64,000 nt of DNA, from contig CAZYHZ010000009.1 of the NCBI GenBank assembly GCA_964647625.1, positions 16,056-80,055 on the forward strand, written 5' to 3'. Positions 1-64,000 of the stretch are shown piece by piece (positions within the stretch are counted from its first letter, which is position 1; each line of letters begins with the position of its first letter). The position numbers and the translations under genes are program-made. The notes under the pieces are model-generated. The model was not told where the DNA came from, did no database searches, and saw only the letters and a list, made by a program, of their open reading frames with translations. The stretch is from an uncultured Acidobacteriota bacterium (GTDB lineage Bacteria; Acidobacteriota; Polarisedimenticolia; Polarisedimenticolales; DASRJG01).

Positions 1-1839
1 GCCGGCGCTTCGGAGGTCAAGGTCTTCGTCGTCGAGGGCGAGGGCGGGCTGACGCCGGGGGCCTCGCACGAGACCAAGAACTCCGCCTGGGGCTTGGGAC
101 TGTCGAATCTCGTCTTCCTGATCGACTGGAACGATTTCGGCATCGACGACAACGCGGTCTCGAGCGTCGTGCACGGACAGCCGTCCGACTGGTTCGCGCC
201 GTACGGGTGGCGCGTCATCGGCACCGAGCGGGGGTCGGAGTGGCCCGACGTGACGCGCGCCGTGCTCGAAGGCACGCGTGGGGACAACCCTGGGAACGTT
301 CCGACGATGGTCTGGGGCCGCACGCGCAAGGGCCGCGGCTACGGGAAGTACGACAACAAGTCGCACGGGACGCCGTGGCCGATGCACGCCCCCGAGTTCT
401 GGGCGGTGCGCAAGACGTTCATGGAGAAGTACGGGGTCGAATATCAGGGCGTCGACACGGCGGCGCCCGCCGGCGCGGAAGAGCGCGCCGCCCAGGCCAA
501 GGCCAATCTCGAGATCGCGTTTTCGATCCTGAAGAAGCGCGGGGACGTGGTCCAGACGATCGGCGACCGTCTCGCCGAAGCGGCCGACAGCGTCCCCGAG
601 CGCATCGCAAGCGTCTCCCTGACCGGGAACACGGCCGGGGTCTTCACGGACCCTGCGATCTTCGATTTCGAGCGCTATCCCGAATCGGTCTACAAGAAGC
701 CGGGCGAGAAGCATCCCAACCGCGCCGGGCTGTCGACGTGGGGCGCGTTCGTCAACACCTACGCCAAGAAGGCCTACGGCCGGCCGCTGTTCATCGCCTG
801 CTCGGCCGATCTCGCGGATTCGACCAACATCTCGGGGTTCGCCAAGGAGTTCGGAGGCGAGCCGGGCTGGGGCTGGTACGAGCGCGACAAGAACCCCCGT
901 GGCGCGCTGCTCCCCCAGCAGATCACCGAGTTCACGAACGCGGGGCTGATGGTCGGCCTCGCGTCGGTCAATCTCGCCGAAGACCCGATGAATGCGTTCG
1001 ACGGCTTCTGGGGGGCCTGCTCCACCTACGGCTCGTTCTCGTATCTCAAGTACGGCCCCATGCGGCTGTTCTCGCAGCTCGCCCAGGACTGCGAGCTGAA
1101 GGTCGGCAAGGTGCTCTGGGTCGCCGGGCACTCGGGTCCTGAGACGGCGGAAGATTCGCGGACGCACTTCGGGATTTTCGAGACCGCGGTGACGCAGCTG
1201 TTCCCGGAAGGGCACGTCATCGATCTCCACCCCTGGGAGTACAACGAGGTCCCGGTGGTCCTCGGCGCGGCGTTGGCGCAGAAGGCGCCGATCGTGGCGC
1301 TGCATCTGACGCGTCCCGCGGTCGAGATTCCCGATCGAGCGAAGCTCGGGATGGCCTCTCACCTCGCCGCCGCGAAAGGGGCGTATCTCCTCCGGGACTT
1401 CAAGCCCGGCCCGAGACACGGCACGGTCTTCATCCAGGGAACGAGCACGACGGCGAATCTCGTCTCGATCCTGCCGAAGCTCGACGAGGCGAAGCTCAAT
1501 GTCCGGATCGTCGCCGTGATTTCGCCTCAGCTGTTCGCTCTGCAGGACGAGCGATACCGCGAGTCGATCGCCGGGACCGCCGAGCGATGGGACGCGATGT
1601 GCATCACCAACCGCAGCATCCGCACGATGCGCGAATGGGTCGCGCACCCGGTGGTGGCGGAGTACTCGCTGTCGAGCGATTGGGACAACCGCTGGCGGAC
1701 CGGCGGCACGGTCGACGAGGTGGTCGACGAGGCCCACCTCGGCCCGACGCACATCCTCGCGGCAATCCAGCGCTTCGCGACCGAGCGCCCGCGGCGTCTA
1801 GCGAAGCTGCGCGAGGCTGTGGACGCCGCGTCGGTCTAG
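1..1839 (+). CDS. tkt: Transketolase-family ThDP enzyme, 5'-truncated by the window edge
   Basis: Frame is open from base 1 (AGASEVKVFVVEGEGG...DWND). Has RTRKGRGY, HG, SADLADS, EF and HSGPETAEDSRTH transketolase-like motifs. Confidence 0.75.
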   Translation, partial: AGASEVKVFVVEGEGGLTPGASHETKNSAWGLGLSNLVFLIDWNDFGIDDNAVSSVVHGQPSDWFAPYGWRVIGTERGSEWPDVTRAVLEGTRGDNPGNVPTMVWGRTRKGRGYGKYDNKSHGTPWPMHAPEFWAVRKTFMEKYGVEYQGVDTAAPAGAEERAAQAKANLEIAFSILKKRGDVVQTIGDRLAEAADSVPERIASVSLTGNTAGVFTDPAIFDFERYPESVYKKPGEKHPNRAGLSTWGAFVNTYAKKAYGRPLFIACSADLADSTNISGFAKEFGGEPGWGWYERDKNPRGALLPQQITEFTNAGLMVGLASVNLAEDPMNAFDGFWGACSTYGSFSYLKYGPMRLFSQLAQDCELKVGKVLWVAGHSGPETAEDSRTHFGIFETAVTQLFPEGHVIDLHPWEYNEVPVVLGAALAQKAPIVALHLTRPAVEIPDRAKLGMASHLAAAKGAYLLRDFKPGPRHGTVFIQGTSTTANLVSILPKLDEAKLNVRIVAVISPQLFALQDERYRESIAGTAERWDAMCITNRSIRTMREWVAHPVVAEYSLSSDWDNRWRTGGTVDEVVDEAHLGPTHILAAIQRFATERPRRLAKLREAVDAASV

Positions 1840-2771
1840 GGCGACCCGGCTCCGAACAGCTTCGGATCGAGCAGCGCCCGGGGGTCGAAGATCGCCTCCC
1901 CGACGCGCGCGCCCCAGTGGAGATGCGGGCCCGTGACGCGGCCTGTGGCGCCCGACAGCGCGATCGTGTCGCCGGCGCGCACCGTTGCATCCTTCTTGAC
2001 GTTCATCTTCGACAGATGCGCGTAGATGGTGAACAGGCCCGCGCCGTGGTCGACGATCACCGTGTTGCCCGAATAGTAGAGATCGGCGGCGAGCACGACG
2101 CGGCCGGGCCCGGCGCATAGCACCGGTGTTCCGGTGGCCGCGTGAAGGTCGAGCCCCGGGTGCGGCGCGCGCGCCTCGCCGTTGAAGAATCGCCGCGTCC
2201 CGAATTCGGACGTCTCGTCTCCGGGGACCGGCTTGACGAAGGCCTCCGCCGGAGGCGGCATGACGGACCGCGATGCATAGATCGCAGCGAGCAGCTTTTT
2301 CTCCCGCTCGATTCGCGCGGTCGCGGCCTTTCCGGGGTTGACGAACTTGGGCTCCACCGTCAGGCGCTGCTCGGGAAACGATTTCGCGGACACGCTCACG
2401 GTGCCGGCACCGGCGACCGGCCGACCGTCCGCGCCCTTGGCATCGATCCGGTAATCGATCGGTCCGGCCGCGGCGTCCAGCGGGATCACGCCCCAGCCGA
2501 TCCAGTGAGCGTCGCTGCTCGCGCCGGGCCCTCGAACGAAGCTCACGTCGGCGCTTCCGAACCGTCCCTTCACCGACGCGAGCCCGGGCGCCCCGCCGAC
2601 GTCGAACCGGACGACCTCGCCCGGCTCGAAGGCGCGTGCGAATACGTGCGGAACGAGCGTCGTCTCGGCGCCGGAGGCGGCGGATGCCACGAGCAGGACC
2701 AGTGCGAATGCCAACCGGGCCGGGTTGCACGACGGGCGCAGGCGCGGTACAAACTCACGGGTTACGGACAT
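1836..2771 (-). CDS. M23 family metallopeptidase
   Basis: HPGLD, YSGNTVIVDHG, YAHL and TGPHLHW motifs plus a signal-like N-terminus. The ORF track extends upstream only as the shadow of the opposite gene; start set at ATG 2771 but uncertain. Confidence 0.85.
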   Translation of the reverse strand: MSVTREFVPRLRPSCNPARLAFALVLLVASAASGAETTLVPHVFARAFEPGEVVRFDVGGAPGLASVKGRFGSADVSFVRGPGASSDAHWIGWGVIPLDAAAGPIDYRIDAKGADGRPVAGAGTVSVSAKSFPEQRLTVEPKFVNPGKAATARIEREKKLLAAIYASRSVMPPPAEAFVKPVPGDETSEFGTRRFFNGEARAPHPGLDLHAATGTPVLCAGPGRVVLAADLYYSGNTVIVDHGAGLFTIYAHLSKMNVKKDATVRAGDTIALSGATGRVTGPHLHWGARVGEAIFDPRALLDPKLFGAGSP

Positions 2772-2786
2772 CGGAAGGAACTTAGC

Positions 2787-3716
2787 ATGCCGTTCGGGTC
2801 CATTTTCGGCGCAATCGTCTTCGGCATTCTCGGCGTGATTTTCGGGTCGAGGATGCTCGGCGCCGGAGCGACGCCGGTGAGCCTCATGGGCGCGTGCCTC
2901 ATCGTGCTCGGGATCGCGCTCGCCATCGGACTCTTGATGAAGCGCGCATGGGCCCGATGGCTGGGCGTCGCCGCGGCCGCGTGGATGGCCTGGTCCGGCG
3001 GGAGCGCATTCATCGCACAGGGCAGCGTGTTCCAGCTCACGGTCGCCATGGCATCGGCAGCCGTCGTCATCTTTCTCGCGGTCCCCGCGACCGGACGCCC
3101 GCACTCGTCGTCCACGGCCCCCGCGCCCTCGACGACGTCCCGCGTCTTGCTGACGGCGGCGAGCCTGGCCGGGGTCGGGTTCCTCGGCGCGACGGCCTGG
3201 GCGATCGCGACGCAACCGGTTGCGACGGCCGGGCGGCAACAGCCCGAGGTCGATCAGCGCGCCGCAGCTGCCGTGCCGGTTCCCGCCGAAGCGGCCGCGG
3301 CCGCGCCGCCCGCAACCCGCGGCGCCTCGGGTGCGGCCGTGACGTGGCACGATTTCGCCGACGGCTTGAAGCAGGCCAAGCAGACGCGAAAGCTCGTCGT
3401 CGCCGACTTCTATGCGACGTGGTGCGGGCCGTGCAAGTTCATGGAGAAGCACACGTTCCACGACTCGCGCGTGCTCACGCGCCTGCGGGACGTCGTCCCG
3501 GTGCGCGTCGATGCCGAGGAAACTACCCTTCGCAGCGGGCTGCGCGGCGCGGATCTCGCCAACCGTTACGCGATCGAAGCCTACCCGACGATCGTCGTGA
3601 TCGACGGGGAAGGCCACGAGATCGCGCGTAACACCGGAATGATGGACGCCGACGAGTTCCTCGAGTGGATCGATCGGGTGATCGAGAAGGCGGGCACGAC
3701 CGTCGCGCGTTCCTGA
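2787..3716 (+). CDS. Membrane-anchored thioredoxin-like protein
   Basis: Several hydrophobic N-terminal helices, then DFYATWCGPC and YPT. AAGGAA lies upstream of ATG 2787. Confidence 0.8.
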   Translation: MPFGSIFGAIVFGILGVIFGSRMLGAGATPVSLMGACLIVLGIALAIGLLMKRAWARWLGVAAAAWMAWSGGSAFIAQGSVFQLTVAMASAAVVIFLAVPATGRPHSSSTAPAPSTTSRVLLTAASLAGVGFLGATAWAIATQPVATAGRQQPEVDQRAAAAVPVPAEAAAAAPPATRGASGAAVTWHDFADGLKQAKQTRKLVVADFYATWCGPCKFMEKHTFHDSRVLTRLRDVVPVRVDAEETTLRSGLRGADLANRYAIEAYPTIVVIDGEGHEIARNTGMMDADEFLEWIDRVIEKAGTTVARS

Positions 3717-3783
3717 TCGCGCTCTGCCGCACGCCGATCGCGTGCTACATTTCACGGCCAACTTCCTCCAAAGGACACTCACG

Positions 3784-4851
3784 ATGCCGCACAAGCGTCT
3801 GTTCATACCCGGCCCGACCGAGGTTCGCTCCGAGAATCTCGCCGCCCTGGCCAAGCCGCAAATCGGCCATCGCAGCGACGAGTTCAAGGACCTTTACGGC
3901 CGCGTCATTCCGAAGCTCCAAACGCTCCTCGAGACCAAGGATCCCGTGTTCCTCTTCACGTGCTCTTCGACCGGGGTTTGGGAGGCGGCGATCCGGAACG
4001 GCGTCCGGGAGCGCGTGCTCTGCTGCATGCAGGGCGCCTTCTCGGATCGATGGCTGAAGGTCGCCGAGTCCAACGGCAAGCAGGCGGTTCCGCTCAAGGT
4101 CGAATGGGGCCGCGCGATCACGGCCGAGGCCATCGACAGGGAGCTGGCGAAGGGCGGGTACGACGCGATCACCGTCGTCCACAACGAAACTTCGACCGGG
4201 GTCATGAACCACCTGGACGAGATCGCGGCCGTGCTCCGCAAGTACCCCGACGTCACGTTCCTGGTCGATGCGGTTTCTTCGATGGCGGCAACCCGGATTC
4301 CCGTCGACGAATGGCGCATCGACGTGTGCCTCGCGGGTCTGCAGAAGGCGTTCGCGCTGCCCGCAGGATTGACGGTCGCCTCGGTGTCGTCGCGGGTGCT
4401 GGACAAGGCCAAGACGATCAAGAACCGCGGCTATTACTTCGATTTTCTGGACATGCAGAAGTACCACGAGCGCGGCCAGACGCCCGCGACACCGGCGATT
4501 CCGCAGATCCATGCGCTCGACGCCCAGCTCGACGACATCCTCGCGGAAACTCCGAAGGCGCGGTACGAGCGCCACGAATCGCTCGCGCGGATCACACGCG
4601 AGTGGGCGAGGCGCCATTTCGCTGTGTTCGCCGAGGAGGGGTACGAGTCCCCGGCGCTCACCTGCGTCGCGAACACGCGAGGGATCGCGGTGGGGTCGCT
4701 CAACAAAGAGCTCGGCAAGCAGTGGGCCGCGATCTCGAACGGCTACGGCGACCTCAAGGAGAAGACCTTCCGGATCGCCCACATGGGTGACACCCAGGAA
4801 TGGGAGATCCGCGGTCTGCTCGCCGTGATCGATCGGATCCTGGGGCAGTAG
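3784..4851 (+). CDS. Class V PLP aminotransferase (alanine-glyoxylate/serine-pyruvate/phosphoserine type)
   Basis: LFIPGPTEV, HNETSTG, DAVSS, GLQKAFALPAG and FRIAHMG motifs. Confidence 0.9.
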   Translation: MPHKRLFIPGPTEVRSENLAALAKPQIGHRSDEFKDLYGRVIPKLQTLLETKDPVFLFTCSSTGVWEAAIRNGVRERVLCCMQGAFSDRWLKVAESNGKQAVPLKVEWGRAITAEAIDRELAKGGYDAITVVHNETSTGVMNHLDEIAAVLRKYPDVTFLVDAVSSMAATRIPVDEWRIDVCLAGLQKAFALPAGLTVASVSSRVLDKAKTIKNRGYYFDFLDMQKYHERGQTPATPAIPQIHALDAQLDDILAETPKARYERHESLARITREWARRHFAVFAEEGYESPALTCVANTRGIAVGSLNKELGKQWAAISNGYGDLKEKTFRIAHMGDTQEWEIRGLLAVIDRILGQ

Positions 4852-4854
4852 ACG

Positions 4855-5775
4855 GTGGCCGCCGCGCCGAAGCGAGTCCTGGTCTGTGACGCGATCGCAG
4901 CCGACGCGATCGAGCGCATGCGTGCCGGAGGGCTCGTGGTCGAAGAGCGCACGGGCCTGTCCGACGAGGCGCTCGAGGCGGCGATCGGCGAGTTCGAGGC
5001 CGTCGTCGTCCGGTCCGCGACCAAGATCAAAGCCCGGCACATCGCCGCCGGAAAGCACCTGAGGGTGATCGTCCGCGGCGGGGTCGGCGTCGACAACATC
5101 GACGTGGCCGCCGCGGAAGCCGAAGGCGTCCGCGTCATGAACACGCCCGGCGCGTCGTCGACCTCCGTCGCCGAGCTCGCGCTCGCGCTGATGTTCGCCC
5201 TGGCGCGGCAGGTGCCCGCGGCCTCGGCGTCGATGAAATCGGGCGCGTGGGACAAGAAGAGCTTCGCGAAAGGGATGGAGCTCGAAGGCAAGACGCTCGG
5301 CGTCCTGGGCGTCGGGCGGATCGGCCGCGCGCTCGCACGGAAGGCGGCAGCACTCGGCATGGTGGTCATCGGCGCCGACCCTGCGCTCGGCGAGACCGGG
5401 TCGATCGACGGGCTCACGCTCCTCCATCCCGACGACGTCTTCCGGCGGGCGGACATCGTCTCGCTCCACATCCCGAAGCCGCCGGGCACGCGCGCGGCGA
5501 TCGGCCCCGACGAGCTGGCCAAGATGAAGGACGGCGTGTTCCTCGTGAACTGCGCACGGGGCGGCGTCGTCGACGAAGCGGCGCTGCTCGCGGCGCTCGT
5601 ATCCGGCAAAGTCGCGGGCGCCGCGCTCGACGTCTTCGAGGTCGAGCCGCCCAAGGACCTGGCCCTGGTGAGCCATCCCCGGGTGATCGCGACGCCGCAC
5701 GTCGGCGCGTCGACCGTCGAGGCGCAGGCGCGCGTCGGGCTCGAGGTCGCCGAGATCCTGCTGGCGGAGTTGTAG
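4855..5775 (+). CDS. serA: D-3-phosphoglycerate dehydrogenase-like 2-hydroxyacid dehydrogenase, short form without ACT domain
   Basis: RGGVGVDNID, GVGRIG, NCARGGVVDE, DVFEVEPP and TPHVGAST motifs; GTG start. Confidence 0.75.
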   Translation: MAAAPKRVLVCDAIAADAIERMRAGGLVVEERTGLSDEALEAAIGEFEAVVVRSATKIKARHIAAGKHLRVIVRGGVGVDNIDVAAAEAEGVRVMNTPGASSTSVAELALALMFALARQVPAASASMKSGAWDKKSFAKGMELEGKTLGVLGVGRIGRALARKAAALGMVVIGADPALGETGSIDGLTLLHPDDVFRRADIVSLHIPKPPGTRAAIGPDELAKMKDGVFLVNCARGGVVDEAALLAALVSGKVAGAALDVFEVEPPKDLALVSHPRVIATPHVGASTVEAQARVGLEVAEILLAEL

Positions 5776-5778
5776 GCG

Positions 5779-6903
5779 ATGAAGTCCCCCAAGGCCGAGA
5801 AGGAGCGCCTCGACAAAGTCACGGTCGGCGCGATCACCGGCCTGGCGCGGGGGCTCGAGACGAAGATCGAGAAGCACGGCAAGCCCGAGGTGTCGTTTCC
5901 CGTGCGCTCTCTGGGTAACGTCCGTTACGACCCCAAGAAAGGGTTCTTCGAGATCGGGAAGGGGAAATCCGTCCGGGCGCTGACGGTCAACACGGCGAAG
6001 ACGTTCGCGCAGACCCTCAAGATGATGGCGCTCTCGAAGGAGCTGGTCGAAACGAGCGACTTCGCCACGAAGCGAGACGCGTACTACCAATCCAAGAACT
6101 GGGGCGAGGCGATGTTCGACGAGCAGGGCGAGTCGGACATGGTCATGGACGACATCGAGGCGATGTTCTCCGTCGAGGGCGTCAGCCGCGAGCAGCTCCG
6201 CTACATCCCCGACGAGCACGGCGGCGCGGTCGCGGGGGAGCTGATCGTCAACGACAGCGACCTCGAGACGGGAAAGGTCGAGCGGATCGACTGTACTAAG
6301 TTCGGATCGGGCGCCTACTCGATCCCGTCGCTCGTCGAGCACCTGACGTTCGAAACGAGCGCGAAGTTCATCCTGTGCATCGAAACCGGCGGGATGTTCC
6401 AGCGGCTCCAGAGCCACAAGTTCTGGCAAAAGGCGCACTGCATCCTGGTCTCGATGGCCGGCGTGCCCACGCGCGCGACCCGCCGGTTCGTGCGCCGCCT
6501 GTCGGACCAGTGCAAGCTCCCGGTGTACGCGTTCGTCGATTGCGATCCCTACGGCATCTCGAACATCTATCGCACGCTGAAGGTGGGCTCGGGCAACGCG
6601 GCGCACATCAATCGCTTCTTCTGCGTGCCGCAGGCGTCGTTTCTCGGAGTGACGCCGAAGGACATCATCGACTACAAGCTCCCGACGCACCCCCTGAAAG
6701 ACGTCGACGTCAAGCGCGCGAAGGATGCCTTGAAGAACGATCCGTTCTTCAAGATCCACAAGCCGTGGGCTTCCGCGATGGAGCAGCTGATCAAGATGGG
6801 CGTCCGCGCCGAGCAGCAGGCCCTTGCGCGCTGGGGCCTGAACTACGTGATCGACGAGTACCTGCCCCGCAAGCTCAAGGCGACCGCGTCGTTCCTGCCG
6901 TAG
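5779..6903 (+). CDS. top6A: DNA topoisomerase VI subunit A (Spo11 family)
   Basis: TKRDAYY (catalytic Tyr region), Toprim CIETGGMF and FVDCDPYG, and C-terminal AEQQAL. Confidence 0.9.
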   Translation: MKSPKAEKERLDKVTVGAITGLARGLETKIEKHGKPEVSFPVRSLGNVRYDPKKGFFEIGKGKSVRALTVNTAKTFAQTLKMMALSKELVETSDFATKRDAYYQSKNWGEAMFDEQGESDMVMDDIEAMFSVEGVSREQLRYIPDEHGGAVAGELIVNDSDLETGKVERIDCTKFGSGAYSIPSLVEHLTFETSAKFILCIETGGMFQRLQSHKFWQKAHCILVSMAGVPTRATRRFVRRLSDQCKLPVYAFVDCDPYGISNIYRTLKVGSGNAAHINRFFCVPQASFLGVTPKDIIDYKLPTHPLKDVDVKRAKDALKNDPFFKIHKPWASAMEQLIKMGVRAEQQALARWGLNYVIDEYLPRKLKATASFLP

Positions 6904-6906
6904 CGA

Positions 6907-6939
6907 AAAAGGGGACAGTCCCCTTTTTCTTACAAATTC
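6907..6939 (+). repeat. Left arm of REP-like inverted repeat (palindromic hairpin plus AT-rich tail)
   Basis: AAAAGGGGACAGTCCCCTTTTTCTTACAAATTC; its reverse complement is at 7520-7551 with one indel. Confidence 0.9.
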
Positions 6940-6972
6940 GGGGCAACGTGCTGGCTTCGCTGGGATTCTGAG

Positions 6973-7464
6973 ATGGGATCAGTACTCACTCGGTGTTGTC
7001 ATCGATCCGATCGACGCCTTCCAAAAGTCTTGTCGGTCTTTTGTTTGATCGGAGTGACCGCTTGCCGCAACGGGGACGCTCGTGACCGATGTAGCGAAAT
7101 CGCTCAGGCGTTGTACGAAGCGAGAATGTCTGGAGATCGACAGCGGATCGAGGTGGCGGTGAATTCGGAGTTCGTGAGAGTTCAACAAGGTAGCGAGTTG
7201 GTCTCCGCTATCGTCGCCAGAGACGCGGAGCTCGGTCAACCTGAATCGCGGCGGCGATATGTGAGCGAAACAAGCTTAGAGAGCGATATTCCCGACAACT
7301 GGTACAAAGTCCGCACTGGTTACAGTCTTCACTACAGTAACGGGGATACATGGGAGGAGGTCCTCTGCCGCGTCGACGGCTCAGGCAAGCGCGGAGCATT
7401 CTTGGGGCTGGAGTTCGGTCCCGATCCTCTTGCCAGACAAGAACAACCCCGGCTCAAGCCATGA
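6973..7464 (+). CDS. Low-GC hypothetical protein, possible lipoprotein, cargo between inverted repeats
   Basis: 163 aa ORF filling the repeat-bounded interval. Lipobox-like LIGVTAC. One line counted (7021-7080) has 33/60 G+C, visibly below the flanks. Confidence 0.55.
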   Translation: MGSVLTRCCHRSDRRLPKVLSVFCLIGVTACRNGDARDRCSEIAQALYEARMSGDRQRIEVAVNSEFVRVQQGSELVSAIVARDAELGQPESRRRYVSETSLESDIPDNWYKVRTGYSLHYSNGDTWEEVLCRVDGSGKRGAFLGLEFGPDPLARQEQPRLKP

Positions 7465-7519
7465 ATTAGGCTACGCGCCTGCGGAGTGGATTCTTCACGC
7501 CGGGGAGCAGGCGGAAATG

Positions 7520-7551
7520 GAATTGTAAGAAAAAGGGGACTGTCCCCTTTT
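7520..7551 (-). repeat. Right arm of REP-like inverted repeat
   Basis: GAATTGTAAGAAAAAGGGGACTGTCCCCTTTT; overlaps the TAA of the convergent gene. Confidence 0.9.
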
Positions 7552-8116
7552 AGCTGACTTCGCCGCCGCCGGGCACGATCAATGAGGGGTCGATGCCGAG
7601 CGCGTTCAAGGAAGCCAGCCAGAGAGCGTTGGGCGGCGTGCCGAGGACCAACTCCGGGTCGACGGGGGCGAGGATCCACGAGCCTTCGTTGATCTCTCGC
7701 TCGAGCTGCCCGGGCGCCCAACCCGCGTACCCAGAGAAGCAGTGGAACCGGATGGTCGCGTCCTGGCAAAGGTGCTGGAGCGTCTTCGTGGACGCGCTCA
7801 CCTGGAGCCCGGTGAGAACGGTCCGGCCCTCGGGGTCGTCGATCTCGCCGTCATAGAGGACCAGTCCCTGCTCCGGCTGCACCGGCCCGCCCACGCGGAC
7901 GCGCTTGGCCGGATCGCCGGCGTAGGTGATCTCGTGATCCTTGCACAGGTCGCGCAGCAGGATCGGCGACTCGCGATTGATCACCAGCCCGAGCGCGCCG
8001 TCGTCGTTCTGCTGGAGAAGCAGGACGACCGACTGCGCGAAGTTCGGGTCGGTGAGCTGAGGCACCGCGATCAGGAAGCCGGGCGCCAGCGTTTTTCCGT
8101 CGTCGCCATCGCTCAT
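7550..8116 (-). CDS. YqgE/AlgH (UPF0301) family protein
   Basis: FLIAVPQLTDPNFAQSVV, GALGLVINR, GGPV and GYAGWAPGQLEREI motifs. Confidence 0.9.
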   Translation of the reverse strand: MSDGDDGKTLAPGFLIAVPQLTDPNFAQSVVLLLQQNDDGALGLVINRESPILLRDLCKDHEITYAGDPAKRVRVGGPVQPEQGLVLYDGEIDDPEGRTVLTGLQVSASTKTLQHLCQDATIRFHCFSGYAGWAPGQLEREINEGSWILAPVDPELVLGTPPNALWLASLNALGIDPSLIVPGGGEVS

Positions 8117-8126
8117 CCGGCAAATA

Positions 8127-9536
8127 TTATGCCGATCCGGCCGCCTGGCGACGAGAATTCCGGCGCCGGGCGGTCACGCCAGCCCCCCAGCACGCTCCCG
8201 CGATCAGCAGCCCCGCGTACACCGGCTCGAGGGAGAGCCACGGCGTTTCCCTTCGCATCGCGCCGATCACCCAGGCGAGCGAGGTGGCTCCGGCGGCCGC
8301 CATCCCGATGGCCGCCCATCGGGAGTCGGGGCGCAGGGACGGAAAATACGCCCCGAGAATCGGCGCGAGCAGCACCGCGGTCCCGACGCTTCCGAACCCG
8401 TACCAGAGGTTCACCACCGACTGCGACGCGAGCGCGAAAACGGTTGCGAGCAGCGCGCCCGCGACGAGCCCGAGGCGCTCGCCCGTCAGCGTGCTCGCCG
8501 CGATGCGGCCGGCCCGCCCCACGAGGTCCCGCGAGAGCGTGATCCCGGCGTTGAACAGGAAGGAATCGACGGTCGACATCACCGTCGCGATCATCCCGGA
8601 ATAGAAGATGCCGAGAAGCCCCACCGGCAGCAGCATCTCGCCGAGCGCCGGATAGGCGTCGACGCCGCTCGACAGGCGAGGGAGCAGGGCGTGCGCGTAC
8701 ATCCCGGTGAACGTCGTCAATCCGTCGAACAGCGCGAAGAACAGGATGGACACGAGGAGCCCCGTGCGCGCGACGCGCGGCGTGCGCGCCGCGAAGCAGC
8801 GCTGGAAGAAGGTGGGCTCGACGAGCGTCTGCAGGGCGATGACGTACCACGCGATGACGTAGCCCAGGCGTTGCCCGCCGAGCGGCTCGAACATCGATGC
8901 CGGCAGCGCTGCCCGCAGCGCGGAGAGCCCGCCGGTCTTCGCGACGGCGATCGGAAGCAGGATGAGGAATCCGCCGAACATGAGAACGAATTGAAGGGTC
9001 TTCGTCTGCACGACGGCGCGAAACCCCCGAACGCCGATGTAGAGCAAGCAGAATGCGGCGCAGAGGACGACCGAGAGCGATTGCGGCAGCCCCGTCGCGC
9101 GCCGGAGGAGCACGCCGAGCATCAGCAGGTAGGGCGCGGGGAGGGACAGCGCGAGCACCGCCAGCGCGCCCAGAACCCCGGCCGTCCGCCCGTAGGTTTC
9201 GTACAGGACGTCCGGAAGCGTCGCATCGCCGCGCGTGCGTGCCTTCTCGGCATAGAGCAGGGCGAAGAGGAGCGCTCCCACGTAGTACGGGACTCCGAGC
9301 ACGAGCCAGTTCGAGATTCCGTGCACGTAGGAGTACTCGCCGACCCCGAGGACGCCGCCGTACCACGTCGCCACGAGCGTCATCACGAATGCCGGCAGCG
9401 ACAGCGCCCGGCCGGCAAGCAGGAAGTCCCACTGGGCCTCGGCGGGCCGCCGCGCCGAACGCGCGCCGAGGAACACCGTCGCGGCGAGATACGTCAGGAC
9501 GACGGCGAGATCGATCGGCCCCAGCGTTCCGGCCAT
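8127..9536 (-). CDS. Sodium:solute symporter family transporter, probably for thiamine or a precursor
   Basis: FLLAGR, many TM helices, FQRCFAA and ATVMSTVDS; lies downstream of a TPP riboswitch. Confidence 0.85.
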   Translation of the reverse strand: MAGTLGPIDLAVVLTYLAATVFLGARSARRPAEAQWDFLLAGRALSLPAFVMTLVATWYGGVLGVGEYSYVHGISNWLVLGVPYYVGALLFALLYAEKARTRGDATLPDVLYETYGRTAGVLGALAVLALSLPAPYLLMLGVLLRRATGLPQSLSVVLCAAFCLLYIGVRGFRAVVQTKTLQFVLMFGGFLILLPIAVAKTGGLSALRAALPASMFEPLGGQRLGYVIAWYVIALQTLVEPTFFQRCFAARTPRVARTGLLVSILFFALFDGLTTFTGMYAHALLPRLSSGVDAYPALGEMLLPVGLLGIFYSGMIATVMSTVDSFLFNAGITLSRDLVGRAGRIAASTLTGERLGLVAGALLATVFALASQSVVNLWYGFGSVGTAVLLAPILGAYFPSLRPDSRWAAIGMAAAGATSLAWVIGAMRRETPWLSLEPVYAGLLIAGACWGAGVTARRRNSRRQAAGSA

Positions 9537-9544
9537 CGACGACC

Positions 9545-11833
9545 CTAGAAGTTGAACCCGAGGCCGATCCAGTAGCTCCGGGTCGCGGCGGGGAAGAACT
9601 CGGAATAGAACTGGGTGTACGCCGCATCGAGCGGGTACGAATATCCGAACTGCGTGACCTTCGCGTCGAGCAGGTTGTCGATGCGGGCGCGGATCGTCAG
9701 CGAGCCTTTCGCCTTGCGCGCGTAGCCGGACAGATCGATCACCGCCTGTGCGCCGACGAGCGTGAAAGGATCGACCTTCTTGCTCACGTAATCGGCCGCT
9801 TCGCGGTTCTCCGGCGTCTTGCGCTCGTTCTGGGAGTTGTCCGTGTAGATCGTGCCCACGTGGCGGCCGTAGAGCTCGGCGCGAACGATGCCGAAGGTGC
9901 GCGCGACCGACAGCCGTGCGGTGAGATCCGGGAACAGCGCGATGCGGTTTCCCGAATAGTCGATCGCGATCGTGCCGCCGGCTCCGTCCGACGACAGGAG
10001 CGTGGCGTCATCGAGGACGTCGTGGCTGTAGGCGAGGTAGCCCGCGATGTCGACGTCCCCGGGGATCCTTCCTGCGCCCTCGAATTCGATCCCCTGGTGC
10101 CTCGAGCGCCCCGCGTTGGTCGTGAGCGGCACGCCGTCGCTGTTGAGCCCCCCCGCATACACCAGCTCGTCGCGGAACTGCATCCAGTAGAGGTTCATCT
10201 TCAGCCGCGTCGCACCCTTCCTGTAACCCGCCCCGGCCTCGACGCTGGTCAGCCGCTCGGGCTTCGCGAACGGGTCCGAGTAGTGCTGGGTCGCGGGATC
10301 GATGGTTGCGAAGGAGTCCGCCGGGTTGGCCGTCGTGTCTTCGGGATCCCAGACGTTCGCGAATGGGGGCTCGCTCTCGGTCTTCGCGACGAGCGCGTAG
10401 GTGTTCCAGCTGTCGGTGACGTTCCAATTCACGCCGAGGCGCGGCGTCACGAAGGAATAGTCGGCATTCCACGACGCGCCGCGCACCTTGTCCTCGCTCA
10501 TCGCGAACCTGTGGCGCGTGGCTTGGAGCTCGACGTCGAGCACCGCGTTCGGCGCGAAGCGCCACGCCTCGCGCGCGAACACGTTGATCGTGTCCTTCTT
10601 GTTCGTGTAGTCGTAGAGGCCGAGCGGCGCGCCGACGGGGGTCGTCGACGCGCACGTCGGATCCGACGGATCGGAGCAGATCGCTCCGCTGGTCACCGTG
10701 CCCTCGTGCTGCCCTCGATGGAACAGGAGCTCCATGCCGCCGCTCAGCTCCCCGTGAGGATGGGCCCACGCGATCCGTGGAATCCATCCGATCTGGTGGT
10801 TGTCCAGCGAGCGCTTCAGCCATGCGTCATTGATCGTCTCTTCCGGATAGGCCGGCGTCGGCGGCGCGCTCCCCAACGGATCGTACGCGTAGCTGTCCGC
10901 GTGCTGCCGGAAATAGCCGTTTCCGAGGATGGCGTAGACGGTGTTCTTGAGCGTCACGCCCGGGGCGATCCTCCGGTCGTTCATCACCTGGAGCTGAGGC
11001 TGGAAGAAGTTGTCCGTCTCGCCGGGAAGAAGCGAGTTTTGCCTCCGCAGCACGGGGTCGTTGATGTCCGGGTACGGGACGCCGTAATACGAAAGCTGCG
11101 TTTGCTCGGGGCCGCCGAACAGGAGGATCCGCCAGATCGAGTCGTCGTCGAACCGCTCGAAGGCGACCTGCGCGAACGTCTGGCGGGACCACGAGGGCTC
11201 GCGATATCCGTCGCTCTGAACGTGGGCGGCACGCGCCGCCCACGCCCAGTGGCTCGTTCCGATCGGGCCGCCGTAGCGGAGGGAGACGCGGCTCGTCCCG
11301 AACGACCCGGCGCCGAGCTCGAGCTCGCCTCCGGCGGTGGTCGAGAGCCCGGCACTCTCGAGGTTCACGACGCCCCCGACCGAGGGGGAGCCGTAGAGGG
11401 AGGTGCCGGGGCCGCGCTGGATCTGGACCAAGCCTAGGCCCGCGGCGAAGTCGCCCAGGTCGATCGTGTACACCTCGTGCGATTCGGGCGTGTTGAGCGG
11501 AACGCCGTTGACGTTGACCGCGATCCGGCTCTGCTCGAAGCCTCGGATCCGCAGATAGCTGTAGCCGTATCCGTTTCCGGCGTCGCTGTAGGAATACGCG
11601 TTCATCGTGTCCCCGAGCAGCGTCGACAGATCCTGTCCGACGTGAAGGTTTTCGATCGCCTGCGCGTCGAGGTCCGAAAACGACGCGGGGTCCTGCCTCT
11701 CCTTCGCGGCGTCGGAGGAGACGACGATCGATTCTTCAGCCCCGGTGGGGACCGGCGGCTCGTCCACGGCGAAGGCACGCAGCCCGGATCCGGCGATCAA
11801 GCCCAACACCACCCACAATCGCTTCGACGCCAT
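9545..11833 (-). CDS. TonB-dependent receptor, probably for thiamine
   Basis: Signal peptide, plug motifs (IRGF, VNGVPLN, IQRGPGTSLYG) and C-terminal aromatic end (GLGFNF). Confidence 0.9.
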   Translation of the reverse strand: MASKRLWVVLGLIAGSGLRAFAVDEPPVPTGAEESIVVSSDAAKERQDPASFSDLDAQAIENLHVGQDLSTLLGDTMNAYSYSDAGNGYGYSYLRIRGFEQSRIAVNVNGVPLNTPESHEVYTIDLGDFAAGLGLVQIQRGPGTSLYGSPSVGGVVNLESAGLSTTAGGELELGAGSFGTSRVSLRYGGPIGTSHWAWAARAAHVQSDGYREPSWSRQTFAQVAFERFDDDSIWRILLFGGPEQTQLSYYGVPYPDINDPVLRRQNSLLPGETDNFFQPQLQVMNDRRIAPGVTLKNTVYAILGNGYFRQHADSYAYDPLGSAPPTPAYPEETINDAWLKRSLDNHQIGWIPRIAWAHPHGELSGGMELLFHRGQHEGTVTSGAICSDPSDPTCASTTPVGAPLGLYDYTNKKDTINVFAREAWRFAPNAVLDVELQATRHRFAMSEDKVRGASWNADYSFVTPRLGVNWNVTDSWNTYALVAKTESEPPFANVWDPEDTTANPADSFATIDPATQHYSDPFAKPERLTSVEAGAGYRKGATRLKMNLYWMQFRDELVYAGGLNSDGVPLTTNAGRSRHQGIEFEGAGRIPGDVDIAGYLAYSHDVLDDATLLSSDGAGGTIAIDYSGNRIALFPDLTARLSVARTFGIVRAELYGRHVGTIYTDNSQNERKTPENREAADYVSKKVDPFTLVGAQAVIDLSGYARKAKGSLTIRARIDNLLDAKVTQFGYSYPLDAAYTQFYSEFFPAATRSYWIGLGFNF

Positions 11834-11904
11834 GCAACCTCCCCTCTGGGAATGCCGGCGACGGGTGGGTGGACGGATGGACGGAAGGAGCTTCGTACAT
11901 CGTC

Positions 11905-11986
11905 CCGTTTCCCTACGCTGGCATTACCCAGTTCAGGTTCCAGGGTTTGATCTCAGCCCGGCGTTTCCGCCGGACACCCCTAACGG
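11905..11986 (-). promoter_or_regulatory. TPP (thi-box) riboswitch
   Basis: Minus strand reads CCGTTAGGGGTGTCC...GGGCTGAGATCAAACCCTGGAACCTGAACTGGGTAATGCCAGCGTAGGGAAACGG, with the CTGAGA, AACCTGA and TAATGCC..CGTAGG elements and a closing P1 helix. Confidence 0.92.
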
Positions 11987-11997
11987 TGACGAGAAGC

Positions 11998-12027
11998 ACC
12001 GTACGCCAGGAGCTTGCCGCCCGTCAA
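11998..12027 (-). promoter_or_regulatory. Putative sigma70 promoter for the riboswitch operon
   Basis: TTGACG, 18 nt spacer, TACGGT, ending just 5' of the riboswitch. Confidence 0.45.
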
Positions 12028-12037
12028 GGCTCGCCGA

Positions 12038-12067
12038 TTGACCGGCGTGCGGCCGAGCGGCTATATT
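12038..12067 (+). promoter_or_regulatory. Putative sigma70 promoter for tRNA-Cys
   Basis: TTGACC, 18 nt spacer, TATATT. Confidence 0.55.
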
Positions 12068-12114
12068 CCGCCCTCCTTCGGACACGGAAGACGATCTCCA
12101 CCGAATTGGGCGAC

Positions 12115-12189
12115 GGCGGCGTAGCCAAGTGGTAAGGCAACGGTCTGCAAAACCGTCATTCACCGGTTCAAATCCGGTCGCCGCCTCCA
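12115..12189 (+). tRNA. tRNA-Cys(GCA)
   Basis: Acceptor stem GGCGGCG/CGCCGCC, anticodon arm ACGGT-CTGCAAA-ACCGT, T loop TTCAAAT, encoded CCA. Confidence 0.95.
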
Positions 12190-12226
12190 TTCTCGTCTTG
12201 CGGACCGCGGGGCGGGGCTGAATCGG

Positions 12227-13327
12227 ATGTTCGATCGGAAGTCGAAAACGACCACCGCGCCGACCCTCGTCGATCGCGTCCTGAGATCCGGAGCCCAGCG
12301 TGTCGCGATCCTGGGTCTGCACCCGCAGGCCGGAACGCGCACCGTGCTCTCCGCGCTGGTCCGCGACATCCACGCGCGCTCCGAGCCGCTCGCATTGACG
12401 TCGGCGCCGCGCGTGCCGCTCGAGGAAGAAGACGGCGCGAGCCCTCATCCCGTCACGCGGATGGTCGTTCCGGAGGGCGCCTGGCTCGCGACGTCGGCTC
12501 CGGCCGTCGAGGGGGAGGCCGCAGCCGCGCTCGATCACCTCGAGACGTACGAGTGGACGACGTCTCTCGGGCCGGTCAACAGCTACCGGGTGCGCACCGC
12601 CGGCGAGGCGGACATCCACGGGCCCGGAGAGCCGGATTCGATGCGGATCGTCCTCGCGCGGCTGCGCGAGCTGTCCTCGGGAGTCGTCCTGGTCGACGGC
12701 GGCTGGGAGCGCCGGGCGTTCGCCGCGCCGGGGGTCTCGGACGCCGTGGTCCTCGTCCTTGCCGCCGGATACTCGGCCACCCCGGAGCGCTCGGCCGCCG
12801 CGGCCCGTTACCTCGTCGAGACGCTCTCCGTGCCTCCGTGCGCCGAAGCCGCGACCGATGCTTGGGAAACGACCGCCTCGGGCGGCGCGACCGCGCTCCT
12901 GGACGCCCAGGGCCGTCAGGTCGGCGTCATGCCGCCGGGGCTGTCCGACCCGGTCCCGGCCCTCAAGACCCCCGACGGAGCGCCTGTGTCCTGCGTCGTG
13001 CTCCCGCACGGCCTCAACGACGAGTTCATGATCCCGCTGGTCCGGTCCGCCATGCGGTGCACGCTGGTCGTGCGCGACGCGACCCGCATCAACGTGGCCC
13101 CGGTCTACTACAAGGCGTGGCTCAAAGGGCGGGGGAGCATCCAGGTCGTCCGGCCGCTGCGGCTGATCGCGGTCGCCACCAATCCGTGCAACCCGGCGGG
13201 GCCCGACGCCGACGCGTCCGAGTTCCGGTCGATCGTGGCCAACGCGATTCCCGACCTGCCCGTCCACGACGTGGTCGCCGAGGCGGGCGGCGAGCGAACG
13301 AAACCCGTCTGGAAGTTCTGGGACTGA
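12227..13327 (+). CDS. Hypothetical protein resembling KamB/KamC-type lysine-fermentation accessory proteins, with a degenerate P-loop
   Basis: IAILGLHPQAGTRT, LVDGGWERRAFAAP, SDAVVL and LIAVATNP. Resemblance is from recollection only. Confidence 0.5.
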   Translation: MFDRKSKTTTAPTLVDRVLRSGAQRVAILGLHPQAGTRTVLSALVRDIHARSEPLALTSAPRVPLEEEDGASPHPVTRMVVPEGAWLATSAPAVEGEAAAALDHLETYEWTTSLGPVNSYRVRTAGEADIHGPGEPDSMRIVLARLRELSSGVVLVDGGWERRAFAAPGVSDAVVLVLAAGYSATPERSAAAARYLVETLSVPPCAEAATDAWETTASGGATALLDAQGRQVGVMPPGLSDPVPALKTPDGAPVSCVVLPHGLNDEFMIPLVRSAMRCTLVVRDATRINVAPVYYKAWLKGRGSIQVVRPLRLIAVATNPCNPAGPDADASEFRSIVANAIPDLPVHDVVAEAGGERTKPVWKFWD

Positions 13328-13561
13328 AGGCTACGCATCGTCGCATCGAGCGGCGCTCCATCGTCGGCAAATCGTAATCGGCGCGAGACGGAATCGTCAT
13401 GGACGGCGCCGCTCCGGGACACTCGCTGACGATCGACTCGGACGAAGTACCTATGCCATAGGGATTTTGCCGACGCGGAGCCGTGCCACGACGAGTTGGC
13501 ACGGGGCTCGCTCTAGGGGGTTCCGGCCGTCCCGTCGGACCGCTGCGGAGATCTCGAGCCT

Positions 13562-15574
13562 ATGCGCACGCACTCTCGCCTGCTGATTTCAATCGCAGTG
13601 GTCGCGGTTCTTCTCGGAGCTCGCTCCTCGTTCGCGGGCACGGCGTCCCTGGCGTGGGATCCCGTCCCCGATACGGACGTCGCCGGCTACCGCGTGTACT
13701 ACGGCACGTCCTCGACTTCGTATTCGCAATCCGTGGATGTCGGAAACGTAACGACGGCGACAATCTCTGGCTTGACCGACTGCACGCTGTACTACTTCGC
13801 CGTCAAGGCGTACGACACGGCGGGCAATCAGAGCACGAACTACTCGAATCAGCTCCAGGGCTGGTCGCGGCCGGTCGTGACGTCATCGACTCCCGCGGCC
13901 GCGGAGCAGGGCCGCACGCTCTCCCTGACGATCGCGGGAACGGGCTTCCCGACGGGAGCCGTCGCCGCGTTCGCGAACGCCGGCATCACGGTCAACTCCA
14001 CGACCGTCAACGCCTGCGGGCAGCTCACGGTGAACGTCACCGTCGGCAATACCGCCGCGACGGGGGCCACGAACATGGACGTCACCGGCCCCGACGGCGT
14101 CTTCGGAACGGGCACCGGCCTGTTCACCGTCCAGGCGGCCGTTCCCCCCACGATCACGACGATCACCCCGGCCGACGGCGCGACGGGCGTCTCGATCGCG
14201 GTCACCCCCAGCGTGACGTTCAGCGAGGCGATGGGGCCCGCGTCGATCACGTCGTCCACGGTCAAGCTGCTCGACAGCACGGGTGCTTCGGTGGCGCAGG
14301 CCGCGGGATCGCCGGCGCTGTCCGCGAACGGCCTGACCGCGACGATCACGCCGGCCGCCCAGCTGACGCAGGGCAAGACGTACAGGGTTCAGGTCGTCGG
14401 CGGCGCCTCGGGTGTCATGGATCTCGCCAATCACCCGCTGGCCGCGACCTCGACGCAGACGACCGGATTCGGGACGGTCGCCGACACGACCCCGCCGACG
14501 ATCACGGTGGTCGCCTCGTCGAGCATCGGCTCGACCAACGGGACGATCACCTGGACGACGAGCGAATCGGCCGACAGCCAGGTCTTCTACCGGAAGCTGG
14601 GCTCGACCGCGTACCAGCAGACCGCGATCGACGCGACGCTCGTCACGCTGCACGCGGCGACGCTGCTCGGTCTCGATCCGTCGACGACGTACGAGTACTA
14701 CGTTCGCAGCGCGGACGCGGCGGGCAACGCCGCGACCTCGTCGCCGACCAAGACGTTCGCCACGACCGCGAGCACGTATGCGTACCTGCGGTTCGAGGCC
14801 GAAGCCGGCACGCTGGTCGCGCCCGTCAAGAGCAACGGCGGGTCGACCGACGCGTTCGGAGCCGGCTACATCGACACGCCGGCCGGCACGGCGAACGGAA
14901 GCGCCACCGCTCCGGCGGGCACGGCGACGTTCGGCGTCAACATCCCGACGGCCGGAACGTGGTACCTCTGGGTCCGTATGTACGGACCGGACGTCAATTC
15001 GGACACCTGGTATGAATCGGTCAACGGTGCGACGCGCCAGCAGATCGTCCCGTCGGTCACCGGCCAGTGGCAGTGGGTCGCCGGACGCTCGTACACGCTG
15101 TCGGCCGGTCTCGCGAGCGTGGAGCTCGGCGGCCGCAACGCGCAGGCGCGCGCCGATCGTGTCCTGCTGACCAACGACCCGGCGTTCGTGCCGACCGAGC
15201 AGGCGGTGGGCGACATCACGCCGCCGGCCGCCGACACCGCCGTCACCGCGGTGGGCTCGACGAACCAGGTCACGCTGTCGTGGACGAACTCCACGAGTCC
15301 GGACTTCGCGCAGACCGTGATCCGCGTCCGCACCGACGGCAAGTTCCCGGTGAGTCCGGTGGACGGCACGGCGGTCGTGACCAAGGGCGGAACGGCCGGC
15401 GCGACGGATACCTACATCAACACCGGCCTGACCAACGGCACGACCTACTCGTACAGCGTGTTTGCGGTGGACGGAAGCGGCAACGTCTCGGTCGTCGCGA
15501 CCGCGTCCGCGACGGCGGCCGATCTGACCGCGCCGAGCAACGTGCAGAACGTACGGCGCGCCGACAAGCACTGA
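13562..15574 (+). CDS. Secreted FN3/Ig-like multidomain protein
   Basis: Signal peptide, FN3 (LAWD...GYRVYYG...YYFAVKAYD), Ig-like (P.DGATGV...VTFSEAM), further FN3-like modules and a carbohydrate-binding-like module (FEAE). Confidence 0.85.
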   Translation: MRTHSRLLISIAVVAVLLGARSSFAGTASLAWDPVPDTDVAGYRVYYGTSSTSYSQSVDVGNVTTATISGLTDCTLYYFAVKAYDTAGNQSTNYSNQLQGWSRPVVTSSTPAAAEQGRTLSLTIAGTGFPTGAVAAFANAGITVNSTTVNACGQLTVNVTVGNTAATGATNMDVTGPDGVFGTGTGLFTVQAAVPPTITTITPADGATGVSIAVTPSVTFSEAMGPASITSSTVKLLDSTGASVAQAAGSPALSANGLTATITPAAQLTQGKTYRVQVVGGASGVMDLANHPLAATSTQTTGFGTVADTTPPTITVVASSSIGSTNGTITWTTSESADSQVFYRKLGSTAYQQTAIDATLVTLHAATLLGLDPSTTYEYYVRSADAAGNAATSSPTKTFATTASTYAYLRFEAEAGTLVAPVKSNGGSTDAFGAGYIDTPAGTANGSATAPAGTATFGVNIPTAGTWYLWVRMYGPDVNSDTWYESVNGATRQQIVPSVTGQWQWVAGRSYTLSAGLASVELGGRNAQARADRVLLTNDPAFVPTEQAVGDITPPAADTAVTAVGSTNQVTLSWTNSTSPDFAQTVIRVRTDGKFPVSPVDGTAVVTKGGTAGATDTYINTGLTNGTTYSYSVFAVDGSGNVSVVATASATAADLTAPSNVQNVRRADKH

Positions 15575-15580
15575 CGACGC

Positions 15581-15652
15581 GACTCTTGACTCTTAACTCT
15601 AGACTCTCGACGCTTCCATGGGTCGAGAGTCAAGAGTCGAGAGTCGAGCGTC
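15581..15652. repeat. Inverted heptamer array (GACTCTY)n-loop-(RAGAGTC)n
   Basis: GACTCTT GACTCTT AACTCTA GACTCTC GAC ... GTC GAGAGTC AAGAGTC GAGAGTC GAGCGTC, between convergent genes. Confidence 0.85.
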
Positions 15653-17834
15653 AAGGCGCCCAGAGGCGCTCCTCGTCGAGAGTGGGATCGTGCTCGCGCA
15701 TCGCCGGAACGTAGGCGCGGATCGCATAATCGCGAACCATGCGGGCCGTGGAAAATCGCGGGGCCAGACGGGCGATCGAGCGCTTCATCTTTCCGATCCA
15801 GGCGACGGGCAGTCCCGAGGCATCCCGGTCGTAGAACGTCGGAGCCACCTCGTCGGCGAGGACCCGGTAGAGCGATTCGGCGTCCTCGGCGTCCTGCGTT
15901 CCGAAGTCGCCGTAGTCCTGCGCGCGTCCGATCGCAAACCCCAGAGCCGGGTCGTACCCCTCGGCCCACCATCCGTCGAGAACGCTCAGGTTGAGGGCGC
16001 CGTTTGCCGCGGCCTTCATGCCGGACGTTCCGCTGGCCTCGAGAGGCCGTCTCGGGGTGTTGACCCAGACGTCGACGCCCTGCACGAGGAAACGCGCGAC
16101 CCCCATGTCATAGTTTTCGATCAGCACGACGTGGCCCCACAGATCGGCGCTCATGGCAGCCTCGAAGATCCTGCGAAGCATGTCCTGGCCGGGCTTGTCC
16201 GCGGGGTGCGCCTTGCCGGCGAACACGATCTGGATCCGTCGCGACGAGTTCACGAGCGCTTTGAGGCGCGCCAGGTCGCGGAAGATGAGATCGGCGCGCT
16301 TGTACGTGGCGAAGCGCCGGGCGAACCCGAGCGTCAGCGTGTCGGGCTCGAGCAGCGCCTCGACACGGCGCAGGTCCTCGGGTGAGCGGCCGTGCCGGGC
16401 GAGCTGGCCCAGAACGCGCTCGCGCACCAGCCGGAGCAGCCGGCCCTTCTGCGCGGTGTGGGCGTCCCAGACCTCGCGCTCGGGGATCGCCAGGACGTCG
16501 TCGGCGAATCCCGGGTCGAGCAGCCGCGAGTCGTAGTCGTCGCCCAGGTGGCGCCGCAAGAGCGCGCCCATCTCGGGCCCCATCCAGGTCGGCGTGTGGA
16601 CGCCGTTCGTGATCGCTCCGATGCGCTCTTCGGCGGACCCCGGAAACAGATGCCTCCACATCCCGTCCGCGACGCGGCCGTGCAGCTTGCTGACGCCGTT
16701 GATCCGGGACGAGCCGCGGATGGCGAGCACGGTCATGTTGAAGTCGCCGTCTGCAGGCGCGCCCCGCCCGAGATCGACGTACGAAGCCCCCTTGTCCGGA
16801 AGCGCCTCGCCCCACGCGCCGACGTACGAGCGCACGAGATCGAGCGCGAATGTTTCGTTGCCCGCGGGCACGGGCGTGTGCGTCGTGAACACGGAGCTCT
16901 TGGCGGTGGCCGCCACGGCCTCGGGAAACGGGATCGATCGTGACGTCATCGCCGCGCGAATCCGCTCGAAGGAGACCAGGGCCGAATGGCCCTCGTTGAG
17001 ATGCCAGACGGACGGTGTCACGCCTGCGGCTTCGAGAGCCCGATAGCCTCCGACGCCCAGAACCATTTCCTGGCACAGGCGCATCTCGCGCCCGTGGACG
17101 TAGAGGATCGACGTGATCGGACGATCCGCGGGGTCGTTGTCCCGAACGTCCGAATCGAGCAGCAGGACGGGAACGCGCCCGACCGACGCTTTCCAGACCC
17201 GGAGCTGCACCGAGCGTCCCGGTAGGGGCACGCTCACGCGAAGCGGCTTGCCCCCGGTCCCGGCGACCGGCAAGAGCGGCAATCTTCGAACGTCGTAATC
17301 GGGGTAGAAATGCTGCTGAAGTCCGTCGCCGTCGACCGTCTGCTGGAAGTAACCTCGCCGGTACATCAGCCCGACGCCGACGAACGGAATGCCGAGATCG
17401 CTCGCCGACTTGCAGTGGTCGCCCGAGAGGATGCCCAAGCCGCCCGAGTAGATTCCCAGGCACTCGTGCCAGCCGAATTCGGTCGACAGGTAGGCGACCG
17501 GCCCGCCCGAGTAGGACGGGAAGTTCTTCTGGAACCAGCTCGCCTCCTCGCCGGCGAGGTACCGGTCGAACTCGCCGATCACGGTGTGGTAGCCGCTCAT
17601 GAAGCTCTCGTTTTGAAGGAGCGGGTCCCACAGGCGCGCGTCGGCGCCGAGCAGCAGCTCGACCGGGTTCCTGGAGCGGATCCAGCGGCCCGGATCGATC
17701 GCGCTGAACAAGAGGTGCGCGCTCGGCGACCACGTCCACCACAGGTTGTAGGCCAGCTCGTACAGACGCGAGACCTCGCGCGGGATGTCCACCGCCGCTC
17801 CGGGGAGCGTCTCGATTTTCGGGCACGCCGGCAT
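15651..17834 (-). CDS. glgP: Alpha-glucan phosphorylase
   Basis: LAYNLWW, YSGGLGILSGD, HLNEGH, FARRFATYKRA and EASGTSGMK motifs; start set at ATG 17834. Confidence 0.95.
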   Translation of the reverse strand: MPACPKIETLPGAAVDIPREVSRLYELAYNLWWTWSPSAHLLFSAIDPGRWIRSRNPVELLLGADARLWDPLLQNESFMSGYHTVIGEFDRYLAGEEASWFQKNFPSYSGGPVAYLSTEFGWHECLGIYSGGLGILSGDHCKSASDLGIPFVGVGLMYRRGYFQQTVDGDGLQQHFYPDYDVRRLPLLPVAGTGGKPLRVSVPLPGRSVQLRVWKASVGRVPVLLLDSDVRDNDPADRPITSILYVHGREMRLCQEMVLGVGGYRALEAAGVTPSVWHLNEGHSALVSFERIRAAMTSRSIPFPEAVAATAKSSVFTTHTPVPAGNETFALDLVRSYVGAWGEALPDKGASYVDLGRGAPADGDFNMTVLAIRGSSRINGVSKLHGRVADGMWRHLFPGSAEERIGAITNGVHTPTWMGPEMGALLRRHLGDDYDSRLLDPGFADDVLAIPEREVWDAHTAQKGRLLRLVRERVLGQLARHGRSPEDLRRVEALLEPDTLTLGFARRFATYKRADLIFRDLARLKALVNSSRRIQIVFAGKAHPADKPGQDMLRRIFEAAMSADLWGHVVLIENYDMGVARFLVQGVDVWVNTPRRPLEASGTSGMKAAANGALNLSVLDGWWAEGYDPALGFAIGRAQDYGDFGTQDAEDAESLYRVLADEVAPTFYDRDASGLPVAWIGKMKRSIARLAPRFSTARMVRDYAIRAYVPAMREHDPTLDEERLWAP

Positions 17835-17957
17835 CGGGCCTCCGTCCGCCGCGTGAGGCGGCTTCTCGTCACGTGAGCCGCCATAGTAAAGCGCGCGGCG
17901 CGCTCCGACCATCGCGGAGCGCGTTCGGTTTGGGGCCGGTGATAACCTCCCCGCGTC

Positions 17958-18722
17958 ATGACGCTTACGCTCAAGCGGCCCCTCGCCGTGTTCGATCTCG
18001 AAACGACGGGCACCGATCCGCAGCGGGACAAGGTCGTCGAGGTCGCCCTGGTTCGCATCGATCCGTCCGGCGACCGGAAGGAGCTGGCCTTCCGCGTCCA
18101 TCCGGGGCGTCCGATCCCCAAGGAAGCGACGGCGATCCACGGCATCCGGGACGAAGACGTCGCCTCCGCCCCCAAGTTCAAAGAGATCGCCCGCGAGCTT
18201 CTCGACTTCATGACGGACTCCGACCTCGCCGGCTTCAACGTCAGGCGCTTCGACGTCCCCCTGCTCGAGCGCGAGTTCCGCGAGGCGGGGCTCGACCTCG
18301 CGCTGGCCTCGCGCCGCGTGGTCGATGCGATGACGATCTTCCACAAGAAAGAGCCGCGCCACCTCTCCGCCGCCGTCCGGTTCTTTCTCGATCGCGACCA
18401 CGACGGCGCGCACGGTGCCGAGGCGGACGCTCGGGCCGCGCTCGACGTGCTCCTCGCGGAGCTTGCGCGCTACGACGATCTCCCGCGGACGGTCGACGCC
18501 CTGGATGCCTGGTGCAATCCGGTGCCCGAAGGGGCGATCGACCGCGGCGGGAAGTTCGTCCTGAAAGAAGGAGAGCCGGTGTTCGCGTTCGGCCGCTACA
18601 ACGGCAAGCCGCTCCGCGAGGTCGCTCGCTCCCAGCGCGACTACCTCGAATGGATCCTGAAGCAAGACTTCCCCGAGGACGCCCGCACGCTGGTGCAGGA
18701 TGCCCTCCGGAACGCGCGATGA
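17958..18722 (+). CDS. DEDDh 3'-5' exonuclease (DnaQ-like)
   Basis: FDLETTG, GFNVRRFD and AHGAEAD motifs, plus a C-terminal FGRY module. Confidence 0.9.
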   Translation: MTLTLKRPLAVFDLETTGTDPQRDKVVEVALVRIDPSGDRKELAFRVHPGRPIPKEATAIHGIRDEDVASAPKFKEIARELLDFMTDSDLAGFNVRRFDVPLLEREFREAGLDLALASRRVVDAMTIFHKKEPRHLSAAVRFFLDRDHDGAHGAEADARAALDVLLAELARYDDLPRTVDALDAWCNPVPEGAIDRGGKFVLKEGEPVFAFGRYNGKPLREVARSQRDYLEWILKQDFPEDARTLVQDALRNAR

Positions 18723-19291
18723 TCAGCACGACCGATTTCAAGCGAGGGGCCCGCATCCTCGTGGACGGGGAGCCGTTTCAGCTCGAGGACTACCAGGTCC
18801 AGACCCCCTCCGCGCGCGGCGCCGCCACCCTCGTGCGGTGCAAGCTCCGGCACGTCGTGTCCGGCACGCTGCTCGACAAGACGTTCAAGTCCGGGGAGAA
18901 GTTCGAAGAGCCCGACGTGGCGCTCCGTCAGGTCCAGTTCCTCTACGGCGACGGCGAGTCGAGCCACTTCATGGACCTCGGTAGCTACGACCAGTTCGCG
19001 ATCCCGAACGAGCGGATCCACGAGATGGTCCCGTGGCTGACCGACGGCCTCCAGCTCCAGGCCGTCTACTGGAACGGCTCGGTGGCCGGCATCAGCCTGC
19101 CGCAGTACGTGGAGGCCGAGGTCGACATGGCGGCCGGCGGGGCGAAGAGCGACACCGCGAGCGGAAAGAACCTCAAGGACGCGTCGCTGACCAACGGGAT
19201 CACGATCCGGGTCCCGCTCTTCATCGAGTCGGGCGAGCGCATCATCGTGGACCCGCGGACGCAAGAGTTCATCAAGCGCGCCCAGAAATAG
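18719..19291 (+). CDS. efp: Elongation factor P family protein with PSARG loop
   Basis: DFKRG, TFKSGEKF, QFLY.DG, FMD, VPLFIESGE..IVD motifs; ATGA overlap with the upstream gene. Confidence 0.9.
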   Translation: MISTTDFKRGARILVDGEPFQLEDYQVQTPSARGAATLVRCKLRHVVSGTLLDKTFKSGEKFEEPDVALRQVQFLYGDGESSHFMDLGSYDQFAIPNERIHEMVPWLTDGLQLQAVYWNGSVAGISLPQYVEAEVDMAAGGAKSDTASGKNLKDASLTNGITIRVPLFIESGERIIVDPRTQEFIKRAQK

Positions 19292-19994
19292 CCTCGACGA
19301 TCCGTTCCGCCCGCTCGAGCTCCCGTCTCAGCCGGGGGGGCGCCAGGCCTCGACCGCGCCGGCTGGCGATCGCGGCGAGCCGGTCTCGCTGCGATCTCCA
19401 GTACCGGAGGACCTCGGCCCCGCCCGCGCGGATCAGGAGCGGCCCTGCGGCCAGGAGGTCGTCGCGGCTCAGGGTCGTGTGCCGGTAGAGGCCGTCGTCG
19501 GCCGGACGCCGGGCGGCGATCGTGACGTACGCGCGGCCGCCCTCTTCGGTCAGGGTCTCCGAGTCGAGCCCCCATCCGTCGTCCGCCAGGGAGCGGCGGA
19601 CGAGCGGAACCTCCGACCTCGGCTGGAGCACGAGCCGGATGGGGCCGAGGGAGCGAAGCGCCCTCGGGTCGAGTATCCGGACCATCGTCCGGCCACCCAG
19701 GCCGGCCAGCACGACCGTGTCGATCCGGTCGCCGGGGCGGATCGCGGAGAGCCCGTCCCCCACGCGATGGATCAGCCGGTTGCGCCACGATGCGCCGGGT
19801 CCGGGGCGGATCGCCGCCGCCAGGCGGGCGACGGTCGTCTCCGTCGCCAGGCAGAGCTCGGCCCGGCCGGTCGCCGCGAGCCAGAGGGGGAGCTTGCCGT
19901 GATCGGTGCCGATGTCGGCGACGCGCCGGCCGGTCCCGACGGCTCCGGCGACCGCCGCCAGCCGAGGGGTGAGCGGCGTCGGGTCTCGCTCCAT
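19272..19994 (-). CDS. trmK: tRNA (adenine22-N1)-methyltransferase TrmK-like
   Basis: PRLAAVA, VADIGTDHGKLP, RVGDGL, VLAGLGG and LVLQP motifs. Confidence 0.8.
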   Translation of the reverse strand: MERDPTPLTPRLAAVAGAVGTGRRVADIGTDHGKLPLWLAATGRAELCLATETTVARLAAAIRPGPGASWRNRLIHRVGDGLSAIRPGDRIDTVVLAGLGGRTMVRILDPRALRSLGPIRLVLQPRSEVPLVRRSLADDGWGLDSETLTEEGGRAYVTIAARRPADDGLYRHTTLSRDDLLAAGPLLIRAGGAEVLRYWRSQRDRLAAIASRRGRGLAPPRLRRELERAERIVEAISGRA

Positions 19995-20018
19995 GGTGCA
20001 ACTTTAACGTGCGCGGTC

Positions 20019-20046
20019 TTGCGGCGCAGAAGGGGGATCCTATAAT
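20019..20046 (+). promoter_or_regulatory. Putative sigma70 promoter of speA
   Basis: TTGCGG, 16 nt spacer, TATAAT. Confidence 0.55.
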
Positions 20047-20090
20047 TCGGCCACCCTGGAAGGGAAAGGGCCGGGAGCGTAAGAGCTGCC

Positions 20091-21998
20091 ATGAACGTTT
20101 CGTTCACCGACCGCTTCACGACAGACGATGCCGTCAACATCTACGGCCTCGACGGGTGGAGCAACGGCTACTTCGCCATCGGCGAGGACGGGCACCTGCT
20201 CGTCACCCCGACCCGCGAGCCCGCGCGAGCGATCGACGTCTACCGCGTGGTCGAAGATCTCGCCAAGCGCGGTATCAAGACGCCGGCGCTCCTCCGGTTC
20301 CCGCAGCTTCTCGAGGGGCAGGTCAACGAGCTGTCGCAGAGCTTCGCCAACGCGATCCGCGAGTACAACTACCGCGAGCGGTACCTTCCGGTGTTTCCGA
20401 TCAAGGTCAACCAGCAGCGCGTCGTCGTCGAAGGGCTCGTGCGCGCCGGCTGGAGCGCAGGCCTCGGGCTCGAAGCCGGCAGCCGGCCGGAGCTACTGGC
20501 CGCGATCGCCCTCGACCTGTCGCCGGACGCCCTCGTCATCTGTAATGGGTTCAAAGACTCCGCGTACCTTCGCACCGCGTCGATGGCGTGCCGGCTCGGC
20601 AAGCAAGTGGTCGTCGTCATCGAGAAGCCGTTCGAGGTGGATCAGATCCTCGAGATGGCGGCATCCGAGCCGGTTCTCTTCAAGATCGGCTTCCGCATCC
20701 GCCTCCAGGCCAAGGGCTCCGGGATGTGGGAGAAATCGAGCGGCTTCACGTCGAAGTTCGGCCTGACGACGCTTCAGCTCCTGCGCGGGCTCGAGAAGCT
20801 GACCGACTCCGGCCTGCGCTCCCAGCTCGCCCTGCTTCATTTCCACATCGGCAGCCAGATCACCGAGATCCGCAAGGTGAAGGCCGCCGTCCGGGAGGCC
20901 GCGCGAATCTACGCGAAGGTCCGAAAGCTCGGCGCCGACGTGTCGTATCTCGACGTCGGCGGGGGCTTGGGCATCGACTACGACGGCTCCAAGACCTCTT
21001 CCGACGCGTCGGTGAACTACACGGTCCAGGAGTACGCCAACGACGTCGTGTTCGGTATCCAGGAAGTGTGCGACGAAGAGCACGTGCCCCCGCCGCGGAT
21101 CGTCAGCGAGTCCGGGCGCATGCTCGTCGCCTACCACGCGATGCTGATCACGGACGTGCGGGCGGCGGTGTCCGGCCAGGAGTCCGATCCGCCGGCCCTC
21201 ACCGGGCGGGAAGCGCAGATCGTCCAGGACCTCGCCGAGACCGCGAAGAAGATCTCGGTCAAGAACTACCGCGAGTTCTACCACGATGCGATCGAGTACC
21301 GCGATCAGATGTACTCCCTGTTCAACCTCGGGATGCTCGGGCTCGAAGAGCGCGGGAAGGGCGAGATGTTCTTCCGCGAGGTCGCGATGAAGGCGGTGCG
21401 TTACTCGAAATCCGCGAAGTTCGTCGCCGACGAGTTCCAGGAGCTCGAGACGAAGCTCCACGACAAGTACATCTGCAACTTCTCGGTCTTCCAGTCGGTC
21501 CCCGATCACTGGGCGCTCGACCAGCTCTTCCCGATCATCCCGGTGCACCGGCTCAACGAGATCCCCACGCGCAAGGCGACGCTCGCCGACATCACCTGCG
21601 ACTCCGACGGAGAGGTCGAGAAGTTCGTCGATCTCAAGGACATCAAGGACGCGCTCGAGATCCACGATCTCAAGGACGGCGAGCCCTACTACCTGGCCTT
21701 CGCTCTCGTCGGCGCCTACCAGGACACGATGGGGGACATGCACAACCTCTTCGGGCGGGTGCACGAGGCCGAGGTGATCCTCGGTCCGAAGGGGGTCCCG
21801 GTGGTCAGCGACGTCAGGCGCGGCGAGCCGGCGCGGGAGACCCTCGCCTGCTTCGGCTACGACGCCACGGATCTGCTCGAAGCCGTCAAGGCGCAGGTCC
21901 GCGAGCGCGCCAATCGAGGCGAGCTGTCGTCCGATGAAGCGGCCGCGTTCCTCGACAGCTACACCGCAAGCCTCGCTCAATACACCTACCTCGATTGA
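20091..21998 (+). CDS. speA: Biosynthetic arginine decarboxylase
   Basis: FPIKVNQ, LEAGSRPEL, HFHIGSQ, DVGGGLG, ESGR, TCDSDG and GAYQ motifs. Confidence 0.95.
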   Translation: MNVSFTDRFTTDDAVNIYGLDGWSNGYFAIGEDGHLLVTPTREPARAIDVYRVVEDLAKRGIKTPALLRFPQLLEGQVNELSQSFANAIREYNYRERYLPVFPIKVNQQRVVVEGLVRAGWSAGLGLEAGSRPELLAAIALDLSPDALVICNGFKDSAYLRTASMACRLGKQVVVVIEKPFEVDQILEMAASEPVLFKIGFRIRLQAKGSGMWEKSSGFTSKFGLTTLQLLRGLEKLTDSGLRSQLALLHFHIGSQITEIRKVKAAVREAARIYAKVRKLGADVSYLDVGGGLGIDYDGSKTSSDASVNYTVQEYANDVVFGIQEVCDEEHVPPPRIVSESGRMLVAYHAMLITDVRAAVSGQESDPPALTGREAQIVQDLAETAKKISVKNYREFYHDAIEYRDQMYSLFNLGMLGLEERGKGEMFFREVAMKAVRYSKSAKFVADEFQELETKLHDKYICNFSVFQSVPDHWALDQLFPIIPVHRLNEIPTRKATLADITCDSDGEVEKFVDLKDIKDALEIHDLKDGEPYYLAFALVGAYQDTMGDMHNLFGRVHEAEVILGPKGVPVVSDVRRGEPARETLACFGYDATDLLEAVKAQVRERANRGELSSDEAAAFLDSYTASLAQYTYLD

Positions 21999-23317
21999 CC
22001 GATCCTGACCGGAAGCCTCGCCGACATCTCGGACTGATCGACGCGACGGCGGTCTTCGCCGGCATCATCCTCGGATCGGGAATCTTCGTCGCGCCGTCGG
22101 GGATCGCGGCCGTCGCGCCGTCGCCCGCCCGCGCCGTGGCCTTGTGGATCGCCGGGGCCTTGGTCGCCGCCTGCGGAGCGTCGTGCTACGCCGAGTGCGC
22201 GGGCCGCGTCCCGGCCAACGGCGGCTTCTTCGTGTTCCAGCGGGAAGCCTTCGGACGGGCGATCGCGTTCGTCTCAGGGTGGGCGGCGATCTTCGTCACG
22301 TACCCCGCGTCGATCGCCGCGATCTCGCTCGTGTGCGCGGCGTACCTCTCGCAGTGCACCGGCACGGCCGTCAACGAGCCTCTGGTCGGCGCCCTCGCCC
22401 TGGCGGCGGCCGGCCTCCTCAACGTCGTGGGATTGCGCACTGGACCTCGCGCGCAGGTCGTGTTGACCTCGATCAAGATCGCCGTCCTCGCCATCGTCGC
22501 CCTGGCCGCGCTGTCGGGCACGCCTCACCCCGCGGCGGCGGCCGTCGTCGCCGCGCCGGACCTGCCGTCCGGCGCAACCGCATGGCTGTCGGCGCTGATG
22601 ATCCTCCTGTGGACCTACGACGGGTGGTCGGACGTCACGCTCGTGGCGGGAGAAGTAAGAAGCCCCGGCCGCAATCTCGGACGCGCGGTGATTCTCGGGA
22701 CCGCGGTCTTGGCGCTCGTCTACTCGCTCACGCAATTCGCCGTCATGCGGGCGTTGCCCCGGAGCGAGATCGTGGCCTCGACGCGACCGGTCGCGGCCGC
22801 GGTGGAGTCTCTGTGGGGTGCCCGCGCCGGCTCGGCCGTAGCCGGCCTGGTCGTCGTCAGCACGTTCGGCTCGATCGTGGGAACCGTTCTCACGGTGTCC
22901 CGCCTGGGCCACGCGATGGCCCGGGAGGGCGCATTCTTTCCCGGAATCGGCACCCTTCATCCGCGGTGGGCGACGCCGGCCCGCTCGACGGCGGTTCTGA
23001 CCGGAATGGCCATCGTGTACGCGCTCTGGGGGTCGTTCCGCGGGATCCTCGCCCTCTTCACCTTCGCGGTCTGGATCTTCTACGGTCTGACCGCGATCGC
23101 CCTGCTGATCCTCAGGCGGCGTGGGGTCGGGGAGCCCGCGACGTGGCGCGCGCCGCTGGGCGTCGTCCCGCCGATCGTGGTGCTCACCGTCGCGGTCGCG
23201 ATGACCATCGAGCTCGTGATGGACGACCCGCTGCGCGCGGCGGGAGGAGCGGCGCTGCTGTGCGCCGCGTTCCCCGTCTACGGCTTCATCGCGCGATCTG
23301 GCGCGAGACGACGATGA
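21995..23317 (+). CDS. APC family amino acid/polyamine permease
   Basis: [18 protein letters not shown] and LHPRWATP motifs; about 12 hydrophobic segments. Confidence 0.9.
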
Positions 23318-24401
23318 ACTCCGCGAGATTCTCGAAGTTGATCATGCCGCGCAGCGCATCGCCTTCCACGACGAGAACGGGAGTCTGCGGATCGTTCTGA
23401 AGTCCCTGGAGAACCGCCTCGAGGTCCGCGCCGGGGTCCACCTGCGAGGTCTCGCGCACCATGACCTCGAGCACGCTCGTCTCCCGGCCGTTCCGCGCGA
23501 GCCCCTCGAGGAGCCGCGCCCGTGGAAGCACGCCGGCCACCCGGTTCCACGCGTCGAGAACCGGGAAGTCGTGCTGGTGGCTCGCGAGCAGGAGCTCCGC
23601 CGCGCGGCCGAGCGTGTCGTGCGGCTGAAGCGTCTCGAATTTCGTGATCATCGCCTCCCGGGCCGTGTGGCCGGCGATCGCGACGCGGCGCGTCTGATAG
23701 GCCATCTCCTGCGCGGCCCCGAGGAACACGAAGAGGCCGATGAACGAGAGGACGACGCCCCACTGGAGCAGCCCGCCGACGATGAACACCAGCGCGATCG
23801 CCTGGCCGATGACCACCGCGATGCGCGTCGCGCGCTGCTCGCCGATCCCGATCGCGAGGATCGCCCGCAGCACGCGTCCGCCGTCCATCGGGAATGCGGG
23901 GATCATGTTGAACACGACGAGCGCGGCGTTTGCCGCCAGCAGGTTCTCGAGGAAGCTGGGCCCCTCCCAACGCGCGACCGAACGAAGCGTCGCGGGAATG
24001 TCCACGGCCCGGAGAGCCAGGACGCACCCGAGCGCCAGGATGACATTGACCGCCGGGCCCGCCAGGGCGATCAGAAGCTCCGCGCGCCCGCCCGGAATCG
24101 ACTCGAGCTTGGCGACTCCGCCGATGGGGTAGAGCACGATCTCCCGCGTCCTCACGCCGAAGCGCGTCGCCGCCGCCGCGTGGCCCATCTCGTGGAGCAG
24201 CACGCACCCGAACACCGCGGAGATGAAGGCCAGCGCGCGCGGCACGCTGCGGCTCGACGCTGCGGCGTCCATCCCGAAGTAGAACAGAAGGAGCAGGAAG
24301 CTGGCGTGGATCCGGATCGGAATCCCCAGCATCGTGCCGACCTGAAAGGACCAGCGGGATCCCGCCGGAACGGGAGGGGCTTTTGCGTCGGTCGGGCTCA
24401 T
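23286..24401 (-). CDS. M50 site-2 protease with CBS domains
   Basis: HEMGH, ALAGP and [13 protein letters not shown] motifs, then two CBS-like repeats. Confidence 0.92.
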
Positions 24402-24502
24402 CGCGTTTGGATCATAGGGGCCGGAGCGGGGAGGAGCCAGCCGCCCCCGTTTCGCGCCGTGCGGGATTTCGAGTATCGTGGCCGGTCCCCCGCGAGGCGA
24501 AC

Positions 24503-25039
24503 GTGACGCTGATCCCAGAGCTCAAGGCCCTGTTCAAATTCCAGGACTACGGCAAGAAGCCGCCTATCGAAGGCGTCGCCGTGCACGTCCTCAAACGGTT
24601 CGTCGAGGACGGCGGGTCGATGACCGAGCTGTCACGCTTCGCCGACGGTCATCCCGATGCCGTGCCCGCGTTCTCCCTGGCACAGATCAACTACAGCACG
24701 CTGGCGCCGTCTTCGATCAAGGCGTTCCACGTCCACCAGCGACAGACCGACATCTGGTACGTGCCGCCCGACGATCGCGTGCTCCTCGTGCTCGCCGACG
24801 TGCGCAAGGGGTCGCCGACCGAGAAGGTCGTCACCAAGATGGTGCTCGGCGACGGCCAGTCGATGCTCGTCGTCATCCCGCCCGGCGTGGCGCACGGATG
24901 CCGGAACCTCGGATCCGCCCCCGCCCGCATCCTCTACATGACCGACGTGCGCTTCTCGGCCGATCCCGGCGCCACCGACGAGGGCCGGCTGCCCTGGGAC
25001 CTTCTCGGGGCCGAGGTCTGGGAGCCGTCGAAGGAGTAG
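24503..25039 (+). CDS. RmlC-like cupin (dTDP-4-dehydrorhamnose 3,5-epimerase family)
   Basis: [19 protein letters not shown] and IPPGVAHG motifs; GTG start inferred. Confidence 0.8.
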
Positions 25040-25044
25040 GCCCG

Positions 25045-25812
25045 CTACTCCTGCCGGACCGGAGAGAACGACGCGTTCGCATGGGCCCACAAGGTGCTCG
25101 CCAGCTCTTTCCGGTCGCCGGACGTGACGGGCATCGGCGCGAACCGCACGCGGGCGATCACCCGTCTCAGCCCCGCCAGGCGCGGAAAGTGGGTGAGCAG
25201 GCTCTCGCTGTCGTGCCAGCAGATGGTGCGCGAGGGCGCCGCCGAGTTCCCCGGCGTTTCGTACGAGATCGACGCCGCCCAGCACGGGACGCCGGCGCGC
25301 GCGGCCGGCTCGAGCAGCGACGGCTGAAAGGGGAGGATCTCGACGCCGCGCGATGAGCGCCCTTCCGGAAACAGCGTGACGGGGACGCCGAGCGCCAGCC
25401 GGTCGGAAATGTCGCGTCCCGCGCGCACGACGTCTTTCCCGCGCTCGCGATCGACGAAGAGGGTTCCGGCGCCGCGGGCGATGGCGCCGAAGACGGGCCA
25501 CGTGGCGATCTCCCGCTTGGCCAGGAACAGGCTCGGATACAGCGAGCCCAGGACCACGATGTCGAGGTAGGAGACGTGGTTCGATGCGACCAGGAAGGCG
25601 CCGCCGTCGGGGACCTTGCCCTCGACGTCGTGCCGGACCGCGAGGATCGCGCACATCGAGCGGGACCACAGCCGGCACGCCCACGCGCCGGTGCGCGCGG
25701 CCAGGCGCGGCCGGTTGCGGATCACGCCGCGTACCACGGCCGGAATCAGAGCGCACGAGAGCGTGACGAGAAAAACGGCCGGAATCTTGACGGCGATGCG
25801 AAGCCAGCGCAT
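25045..25812 (-). CDS. Lysophospholipid acyltransferase (PlsC-like)
   Basis: SNHVSYLD, FVDRE and FPEG motifs. Confidence 0.9.
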   Translation of the reverse strand: MRWLRIAVKIPAVFLVTLSCALIPAVVRGVIRNRPRLAARTGAWACRLWSRSMCAILAVRHDVEGKVPDGGAFLVASNHVSYLDIVVLGSLYPSLFLAKREIATWPVFGAIARGAGTLFVDRERGKDVVRAGRDISDRLALGVPVTLFPEGRSSRGVEILPFQPSLLEPAARAGVPCWAASISYETPGNSAAPSRTICWHDSESLLTHFPRLAGLRRVIARVRFAPMPVTSGDRKELASTLWAHANASFSPVRQE

Positions 25813-25847
25813 CTGTATAGTGTAGCCATGGAAAGCGAAAGCTCCCG

Positions 25848-27518
25848 ATGATCCAGGAGATCGCCATCCTCGAGCCGGGAGGCGCGACGCGCCAGGTCCC
25901 GCTCGATCGTGACCGCATCCGGATGGGACGGTCGAGCGACAACGATATCTCGTTCCCGAGCGACATGAGCCTCAGCCGCCACCATCTCGTTCTCGAGCGG
26001 GCCGCGGACGGCTGGTACGTCGAAGACCTCGGCGCGAAGAACCGCACGACGATCAACGGGCGGCGCATCGAGGGAAAGACCCGTCTCGCCGCGGGCGATC
26101 GCATCAGCGCCGGCCAGGTGGTCGTGGTCTTCGGCGGCACGAAGACGCCGACCGGGCCGGTGGAGTTCACCGCCGGCGGCGACGAGGGTCCGCTGCGGGC
26201 GACGGTGATGACCAACCTGCGCGGCGTGCTGTCCAGAGAGAGCACGATGCCGGGGACCAAGAAGGCTCCCACCGGTCCCGAGAGGGCCGGGGGAATTCCG
26301 CTCCAGCATCCCGGCGTGTCCGCGCTCATCCGCGCGGGGCAAGAGCTGGCCGGCCACCGCCCGCTGGAAGAGCTGTTCGAGATGATCCTCGACCTGTCGA
26401 TCCAGGCCGTCGGCGCGGAGCGCGGCGTCTTGATGACGCTCGAGGGAGACGACCTCGTCGTCCGCGCGGTGCGCGGAGAGGGGTTCCGCATCAGCTCGGC
26501 GGTTCGCGACCGCGTCATCAAAGAGCGCGCGTCGCTCCTCGTTCGCGATACCGCGCTCGACGAGGCCTTCAAGTCGAGGGACAGCATCGTCGGGCAGCAG
26601 GTCCAGAGCGTGATGGCCGTGCCGCTCCAGACCGCCGATCGCGTCATCGGCCTGGTCAACGTCGACTCCCGGTCGTTCGCGCGGCCGTTCACGCCCGACG
26701 ACCTCGACCTGCTCACCGTCCTCGCCAACGTCGCCGCGATCCGCATCGAGAACCAGCGCCTCGCGGTGATCGAGCACCAGAAGCAGATCATCTCGCGCGA
26801 CCTCGAGCAGGCTGCGGAGATCCAGCGGCGGCTCCTGCCCCGCGAGTCGCCCGCCGTCCCGGGATACGAGATCGCGGGGCACAACCTCCCGTGCCAGACC
26901 GTCGGCGGCGACTACTACGACTTCTTCCCGTACGCCGACGGCCGGATCGGCCTGTGCCTCGGCGACGTCAGCGGAAAGGGAATGCCCGCGGCGCTCCTGA
27001 TGACCGCGCTGAAGGGCGGCGTTCAGGTGCTCCTGGGCGAGGCCCCCGAAGACGTCGCCCACGTGATCGGCCGCCTCGACCGCGTGGTGGCGGCGAACTT
27101 CCCGCGCAATCGCTTCGTCAGCCTCTTCTACGGCGTGCTCGACCCGTCGTCGGGCAATCTGACGTACTGCAACGCCGGTCATAATCCGCCGTTCCTCGTG
27201 AGGGCCTCCGGCAAGATCGATCGCCTGCCGAGCTCCGGGACGATCCTCGGGATCTTTCCCGACCTCGCCTACGAGGTGAGCACCGCGCGGCTGGAGCCCG
27301 GGGACGTCCTGACGCTGTTCAGCGACGGGGTGACCGAAGAGAACAACCCGAGCGGAGAAGAGTTCGGCGAAAGCCGCCTGGCCCAGGTGCTTCTCGAGAA
27401 GGGCCGCGGCCCGGCGGCGGGCCTCGTCGATGGAATCCGCCAGGCCGTGCTCTCGTGGGCCGCGGGCGCGCCCGCGGCGGACGACGTCACGGTCGTCGTG
27501 GCCCGGCGCCTTCCCTAA
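25848..27518 (+). CDS. FHA-GAF-SpoIIE (PP2C) phosphatase
   Basis: FHA (GR..DND...SRHH..KNRT), GAF (VMAVPL), PP2C (GGDYYD, DVSGKG, FSDG, DDVT). Confidence 0.92.
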   Translation: MIQEIAILEPGGATRQVPLDRDRIRMGRSSDNDISFPSDMSLSRHHLVLERAADGWYVEDLGAKNRTTINGRRIEGKTRLAAGDRISAGQVVVVFGGTKTPTGPVEFTAGGDEGPLRATVMTNLRGVLSRESTMPGTKKAPTGPERAGGIPLQHPGVSALIRAGQELAGHRPLEELFEMILDLSIQAVGAERGVLMTLEGDDLVVRAVRGEGFRISSAVRDRVIKERASLLVRDTALDEAFKSRDSIVGQQVQSVMAVPLQTADRVIGLVNVDSRSFARPFTPDDLDLLTVLANVAAIRIENQRLAVIEHQKQIISRDLEQAAEIQRRLLPRESPAVPGYEIAGHNLPCQTVGGDYYDFFPYADGRIGLCLGDVSGKGMPAALLMTALKGGVQVLLGEAPEDVAHVIGRLDRVVAANFPRNRFVSLFYGVLDPSSGNLTYCNAGHNPPFLVRASGKIDRLPSSGTILGIFPDLAYEVSTARLEPGDVLTLFSDGVTEENNPSGEEFGESRLAQVLLEKGRGPAAGLVDGIRQAVLSWAAGAPAADDVTVVVARRLP

Positions 27519-27524
27519 GCGGCG

Positions 27525-28496
27525 TTGAGCGTCGACGCGGCCGCCTTCTCGCCGGCGCGATGGCTGCCCGGCCGCCACCTTCAAACGATTCTCCCGTCCG
27601 TGATGCCGGCGCGCCGCGTGGCGGGCGACAGCTCCGTCCTCGACGTGGCCGTCGCCGAGCGGACGAAGGTGCGGCTCCTCGTCTCGCACCCGACAGCACC
27701 CGGACGCGGGACGCTTCTGCTCGTCCACGGACTCGCCGGATCGGCCGAGTCGGGGTACATGCGGCGCACCGCCGCGGCGGCGATCCGCCGGGGATGGATC
27801 GCCGCGCGCATGAACCTACGCAACTGCGGCGGAACGGAAGCGATGTCCCGGACGCTCTACAACGCCGGGCAGAGCCATGATGCCGCCGGGGTGCTCGCGG
27901 CGCTTTCCGCCGAGCGGTTCCCGCGCCCGTACGCGGTGATCGGGTTCTCGCTCGGCGGCAACCTGGTGCTTCGTTATGCGGGTGCGTCGGGCGGCAACTG
28001 CGCGGCCGACGCCGTCGCCGGCATCAATCCGCCGGTCGACCTCCGCCGATGCATCGACGCGATCGAGCGGCCGGAAAATCGCCTTTATCACGCGTACTTC
28101 ACGCTGAAGCTCTGCGCGCAGCTTTCCGCGATCCGCCGGGTGCGGCAGGTGCCCGGCCCCGATGCGCGGCCGTGGCGGATCGGCGGCATTCGCGGGTTCG
28201 ACGACGCGTTCACCGCCCCCGATGCGGGGTACGCGTCATCGAAGGAGTACTACGTTGACGCAAGCGCGGGCCCGCGTCTTCACGACATCCGGCGGCCGGC
28301 GATGATCTTGTCGGCCGGCGACGACCCGTTCGTTCCCGTGGAAAGCTTTTCCGCCTACCGCAACAGCGGGCGCTTGCTTCGGCTGGTCCATCCGGACCGG
28401 GGCGGACACTGCGGATACTGGGGCTCCGGGCGCCCGCGCTTCTGGGCGGCGGAAGCGGCGCTCGATTTCTTCGAGTCGGAGTGCGGAAGGGGCTGA
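27525..28496 (+). CDS. YheT-family alpha/beta hydrolase
   Basis: HLQTI, VHGLAGS, GFSLGGN, DDPFVP and GGHCGY motifs. Confidence 0.88.
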   Translation: MSVDAAAFSPARWLPGRHLQTILPSVMPARRVAGDSSVLDVAVAERTKVRLLVSHPTAPGRGTLLLVHGLAGSAESGYMRRTAAAAIRRGWIAARMNLRNCGGTEAMSRTLYNAGQSHDAAGVLAALSAERFPRPYAVIGFSLGGNLVLRYAGASGGNCAADAVAGINPPVDLRRCIDAIERPENRLYHAYFTLKLCAQLSAIRRVRQVPGPDARPWRIGGIRGFDDAFTAPDAGYASSKEYYVDASAGPRLHDIRRPAMILSAGDDPFVPVESFSAYRNSGRLLRLVHPDRGGHCGYWGSGRPRFWAAEAALDFFESECGRG

Positions 28497-28499
28497 GCG

Positions 28500-28919
28500 C
28501 TAAACGCCACGCGGAACGTCGTCCTCGACGACGACCGGCTCGGCCGGTGCCGCCTCGCGGCGCTCGCGCTTCGATCCTCCACCGAACAGAGACAATACGG
28601 CGCCACCGACGAGCGACCCGATCGAGACCACCGATCCGAGCGAGTTCTTGACGCTCGAGAGAGCATCTCCGACGGTGCCCACGGCCTCCGCGACCACGCT
28701 CATCCGTTTCACCCCGCGCTCGACGTCATCGACGACACGGTTCACGCGCTCGAGCGTGCCGTTCACCCGGTCGAGCGATTCGTGGATGCGCGGGGTCAGC
28801 GACTGAAGGGTCTCGTTGGTCGTCTTCAGGAGCTTCCAGAGCTGATAAAGCGCCGGAACGACCGCACCGACCAGGACCGCGGCGAGAACCACGACGATGA
28901 GCTGAGCCGTTGGCGTCAT
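28500..28919 (-). CDS. Small membrane protein with coiled coil (DUF948-like)
   Basis: N-terminal TM helix followed by an amphipathic heptad region. Confidence 0.7.
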   Translation of the reverse strand: MTPTAQLIVVVLAAVLVGAVVPALYQLWKLLKTTNETLQSLTPRIHESLDRVNGTLERVNRVVDDVERGVKRMSVVAEAVGTVGDALSSVKNSLGSVVSIGSLVGGAVLSLFGGGSKRERREAAPAEPVVVEDDVPRGV

Positions 28920-29044
28920 GACGTCTCCTCCAGGATCCGTTTCCGATACCTTACCAGAGGCGGCCTTTCCCGGCCCAGCGGGGCGGCGCGTGACAATCGG
29001 TGCCCCCGAACCTAAATTCGCCGAGGCTCTCGGGGGAAGGTGTC

Positions 29045-30091
29045 GTGGCGCAGGTCCTGCTGATCGGAGACGACAGGGAACGCACTCGCGGCGTCAAGGA
29101 TCTCCTGGCGCTCGACGGGCATCGGGTCGAGGTGGCGCGGGACCTCGCGCGCTGGCGCGAGAACGAGCGCGCGTTGGCTCCGGACCTCGTGGTGGCCGCC
29201 CTCGCCGAGCCCGCGCAGCTCCTGAACGCGGCCACTCCCGCCTCGCGGGGATTCGCGCCGCCGATCCTGTTCGTGCATTCCGAATCCGACCCCGAAGAGG
29301 CCGCGCATCTCGACGAGCGGCTCATCGACCGTATCGTCAGCCCGTTCGCGGCAGAAGATCTTCTGGCCCGCGTGGACGCTCTGGTTCGGGTTCGCCGCGT
29401 CGTGCTGCACTCGAAGCGTGCCGACACCGCCGAGGACGACGAGGCGCCGGTCCAAGGATTCCGGGGGACGCTGGCGTCTTGGCTTCGCTCGCGGGTCCCG
29501 CGCCTTCAGAAGCCCGTCTCCCCCTATCTCGAGGTCGCCGCGCGCGTCGCGGAATGGTCCGACCGGCGCGATGGGTTCGAGCCGGGACACGCCGAGCGGG
29601 TGACGCAATTTTCCGCGCTGATCGCCGAGCAGCTCGATCTGCCCGACGGGGAGACCGCATCCCTGCTCCGGGCGGCGATGCTCCACGACATCGGCAAGGT
29701 GGCCCTGCCGATCGACGTCCTTCGCCAGAAGTCGCCGCTCGCCGACAACCAGATGCGGCTCGTCCGCACCCACGCTGAGCGCGGGGCCGCGATCGTTCGT
29801 GCGCTCGATCGCGACGACGACGCGGCCGAGACGATCCTCCTCCACCACGAGCACGTCGATGGGTCCGGCTACCACGGCCGGAAGGGGAACGAGATCTCGA
29901 GGCCGGCGCGCGTGCTGGCGGTCGCCGAAGGCTACGACGCGATGACGACCTCGCTCGTACGCAATCGAATGACGCCGGACGCCGCACGGGAGACGATGCG
30001 CAACTTGCGCGGAACGCAGTGGGACGGCGATTGCGTCAACGCGCTGATCCACGCGATGAAGCCGAAGCGCACCACCATCGCGTTGGCGTAG
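29045..30091 (+). CDS. Pseudo-receiver plus HD-GYP-like protein
   Basis: Receiver-like N-terminus; GHAERV, LHDIGK and HHEHVDGSGY motifs. GTG start after GGGGAAGG is inferred. Confidence 0.8.
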   Translation: MAQVLLIGDDRERTRGVKDLLALDGHRVEVARDLARWRENERALAPDLVVAALAEPAQLLNAATPASRGFAPPILFVHSESDPEEAAHLDERLIDRIVSPFAAEDLLARVDALVRVRRVVLHSKRADTAEDDEAPVQGFRGTLASWLRSRVPRLQKPVSPYLEVAARVAEWSDRRDGFEPGHAERVTQFSALIAEQLDLPDGETASLLRAAMLHDIGKVALPIDVLRQKSPLADNQMRLVRTHAERGAAIVRALDRDDDAAETILLHHEHVDGSGYHGRKGNEISRPARVLAVAEGYDAMTTSLVRNRMTPDAARETMRNLRGTQWDGDCVNALIHAMKPKRTTIALA

Positions 30092-30306
30092 GGGACAGTC
30101 CCCTTTTACTTACAAATTCAATTCACCTAGAGATGAGTGTCACTCACGGCACGCTCCGCGTTGCGCGGCGTGAATCGCCGCGCCGCGGTCGCTCCGCCGT
30201 CCGAGCGGCCTCTTGGGGATGAACCGGCCGCTCTCCCAGAGGGCCGCTCCGCGACACTCATCTCTCGGTCGAATTGAATTTGTAAGAAAAAGGGGACTGT
30301 CCCCTA
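30089..30306. mobile_element. REPIN/MITE-like element with about 53 bp terminal inverted repeats
   Basis: 30089-30141 matches the reverse complement of 30253-30306 except for a few bases; TA at both outer ends; 111 bp spacer with an internal hairpin. Confidence 0.7.
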
Positions 30307-30314
30307 TGTGGCAC

Positions 30315-30337
30315 TCGACTCTCAACTCTCGACTGTC
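30315..30337. repeat. Short GACTCTC heptamer run
   Basis: CTC GACTCTC AACTCTC GACTGT, overlapping the TerC stop codon. Confidence 0.6.
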
Positions 30338-31260
30338 TTCTCCGGAATCGCGAGCGACGCGACGATCGAGGCGGCGAGGGTGCCGGCCACGAGCAGCAGC
30401 GTGAGCTCGGTCGAGATGTGGATGAACCGCTCGAACAGCATGCGCGCGCCGATGAACACGAGGATCAGCGACAGCCCGAGATTCAGGAATCGGAACTTCG
30501 GCAGGATCGCGGCGAGCAGGAAGTAGAGCACGCGCATGCCGAGAATGGCGAATGCGTTCGAGGTGTAGAGGATCCACGGGTCGCGCGTGATCCCCAGGAT
30601 CGCCGGCAGCGAGTCGAGCGCGAACACGAAGTCGGTCGTCGCGACGACGATGAACACGATGAGCATCGTCGTCCCGTGCCAGCGTCCGCCGATCTGGACG
30701 AACATGCGATCCGTATCGGCGCCGGCGTCGATCGGGATGACCTTTCCCACGAGCCTCACGACCGGATTCCGGTTCGGGTCGGGCGCTTCCTGCTTGTGCT
30801 TCACGACCAGCATCACGCCGGTGTAGACGAGGAACGCCCCGAAGAACAGGAGCAGGAAGTGGAAGCGCGTCACGAGGGCCGCGCCCGCGAGGATGAACAC
30901 GGCGCGCATCAGGAGCGCGCCGAGGATCCCCCAGAACAAGACGCGCGCCTGGCTCGCTTCCGAGATCGCGAAGTACTTGAAGACCAGGACGAAGACGAAG
31001 ATGTTGTCGATGGACAGGGCCCGCTCGACGACGTAGCCGGTCAGGTATTCCGCGGCGGGCTGGCGTCCGAAGGCCACGTGGACGACGCCGGTGAAGGCGA
31101 CCCCGAGCAGGATCCACGCGACGTTCCAGATCACCGCTTCCTTGATGCCGACCCTGTGCTTGCGTCCCGACACGACGCCGAAATCGACGGCCAGGCAGAC
31201 GGCGAGGAAGACGTTGAACGCGAGCCAAGGAGTGAGGCCGTGGGTGCCGAAGATCTCCAC
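30322..31260 (-). CDS. TerC/Alx family membrane protein
   Basis: YLTGYVVERALSIDNIFVF, LFWGILGAL and TDFVFALDS.PAILG motifs. Confidence 0.92.
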   Translation of the reverse strand: MEIFGTHGLTPWLAFNVFLAVCLAVDFGVVSGRKHRVGIKEAVIWNVAWILLGVAFTGVVHVAFGRQPAAEYLTGYVVERALSIDNIFVFVLVFKYFAISEASQARVLFWGILGALLMRAVFILAGAALVTRFHFLLLFFGAFLVYTGVMLVVKHKQEAPDPNRNPVVRLVGKVIPIDAGADTDRMFVQIGGRWHGTTMLIVFIVVATTDFVFALDSLPAILGITRDPWILYTSNAFAILGMRVLYFLLAAILPKFRFLNLGLSLILVFIGARMLFERFIHISTELTLLLVAGTLAASIVASLAIPEKTVES

Positions 31261-31261
31261 C

Positions 31262-32308
31262 CTAGGCCTCCTTCGCTCCCGCCCGCTCGAGACCGAGCGC
31301 CGTGACGCGCGCGATCAGGTCGTTGTAGACGATCCCCGTCTTCGCGGCGGCCTCCGCGATGTCCTCGCCTTGCGCGATTTCGGGGTTCGGGTTGGCCTCG
31401 ACGACGACGAGCTTCCCTTCGTCGGTGACCCGGAGGTCGATCCGGCCGAACCCGCGCATCTGGAGCGCCCGGAACACCCGCTTGGCGACGGTGGCGATCG
31501 ACCGCTGGAGCGGCTCCGACAGATCGTCCGGGAACGTGGAGAAGATCCCCCAGCGCTCGCGGTAGCCTTCGTCCCACTTCGCCTTGAAGCTGGCGAACTT
31601 GGGCTCGCCCTCCGGGACCTTGGAGAACTTGAGCTCGCGCGGCGGCAGCACCTTGAGGCGATCGTTCCCCACGACCCCGACGTAGATCTCGCGCCCCGTC
31701 ACGTAGCGCTCGATGATGACGTCCTGCTTGAGCCGCTCGTGAAGGTAGTTCGCTCGCGCCAGCGCCTGCTCTTCTGTTTCCGCGAAGGAGTCGCGCGAGA
31801 TCCCGACGCTGCCTTCCTCGGCCAGAGGCTTGACCATGACGGGAAACATCGTCTTCTGGAGGCGCTTCATCGGCTGGCTCAGCCGGCTGACCACGAACGC
31901 GGGGACGGGGATCCGGTGGTGCTTCAGGATTTCCTTCGAGAGCGCCTTGTCCTGGCAGAGCATCAGCGCCCGATGCCCGCACCCGGTGTAGGGAACGCGG
32001 CACAGCTCGAGCACGCCGGCGATGTGGCTCTCGAAGTAGCGCGTGCCGTGAAACGTCTGGACGAAGTTCCAGACGAGGTCGGGCTGAATGCGCTCGACGA
32101 GGTCGATGACGTCCCGCGGGTTCTTGTAGAGGGCCCCGAGATGCACCTCGTGTCCGAGCGACTTCAAGGCCGTGACGACGTGGCCTTCCGTGCGCCAGTC
32201 CGACTGCTCCTTCATCCGCCGCTCGTACTCCTCGTCGGGGGCGGGCGGATCGTGCACCTCGAACAGGACCAGGATGCGGAGGCGCTCCTTGTGCTTGGGC
32301 TTCTTCAT
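31262..32308 (-). CDS. Ddl-like ATP-grasp ligase of unknown substrate
   Basis: PYTG, DKALSK, FPVMVKP..EEGSVGI, GRIDLR and EANPNP motifs. No GG.S.E-type Ddl N-terminal motif. Confidence 0.85.
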   Translation of the reverse strand: MKKPKHKERLRILVLFEVHDPPAPDEEYERRMKEQSDWRTEGHVVTALKSLGHEVHLGALYKNPRDVIDLVERIQPDLVWNFVQTFHGTRYFESHIAGVLELCRVPYTGCGHRALMLCQDKALSKEILKHHRIPVPAFVVSRLSQPMKRLQKTMFPVMVKPLAEEGSVGISRDSFAETEEQALARANYLHERLKQDVIIERYVTGREIYVGVVGNDRLKVLPPRELKFSKVPEGEPKFASFKAKWDEGYRERWGIFSTFPDDLSEPLQRSIATVAKRVFRALQMRGFGRIDLRVTDEGKLVVVEANPNPEIAQGEDIAEAAAKTGIVYNDLIARVTALGLERAGAKEA

Positions 32309-33339
32309 GGACCGGTCACTCGATAGCTGTGCGTCCGCAGCCGGTTGACGATGAGCGTGGTCGCGAACGTCGAGAATTTCACGAGGGTGCGCTCCTCCGT
32401 CTCGCGAAGCACCAGCCGCTGGTTCGTGCACACCTGGGCCAGGCTGGCCACGACCCGGGAGACCTGCTGCCGCCTCTCGCCCGACCAGCCGGAGATCGAC
32501 TCGACGAGCGAGCGCTTGTGCGCGCGGATGAAATCCGACGCCTGGCCTTCGGGGCTGGCGGCGCGCGAGACCCGGAAGATCTGCTTCAACGCCTTCTCGG
32601 TCGCCTGCGGGTCGGCCAGCGGGAAGAGCCGGAGCTTCCTCTCGTAATAGCTCGAGAGCGTCGACTGGATCGTGCGCGCCTCGGGGCCGAGCTTGGGCTT
32701 CCGCCGCGGCACCGGGCGGCGCTTGACCTCGCGCATCAGCCGGTCGACGTAGCGCAGCTTCTTCAAAGCCGGGCGGCCCGCGTACCGGTCGCGCCAGGCG
32801 GACGCCGGGTTGAGCCACACCGCGAACGTCTCGGCGAAATCCTCGACCGGGTGCGCCTGCGCATACTGGTCCGGGACGTTCTCGACGAACGCGCGGCTTT
32901 CGGGGTCGATCTCGTAGTAGTACGGCTGGTAGCGCGCCCGCGGGGACCCGAACACTTCCTTCCATTCGTCCCGCCGCGACAGGCGGTACGCGTGGTCGAA
33001 CGCGTGTCCGGCCTCGTGGCGGAGGAGCTTCATGCACCACGCGGCGCTTCCGCCCTCGACCTCGAACATCATCCGGTTCTCGAGGGCCTTGAGCCGGGGG
33101 TGCGCGAGGAAGAACGGAATGCCGATCGCCGCCTGGTCGCCGGGGGAGAGCCATTCGTCCGAGAGGAAGCACCGAGGCATGAGCTTCAGGCCCTTCGCGA
33201 GAAGCTCCCGCTCGAGCTGCCTGATGCGCACGGCGAGGACGGTGCCCTCGATGCGGACGTTGAGGTCGCAGATCCGGTGGTGGAGCAGTTCGTCGTCCGA
33301 GAGCGCTTCCCACGCGACTTTCGGCTTTCGGGTGACCAG
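32305..33339 (-). CDS. Putative zinc-binding metallopeptidase (Peptidase_Mx-like), inferred CTG start
   Basis: LRHEAGHAFDH and EDFAETF motifs. The frame stays open upstream of GTG 33231 through WEALSDDELLHHRICDL to a CTG at 33339, 6 nt after AAGGAG. Confidence 0.8.
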   Translation of the reverse strand: MVTRKPKVAWEALSDDELLHHRICDLNVRIEGTVLAVRIRQLERELLAKGLKLMPRCFLSDEWLSPGDQAAIGIPFFLAHPRLKALENRMMFEVEGGSAAWCMKLLRHEAGHAFDHAYRLSRRDEWKEVFGSPRARYQPYYYEIDPESRAFVENVPDQYAQAHPVEDFAETFAVWLNPASAWRDRYAGRPALKKLRYVDRLMREVKRRPVPRRKPKLGPEARTIQSTLSSYYERKLRLFPLADPQATEKALKQIFRVSRAASPEGQASDFIRAHKRSLVESISGWSGERRQQVSRVVASLAQVCTNQRLVLRETEERTLVKFSTFATTLIVNRLRTHSYRVTGP

Positions 33340-33394
33340 GACGCGCTCCTTGGCCGGATCGAGGACCCTCTCCGGCGAACCGGGGATGCTAACA

Positions 33395-33442
33395 CCCTTC
33401 GGCTTAGCTCAGGGCGGCCCGTCGACGGGCTCAGGGCAGGCG
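33395..33442 (+). repeat. Two degenerate tandem CCCTTCG...GCTCAGGGC-type REP-like units
   Basis: CCCTTCGGCTTAGCTCAGGGCGGC followed by CCGTCGACGGGCTCAGGGCAGGCG. Confidence 0.5.
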
Positions 33443-35587
33443 CCGGGTCAACGCATCCGTCAGCGCGGACGCCTCGACGAGGGGCGGGCCGCAGACGCGG
33501 TTCCGACAGACGTACGCAGTCGGCTTCCCGCCTGCGAGCGTCTTGCCCGCGAGCAGGGGGAGATCGCTTCCGCCCTGAGCCGGGTCGAGAAACGCGAGCG
33601 CCCGCGCCGGGAGGTAGCGCGCTCGCGCGGCCGCCAGCAGGCGAGCGGTCGCCGCGGCTTCCTTGGGGCCGACGATCGTGATCTCGAACGGCTCCGAAGG
33701 GTCGGCGTACGCCGAGGCATTGAGCAAAGTCGCGAATGCCGACGGCGCGCGCTCGGCCATCGGCCGCAGGGCCGCCAAGGCACCGAGGCCCGCATCGCGC
33801 AGGGCGGCGTCGTCGAGATGGGCGGCAAGGCGAAGGCACGCTTCGACCGCCACCGCCGAGCCCGCGGGGATGGCGCCGTCGTAGGTGCTTCGCGTGCGCG
33901 CGAGCAGAGCCTCGTGGTCGTCCGAGGTGAAATGGAATCCGCCGTGTCCGTCGCCGAACCTCTGGAGCATCGTCCGCGCCAGGGCCGCCGCGCGATCGAG
34001 GTCGCGCCGGTCGAAGCCGGCCTCGTACAGGTCGACGAGCCCGCGCGACAGGAACGCGTAGTCGTCGAGGTACGCGTTCAGGTGCGCTTGCCCGGCACGG
34101 TAGGACACGAGCAGCCGGCCGTCGCGCATCGCATGGGCGAGGACGAAATCCGCGGCACGGCGTGCCGACGTCAAATCGTCCGGCCGGCCGAACGCCTCGT
34201 AGCCCTTGGCGAACGCCGAGATCATCAAGCCGTTCCAGCTCGTGAGGATCTTGTCGTCGGTCGCCGGGTGCTCCCGCTTCCCGCGCGCGGCGAGGAGCTT
34301 CGGCTTGATCGCGGCGAGCTTCTTGACCAGCGCGTCCTCGGTGGAGCCATCGGCCTTGGCGCGATCCGCGAGCGTCGCCGCGAGGAGGTTCGGGATGCTC
34401 TTCCCTTCGAAGTTCCCATCCGCGGTGACGCCGAACACGCCGGCGAACCACGCAGCGTCGGCGGGGCCGAGCGCCGCGGTCAGCTCGGCCGGCGTCCAGA
34501 CGTAGAACGCGCCTTCGTGCCCTTCGCTGTCGGCGTCGAGCGACGCGTACAGGCCGCCGTCCTGGGAGGTCATCTCGCGGCGGACGAAATCGAGCGTGTC
34601 CTCGACGACCCGTCGATACACGGGGCGTCCCGTCACGCGCCACGCATCGACGTACACCGGAACCAGGAGCGCCTGGTCGTAGAGCATCTTCTCGAAATGC
34701 GGGACCAGCCACTTGCGATCGGTCGAGTAGCGCGCGAAGCCCCCGCCGACGTGGTCGTACATTCCGCCGCGCGCCATGGCGTCGAGAGTCGTCGTGACCA
34801 TGTTCAGAGTCTTGGCCTCGTGGCTTCCCGCGTGCGCCCGCAGAAGCAGCGCGAGCGAAGCGTGCGGCGGAAACTTCGGCGCCGGCGAGAACCCGCCGAA
34901 GCTCGCGTCGAACCGTGAGGCCAGGTCTTTGACCGCGGCAGCCGTCTGCTTGGCGCCCGCGCGCTCCGGGCCGGGAGACGAGAGGGGAGCGGAGGCCGCC
35001 GCGATGCGCGAGGCGATCTCGGTGGCGGCGGCATCGATCTCGTCGTGTCGCGACGCCCAAGCATCCCGGACCGCGCTCAAGACAGCGGGAAAGCTCGCGC
35101 GGCCCATGCGATCGTCCGGAGGGAAATACGTCCCGCCGTAGAACGGCCGCCCGTCCGGGGTGAGGAACACGTTCAGCGGCCAGCCGCCTTGCCCCGTCAA
35201 GGATTGCACCGCGGTCATGTAGATGTCGTCGAGGTCGGGCCGCTCCTCGCGATCGACTTTGATGGCCACGAACGATGCGTTGAGAAGCGCGGCGATGGCC
35301 TCGTTCTCGAAGGACTCGTGCTCCATCACGTGGCACCAGTGGCACGCGGCGTAGCCGATCGACAGGAAGATCGGCTTGTTCTCGGCCTTGGCCTTCGCGA
35401 GAGCCTGCTCGCCCCAGGGGTACCAATCGACCGGGTTGAACTGGTGCTGCAGCAGATACGGGCTGGTCTGGCCGGCGAGATGGTTGGCATGCATCGGCTC
35501 GTCCTCGTGCGCCGGGACGCGCGGGTCGTTGCGGGACAATCCCATCATGAGCGTCAGAGCTGCCGCCAGCGCGCGGCCCGGGCTCAC
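33431..35587 (-). CDS. YyaL/SSP411-type thioredoxin plus (alpha/alpha)6-barrel protein
   Basis: [45 protein letters not shown] and YLDDYA motifs; GTGA overlap start inferred. Confidence 0.92.
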
Positions 35588-37677
35588 GACCCGCTCGCCC
35601 CCGCGGCGGGCGCGGGCGCGGCCTCGGGTTCGGGCACGACGAGCGGCCGTTCGGCTCGGGCGAGCTGCTGACCATCGGACGTGACTGCGATGACGAATCG
35701 ATAGCGGCCCGGGCCCAGCGTCTTCGGCGGGATGAGATCGAGGACCTGCGCGCATCGGTCTCCGGCCATCTCGATGACCGTGGTTCCCACGGGGGTCTCG
35801 GTTTCACCCACCAAGGTTCGCGCCACGGACAGCGGCCGTTTCTGATCCTTGGCACGGCAGACGAGCGCGATGACCGCCGTCGGCTCCTCGGGCCGGAGCA
35901 GATCCCCGTCGCCGATGACGACCGCTCCTTGGGTTTGGGATTGCCCGTTCTTCAGGAACCCGCCGGCGCGCGGCTGGCTCACGGCGATCGGCGCGAGCGT
36001 GACGGGCTCCGCGTCGATCTTCGGCCACGTTCCGTGAACTTCCTTGGAGAGCACGGTGTCCGTTTGCGTCTCGTGGGCGACCGCGACGAGGTCGTAGTCG
36101 CCCGGTGCGAAAGTCATGTCCTTTTCGAACACGACCGGGGTTTCGGGGGTGGTGAGCTGGATCCGCCCGGAGCCGTCTTGCCACACGACGCCCTTGGAGA
36201 CGACGGAGGCGCCGACGTCCCACACGGTCGTCGGGACCTTGCTCCCCCCGAGCGACACCTGGACGCGCGCCTTGAACGAGCCCCCGTCGTACGCGATCGG
36301 CACCACCCCGACCTTCAGGCTCGACGAGGCCGCATCCGGCTGCGTGGATGCCGTCGCGAACGCGGAGAGGAGCCGCCCCGTCAGCCGCGTCGCGTCGCTC
36401 TGAATGACGAGCCGCCCGCGGACGGTCGTCTTGACCTTGCGGTCCGTGACCTTGACGGAGACGGTCAGCGGCTTGTCCTGCGCGAACCCCGCAGGGTCGA
36501 AGCTCAGCAGGTACATGCACGACAGGTCGCCCAGGATCTGTCCCGCCATGCGCGACGGCGAAACGCCGTTCAGGAACGCCCGCCCGCCGGTCTCGGCCGC
36601 GATCGAGGTCATCGTGCCCTGCGAGTCGCGGATCCTCTGCGAGTTGAGCTGCGTCGACGGCGCGTTCCCGGCGATGGTCCCGTTATTCCGCGACTGGGAC
36701 ATCGAGCTTCCGCCGGCGATCCCTTCGCCTTCGACCGTATAGAAGCGGATCCCGAGGCCCGCGGCTTCGTTGATCACCCGGTCGAGCGGAAGCGCCCCCG
36801 TGGCGGCGTCCGTCAAGATCGCATCCGCATCCGCCATGGGTTTCCCGTTCGCATCCTTCGTCCTCGTGTCGTTGAAGAAGGAGAGATAGTGTTCCCCCGC
36901 GTTCTGCCTCATGCTGTCGGCGAAATAGAGAACCGCTTTCGGAGGATCGACGTCGGTCAGACGGCCCAGCACCATGCTCAGGCGGCGAAGCTCTTGCTCC
37001 TGCCGCCAGCGCTCCTCGGCGGCGTAGCGGCGCGCCAGCATCATCGCGAAATCGACTCCGCGATCCATCTCGAGGACGACCTCGTGCAGCCGGTTGTCCT
37101 CCGTCGCCGTATAGACGTCGAACGTCGAGCCGTCGTTCACCAAGGCATCGAGGGCCTTTTCAAGGGCGGCCGCGTCCGCGGTCAGCGGCACGATCGTCTT
37201 GAGCTCGGCGGCAGACGCGACGAGCATCGCGCGATTGCCGCCGGTCATCAGCTTGGGAACGACATCGCGAGCCGCGGCGATCGCGCCCTGCCGTCCGGAT
37301 TGCGTCAGGTGCACCATGTCGAAATAGAAAAGGAACGTTGCCGGGACGGATTTCGGCGCCGCGGACGCAGGCGTTGCCGGCTCGGCCTCGGGAGCGCCTT
37401 TGGCCTTGTGCGCGGGAGGCGGAGGCTGCGCGGCGACGCAGAGATCGTCGACGAACAGCTTCGGCACGATCTTGTCGTTGAGACGGACCTCGAAATCGCC
37501 GGCGGTCAACCCTTCGATCGCGTCTTTGGCGCCCTCGACGGTGACGTCGATCTGCGCCAGCCGCGACGACGCCTTCTCGGTCAGCCCGAGATCGCGCGGG
37601 GGCGGGGAAGGATCGGCCGCCAGGATGAAGCCTGCGACCAGCGCTCCGGCCATCGCGGCAAGGGCGCGGGGTCTCAC
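35584..37677 (-). CDS. Secreted Acidobacterial-type VWA-related protein
   Basis: Signal-like start, IDVTV, FYFD, PKAVLYF, IAAETGG and YLLSF motifs; GTGA overlap start inferred. Confidence 0.7.
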
Positions 37678-38462
37678 TGCGGATCGCTCCGCCGGTTCAC
37701 GTTGGTCGCGCTCGCCTGGTCCGTCGGCAGGACCACGCACTCCGCGAGGTTGACGTGCGGCGGACGCGTCGCCACGAAGACGATGATTTCGGCGACGTCG
37801 TCGGGGGACAGCGGCGTCATACCCTTGTAGACGGAATCGGCGCGCTCCGCATCCCCGTGAAAGCGGACGAGGCTGAACTCGGTGTTCGCGACCAGCCCGG
37901 GATCGACCGTGGCCACCCGGACCCCCGTTCCGAGGACGTCGAGCCTCAGCCCCTCGTTGATCGCGCGTACCGCGTGCTTTGAGGCGCAGTAGACGTTGCC
38001 GCCCGGGTAGAGCTGCCGTCCCGCAATCGACCCCAGGTGGATCACGATGCCGCGCCCGCGCGCCGTCATCAACGGAACGACGGCCCGGTCGACGTGCAGG
38101 ACTCCCTTGACGTTCGTGTCGATCATCTCGTTCCAGTCGTCGAGCGAGCCGTCTTGAAGCTTGTCGAGTCCGCGGGACAACCCGGCGTTGTTGACGAGGA
38201 CTTCGATCGCCTTCCAGGCTTCGGGCAGACCGGAGATCGCGCGCGCGACGGCGGAGGAGTCCCGCACGTCGAGTTCCATCAACCGGACGTCTTTGGCGCC
38301 GGCGGCACGCAGCGGCGATTCCATCGCCGTGAGCCGCGCAAGGCGCCGGGCCGCGAGCAGGAGCATGGCCCCTTCCTCGGCGAAGGCGCGTGCGCAGGCC
38401 GCTCCGATGCCGGAGCTTGCGCCCGTGATGAAGACGACCTGGCCGGACAGCCGCGCGCCCAT
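37674..38462 (-). CDS. SDR oxidoreductase (YdfG-like)
   Basis: TGASSGIG, NNAG and YCASK motifs. Confidence 0.92.
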   Translation of the reverse strand: MGARLSGQVVFITGASSGIGAACARAFAEEGAMLLLAARRLARLTAMESPLRAAGAKDVRLMELDVRDSSAVARAISGLPEAWKAIEVLVNNAGLSRGLDKLQDGSLDDWNEMIDTNVKGVLHVDRAVVPLMTARGRGIVIHLGSIAGRQLYPGGNVYCASKHAVRAINEGLRLDVLGTGVRVATVDPGLVANTEFSLVRFHGDAERADSVYKGMTPLSPDDVAEIIVFVATRPPHVNLAECVVLPTDQASATNVNRRSDPQ

Positions 38463-38567
38463 CGAGACTCCTTTACGCACCGGGACGAGCCAGGTTACCC
38501 CAGGACCACCCGATGCGCGTACCATGTGCGGGCCGCGAAGGGGTCAATTCCGAAGGAGGAGCGTTCG

Positions 38568-39368
38568 ATGTCTCACATGCACGAGGTCGACTACAAGATT
38601 TACGGGGACGATCTGCAGTACGTGGAGATCGAGCTCGATCCTGGCGAGGCGGCCGTCGCCGAAGCCGGCGGCATGATGTACATGGAAGACGGCGTCGCCA
38701 TGGAAACCATCTTCGGCGACGGATCGCGCCCGCAAAGCGGCTTCCTGGACGCTTTGGTCGGAGCGGGGAAGCGCCTCCTGACCGGCGAGTCGCTCTTCAT
38801 CACGGCATTTCTGAATCAAGTCTCCGGCAAGAAGAAGGTTGCGTTCGCGGCGCCGTACCCCGGGAAGATCATCCCGGTCAACCTCGCGGAGATCGGCGGA
38901 GAGCTGATCGCTCAGAAGGACGCGTTCCTGTGCGCGGCGAAGGGCGTCAGCCTCGGGATCGCGTTCCAGAAGAAGCTGGGCGTCGGATTCTTCGGCGGAG
39001 AAGGTTTCATCATGGAGCGCCTGCAGGGCGACGGCTGGTGTTTCATGAACGCCGGCGGGACCATCCATGAACGCGTGCTCGCTCCCGGCGAGCTGGTGCG
39101 CGTCGATACCGGCTGCATCGTCGCGTTCGCTCCGAGCGTGTCGTACGACATCGAGATGGTCAGCGGCATCAAGTCGATCCTGTTCGGCGGCGAGGGTCTC
39201 TTCTGGGCGACGCTGCGCGGGCCGGGAAAGGTGTGGCTCCAGTCTCTGCCGCTCTCGCGCATGGCGCAGCGCATCTACGCCGCCGCGCCGCAGGGCGGGG
39301 GACGCCAGCGGGAAGAAGGCTCGCTCTTGGGTGGACTCGGGCGGCTGCTGGACGGCGATAACAGCTAG
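38568..39368 (+). CDS. TIGR00266/AIM24 family protein
   Basis: AEAGGMMYM, GESLF, QKDAFLC, FFGGEGF and GPGKVWLQS motifs; AAGGAGGAG ribosome-binding site. Confidence 0.92.
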   Translation: MSHMHEVDYKIYGDDLQYVEIELDPGEAAVAEAGGMMYMEDGVAMETIFGDGSRPQSGFLDALVGAGKRLLTGESLFITAFLNQVSGKKKVAFAAPYPGKIIPVNLAEIGGELIAQKDAFLCAAKGVSLGIAFQKKLGVGFFGGEGFIMERLQGDGWCFMNAGGTIHERVLAPGELVRVDTGCIVAFAPSVSYDIEMVSGIKSILFGGEGLFWATLRGPGKVWLQSLPLSRMAQRIYAAAPQGGGRQREEGSLLGGLGRLLDGDNS

Positions 39369-39411
39369 GACCTGGCGGCTGGAGTCCGTTTCCGCTCCGA
39401 GTCCGCGTTAC

Positions 39412-39981
39412 TCAATCCGGAAAGCGTTCCGCGTCGAAAATCGATTCGACCGGGATGCTCCATCCCGGCAGCACGTCATCGCCTTCGAGCGTGTCGTCCG
39501 GGCCGAGGACCCGCGGCGCCAGGAGCGTCCGGTACGTCGTGACGCGCCGCCGCTCGGGATCGACGACCCACACGAGCCTGCACCCGGCCGCGAGGTAATC
39601 GGCGACCTTCGTGCGAATCTGATAAGGCCGGTTGGAAGGGGAAAAGATCTCGATCGCAAGATCCGGCGGCCCGTCGATGAAGCGACGGTAGTCGATGCCG
39701 GCGAGCCGCTCTCGCACGACGAACGAGATATCCGGCCCTCGAACCGTGTCCGGATCGCGCGCCAGGACGAAACCGGTCTCGCCGAATACTGCGCCGAGGC
39801 CACGAGGGACGACGAAGTCCTCGAGGAGTCGTTCCAGCTTCCTGCGGACCTGGTCGTGCCACGGAGAGGGAAGCGGCTCCGAGACGAGCCATCCTGCCTC
39901 CAGCTCGTGCCGCTTTTCGTCGTCGGGAAGCACCGCCAGCTCCAATGCGGTCAGCCGCCGACCCTGTTCGTGTCGTTCCAC
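39412..39981 (-). CDS. Uma2 family PD-(D/E)xK endonuclease
   Basis: RHELEAG, PDTVRGPDISF, PDLAIEIFSPS, YLAAG..LVWVVDP and LPGWS motifs; GTG start inferred. Confidence 0.88.
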   Translation of the reverse strand: MERHEQGRRLTALELAVLPDDEKRHELEAGWLVSEPLPSPWHDQVRRKLERLLEDFVVPRGLGAVFGETGFVLARDPDTVRGPDISFVVRERLAGIDYRRFIDGPPDLAIEIFSPSNRPYQIRTKVADYLAAGCRLVWVVDPERRRVTTYRTLLAPRVLGPDDTLEGDDVLPGWSIPVESIFDAERFPD

Positions 39982-40225
39982 GCACGTACGATACGGCGGC
40001 CCACTGGACGCGTCCAGCCGTCGCGACGGTTCCCCGTTGTCGCAATGCAACCCGCTACCGCACGAGCAACGGAACCGTCGATGGGGCCTGGGTCCTCTGA
40101 CATGCGAGGTTCGCCTCAGGCCACCGCGGTGACGGGGTGGTACAAAACGGAAGAGACCAAATCGATCAATGTTTGCGTGGGTCTCCGGAGCCGAAAGCCG
40201 TCCCAGATTTGCGGGGCCGAGGGCG

Positions 40226-40253
40226 GCGGGTTCGATTCCCGCCGCCTCCACCA
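40226..40253 (+). repeat. ssrA: tmRNA-like 3' fragment, att scar copy 1
   Basis: GCGGGTTCGATTCCCGCCGCCTCCACCA gives a T arm, an acceptor strand with U70, A73 and CCA; no matching 5' half upstream. Confidence 0.8.
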
Positions 40254-40486
40254 CACAACTCTTTCTCCTCGCGTCGCTTGCGGCGGGCACGCGTCCGCGT
40301 TGTGCTTCTATCGTGCTCCGCAGTCGGCGCCATGGTTCCCGGCTACCGCGGGAGGCGCGATACGCGCACGACTAATCCAACAAGGGTTCTCGGAAGCGCC
40401 AGGGATCCGAATTAGGGGTGCACAGAGCCCGGCTTGTTCCGATTGCACGCTCGGGCTGAGTAGTTGGAGTGCCGCATTTTCCAATT

Positions 40487-40975
40487 TCATGACGTGCGCT
40501 TCGGATTTGTCGGCAGATGTCTATTGAGAACCAACTTTCCGACAAACGTGATGCCATTCTGATCGAGCTGGAGACGTGCTTTCTCGGTATTGGCGAAATG
40601 GACCCTCCCGGATGCGACCCACAGCCATGCCGCGATGCTTCTGCCCGGTTTCAGATGTTTGCGCAAATGGATTAGGGCGGACCTTCGCTTCGCGATCACC
40701 GTAGAGATCTCATCCTTCTTTGCCGAATGCGGTTCGAGGCCGATCACGGAACGGCTCGGTCCGTGACCGAGCAGGTAGTCCCATCGGTTCTCGTCCGGAT
40801 GCGCCTCACGAAGCGAAGTGTCCAGATTGAGGCTGTCGGCGAAGTCGGATCGGACGCTCTCGTCGATTAGCGCTCGGTGACCGCCTTCCATGGCCATCAG
40901 CCCGTTCATAACGGCTCCGAATAGACCTGATCCATCCACGAGCGCGGAGCGAATTGGCGTGGCCCGGCGCGTCAT
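40487..40975 (-). CDS. Uncharacterised 162 aa protein coupled to the ATPase
   Basis: ATGA overlap with the ATPase stop. LD...RWDY..G...LEPH...K pattern suggests a nuclease-like fold (inference). Confidence 0.75.
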   Translation of the reverse strand: MTRRATPIRSALVDGSGLFGAVMNGLMAMEGGHRALIDESVRSDFADSLNLDTSLREAHPDENRWDYLLGHGPSRSVIGLEPHSAKKDEISTVIAKRRSALIHLRKHLKPGRSIAAWLWVASGRVHFANTEKARLQLDQNGITFVGKLVLNRHLPTNPKRTS

Positions 40976-42117
40976 TCGCCGTGCTCATTCACAGCCGCGC
41001 GAACCGCCTCCCCGAAGCGCGAACTGAAGCCTGTAAGGCCTCCCCAGGCCGCCTCGTTCTCGTCGTCCGATCCTGGGTCTAGGTTTGAGATGTTTTTCGA
41101 CCGAACTCTTCCGTCGCTGTCAAACTTGAGCAGGTGAACGCTGTAGCTCTTGTGAAGCGCGGCTTCGGCTACCTTTTTCATCGACTGTGTTTGTGTTACG
41201 TCGAATCCCTGACACACAAGTTGCCACCGCGCGTTATGTTCCTTGAGTCGTCGCAGCATCCAGATCGCCGTAAGCACATGTGCCGAGTGCGTAGAGAGGA
41301 CCACGCGATAACCGCGCCATAGCAGATCCAGCACGAGCAGGAGGAAAACAGTGAGCGCTTGTGGGTGCAGCCCCATTTCCGGCTCTTCGACGATCACCCA
41401 CTCGATCTCTGGCTGCTTGCGCTTCTTGGTTCTCGGTAGCAGGTGGTAAAGGCCGAGCAACAGGGGTGTAAACTCGCGCTGCCCAGTGGCCCAGGTCATG
41501 AACGGAAGTCCGGCTTTGTCGTGCGTCAGCTTGAGTCGTTTGGCATGTTGTGGATCCAGTTCGAGCGCAATCGATCCCCCATGGAAAACAGCCGAGTCGA
41601 TCAGCTTTCGGTACTCCTGCTTGAGGAGGCGAGGGACGGGGAAGAGCTGATCGCCCCCACGGGCACTGAAGCGGTCGAAGAGGTTTTGGCTGAAGATGCG
41701 AGCGACGACGGGCGTGTCCGACGTTAGTTTCTGAAACGGGGCCGCCCAGCCATCACTAATGAGCATCGAGCGGTGAGCCGGGATGAAGAAGGCTCGCTCC
41801 TTGCCGTTCCCGAGGCGGCTGATGCTCTTGGGTTCGATTTTCGCCCCATCAAGGAGGATCTCAGAGTCGCTTCGCCATGCAGTCCCCATGCCGACGCCGA
41901 AGATGAGGTCGATGAGGACTCCGGGTTCGGCGCGCTGGCCGGCTTCTCGTAGGGCCGAGACGATCTGTTTCCCGTCCATTGCGGTCTTCAGCCACTGAAG
42001 GGCGAGGCTCTTTCCGGTGCCTTGCGCACCCACAATGACAGTCAGGTCTCCGAACTCGAGCTCGGCATCCCCGATCTGCCCGAAGTTGCGAATCGAGAGC
42101 TTCGTGTTCCTCGTCAT
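40972..42117 (-). CDS. ABC-type ATPase (AAA_15/AAA_21-like)
   Basis: IRNFGQI, Walker A GAQGTGKS, IPAHR, signature-like ATGQ, Walker B VIVEEPEMGLHP and H-loop STHS. Confidence 0.9.
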   Translation of the reverse strand: MTRNTKLSIRNFGQIGDAELEFGDLTVIVGAQGTGKSLALQWLKTAMDGKQIVSALREAGQRAEPGVLIDLIFGVGMGTAWRSDSEILLDGAKIEPKSISRLGNGKERAFFIPAHRSMLISDGWAAPFQKLTSDTPVVARIFSQNLFDRFSARGGDQLFPVPRLLKQEYRKLIDSAVFHGGSIALELDPQHAKRLKLTHDKAGLPFMTWATGQREFTPLLLGLYHLLPRTKKRKQPEIEWVIVEEPEMGLHPQALTVFLLLVLDLLWRGYRVVLSTHSAHVLTAIWMLRRLKEHNARWQLVCQGFDVTQTQSMKKVAEAALHKSYSVHLLKFDSDGRVRSKNISNLDPGSDDENEAAWGGLTGFSSRFGEAVRAAVNEHGE

Positions 42118-42540
42118 ACCGCACCTCCACGGATCACATCGAGGTGGTTTCGCAAGAGCGCTTGGATTGGTCTTGTGCCGTCTCAGCCGTGCCCCACGGG
42201 CCGATCCGGTGAGCTTCCGAATTGCGAAGTATACCCCCCAATGTCCATTGGGCGAGAACACACTCCTGGCGCAAGTGAGCCAAGACAATACCTGACACCG
42301 CCGACGGCCGGAACGAGGAAGTCGATGCCGCGAATTGATGGAGTGAAGGATCCTTGGGGTGCGTCCCCGAGTCTTTGTCGAGCGTGGCTCGTGACACCCG
42401 CGTGGTCATCGTGACATTCCGCGTCGCGTGGCGAGCGCGGATCCGCGCCTCCCGCACAGCAACGGTAGGCTTGGATATGTAAAATGAGCGAATGGGATCT
42501 GGTTTCGCCGATCTCGCGCCGCCGCTCCGGTTCGCAGCCA

Positions 42541-45500
42541 ATGAGGGCTACTGAGATTTCTGCGGCCGCGCCCAAATTCCCCGACGCTTCGCACGCGCTG
42601 CATGGGTTTCGCTACCAGCTGCTGCAAACGCTCGGCGCGTGGCTGAACCTGCGGCCGAACGAGGAGCTTTGGATCGAAGTGTCCGAGGATTACGCGGTTT
42701 GCTCAGCGCACCAGTACAACGCTGTGCAGGTCAAGGGCTCACGCGCCGCGTCGGGGCCAACGCCGTACAGCTTGCAATCGAGTGATGTGCGTGCTGCGCT
42801 GCGCCGTTTCTGGACGCGGGCGGAATCTTCATCGCGAGAGCGCCTTACGTTTCTGGCCAATGGCGGCGTGGCGGTCGAACGGGACCATCCTTTTCCTAGG
42901 GGCGGCGGTGGGCTCGACTACTGGACGGCTGCGGCGCGCGGCGCGGACACCGCGCCGTTGCGCGCGGCGTTGTTGGCGTTGTTCGATGGCGAACCTCTCG
43001 GCGTCTGGCTCGCGCAGCAGCCGAGCGATGACGAATTGCGCGCACGGCTCCTGAGGCGCGTGACCTGGGCGCTTTGCGCTGCGAGCACCGACGATCTTTC
43101 CGCGCAGCTGCTCGACCAGATCGGCGCCGTCTACATCGAGCGCGGTTTGCCGGTGACGGCGGCGTCGGCCGGTTGGCATGCGCTGTGTGACCAGGTCTTT
43201 GAGGTGGCATGTCGGTCTGATCCCGCGACGCGACGCTTGACCTCGGTGGATTTGCACCGCGCAATCGAAGACACCCTCGCCGCGCTCAACATCGCAAAGA
43301 GGATGGGCGCTGCCGCGGGTGATGCCGCGGCCTATGTCCAGAGCGTCCTTGTGGGCGAACTCGCCGAAGTGCTGCCCGCGACAACCGCGCGCGCCCAGAC
43401 GATCGCCGCCATCCAATCAACCGTTGGCGCTGAACCGTTAGTGTGGCTGCATGGCGGCCACGGCGTCGGAAAGTCAACGTTGGCGCACCTTCTGGCACGA
43501 CGCTACGGCGGTCGCTGGTTGACCTTGGATCTGCGGCTTGCTCAGGCCGATCGCGGCGGCGCGCTTGCCGCCTGGCGCGAGCTGATGCGCGCCATCACTT
43601 CCAAGGGAATGCCGGACGGTATCGTGCTCGATGATTTCGCCGCCGCCGCCGTTGTTGCGTTGGGCGGCCGTCTGGCCGCACTGACTCAACAAATGGCGAG
43701 CAGGGGCGGGCGCGTAGTCGTCACGTCTCCACAACCGGCTTCACCAGCGCGGTTGGCGGCGCTTGGCGCGACACCGAACGCAAACGTTTCAGCGCCGTAC
43801 TTCACCGACACCGACATCCAAGATCTGATCAGTCGTACACCGTCACCGGAGTCCGCGCAAATCGAGGCCTGGCGCTTGTTCATCCGCATGGCCACGGGCG
43901 GCGGTCACCCGCTGCTGGTGGCGACGAAGGTCGCCAGCCTGCGCGCTCGCGGTTGGCCCGCGAGCGGACTGGCCGAAGACATCGGCAAGACCAGTGAGGC
44001 CATCCAGATCACGCGTGACGAAGCGCGTCGGGCGCTGCTCCGCGAACTCGCCGCGCTCGACCAAGCGCTCTCGCTCGATGTTGGTGCCCTCCTCCGCCGC
44101 ATCGGCGTGGTGTTCGATCGCGTCGATACGGGCCTTGTATCGGTTCTCGCAAAACTGCCGCCTGCCATAGCCAGGGCGTCGGACGCGCTTGCCGTGCTGC
44201 GCGGCAGTTGGCTCGAAGCGTTGCCCGACGGCGACTTGCGCCTGTCGCCCGTCATCTCCGACATCAGTACCGACGTGGCGGCGGAAGATATCCAACGCTG
44301 GTGCCGCGCCGCCGCGGAATACTGGTTGCGTAAGCGGGTGCTCAACGAACGAACCCTGCCGCTCTGTTTCTGGAACGCCTTTATCGGTCATCACGACTGG
44401 GTGCTGATGAAGCTGTGCGAGACGCTGCAGAGCCTCGATCACGAGATCCTGCGTGGAGCGGTCGCTCTTCTTTCGCCGATGACCGCGTTGCGGACAGACG
44501 TGTCGCTCTACGAGCACAACCCCATTGTCGGCGTCAATTTGCGACTGCTCCAGTTCCAGGTGGCGGCAGCGGTCGAATCCGACGGCTCGGGCGCCGACAT
44601 CGCCAAGCGTCTGCTGGTGGAGCTGAGTCAGATCGAAGATCGCGACGTTTACGCGCTGATGACGGCCGTTTCCGCTTCCAAGGTGCTGATGACGCAGACC
44701 GTCCACCTCGCGCCAGAGGACATTGTCGAATGTGCGTTGCGGCTACGCCAGGTCACGCCGCGCGTACAGGAATTGGGCGGCCCAACGCTGAAGCTCCCCC
44801 ACTGTGACATCGCGCGACAGTTCGGGGAAGACGTGGACCCTTCGGACTTTCTATTCGCCAGTTCCCTCTCCAAAAGTCAGGATTCGGCGGGCTTCCTGCG
44901 TACGATTGAAGCGCTCGACGCGATCGGGGCGGATGAGCGTCGCCGTTTCCTCGCCGCCTCCGGCGCGATCTTTGATGGGCTCTCGCTTTTCGTGAACTCC
45001 GGATGGTCCTGTGACCAGCTCGAGGATCGCGAGATGGTGGCCGCGCTCCGATGTTATGAGTGCGCTGCCACGATCGCGGAGCGGTGGGAAGTGGTGGACC
45101 TGAATGTCGAACTGGCGGTAGCACAATCCGTGATCCTGGACGAAGCTCTCAAAGACATGGATCGCGCGCTCGCTATCGTGGAAGCCGCCGTCGCTCGTTT
45201 TGGCCCGCTGCCCGCCCTGGTCAGGCAGAAGGCGAAGGTCCTCGGCCACAACGACCGCGACGCGGAGGCCGCCGATTTGATGATGAGCATCGAGGACACG
45301 GTCGGCGGCAACTCCAAGCTCGAACGCGGTCTTTCATTGCGCGATGGTGGCACGTCGGCCGCGCGGAGCGGGCGCTTTGACATCGCGGCGCGCCTGTTCG
45401 CCAAGGCCATTCAAGCCATCGACGAAAGTGGTGGACACGCGGCGCTCGCTGCGGGCTTGCGCGTCGATCTTGCGATGGCACTCTGGGATTCAAAAGATCG

Positions 45501-46593
45501 CGCAGCGGCGCTGCTCAGACTCGCCGACGCCCTCGATATTGTCGGCACGCTTGATGCTTCCGCATCCCGTCAACACGAGCGCGCGCACCAGTTCGCGCGC
45601 GCTGCGTGCGGACTGTTCTTGAGTGACGTGGGTTCTTTTCCGCTCAACTCCCGGCCAAACATCGCCTATGGCGGCGCCTCGGTTCTGTCGCTCTCGCGTG
45701 AGGAACTCGTCAACGTTGAACTGAAGCCGCTCGCGGACAATTGGCGCATCCTGGCGCTGGTCGAAGCCGAGTGCGATCTCGATGTCGGCATCGATGCGCG
45801 TTCGCGCGCCGCGCAGACAGGGCCGGCGCTTGCGTCCATCGAATCGATGATCGCGTTCGCGCGATACGGCGGCGGACTTATGAGCGATGACCTGGAGGCC
45901 GCGCTTGGCCTGGGCATTCCAGCGACGTCGGCTGCGCGAATGCGCCGCTTGGCTATCGACAAAAACGATGAGCCTGTCCGCGTCGACTTCGACAACGTGA
46001 CGGCGACGCCGCTGGCCGACTTACTCGCCGATCCGGTGTGGCGCGACGCAGTGATGCGGCTTCCGGTTGACATTCTTGTCGCCCGTCGCTTGCAGGGGAA
46101 ATGGTCGCCGGATCTGCCCGATCGCTTGCGCGCGGCCTGCGGAAAAGTGTTCGGCAATGAAGCGGGGATGGACGCCGTGCTAAAGGCGGCCACGGGGCGC
46201 TATGCCATCGGACCAACCGAGCCCCTCAATCATTCGATAGCGGCGGCCGCCTCGCGCACCGACGAGGAACTCGCGATCGATCCATCGATCCGATTCAACC
46301 GCGACATGCTGTTCGTGGGCCATTTGTCTCAAAGCATAGCGCGGCATGCGCTTGAAACGCTGATCGTGCCGGTGCTGCAGCGCGGATGGGCGGACGTGCT
46401 CGCCAACCAACGGTTCCGCTTGCGCGCGCCGACGCGTTGCTGTCCCGTCATCGAAGACGCTATTGCTGCCGTGCCGAAACATGGGCTGCCGGCTGCGGCG
46501 CGGCTGGTTCTAGCGGCGGCAACGGCGGTTGGAGAAAGCCTGCCCGAGAGTTGGGAAACAATGCTCGTTGCCCTCGCGCGGGGATCAATCTGA
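42541..46593 (+). CDS. Cap4-like nuclease / STAND NTPase / helical-repeat protein (Avs-like)
   Basis: GFRYQ..E..EDY..QVK, then GGHGVGKST, IVLDD, VVVTS and GGHPLLV, then a long Ala/Leu-rich helical C-terminus. Start may be 42484. Confidence 0.8.
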   Translation: MRATEISAAAPKFPDASHALHGFRYQLLQTLGAWLNLRPNEELWIEVSEDYAVCSAHQYNAVQVKGSRAASGPTPYSLQSSDVRAALRRFWTRAESSSRERLTFLANGGVAVERDHPFPRGGGGLDYWTAAARGADTAPLRAALLALFDGEPLGVWLAQQPSDDELRARLLRRVTWALCAASTDDLSAQLLDQIGAVYIERGLPVTAASAGWHALCDQVFEVACRSDPATRRLTSVDLHRAIEDTLAALNIAKRMGAAAGDAAAYVQSVLVGELAEVLPATTARAQTIAAIQSTVGAEPLVWLHGGHGVGKSTLAHLLARRYGGRWLTLDLRLAQADRGGALAAWRELMRAITSKGMPDGIVLDDFAAAAVVALGGRLAALTQQMASRGGRVVVTSPQPASPARLAALGATPNANVSAPYFTDTDIQDLISRTPSPESAQIEAWRLFIRMATGGGHPLLVATKVASLRARGWPASGLAEDIGKTSEAIQITRDEARRALLRELAALDQALSLDVGALLRRIGVVFDRVDTGLVSVLAKLPPAIARASDALAVLRGSWLEALPDGDLRLSPVISDISTDVAAEDIQRWCRAAAEYWLRKRVLNERTLPLCFWNAFIGHHDWVLMKLCETLQSLDHEILRGAVALLSPMTALRTDVSLYEHNPIVGVNLRLLQFQVAAAVESDGSGADIAKRLLVELSQIEDRDVYALMTAVSASKVLMTQTVHLAPEDIVECALRLRQVTPRVQELGGPTLKLPHCDIARQFGEDVDPSDFLFASSLSKSQDSAGFLRTIEALDAIGADERRRFLAASGAIFDGLSLFVNSGWSCDQLEDREMVAALRCYECAATIAERWEVVDLNVELAVAQSVILDEALKDMDRALAIVEAAVARFGPLPALVRQKAKVLGHNDRDAEAADLMMSIEDTVGGNSKLERGLSLRDGGTSAARSGRFDIAARLFAKAIQAIDESGGHAALAAGLRVDLAMALWDSKDRAAALLRLADALDIVGTLDASASRQHERAHQFARAACGLFLSDVGSFPLNSRPNIAYGGASVLSLSREELVNVELKPLADNWRILALVEAECDLDVGIDARSRAAQTGPALASIESMIAFARYGGGLMSDDLEAALGLGIPATSAARMRRLAIDKNDEPVRVDFDNVTATPLADLLADPVWRDAVMRLPVDILVARRLQGKWSPDLPDRLRAACGKVFGNEAGMDAVLKAATGRYAIGPTEPLNHSIAAAASRTDEELAIDPSIRFNRDMLFVGHLSQSIARHALETLIVPVLQRGWADVLANQRFRLRAPTRCCPVIEDAIAAVPKHGLPAAARLVLAAATAVGESLPESWETMLVALARGSI

Positions 46594-46806
46594 AGTTGCC
46601 GTGCGGCACGATTGAAACGAGCGAATCATCGTCACGATCGCACGCTGGGTGGGTTCCGGTCGGCTCAGCCGCACCTCGGAATCACGTGCGCCGTCGGGAT
46701 ACACGAGCCTCAGGGAGCGAGGCCTGATGGGAAGGTTGCCGCCATGGAACGCCATGGCGAGCACGCGCTAATATGCTCGGCTCTCGCCCGGCAAGGAGCC
46801 GGTCAT

Positions 46807-48117
46807 ATGGCAGATTGCTTCGCGTTTCTCGACACGAACACTCTTCTCCACTACCGTCGATTCTCGGAAGTCGACTGGCCTTCCGAGCTCTCCAGCCCGA
46901 CGGTTACCATCATCATCTTGCCCACCGTCATTGACGAGCTCGACGCGCTCAAATCGGAGCACCAGCTTAAGCACATCCGCACGCGTGCGAAGAGCCTATG
47001 TCAGCATGTCTTGGAACTGACCGTTGACGGAGACCCGGTGGCGCTCAAGTCGAATGTGCGCCTGCAACTGACACCTGATTCGGCCTCCCCGACAAACCAA
47101 GAAGTCGAATCAGGTGGTGATGACCGCATTCTGTCGGACGTCCAGGAGCACGCCCGCGCGCATCCGGGCGCTCGGCACGTCCTCGTCACTGCCGACACAG
47201 GGCTCACTCTACGAGCCCGACGACGCGCCCTGGAGGTCGTTTCACTTCGCGATGCCCTTCTTCTTCCGGACGAGAGGGACCTACTCGAACGACAAGTACA
47301 AACTCTTCGCGCGCAGCTCGCTGACCTCGAAAATAATCTCCCGAACCTCCATCTGGTCGTCGGGAACAACTCGGACCGGTTCAATTGTGAATTGGACCCC
47401 GACCTCGAACCTACGGCCGGTCTCATCGCGCAGCGAATGGCTGAAGTGCGGGCGAAGTACCCCAAGCTTAAGTCGAGCACCGAATTCGATGGGATAGCGC
47501 TCGACTCGCCGTTCGCCAAGGCGATTGCTGCATTGCAGGCGAATCCATTACACACCGTGCTACCGAAGGACGTCGATCAGTACAACACCGGTTTGGACTC
47601 GTTTTACGTCGATTACGAACGATACTTGCCTGCTCTAATCGAACATGAAAACAATGTGCGCCGGACGGCGCGATTGGAATTAACGCTGCGCAACGACGGC
47701 GGGGCTCCGGCCGAAGACGTCGACATCATGCTGCACCTCCCTGATGGTTTCGAGGTCTTCGATGCCGAGGAGCGGCCCGAGCCACCCCCGGCTCCGAAGC
47801 CGCCGATTCGCCCGAACTCCTTGGCCGAACGCTTCGGTGCTGCGGGGGGGATAGGACTTCGTATCCCTTCGCTAACACACCTAGGTCCACCCCCAAACGT
47901 ATCCGTTCCCACAATCAAGAAGACCAACAGTTACCGAGTTGATTTTCACGTTCGGAACCTCAAGCACGGATTCGCCGTTGCTCTCCGGCCACTCTTCTTG
48001 GCGTTCCCAACAGGCGGCGTCCGCTCGTTCGCGTTCGAATACGCGCTCGCACCTTCCAATCATCCGAAGCCGGCCTGCGGAAAGATCCACGCGCACTGTC
48101 GCCAGCGTTCAACTTAA
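46807..48117 (+). CDS. PIN-domain protein with coiled coil and unknown C-terminal domain
   Basis: FLDTN, VIDELD.LK, DDRIL and LVTAD.GL motifs. Confidence 0.8.
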   Translation: MADCFAFLDTNTLLHYRRFSEVDWPSELSSPTVTIIILPTVIDELDALKSEHQLKHIRTRAKSLCQHVLELTVDGDPVALKSNVRLQLTPDSASPTNQEVESGGDDRILSDVQEHARAHPGARHVLVTADTGLTLRARRRALEVVSLRDALLLPDERDLLERQVQTLRAQLADLENNLPNLHLVVGNNSDRFNCELDPDLEPTAGLIAQRMAEVRAKYPKLKSSTEFDGIALDSPFAKAIAALQANPLHTVLPKDVDQYNTGLDSFYVDYERYLPALIEHENNVRRTARLELTLRNDGGAPAEDVDIMLHLPDGFEVFDAEERPEPPPAPKPPIRPNSLAERFGAAGGIGLRIPSLTHLGPPPNVSVPTIKKTNSYRVDFHVRNLKHGFAVALRPLFLAFPTGGVRSFAFEYALAPSNHPKPACGKIHAHCRQRST

Positions 48118-48240
48118 AGAGTTTCCTCCTCCAGGGTCTTCTGGAACGCTCGTGCGACAGCGAGGATGGCTTTCCTCGCTGCCTCCGGTAGCTCCGGCCA
48201 GACTCCCACGAGTAGTTCCAACGCCTGACTGTTGCCGACC
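48114..48240 (-). other. Short ORF remnant (LVGVWPELPEAARKAIL) next to the att scar
   Basis: Translated in the ORF track. Resembles short helical peptides recalled from att-adjacent DNA; no clear start. Confidence 0.3.
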
Positions 48241-48432
48241 GTGGGTTCCCGCCGTTGTGCTCCTGCTATGCTCCCGCAGCGTCCGGCCCTGGCCCTGAAG
48301 TGTCCGCGCTCCGTCCGACTCTTGCATACCGGGCGAACCGCAACTCCTTCCGCCTGGCCAACTTCTGACCCGTACCGACCGACTTTCGACCCAACCTGTC
48401 CGGCTTTGGCCAACCCTGAATCGAGTGCTGGT

Positions 48433-48460
48433 GCGGGTTCGATTCCCGCCGCCTCCACCA
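48433..48460 (+). repeat. ssrA: tmRNA-like 3' fragment, att scar copy 2
   Basis: Identical to 40226-40253. Confidence 0.8.
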
Positions 48461-48677
48461 CAACAGCTTCGCATCCACCACTTTCGAGAAACGTACTCCC
48501 GGCGGCCCGGCGGCAGCCCACTTTCAACGTCGTTACCGATTACGACCGATACCGGCCATTCTCGGAGATTTCTTGGCGGGGAAATCGGGCGATCCAATTT
48601 CGAAGCGTTGACAGGCCTTGCTCCTGACGGTACACAGCCACCCGCACTTCGGGACCGAACAGGAGCGGGGCAAACGA

Positions 48678-51600
48678 ATGATCGTGACGAGTCGAATCGT
48701 GCGACTCATCGGTCTCACCGTGCTAACGGCGTTGGTCCCGCTGCTCCCGACACCCGCGAGCGCTCAGGCCGAGACCGTCATCGCTTCGGACAACTTCAAT
48801 CGCTCCAATGAGACTCCGTTCGCCAGTACGGGAAACTGGGGTCACGTCATTGCGGGTAACTACCAGGGCACTTCGAGTCTGGTCAGCAATCAAGTGCGAA
48901 GCGCTTCGCAAGAGGGGATCTATTACTGGAAGGGCGCGGGAACATTCGACCCCACGAAGCAGTTCGCGAGAGAGCGGGCCGTGCAAAAGGACGGCGAGCT
49001 CGGGCTCGTCCTCCTGGGTGGACCGGATCAAGCCCTCATGGTCAGCTGGGGTCCGCCCGGCGTCGGCAACACGCTTTACATCTATTGGTACGCGGGGGGT
49101 GCCGCTCAGTCCGTGCTGGCCACCGCGCCCTCGTCTTTGGCCAATGGAGACATCATCGAGGCCGCTCTCCAAGGCGGGTTCATCTACGCGAAGGTCAATG
49201 GAATCATCGTCGCCAAGGTCCCCAATACGACCACTCTGACGTCGGGGCGGCCCGGGTTCATCACGTATCTCGATCCGAATCTGCCGGCTCAGGTCTCCAT
49301 TCTCGACGACTGGTCCGCCGGCGCGCCGGCCGCGTACACGATCGGCGGAACGATCACGGAAAACGCCGCCGGGCTGAGCGGAGTCCTGGTGACCGCCAGT
49401 GACGGGCTCAGCGCGACGGCGACGACCAACGGATCCGGTGCCTACACGATCTCGGGGGTGCCGGCCGGCGCAACCTCCATCGTGCTGACGCCGACGCTGT
49501 CCGGTCACACGATGACGCCGACGTCGCGCGCGGTGGCCGGCCCGGTGAACGCGAACGTGACGGGTCAGAATTTCACGAGCACCCCCGTGACGGGTGTCAC
49601 GCTGACGATCAACACGAGCCACGGCACCGTCACACGGAATCCCGATCTGCCTTCGTATGCGTTCGGGACGAACGTCACGCTGACTCCGGTGCCCGACGCC
49701 GGGTACCAGTTCGCCGGATGGAGCGGCGACGTCCCGGTAGGGCACGAATCCGACAATCCGCTGGTCGTCACGATGGATCAGAACCGGACGATCACCGCCG
49801 GGTTCGTGTCGCCCGGTGTCGTCGCCTTCGATCACTTCGATCGAGCCGACGAGACCCCGCTCACCGTCGGAGGCAACTGGCAGAAGCCGTTCTCGGGAGG
49901 CTCCGCCAATCTCACGAGCAACCACGTCGCGGGCGCGTCGGGCGAAGCACTTTACTACTGGCAAGGCCTCGGCACGTTCGACAACACGCGACAGTACGCG
50001 CGGGCAAGAGTGGTGCAGACGGGCGGGCAGGCGGGTCTGTTGCTGCTCGGCGGTCCCAATCAAGCGATCGCCATCGCGTGGGGTGCCGGGCAGCTCTACA
50101 TCTACTGGTACTCCAACGGAAACTACCAAGCCGAGCTGGCGCGGCAAACTTCCACGCTTCAGGTCGGCGACGAGATCGAAGCCGTGCTCGAGCAAGGAAA
50201 GATCTTTGCGAAGATCAACGGCACCGTCATCAAGAACGTGGCGAATACGACGAGCCTGACCTCCGGTCGGCCGGGGTTTGAAACGTATCTGTCGGGCGGA
50301 GCCATCGACGACTGGGAAGCAGGGACACCGCAGGACTTTTCGATCGGTGGGACGATCACCGAGAATGGGAGTGGGCTGAGCGGCGTGTCGGTGACGGCGA
50401 CCGGCGGATACAGTGGAAACGTGACCACCGGCGTCGACGGCACGTACACGATTGCGGGAGTTCCGTCCGGCGTCACGTCGGTCCTCCTGACCCCCACGCT
50501 GACGGGACATACGATGAGCCCGGTCACGAGATCGGTGACAGGTCCTGCTCTGGGAAACGTCACGGGTCAAGACTTCGCAAGCACGCTGATCACGAACGTG
50601 GCGCTGACCACGACGGCAAACCACGGAACCGTGGCGAGGGATCCGGATCTGGCGGCGTATTCGTACGGCGCGACCGTCACGGTGACGCCGAACCCCGCTC
50701 CGGGTTACCACTTCACCCGCTGGGGTGGCGACGTTCCGCCGGGCGACGAGACGGACAACCCGCTGGTCGTGTCGATGACTCAGGACCGGTCGATCTCGGC
50801 GATCTTCGTATCGTCGGAGGTCCTGGCATCCGATTACTTCGAGCGCCCCGACGAAACGCCCATCGCCGTCACGGGTGACTGGCGGCAGACGTTCTCGGGC
50901 GTGACCGCCGATCTGACGAATCGCCGCGTGACGGGCGGCCCGGGTGACGCGGTGTACTACTGGCAGGGCGCCGGCGCCTTCAGCAACTCGAGGCAGTTCG
51001 CGCGTGCGCGCGTCGCCCAGGCCGGAGGGGAAGTGGGCCTCGTGTTGCTCGGCGGAGCCAACCAGGGGTTCGTACTGACGTGGGCCGGGGGCCAGCTTTA
51101 CTTCTATTGGTATCTGAACGGCACGCATCAAGGGGATCTCCTGATCCTTCCTTCGACGATCGCGACCGGCGACACGATCGAAGCGGTGCTCGATTCCGGG
51201 ACCATCTACGGAAAGGTCAATGGCGTCGACATCGGAAGCCTCGCGAATTCGACGAGCTTGTCGTCCGGGCTCCCGGGGTTCCAGCTGAGGCTCGCCGGTG
51301 GCGCCCTCGACGATTGGGAGGCCGGAACGCTTGCGGTGAGCTGCACGGGCGCACCCAACGGAACGCCCTGCAACGACGGCAACCCGTGCACGTTCAACGA
51401 CGCGTGCACGGGGGGAACGTGCGCGGGAACCCCTGGATCGGCTCCCACGGAGGTTCAAGGCGTCGTCCTCGACGGGCAAACTCCCACGGGCCTGGCTTGG
51501 GCGGCTGCAAGTGGAGCGGTCTATGACGTGGCCTCGGGGGCGCTCTCCGATCTACGCGTCGATGGAACGACGAGCGCAGCGTGCCTGTCGAACGACGGTA

Positions 51601-51749
51601 CGGCCGCCGGCTACGTCGAAAACCGCCCGGACCCGGCGCCGGGTGCCGGCTACTACTACATCGTCCGGGCGCAGAGCGCCTGCGGCTCCGGAACCTACGG
51701 ATTCGCCTCGACCGGTCAGGAGCGCGTGCCGACCGCCGCTTGCCCCTGA
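48678..51749 (+). CDS. Large secreted modular repeat protein
   Basis: Signal peptide; three copies of an (S/F)D.F.R..ETP...DDW.AG module; two carboxypeptidase-regulatory-like and two InlB-B-repeat-like modules; Cys-rich repeat and Cys-containing tail. Confidence 0.85.
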   Translation: MIVTSRIVRLIGLTVLTALVPLLPTPASAQAETVIASDNFNRSNETPFASTGNWGHVIAGNYQGTSSLVSNQVRSASQEGIYYWKGAGTFDPTKQFARERAVQKDGELGLVLLGGPDQALMVSWGPPGVGNTLYIYWYAGGAAQSVLATAPSSLANGDIIEAALQGGFIYAKVNGIIVAKVPNTTTLTSGRPGFITYLDPNLPAQVSILDDWSAGAPAAYTIGGTITENAAGLSGVLVTASDGLSATATTNGSGAYTISGVPAGATSIVLTPTLSGHTMTPTSRAVAGPVNANVTGQNFTSTPVTGVTLTINTSHGTVTRNPDLPSYAFGTNVTLTPVPDAGYQFAGWSGDVPVGHESDNPLVVTMDQNRTITAGFVSPGVVAFDHFDRADETPLTVGGNWQKPFSGGSANLTSNHVAGASGEALYYWQGLGTFDNTRQYARARVVQTGGQAGLLLLGGPNQAIAIAWGAGQLYIYWYSNGNYQAELARQTSTLQVGDEIEAVLEQGKIFAKINGTVIKNVANTTSLTSGRPGFETYLSGGAIDDWEAGTPQDFSIGGTITENGSGLSGVSVTATGGYSGNVTTGVDGTYTIAGVPSGVTSVLLTPTLTGHTMSPVTRSVTGPALGNVTGQDFASTLITNVALTTTANHGTVARDPDLAAYSYGATVTVTPNPAPGYHFTRWGGDVPPGDETDNPLVVSMTQDRSISAIFVSSEVLASDYFERPDETPIAVTGDWRQTFSGVTADLTNRRVTGGPGDAVYYWQGAGAFSNSRQFARARVAQAGGEVGLVLLGGANQGFVLTWAGGQLYFYWYLNGTHQGDLLILPSTIATGDTIEAVLDSGTIYGKVNGVDIGSLANSTSLSSGLPGFQLRLAGGALDDWEAGTLAVSCTGAPNGTPCNDGNPCTFNDACTGGTCAGTPGSAPTEVQGVVLDGQTPTGLAWAAASGAVYDVASGALSDLRVDGTTSAACLSNDGTAAGYVENRPDPAPGAGYYYIVRAQSACGSGTYGFASTGQERVPTAACP

Positions 51750-51774
51750 TCGGTCAACTGATTCGGAGCCCGTT

Positions 51775-51802
51775 GCGGGTTCGATTCCCGCCGCGTCGAG
51801 CA
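51775..51802 (+). repeat. ssrA: Degenerate tmRNA-like 3' fragment, copy 3
   Basis: First 20 nt (GCGGGTTCGATTCCCGCCGC) are identical to copies 1 and 2, then GTCGAGCA replaces CTCCACCA. Confidence 0.65.
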
Positions 51803-52071
51803 CCCCCGCGACCCGAATGTCAATCTGCCGGAGCGTGCATTCCTTCGGCGAAGGAGCGGTCCTCAGGGCCTCGTCACCACTCTGCGCGGTTCGAGTTCAC
51901 CAACGTTCGCTCTAGAACGGGTAGGGCCGCAACATCACTTTCGATAAGCGCGGCTCAAGTACAGCGAGCACGTGCAGCATCATTGCGAGCGCACCTCTAT
52001 CCGCGGGAACCCCCGGTGTGTACATCGGTCATATCCGGCTGCGGGCCACTGCCGGTCGCATGAGGTGCTCC

Positions 52072-55000
52072 ATGAGATGGTCATCCCGGCTGTTCGCGGC
52101 TTCGATCCTCTGCTCCGCTGCGGTCTCCACCGTCCTTGCAGAACTGCCGACATCGCCCGGCGGATTGACGGTCACGGGCCAGGACGGAGGCGTCGTCGAC
52201 CTGCCGCTCCGCCACACCAAAGTCAGCATCGAGGTCACCGCATTCGTTGCGCGAACGACCGTCGAGCAGACCTTCGGCAACCCGTACGGGACGCCGATCG
52301 ACGCGGTCTACACCTTTCCGCTGGGCGATCGTGCGGCCGTCGATGACTTCGAGCTGACGGTCGGCGATCGCACCATTCGTGGCGAGATCCAGCGCTCCGA
52401 GGAGGCCCGCCAGACTTACGAGCGGGCGCGAGCGTCGGGCTACCGTGCGGCGCTCCTCGAGCAGCAGCGGCCCAACATCTTCACCCAGTCCGTCGCGAAC
52501 CTGGAGCCGGGTAAGACGGTCGTCGTTCGGCTTCGGACGGTGGAGACACTCCGGTACGAGCGCGGTGTTTACCAGGTGGCGTTCCCTCTCGTCGTCGCGC
52601 CTCGGTACACGCGCGGCGGATCTTCGGCCGGCGCCGCGGCCTGCGTGCCGGTCCTCCCGCCCGAGTCCCGCTCGGGCCACGACGTCGAGATCGATGCGAC
52701 GATCGACGCCGGCGTTCCGCTTCACGACCTCCGCAGCGCGAGCCATCGGGTCGTCATCGACCACGCGGGAGGCACGTCGGCGCACGTCCGCTTGGCGGAA
52801 GACGACCGGATCCCGAACAAGGACTTCCTCCTGCAATGGAGCGTCGCCTCCGATCGTCCGGCTGTTGGATTCATGGCCCATCGCTCCGGTCTGGATGGTT
52901 TCTTCACGCTCCTCGTCCAGCCCAAAGCGGAGATCGAAGCCCGGGACGCGGCGCCCAAGGAGATCACGCTCGTCGTGGATACGTCCGGGAGCATGTCCGG
53001 CACCCCGCTCGATGCGAGCAAGCGCTTCATCGCGAGGGTGCTGCACGCCTTGGGCCCGCGCGACACGTTCAACATCGTTCGATTCTCCGGAGACAACGAG
53101 GTGTTCTCGAGAGATCCCCTTCCGAACGATCCCGAAGCGATCGATCGGGCCATCGCCTGGGTCAACGCGGCGGAAGGGGGTGGAGGGACCGAGATGCTGG
53201 CGGCGATGCGGGCGGCGTTTGCGCGGCCGGTCGATCCGAACCGCCTGCGGATCGTCGTCTTCCTCACCGACGGTGAAGTAGGAGAGGACGAGGAGATCCT
53301 CCGCGATATCTCCAAGGTTCTCGGTGAAGCGCGAATCTACACGGTCGGAATCGGGACGTCGGTGAATCGGTACCTCCTCGACCGCATGGCCGATCTCGGC
53401 CGCGGCGCCTTCATCGCGATTCGCCCCGACGAGACCGCGGACGACGCGCTCGAGGCGTTCCGGTCGTGGGTCGCCCTTCCCTATCTGACCGACCTCACGG
53501 TCGATTGGGGTGCGCTGCCCGTGGCCGACGTCGCGCCCGATCCCATTCGCGACCTCGGCTCGGGCCAAACGCTCGCCCTGGTCGGACGCTACCTCCAGGC
53601 CGCTGAAGGCGACGTCGTCGTGCGCGGCAAGCTCGGGGGGCACTACTGGGAGCACCGCATTCACGTCGCGCTTCCGGATTCGGAGACGAGACATGCGCCT
53701 CTCGCGGCACTGTGGGCTCGCGGCCGGATCGAAAATCTCCTACGGCCGGCTCCCGGAGCCGCGCCCGATGCGGTCCGGGCCGAGGTGACCTCGCTGGCCA
53801 TCGACTTCCGGCTGTTGTCACCGTTCACCTCGTTCGTCGCCGTCGACGATTCGACCGTCGTGAACGCCGCGGGGACGGCGCCGGTCGTGCGGCAAGCGGT
53901 TCCTCTGCCCGAAGGAATCTCGTTCGAAGGGGTCTTCGGTGCGAAGGGGCCCCCGGCGTTCGCCGTGAGCGGGGGCGGTGGACGGCCCGAGGATCCGGGG
54001 GCCGCAGAGGGCTCCACTCTGAACTCGGGTGGTCTGCGGATCCGCGTCATCGACAACTCGGACAAGTCGGAGGTGATCGGCGCGTTCGTCACCCTCGACA
54101 GCACGAGCAAGCTCGTCGCGAAGACGACCACCGCCACCGACGTCAACGGCACCGCGCTGTTCCCGGTTCTCCGAGCGGGGGGCGGCTATGTCATCACAGT
54201 CATCATGGACGGGTATTCGGGGATGCGGCAGGAGGTCACCGTCGTCAACGCCCAGACCAAGGACGTCCTGTTCGCCCTCGCTCCCGAGCACGTCGAGCTC
54301 GTGAAGGTGATGGCGGACAACAGCGCCACCGTCGATCTCGACCAGAGCCAAACGTCCACCAAGTTCTCCGGGGAGTTCATCGCCGACCTTCCGGTCGCCG
54401 GCCGCTTCGCTCAGAACGTCCTCGCGCTCGCTCCCGGCGTGCAAGACCCCGACGGCGACGGAAACCCGAACGTTGACGGGGCACGCGAGCGCGACTTCAG
54501 GACCCAGGTCGCGGGAGTCGGCAACGTCGATCCGTTGACCGGGACGTTCCTCAACCTGGTGGCCAGCGATTCGATCGAAGACCTGACCACAGTGACCGCG
54601 GGCGCGGGCGCCGAGTTCGGCCGCGCGCAAGGTGGGTTCGCGCAGATCATCCAAAAACAAGGGTCGAACGATTTCGAGGACCTCTCGGAAGACGGCTCGC
54701 AGCTTCGCCAGGACGCATTCCGAGTTCTCGCGGATCTGGCCGACGACGGCCGGCTCTCACCAGCGGACGGCAAGCCCGCTCTCGCGGCGTTGCTCGCGGC
54801 TCAGAACCGCTCGGGGGCCGTCGCGCGCGACACCGTGACGAATGCGATCGCGACCTGGGCGTTCGCGGAAGCGGAGAGGGCGCTACCGGCCGAACCGTGG
54901 ATCGCCTCCGCTCGGGCGAAAGCAGTACGGCAGCTCGCGGCGATTGCGCTTGCCGAGGGTTGGCCGGCTCGGCCGGGCGGCACGCTCGATCACGACGCCA

Positions 55001-55209
55001 CCGCCTGGGCGACCTTTGTGCTGGCGATTCTCCGCCCGGAAGCCGCACGGACGGCCCACGGGAACTCCCACGCGATACCCGCCGAGCTCGGCCGGATCGA
55101 GGCGGCTGCTGCTCGTCCGAAAGACGGAACGCGTCCGCTCGTGTCGACCGGTCGTGCCCCCCTGGAGCGTCTCATCGCCGCGATCGACCGGGGGCACCTG
55201 ATGATTTGA
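52072..55209 (+). CDS. VIT-VWA protein fused to a carboxypeptidase-regulatory-like domain, a TonB plug and a helical tail
   Basis: VIT (VEQTF.NP...YTFPL), MIDAS DTSGSMSG and FLTDG, then LPVAGR..LALAPGV...AEFGRAQGG...KQGSND. Confidence 0.75.
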   Translation: MRWSSRLFAASILCSAAVSTVLAELPTSPGGLTVTGQDGGVVDLPLRHTKVSIEVTAFVARTTVEQTFGNPYGTPIDAVYTFPLGDRAAVDDFELTVGDRTIRGEIQRSEEARQTYERARASGYRAALLEQQRPNIFTQSVANLEPGKTVVVRLRTVETLRYERGVYQVAFPLVVAPRYTRGGSSAGAAACVPVLPPESRSGHDVEIDATIDAGVPLHDLRSASHRVVIDHAGGTSAHVRLAEDDRIPNKDFLLQWSVASDRPAVGFMAHRSGLDGFFTLLVQPKAEIEARDAAPKEITLVVDTSGSMSGTPLDASKRFIARVLHALGPRDTFNIVRFSGDNEVFSRDPLPNDPEAIDRAIAWVNAAEGGGGTEMLAAMRAAFARPVDPNRLRIVVFLTDGEVGEDEEILRDISKVLGEARIYTVGIGTSVNRYLLDRMADLGRGAFIAIRPDETADDALEAFRSWVALPYLTDLTVDWGALPVADVAPDPIRDLGSGQTLALVGRYLQAAEGDVVVRGKLGGHYWEHRIHVALPDSETRHAPLAALWARGRIENLLRPAPGAAPDAVRAEVTSLAIDFRLLSPFTSFVAVDDSTVVNAAGTAPVVRQAVPLPEGISFEGVFGAKGPPAFAVSGGGGRPEDPGAAEGSTLNSGGLRIRVIDNSDKSEVIGAFVTLDSTSKLVAKTTTATDVNGTALFPVLRAGGGYVITVIMDGYSGMRQEVTVVNAQTKDVLFALAPEHVELVKVMADNSATVDLDQSQTSTKFSGEFIADLPVAGRFAQNVLALAPGVQDPDGDGNPNVDGARERDFRTQVAGVGNVDPLTGTFLNLVASDSIEDLTTVTAGAGAEFGRAQGGFAQIIQKQGSNDFEDLSEDGSQLRQDAFRVLADLADDGRLSPADGKPALAALLAAQNRSGAVARDTVTNAIATWAFAEAERALPAEPWIASARAKAVRQLAAIALAEGWPARPGGTLDHDATAWATFVLAILRPEAARTAHGNSHAIPAELGRIEAAAARPKDGTRPLVSTGRAPLERLIAAIDRGHLMI

Positions 55210-55212
55210 GCG

Positions 55213-56598
55213 CTACGAGGTTCGCTCCGAAGCCGAGAACGCCGTCGCCACGGCGTCCGCGACGAGTCCCGCATCGGCGAGGCACGCGTTGATCGCGATG
55301 CCGCGATACGAATTGCCCGCGAGGAACAGTCCCGGCATCGTGGTCAAGCGCTCGTCGATGGCCGCGAGGCGGCTCGCGTGTCCGAGCAGGTACTGCGGGA
55401 TCGCTCGCGGATGACGGATGACCAGTGAGAAGCTCGGGTCGGCGGTGACGGCGCCCAGCGTTGTCAACGCGTGAACGGCCGTCGCGATCAGCTGCTCGTC
55501 GGTCGTCTCGATCGCCTTCGGGTCGCGATCGCCCCCGATCATCACGGTCGCCAAGGTTTGTCCCGCGGGCGCACGGCCGAGAAAGATGTTCGACGGAATG
55601 AGGACGCCGAGGAGCGATTCGTGCTCTCCGCGTGGGATCAGGAAGCCGAAGCCCTGAAGTTTCGACGCGTCCCGCTTCTCGAAGCCGAGGTGAACGACCG
55701 CGACGGACACCGTGTGGATGCCCGCGATCAAGCCGGATAACCGCTCGTCGAGGCCGCGGACCATCCCAGCCGCGGATGACGAAGGACAGGCCAGGACGAC
55801 CGCGCCCGCGTCGAACGTGGCTCCGTCGGCATGAACGTGAAATCCGCCGCCGGTCCGCCGCTCGATTTCCCGGACGCGCGTGCCGAGGCGGATGCGATCG
55901 CCCAGCTCCGATGCGATCGCCGCCGGAAGCTCCGACAGTCCTTCGGGGAACGACGTGAGGCGTCCGCCCGGTCCCGCTGCGCGAGCGGCCGACCCGCGCC
56001 GCGCGAACATTCCACGGACGAGCCCGCCATGGTCCCGCTCGAGCGCCGCGAGTTTCGGCAGCGCAGAGCGTAGCGACAGCGCGCGGCTGTCACCCGCCCA
56101 GATTCCCGTGATGAGCGCATCGACGAGGACGCTCGCCGCTTCCTCGCCGATCCGCCGGCGGGCGAAGGCGTAGACCGACTCGTCCGCGTCGTCACGCCGG
56201 GGTTGGACGAGCGGCTCGGCGAGGACGCGCAGGCGTCCGGAGACGGACAGTGCGTCGGACACGAGGAATCCCAGCGGCCCTTTCGGCAGCTCGCGCAGGC
56301 GGCCGCGGCGCACGATGAAGCGGCGCTCGGCGTCGACGCTCGCTCCGGTCAGGCGCGAGCCGAGACCGGCGCGGCGGCAGACGTCGAGCGTCGCCGGCGC
56401 GTCGTCCAGGAAACCGGTCGGCCCCCACTCGCACAGGAAGCCCGAGCGGCGCTCGCTGCGGATGTTCCCGCCCGCGCGCGGTGCGGCTTCGAGGACGACG
56501 ATGCGCCCGTCTCCCAACCGCTCGCGGCGCGCCAGAAGCTCCGACGCGATCGAGAGCCCCGCGATCCCTCCACCGACGACGACCACGTCCCCAGGCAT
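55213..56598 (-). CDS. hemY: HemY-type protoporphyrinogen/coproporphyrinogen oxidase
   Basis: VVVGGGIAGL, RAGGNI, EWGPTGF, GFGFLIP, AIPQY and GNSYRG motifs. Confidence 0.9.
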   Translation of the reverse strand: MPGDVVVVGGGIAGLSIASELLARRERLGDGRIVVLEAAPRAGGNIRSERRSGFLCEWGPTGFLDDAPATLDVCRRAGLGSRLTGASVDAERRFIVRRGRLRELPKGPLGFLVSDALSVSGRLRVLAEPLVQPRRDDADESVYAFARRRIGEEAASVLVDALITGIWAGDSRALSLRSALPKLAALERDHGGLVRGMFARRGSAARAAGPGGRLTSFPEGLSELPAAIASELGDRIRLGTRVREIERRTGGGFHVHADGATFDAGAVVLACPSSSAAGMVRGLDERLSGLIAGIHTVSVAVVHLGFEKRDASKLQGFGFLIPRGEHESLLGVLIPSNIFLGRAPAGQTLATVMIGGDRDPKAIETTDEQLIATAVHALTTLGAVTADPSFSLVIRHPRAIPQYLLGHASRLAAIDERLTTMPGLFLAGNSYRGIAINACLADAGLVADAVATAFSASERTS

Positions 56599-56651
56599 GG
56601 CGCTCCCCGAAAGGACCGGGGAGCTTAGCGCGTGCTAATCTCGCCCGCAGC

Positions 56652-57611
56652 ATGCGGAGGAATTTCAAGGATCTGTCCGCACCCGAGGTGCTGGCCCTGG
56701 CCATTTCCCTCGAAGAGGAAGACGCCAGGATCTTCCGCGAGTTCGCGCGCCTGCTCCGCCCGAATTTTCCCAAGGCCGCGGCGACGCTCGACGGCATGTG
56801 CGCGCAAGAGGACGCCCACCGGCATCGCTTGATTGACATGTTCCGCCGGAAGTTCGGCGAGGAGATCCCTCTCGTGCGCCGCCAGGACGTGCGCGGGTTC
56901 GTGCGCCGCGACCCGGTGCAGTCGCTGCGCGTCCCCGGAGTCGATCACATCCGCCGGCGCGTGGCGCTCATGGAGCTCGAGACCGCCCGGTACTACGAGA
57001 AGGCCGCCGCGCAGGCGACCGACGCGGAGATGCGGCAGCTTCTCGGCGACCTCGCCGAAGAAGAACGCAAGCACGAGGAGACGTCGGCATCGTTCGACCC
57101 CGCGCACCTTTCGGCGAACGAACGGGAAGACGAAGCGCAGACCTCGCGGCGGCTGTTCCTCCTGCAGGTGGTTCAGCCGGGGCTCGCGGGGCTGATGGAC
57201 GGGTCGGTGTCGACCTTGGCGCCTCTCTTCGCGGCGGCGTTCGCCACGCGCAACAGCTGGAACGCGTTCCTTGTCGGCGTGGCCGCGGCTGTCGGCGCGG
57301 GGATCAGCATGGGCTTCGCCGAGGCGCTCTCGGACGACGGGAGCCTGACCGGCCGCGGCCGTCCCTTGCTGCGCGGTCTGGTGTGCGGGCTGATGACCCT
57401 CGTCGGCGGGCTCGGGCACGCGCTGCCGTACCTGATCTCCAACTTCATCACGGCGACCGTCATCGCGACGATCATCGTGTTGTTCGAGCTCATCGGGATC
57501 GCATGGATCCGAAACCGCTACATGGACACGCCGTTTCTCGCGGCGGCGTTCCAGGTCGTGGTGGGCGGCGTTCTCGTGTTCCTGAGCGGGATCGCGATCG
57601 GCAGCGCGTAG
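56652..57611 (+). CDS. mbfA: Rubrerythrin/VIT1 iron exporter
   Basis: LALAISLEEED, E..H motifs, QPGLAGLMDGSVSTLAP and SMGFAEALSDDG. Confidence 0.9.
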   Translation: MRRNFKDLSAPEVLALAISLEEEDARIFREFARLLRPNFPKAAATLDGMCAQEDAHRHRLIDMFRRKFGEEIPLVRRQDVRGFVRRDPVQSLRVPGVDHIRRRVALMELETARYYEKAAAQATDAEMRQLLGDLAEEERKHEETSASFDPAHLSANEREDEAQTSRRLFLLQVVQPGLAGLMDGSVSTLAPLFAAAFATRNSWNAFLVGVAAAVGAGISMGFAEALSDDGSLTGRGRPLLRGLVCGLMTLVGGLGHALPYLISNFITATVIATIIVLFELIGIAWIRNRYMDTPFLAAAFQVVVGGVLVFLSGIAIGSA

Positions 57612-58664
57612 TCAGCGAACGCCGGCCCGCGTCCAGCTCTTCACGGTCTCGACGAACGCGACGGCGTTGTCGACGGGCGTCGACGGCAGGATCCCGTGGC
57701 CGAGGTTGGCGATGTAGCCGGACAGCGACGCGCCGTCCTCGAGCATCTCGAGCGTACGGGCGCGCACGGTGGCCGGGTCGGCGAGGAGGATGCACGGGTC
57801 GAGGTTGCCCTGGAGCCGCGGGGCTCCGCCGAGCCTCTTCGCGGCGCTCCCGAGCCCCGTTCTCCAATCGACGCCGATGACGTCGGCCCCGCAGCGGCCG
57901 ACGGACTCGAGCGTCGCCGCGGAATCGAGTGCGAAGTAGATCGAGGGCGCGCCCTCCGCACGCGCGGCGTCGAGCACGCGCTTCACGTAGGGGAGCGAGA
58001 ACCCTTCGTAATCGGCCGCCGAGACGAGGCCGGCCCACGTGTCGAACACCTGCACGGCCTGCGCGCCCGCGCGGATTTGAGCCACGAGGTACGCGATCGT
58101 CGTCGCCGTCACCTTCTCGAGAAGCGCGTGCGCGGTTCCGGGATCGGCGTAGAGCATCCGCTTCCAGTGCTCGAAGCTGCGCGAGCCTTCGCCCTCGACG
58201 AGGTAAGCCGAAAGCGTGAACGGCGCCGCCGCGAATCCGATGAGCGGCACGCGCCCCGCGAGCTCGCGGCGGAGGATCCGGATGGTGTCGTAGACGAACG
58301 GGACCTCGGATTCGGGATCGGGCACCGCGAGCTTCGCGACGTCGCCGCCCGAGCGCACGGGCCGGTCGATGACGGGCCCCGGGTCGAAGGACACGCCCAA
58401 GCCCATCGCGGGGACCGGGACGAGAATGTCGGAGAACAGGATCGCGGCGTCGACGCCGAGGCGGTCGACCGGCTGGATCGTCACGAGGGCGGCCAGCTCG
58501 GGCGTGCGGCAGAGCGTCAGGAAGTCGACGTCCCGCCTGACTTGCCGGTACTCCGGGAGGTAGCGCCCGGCCTGTCGCATCAGCCAGACGGGCGGCCGCG
58601 GGACCGGCTCGCCCCGGCAGGCCCGCAGGAAAAGCTCGGAGGCCGAGCCGGCCGCGCTATTCAT
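57612..58664 (-). CDS. hemE: Uroporphyrinogen decarboxylase
   Basis: PVWLMRQAGRYLPEY, AAILFSDIL, QGNLDP and NLGHGI motifs. Confidence 0.95.
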   Translation of the reverse strand: MNSAAGSASELFLRACRGEPVPRPPVWLMRQAGRYLPEYRQVRRDVDFLTLCRTPELAALVTIQPVDRLGVDAAILFSDILVPVPAMGLGVSFDPGPVIDRPVRSGGDVAKLAVPDPESEVPFVYDTIRILRRELAGRVPLIGFAAAPFTLSAYLVEGEGSRSFEHWKRMLYADPGTAHALLEKVTATTIAYLVAQIRAGAQAVQVFDTWAGLVSAADYEGFSLPYVKRVLDAARAEGAPSIYFALDSAATLESVGRCGADVIGVDWRTGLGSAAKRLGGAPRLQGNLDPCILLADPATVRARTLEMLEDGASLSGYIANLGHGILPSTPVDNAVAFVETVKSWTRAGVR

Positions 58665-59814
58665 CGAGGAGGGACTTCGCGATCGTCGAAAGCTGCATGA
58701 AGGACGTGCCTTCGTAGATCTTCCCGATCTTGACGTCGCGGTGGTATTTCTCGACGAGGTACTCCTTCGAGTAGCCGTTCCCGCCGAACACCTCGACCGC
58801 CATCGCGCAGATCCGCTCGGCGGCGTCGCTCGCGTACAGCTTCGCCATCGCGGCTTCGGTGACGAACGGAAGCGAGGCGTCGCGAAGCCGCGCCGCGTTG
58901 TAGACGAGGAGGCGCGCCGCGGCCAGGCGCGTCGCCCCGTCCGCGAGCTGGAACCGCATGGCCTGGAATTCCGAGAGCCGCTTTCCGAACTGCGCACGCT
59001 CCTTCGCGTAGCCGACCGCGGCGTCGAGCGCGGCTTGACCGACGCCGAGCATCTGCGCGCCGATCCCGATCCGTCCCTCGTTCAGGGTCTCGATCGCGAT
59101 CTTGTATCCCTTGCCGACGGGTCCGAGGACGCGATCCTTGGGGATCCGGCAGTCCTCGAACAGGATCTCGCACGTCGAGCTCGCGCGGATGCCCAGCTTG
59201 TCCTCGCGCTTGCCGAGCGAAAAACCGGCATCGCCCTTCTCGACCATGAACGCCGTGATTCCCTTGTACCCGGCGGACGGATCGACCGTCGCGAATACGA
59301 GAAAGATCCCTGCTTCCGCGGCGTTCGTGATCCAGAGCTTGTGCCCGTTGAGCACGTAGTCGCCGCCCTGCGGCAACGCGCGGCATTGCATCGCGAAAGC
59401 GTCGGATCCCGATCCCGCCTCCGAGAGGCAGTACGACGACACGGTGTCGCTCGCGGCGCGCGTCAAGTAGCGGGTTTTCTGCTGCTCCGTCCCGTTGCGT
59501 CCGATCGCGTTGTTGACGAGCGTGTTCTGGACGTCGACCAGCACGCCGACGGCCGCGTCGGCCCGGGAGAGCTCTTCGACCGCGAGGCACGCCTGGAAAA
59601 ACGTTCCTCCCGCACCGCCGTACGCCTCCGGCACGTCGATGCCCATGAGCCCCATCTCGAACAGCTTCGGCAAGATCGCAGGGTCGTAACGGCCCGCGAC
59701 GTCCATCGCGCGCGCCAGCGGCGCGATCTCCGCCTGCGCGAAGTCATGCACGGAGTCGCGAAAGAGAGTCTCTTCCTCGGAGAGAACGGTCAGCGGCGTC
59801 GTCACGCCGTGCAT
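58657..59814 (-). CDS. Acyl-CoA dehydrogenase
   Basis: CLSEAGSGSD, GHKLWIT, KLGIRAS, GRIGIG, FGGNGY and IYEGTS motifs. Confidence 0.95.
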   Translation of the reverse strand: MHGVTTPLTVLSEEETLFRDSVHDFAQAEIAPLARAMDVAGRYDPAILPKLFEMGLMGIDVPEAYGGAGGTFFQACLAVEELSRADAAVGVLVDVQNTLVNNAIGRNGTEQQKTRYLTRAASDTVSSYCLSEAGSGSDAFAMQCRALPQGGDYVLNGHKLWITNAAEAGIFLVFATVDPSAGYKGITAFMVEKGDAGFSLGKREDKLGIRASSTCEILFEDCRIPKDRVLGPVGKGYKIAIETLNEGRIGIGAQMLGVGQAALDAAVGYAKERAQFGKRLSEFQAMRFQLADGATRLAAARLLVYNAARLRDASLPFVTEAAMAKLYASDAAERICAMAVEVFGGNGYSKEYLVEKYHRDVKIGKIYEGTSFMQLSTIAKSLLDE

Positions 59815-59816
59815 GA

Positions 59817-59903
59817 TAGGGGACAGGCCCCCAGAGCGTCGAGGGTCGAGAGTCGAGAGTCCGGAACCCCTCTCGACTCTTAACTCTCGACTCTCGACTC
59901 TTG
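59817..59903. repeat. Composite repeat: REP-like palindrome plus inverted heptamer array
   Basis: TAGGGGACAGGCCCC, then GAGCGTC GAGGGTC GAGAGTC GAGAGTC, a loop, then GACTCTT AACTCTC GACTCTC GACTCTT. Confidence 0.8.
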
Positions 59904-59907
59904 CCTC

Positions 59908-62900
59908 TTACGGAAGCGTGATCGTCGTCACCGCCTCGCCGCCTTCGGTGAGGCTGACCGATTGGGACGCATGCCGGGCCTGTGACGTCGCCGTCAGCTC
60001 GTAGCCGCCGGGCGCGAGAGCCGAAACGGTCGTCACGCCGTCGCGCCCCGTGGCGGGCGTGCGTCCACCGAACCGCATGAAATCGGCGCCGAGAAAACCG
60101 GGGACGGCGCGGCACGACACCGACGCACCCTCCACCGCGTTGCCGTGGGAGTCGATGACGCTCACCCGCACGCGGCCCGGCCGCGGAGCGCGCACCGGGA
60201 CGTCGCTGACGTCTTCGGGCTGAACGGAGACCGCTCGGGCGGGGGGATACCCGTCAGCGATCGCGGTGATGTCGATCGGCCCTTCCGCGGGGGCTGTGAT
60301 GACGAACGCGCCGTTGACGTCGGACATGGCTCGCAGGTCGTCGCCGGCCGTCGAGGTCCCGCTCGGAGCGGTCAGGACCATGGCGCTCGCGATGCCGTTG
60401 CCGCCGGCATCGAGCACGTGTCCGCGCACGGTCCGGCCCGGCTCGAGATTGATGTCGACCGTCTGGACGTCGCTGTCGTTCGCGATCGTCACCGGCGGAA
60501 CCGTGGGGATCCGGTAGCCGCTGGCCGTCACGGAGATCGAGTACGTCCCCGCGGTCAGGCCATCGAGCGAAAACGAGCCGTCGGGCTCGGACTGGCCGAG
60601 CAATCCGCCGCCGCCGTGACCGCCGTTCGCGGAGTTGGCCCCGCTCGGCGTGGCGCTGATCATCGCGCCCGAAACGGGCTTACCGTCTTGGTTGACGACC
60701 TTGCCGTTGATCCCCGCCGACCGCAGCGTGACGTCCACGACCGGGTTCGGTTGATCGGGAACCTGCACCGCGACGCCCGCCTGCCGTCCCATGAACATGC
60801 CCCCGGTCGACACGACGACCCGGTAGGCGCCCGCCGTGTCGAGCCCGATCTGGTAATGGCCGTCGGCGTCGCTGCGCGATTGCTTGAGATCCACGGACGC
60901 GCTCTCGCCGTCGCCGGTGAACAGCAGCATGGCGTTCGGGACCGGCTGTCCGCCTTTGAGCACGCGACCGGTGACGGTGATCTTCGAGGCCTCGTCGATG
61001 TCGTAGTTGGTCGTCTCGCCTTCCTGGACCGTGACCTGCTTCATGCCGCCGAACAGCATGACCGCGCCGCCCTGGGGAGCCTTGATCACGATGTAGTCGC
61101 CGGGGGTGATCTTCTCGAAGGTGTACCGCCCGTCCGGGCCCGTGGTCGCCGTTTGGGGGCCGCCGCCTCCGCCCATCTTGGTGAGCAGCACTCCGGCATT
61201 CGGCAACGGAACTTTCTGCGCGTCGCGCACGAGCCCCGTGATCGTTCCCCCGCGCGACAGCTTGATGACGAAGTCGTCCGTGTCCGCATCGGCGCTGATG
61301 TCGACGCGTCCCGAATTCGGCGAGTACTCCGGCTGCGAGGCATCGATCGCGTACGTGCGCGCCTCGAGCCCCGCGATCTCGAAGTGACCGTCGAGGGTCG
61401 AGATCGCGGCGCCCTGAGACTGATCGGCGCCGCCCATCCGCATCGTGAAGCCCTGCGGCTGGGAAACCACGATCGTCGCGCCGGCGATGGGCGCGTCGTC
61501 CTTCGAGGCGACCACGCGGCCGCGCAGGGCGCGCCCGTCCTCGACCGTCAGCGTGCCGACGTCGGTGACCTGCTCGGAGACGACTTTCAGTCCGGTCTTC
61601 CGGGCCGGCGCCTTGCCGTCGACCTTCGCGGTGATCGTGACGGTTCCCGGATTGACGTTGTCGAGCCGGAAGTTACCCGACGGATCGGTGAACACCTGGT
61701 CGTCGTCGGGACGGCTGCTGATCATGACGCGGAATCCGGGGCGCTCCTGATTCTCCTTCGCCTCCGGAAACGCCTGCACGCGAAACGCCGGGGGAGCGGC
61801 CGCCCCGCGCAGCAGGACTTTGCCGACGATGCTCCCCGTCTTTTCGAGGGAGAAATCGACGTCCGTGTCGCCGGGGGTGGCGCCTTCACGGCTGGCTTCG
61901 GCGAACCCGGTCGCGCGGACCGAAAGGTTCCGGACCGGAGAATCGCCGAGGCCCGAGATTCGATAGCGGCCGTCGGCACCGGAGCGCGCTTCGCGCGAGA
62001 GGCGGAAGTCGGCATCCATCGACATTCCGAAGATCGTCGCGCCTTCGACCGGCTGGCCGGTGGCGTCGGTGATGCGGCCGGAGACGCTCTTCGATTCCTT
62101 GACGCGCAGCGTTCCGAGGTCGACCGTCTCGCCGCTCTTGAGCCTCAGCCCTTCCTTGGTGACGTCGGAGAAATCGGCCGGCTGGAGCGTGAGATCGAAC
62201 GTGCCGGAATCCAGCCCCTTCACGAGGAACTTGCCGTCGCCCTGCGCGACGATCTTGTCGCGATCGACGTCGCCGGCGCCGATCGCGAAACCGCGCCGCC
62301 GTCCGCCGGTCGCGCCGCCCTGCGTTTGGAGCCTCACGTCGACGTCCTTTACCGGAACGTCCTTCGCGGTGACGAGCCGGAAGGTCAAGGACGCCGCCGC
62401 ATCGAGCTTCATCTCGAGGTCGCCGCGCTCGGTGCCGGCTTCGATCGGGATCGGGCCTTCTTCGTGGGAGCCGAAGCCCTCCTTCGTCGCGCGGACCGTG
62501 TACTTGTTCCCCGCGAGGACGCCGTCGAACGTGAACTTGCCGTCGGCGTCGGAGCGCTTGGCCTCCCGGCTGTCCTTCAGGAGCTTGAGCAGGCTGCCGT
62601 CGGAGCCCGACGCCGTGACGATCGCGTCGGCCACGGCCTTGCCGTCCGGCCCGACGACTCGTCCGGCGATGCGCCCCCCGGGCTGAAGGTAGAGGGTGTT
62701 CGCCTCGGGCTTGCGCTCTTCGCCGGGGGCGAGCGGCGCGGCGACGACGCGGTCGAGCGTCGCTCGCGCCTTGGCCGGTGCGATCGCATCGACGATGACG
62801 ACGCCTTGGGCGCAATCCTTGATCAGGAACGTGCCGTCCTCGCCGCTCTGGACCGTGTGCGCGGCGTCTTTCCCGAAGCGAGCGGCATCTCGCTCGATCG

Positions 62901-63384
62901 CGGAGACGCCGGCCCCGGCGATCGGCCGCTGCGACAGGAGGTCGATGACGCGGCCGGCGACGGAAACTCCAGGCTTCAGGCGCAGGTTCAGCGCGGCGCC
63001 CGCCGGCACGTCGGAGGCGAGCGCCGGGGCGAGGCCGGGGGATTCCACGCGGACCACCATCGACCCCCCTCCTGCGACCTCGATCTTGAAAGCTCCCGCC
63101 GCATCGGTCTTGCCGGTGACCGCCTTGGGGACGTCGGGAACACGCATTCCTCGGATGCTGCCGTCGGCCTTCGGTGGCATCGGAATGATCCGCACGATCG
63201 CGCCGGCGATCGGCTTCGCATCGGTCCCGACGACGGTCCCGGAGATCGTTTTGGCCGGAGCGGCTTTCGCCGCGGCGGCCGGCGCGGGCTTGGCGGGCGG
63301 CGCCGCTTTGGCATCCGCGGCGTGGGCCGCGAGAGCGAGGGGGAGCGAGAGCATGATCGCGAGCGTCAGCGAGCCGGATCGCAT
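59908..63384 (-). CDS. Secreted protein with many carboxypeptidase-regulatory-like (transthyretin-like) repeats
   Basis: Signal peptide and about ten G.V.D..G.P..GA...(T/S)D.DG.(F/Y) repeats. Confidence 0.85.
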   Translation of the reverse strand: MRSGSLTLAIMLSLPLALAAHAADAKAAPPAKPAPAAAAKAAPAKTISGTVVGTDAKPIAGAIVRIIPMPPKADGSIRGMRVPDVPKAVTGKTDAAGAFKIEVAGGGSMVVRVESPGLAPALASDVPAGAALNLRLKPGVSVAGRVIDLLSQRPIAGAGVSAIERDAARFGKDAAHTVQSGEDGTFLIKDCAQGVVIVDAIAPAKARATLDRVVAAPLAPGEERKPEANTLYLQPGGRIAGRVVGPDGKAVADAIVTASGSDGSLLKLLKDSREAKRSDADGKFTFDGVLAGNKYTVRATKEGFGSHEEGPIPIEAGTERGDLEMKLDAAASLTFRLVTAKDVPVKDVDVRLQTQGGATGGRRRGFAIGAGDVDRDKIVAQGDGKFLVKGLDSGTFDLTLQPADFSDVTKEGLRLKSGETVDLGTLRVKESKSVSGRITDATGQPVEGATIFGMSMDADFRLSREARSGADGRYRISGLGDSPVRNLSVRATGFAEASREGATPGDTDVDFSLEKTGSIVGKVLLRGAAAPPAFRVQAFPEAKENQERPGFRVMISSRPDDDQVFTDPSGNFRLDNVNPGTVTITAKVDGKAPARKTGLKVVSEQVTDVGTLTVEDGRALRGRVVASKDDAPIAGATIVVSQPQGFTMRMGGADQSQGAAISTLDGHFEIAGLEARTYAIDASQPEYSPNSGRVDISADADTDDFVIKLSRGGTITGLVRDAQKVPLPNAGVLLTKMGGGGGPQTATTGPDGRYTFEKITPGDYIVIKAPQGGAVMLFGGMKQVTVQEGETTNYDIDEASKITVTGRVLKGGQPVPNAMLLFTGDGESASVDLKQSRSDADGHYQIGLDTAGAYRVVVSTGGMFMGRQAGVAVQVPDQPNPVVDVTLRSAGINGKVVNQDGKPVSGAMISATPSGANSANGGHGGGGLLGQSEPDGSFSLDGLTAGTYSISVTASGYRIPTVPPVTIANDSDVQTVDINLEPGRTVRGHVLDAGGNGIASAMVLTAPSGTSTAGDDLRAMSDVNGAFVITAPAEGPIDITAIADGYPPARAVSVQPEDVSDVPVRAPRPGRVRVSVIDSHGNAVEGASVSCRAVPGFLGADFMRFGGRTPATGRDGVTTVSALAPGGYELTATSQARHASQSVSLTEGGEAVTTITLP

Positions 63385-63418
63385 ACCGGGACACCTCCTC
63401 ATGAAGGTCGATGCCGTC

Positions 63419-64000
63419 TTATACGCCCGGGGACGGCGGATGGTCGACGGCGAGCGCCTCCCCGCCGTAGATCGACGAAGGGAACAAGATCGGCAGCAGC
63501 TCGTGCAAGAACTGCCGGCGCTTGTAGGCCGAGTGGCTGGCGAATTGGGTGTCGTACAGGGTCCCGAGATACGCCTCGAGCGGAAAGATCTGAACTTCGA
63601 CGGAAAAGAGGTACGGGACATCGGACGACGGGTCGTCCATCAGGATGTCGATGATCTCCTTCAAGACGGCGAATCCGCTGGACGATTGCGGATCCAGCCG
63701 CGCGCGGTCCCGCCCGCCGATCAGCGTGTCGACCCGGTCGCGGCATCGGAGCGGCCCGCCGAACGCGTCGATCAACCGGCGCTCGAGCGCGTAGGCCTGC
63801 CGCCGGTCTCCCACGATGAACATCGCCCCGAGTAGGTCCTGCACCATCCGCGGGTCGGGGATCGCGCGGCGGATCATCTTGGAGAGGATCGAGCCGCTGT
63901 AGCGTCCGAGGCCGGGCCAGCGCGGGGCCTCGGAGATCCGGATCCAGCCCTCGTCGGCACGTCGATCCTTTTCGGGATCCGCTTCCCGCTTGAAGCGGCT
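63419..64000 (-). CDS. RelA/SpoT-like nucleotidyltransferase-domain protein, 5'-truncated by the window edge
   Basis: Frame is open from 64000. SILSKMIR, QDLLG, EVQIF and ASHSAYK parallel the synthetase-domain motifs. Confidence 0.55.
   Translation of the reverse strand, partial: SRFKREADPEKDRRADEGWIRISEAPRWPGLGRYSGSILSKMIRRAIPDPRMVQDLLGAMFIVGDRRQAYALERRLIDAFGGPLRCRDRVDTLIGGRDRARLDPQSSSGFAVLKEIIDILMDDPSSDVPYLFSVEVQIFPLEAYLGTLYDTQFASHSAYKRRQFLHELLPILFPSSIYGGEALAVDHPPSPGV

Follow-up and report, generated by a model that had tools for sequence, protein, structure and literature searches.

A PIN nuclease joined to a conserved, family-specific C-terminal module in an Acidobacteriota genomic island: a candidate single-gene conflict system

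The Locus and Its Genes

The window analyzed here is a stretch of 64,000 nucleotides from an uncultured Acidobacteriota bacterium (assembly GCA_964647625.1, contig CAZYHZ010000009.1, positions 16,056 to 80,055), and it carries an 8.2 kb island bounded by direct repeats, in which four genes are found: a PDC-M56 ATPase, its small partner, a nuclease-STAND gene, and the PIN gene that is the subject of this study. The 28-nt core of the repeats matches exactly the 3′ terminus of the intact ssrA, located at the very end of another contig, C55, and a decayed third copy of the repeat lies at 51758-51803. The features of the island and of the PIN gene, whose product is referred to as P0002, are as follows.

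40209..40254, + strand: left direct repeat, a tmRNA 3′-end fragment (repeat search; partial Rfam match to tmRNA)
46793..46798, + strand: Shine-Dalgarno-like AAGGAG, 8 nt 5′ of the ATG (direct sequence reading)
46807..48117, + strand: whole gene, 436 codons plus stop, encoding P0002 (PIN domain, helical linker, predicted β-sandwich)
46807..47262, + strand: PIN_4 nuclease domain, residues 1-152 (Pfam PF13638), with its acidic tetrad
47263..47340, + strand: amphipathic, heptad-patterned helix and linker, residues 153-178
47341..48114, + strand: C-terminal module, residues 179-436, with a predicted β-sandwich core at 179-196 and 286-436; no Pfam family
47395..47661, + strand: helical insert within the sandwich, residues 197-285
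47794..47814, + strand: PxxPxxP motif in the Pro-rich loop
48416..48461, + strand: right direct repeat, a tmRNA 3′-end fragment, 299 nt past the stop codon of the gene

The open frame extends from 46612 to 48117 on the + strand, and the ATG at 46807 fits the N-termini of all aligned homologues, which all begin at the corresponding residue, a few residues ahead of a FLDTN motif. Together with the AAGGAG element, this start gives the length of about 436 aa that had been proposed for the protein. The G+C content of the gene is 58.7%, compared to 68.1% for the window outside the island. No tandem repeats were found flanking the gene, the tmRNA fragments were the only Rfam families around it, and neither a promoter nor a terminator was clearly recognizable nearby.

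The PIN Domain

The N-terminal part of P0002 matches Pfam PIN_4 (PF13638) at residues 8-147 with an E-value of 1.5e-13 and 51.7 bits, against a cut-off of 21.9. The acidic residues D9, E44, D105, and D130 are conserved at 94-100% in 159 members of the family, and T10, K49, R60, and D106 are conserved alongside this tetrad. Judged by these residues the active site of P0002 is intact, as an earlier reading of the sequence alone had suggested, and the proposal made there is not undone by an inactive PIN.

The AF2 model of P0002 shows the α/β/α fold of PIN proteins with pLDDT above 90 over the domain, and in a structure search against 48,161 PDB representatives its top match is Nmd4 (Z 13.3, 139 residues aligned, rmsd 3.4), with the PIN domain of EST1A/SMG6 at Z 12.8 and Utp24 at Z 10.7. 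VapC structures score 8.4-8.8, well below the 12.8-13.3 of Nmd4 and SMG6, and Foldseek is concordant. The family profile also recovers the EST1A PIN domain in the PDB by sequence. In PHROGs, the match is restricted to the PIN part of phage PhoH-like proteins (phrog_2765, residues 7-152), and no PhoH ATPase domain is found in P0002 by Pfam, so the protein does not have the PhoH2 (PIN-PhoH) architecture. No NCBIfam model matches P0002, nor does any model of PADLOC-DB v2 match it convincingly, the best being PDC-M11A (E 0.022) and CARF_PIN (E 0.075), both in the PIN region only. The domain would be a metal-dependent endonuclease of the SMG6/Nmd4/Fcf1 (PIN_4) type, most likely an endoribonuclease. 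We infer RNA as the substrate, and some PIN-like domains are known to cleave DNA structures rather than RNA.

The Linker and the C-Terminal Module

The AF2 model built with 15 homologues had a pLDDT of 84 and a pTM of 0.53, and the model built with 149 homologues reached 92.9 and 0.71, the latter pTM suggesting a defined overall arrangement of the full-length protein. Behind the PIN domain, a helix is predicted at residues 157-176, and the column counts of the alignment show I164, L167, L171, L174, and I178 to be hydrophobic in an a/d pattern with the remainder charged, in keeping with the heptad-like linker that had been described from the sequence. The linker ends just before the nearly invariant P179.

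What follows had been called a β-rich domain interrupted by prolines, and the model bears this out, predicting a β-sandwich whose strands at 181-196 and 287-433 are interrupted by the helical insert and by a Pro-rich loop (about 319-368); over most of the module, pLDDT exceeds 90. The loop contains a PxxPxxP motif whose prolines, P330, P333, and P336, are conserved in 100%, 99%, and 94% of the 159 members, and residues 321-340 have pLDDT values of 89-97 in the deeper model. The best-conserved 20-residue window of the whole protein is 301-320, which lies within the wider motif N296-x-G298-x-x-P301-A-E-D-x-D ... H-F-P312-D-G314-F; the segment LELTLRNDGGAPAEDV corresponds to residues 287-305, just before and overlapping this window. 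Within the helical insert, the stretch 221-260 varies more and is richer in indels than any other part of the family proteins, and the long helix 253-285 carries a conserved aromatic face (Y259, N260, L263, F266, Y267, Y270, Y273, and L274). Conservation of the module is at least equal to that of the PIN domain, variability being confined to 221-260; since it is conserved as much as its nuclease or more, the module must be under strong constraint.

As for its affinities, the predicted fold matches at tied scores YcnI (Z 10.4) and the receptor-binding domain of alpha-2-macroglobulin (Z 9.7), followed by further generic β-sandwich matches such as integrin calf, AP2 mu2, and cohesins. By the structural model, then, the module is assignable to a fold class only, a β-sandwich whose matches are unrelated binding modules. 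The only other Pfam match in the protein is a sub-threshold one to NEW3/NPCBM_assoc at 287-316, and a profile of the C-terminal part found nothing among PDB sequences at E < 0.1 (best E 0.18). A single-sequence search for the module fused to other effectors returned family members only, and a profile search of longer proteins found it in no other architecture, which is weak evidence; with no such fusion seen, the module gives no hint of the domain shuffling that is usual for defense sensors. An apparent C-terminal domain swap in loci L049 and L082, where the full profile matched residues 1-190 only, was rejected when the C-terminal profile recognized a divergent form of the same module (E 1.7e-5).

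The ligand of the module is probably a protein or a nucleic acid. A sensor that follows fast-evolving phage proteins would not usually be more conserved than its effector, and a conserved host or nucleic-acid target fits better. Because the module is more conserved than the effector and was not found fused to other effectors, its partner may be a conserved host complex, a nucleic-acid feature, or a phage component that is widely shared. If the ligand is conserved in this manner, the variable insert 221-260 is left as the sole candidate for a specificity element.

Size and Distribution of the Family

A word-indexed search returned 15 full-length relatives with 24-44% identity in the alignments, and when 1.84 billion cluster representatives were searched exhaustively with a profile, 7,548 matched, 2,408 of them at E < 1e-30. 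The best 150 matches listed are 405-514 aa long and nearly all span the whole profile. Their labels are uninformative: clusters in the ESM Atlas are called “PIN domain-containing protein” or “hypothetical protein” only, and some members bear the JGI label “rRNA-processing protein FCF1.” No paper that names the family was found in the literature, and the RefSeq contigs bearing family members are absent from those parts of the DefensePredictor supplement that were consulted.

For the analysis of gene neighborhoods, 78 loci were collected by a pattern-limited scan with one genome per species, the hosts being Acidobacteriota, Verrucomicrobiota, Bacteroidota, Chloroflexota, Planctomycetota, Gemmatimonadota, Cyanobacteria, Myxococcota, and others. 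Shortened copies occur in about a dozen of them, either split in two ORFs or interrupted (L045, L063, L066, L071, and L074) or shortened or cut by the end of the contig (L033, L040, L041, L043, L062, L067, and L073); such copies may be pseudogenes or may reflect frameshift errors of long reads.

Within the phylum the gene is rare. No homologue of P0002 was found in any of 60 relatives, including nine genomes of the same genus, and in a sample of 400 other genomes of the phylum the family is present in two (G321 and G369), the match in G321 being the same ORF as that of locus L049, in a MAG labeled Acidobacteriota. Such a distribution is not that of a housekeeping family, and the protein does not belong to a known one. 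In 38 of the 42 loci with long flanks, the G+C content of the family gene is below that of DNA more than 3 kb away, by seven points on average, with the loci not fully independent of each other. The gene is accessory and was horizontally acquired. As for phages and plasmids, no family match was found in 50,697 phage records, a single weak one was found in 72,556 plasmids, and the viral structure library returned matches only to the PIN domain or to a generic sandwich.

Genomic Neighborhood

ORFs were called in all loci and 1,268 neighbor proteins were clustered all-against-all. The family gene itself was recovered in 75 loci; the next commonest cluster is a tyrosine integrase in nine, followed by rve transposases, IstB, type I HsdR and HsdS, an HTH protein, and a Z1-domain protein, so that no conserved neighbor gene exists among the loci examined. 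Nor was any small ORF conserved upstream or downstream of the family gene in the 78 loci. Three kinds of neighbor were considered as shared partners and rejected: downstream genes of ~278 aa, which are mutually unrelated; small downstream ORFs of ~109 aa, which are unrelated or spurious; and two tightly coupled upstream genes of 420 aa, which are likewise unrelated. It had been noted for the present locus that no small antitoxin gene precedes the PIN gene, and none is found here; the clustering and the small-ORF search across loci extend this absence of an antitoxin to the whole family.

The immediate neighbors in other genomes (n = 119) are a mixture of defense-type genes (type I and III restriction subunits, Z1, McrBC, SLFN-type helicase, KAP NTPase, IetS, PDC-S04, and PDC-S13), mobile genes (IS66 and integrases), and housekeeping genes (glutamine synthetase, CPSase, UvrB, and others), ordinary metabolic neighbors being many. 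Among ten neighbors that are tightly coupled or large, seven are of defense type, namely GmrSD, HNH, a KAP NTPase, a NACHT STAND, HsdR, a DACNV sensor-domain protein, and PIN_12, the last of which lies directly upstream of a divergent member (L069). The PDC-M56 pair of the island is met again in locus L037, 7.5 kb from the family gene, and a conjugative megaplasmid of Novosphingobium carries a member that has HipA toxin-antitoxin modules on one side and an integrase on the other. Taken as raw neighbor tallies, this neighborhood looks like an association with defense islands.

Comparison with Known Systems

PIN nucleases are familiar from the VapC toxins and as components of multi-gene defense systems. 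With VapC, P0002 has the superfamily fold and the acidic active site in common. However, VapC is a single domain of about 130-150 aa, whereas P0002 has 436 aa with a conserved C-terminal module of 258 aa; and in VapBC an antitoxin gene is adjacent and co-oriented, whereas P0002 is without one and shows the PIN_4, not the PF01850, signature. Another useful comparison is with fused sensors of the CapRel type, in which one polypeptide has a toxic enzyme at its N-terminus and a domain for regulation or sensing at its C-terminus, and no separate antitoxin exists. The logic proposed for P0002 is the same, but the enzyme and the folds are unrelated, and auto-inhibition and a trigger are hypothetical for P0002.

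The closest relatives of the PIN domain are those of SMG6/EST1A, Nmd4, Swt1, Rrp44, and Utp24/Fcf1, with which P0002 shares the PIN_4 family by HMM, the profile match to EST1A, and the fold at Z 10.7-13.3. The acidic residues of the SMG6 PIN domain are D1251, E1282, D1353, and D1392 (PMC5499597), the same four as the tetrad of P0002, and in these PIN_4 proteins, as would be the case in P0002, the PIN domain is tethered to a separate targeting part. P0002 differs in being encoded by a bacterial accessory gene, in being without 14-3-3/TPR, helicase, or exosome-binding parts, and in having a C-terminal module specific to its family. Among bacterial proteins, those of the DUF4935/PIN_12 (PF16289) group are about 350 aa long and combine a PIN-like domain at the N-terminus with an uncharacterized C-terminal α/β part (PMC5499597). 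A family homologue, P0009, bears a precomputed PF16289 label, but P0002 itself has no match to PF16289 at E ≤ 0.1 and differs in length and C-terminal fold.

Single-protein PIN defense without an antitoxin has been demonstrated only recently, in the DS-3 system found by DefensePredictor in E. coli, a one-protein PIN system whose defense of E. coli against phage depends on its catalytic residues (PMC13092281). Its authors suggest that the protein is auto-inhibited until infection (PMC13092281). DS-3 is the closest precedent for the way in which P0002 may work. As described, it is nevertheless set apart from P0002, since DS-3 has 340 aa with a split PIN domain, one part of it N-terminal and the other C-terminal (PMC13092281), in contrast to the contiguous N-terminal PIN (1-152) and subsequent β-sandwich of the 436-aa P0002.

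Alternative Explanations

The PIN protein had been suggested to be a self-regulated sensor-effector or, instead, a second effector for the STAND protein encoded upstream, that is, an accessory of an Avs-like NTPase in a two-gene system. The two genes lie on the same strand, 213 bp apart, with no recognizable terminator or promoter between them, which agrees with the second suggestion. The upstream protein, P0003, has 1,369 aa with a P-loop NTPase core and TPR-like repeats, and its N-terminal region matches the PADLOC model of LmuA (residues 34-111, E 2e-6) as an LmuA/Cap4-like nuclease region; with this N-terminus, the STAND protein brings a nuclease-type effector of its own. A BLASTP comparison with all neighbor proteins, moreover, found no homologue of P0003 near the family gene in any of the 78 loci, and of the 400 sampled genomes the two with a STAND homologue, G092 and G381, are not the two that carry the PIN family. 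In one locus (L029) a NACHT STAND of 1,412 aa stands directly upstream of a family member, in the equivalent place, but it has no detectable similarity to P0003, and we read this arrangement as a result of STAND and PIN genes both residing in defense islands. The two-gene reading did not survive these comparisons and is now highly improbable. Somewhat less improbable, while attracting little belief from us, is that P0002 acts as the toxin of a toxin-antitoxin module with an overlooked antitoxin, for example a tiny ORF, an RNA, or a protein whose gene lies elsewhere. The classic VapC toxins are PIN domains, and some members do sit beside toxin-antitoxin modules, such as the HipA pairs of the Novosphingobium plasmid. 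This is opposed by the absence of a conserved adjacent ORF in 75 loci and of flanking tandem repeats or known RNA families, by a size three times that of VapC with a strongly conserved extra module, and by the closer structural resemblance of the PIN domain to SMG6 and Nmd4 than to VapC. The PIN gene works without a dedicated partner, having no antitoxin and not depending on the STAND gene.

The nearest structures being eukaryotic RNA-decay and rRNA-processing PIN domains, and some members carrying the FCF1 label of JGI, one may also imagine a housekeeping or stress factor for RNA processing or decay, a bacterial analogue of Fcf1, Nmd4, or SMG6, for which the high conservation of the C-terminal module would be expected of a protein with a conserved cellular target. 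The gene, however, was not found in the 60 relatives, nine genomes of the same genus among them, or in 398 of 400 genomes of the phylum, it lies in an island and is low in G+C, and several copies elsewhere are split or truncated; we regard such a role as very unlikely. A better case can be made for a gene that serves the mobile element carrying it, in maintenance of the island or plasmid, in competition between elements, or in processing of the element's nucleic acid. Integrases and transposases are its commonest recurrent neighbors, it lies inside an island bounded by tmRNA att sequences, a member is carried by a conjugative megaplasmid next to toxin-antitoxin modules and an integrase, and the G+C content of the family gene is consistently low. 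Against this stand the near absence of the family from the phage and plasmid collections and the want of any fixed linkage to a recombinase or replication gene, and carriage by mobile elements is also typical of defense genes, so that this reading overlaps with the one we prefer. We hold it to be unlikely, though worth keeping in view.

Proposed Function

Of the suggestions made from the sequence, the self-regulated sensor-effector is the most plausible, and P0002 is put forward as a candidate for it. In our preferred explanation, P0002 would be a self-contained, horizontally acquired conflict nuclease whose C-terminal module gates or targets the PIN domain, a view we consider to have an even chance of being right. 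Its role would most likely be that of a single-gene conflict or anti-phage system of the abortive-infection type, as a candidate only; we infer both the defense role and the gating or targeting by the C-terminal module. The short coiled-coil-like helix would tether the PIN domain to the family-specific module, which would either keep the nuclease inactive until a cue arrives at the time of infection or, alternatively, deliver it to its RNA target. More tentatively, and with rather less confidence than the general explanation deserves, one can picture a new, widespread anti-phage single-gene system of the abortive-infection type in which the β-sandwich with its PxxPxxP loop silences an SMG6-like PIN RNase and frees or targets it upon binding a conserved cue of infection.

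Implications

The idea of single-protein PIN defense is already known, and the PIN domain of P0002 is in itself ordinary; the novelty lies in an architecture that stays fixed, in a C-terminal module without a name, and in a family as large as this one, with more than 2,400 clusters at 50% identity in many phyla. For the annotation of this genome, the STAND and PIN genes should be regarded as separate systems that share one island. Should the defense role not be true, the proteins described here would represent a sizeable family of mobile nucleases. If it is true, the family would add a common and compact system to those known, together with a new regulatory or targeting domain for an RNase of the SMG6 type, and it would offer a clean model of how a PIN nuclease is restrained without an antitoxin.

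tmRNA 3′-end repeats and the intact ssrA

Three fragments of the 3′ end of tmRNA lie in the window, the first two bounding the 8.2-kb island that carries the PIN gene, and no integrase is found between these two. The interval from the second to the third is occupied by a 1,043-aa ORF, opposite which runs a 918-aa antisense ORF that has no match in Pfam and is probably spurious.

Window 40209-40254, tmRNA 3′-end fragment
Window 48416-48461, tmRNA 3′-end fragment
Window 48618-51749, 1,043-aa ORF with InlB-type B-repeats (Flg_new_2) and CarboxypepD_reg domains
Window 48723-51479, 918-aa ORF, antisense to the preceding
Window 51758-51803, tmRNA 3′-end fragment

The intact ssrA is located on another contig of the same assembly (G000 contig C55:29808-30159, locus L085), which terminates 28 nt past the gene. 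The repeat is probably a break point of the assembly, and hence the real order of ssrA and the islands is not fixed by the contigs.

Interrupted and PIN-only copies

In five loci (L045, L063, L066, L071, and L074) the PIN-family gene is split into two ORFs or interrupted; that of L063 is broken by an insertion with a copy of a 300-aa ORF on either side, the two copies in opposite orientation. Such copies could be pseudogenes or frameshift errors of long-read MAGs. In the phylum sample only G369 has a full-length member, and this genome also encodes a 156-aa PIN-only ORF (L083, G369:C1:2986825-2987214) that matches the PIN region of the family (E 2.9e-21).

Neighbours of PIN-family genes in other genomes

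A STAND-then-PIN arrangement resembling that of the window occurs in Rhodohalobacter halophilus (L029), where the STAND gene lies directly upstream on the same strand with a 255-nt gap; similarity between its product and the window's STAND is not detectable. On a Planctomycetota chromosome (L069), two distinct PIN-type genes stand in tandem: a PIN_12 gene is followed, after 2 nt, by a divergent member of the family. In two rumen Bacteroidales MAGs (L054 and L057), a small upstream gene and a Z1-domain gene directly precede the PIN-family gene (gaps of 16 and 0 nt), which may represent a local three-gene cassette, or merely one island common to related organisms.

L029:5501-9739, 1,412-aa NACHT/nSTAND_NTPase5 protein
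L069:8712-9974, 420-aa PIN_12 (DUF4935) protein
L054:7084-9978, 964-aa Z1-domain protein
L057:550-3447, 964-aa Z1-domain protein
L037:18717-20331, homologues of the window's PDC-M56 ATPase and small partner

The last pair, in a Mucilaginibacter MAG, lies ~7.5 kb downstream of the PIN-family gene, from which it is separated by a type I R-M system, and its ATPase shares 35% identity with that of the window. This layout indicates that two unrelated candidate systems, the PIN family and PDC-M56, co-reside on an island in another phylum too.
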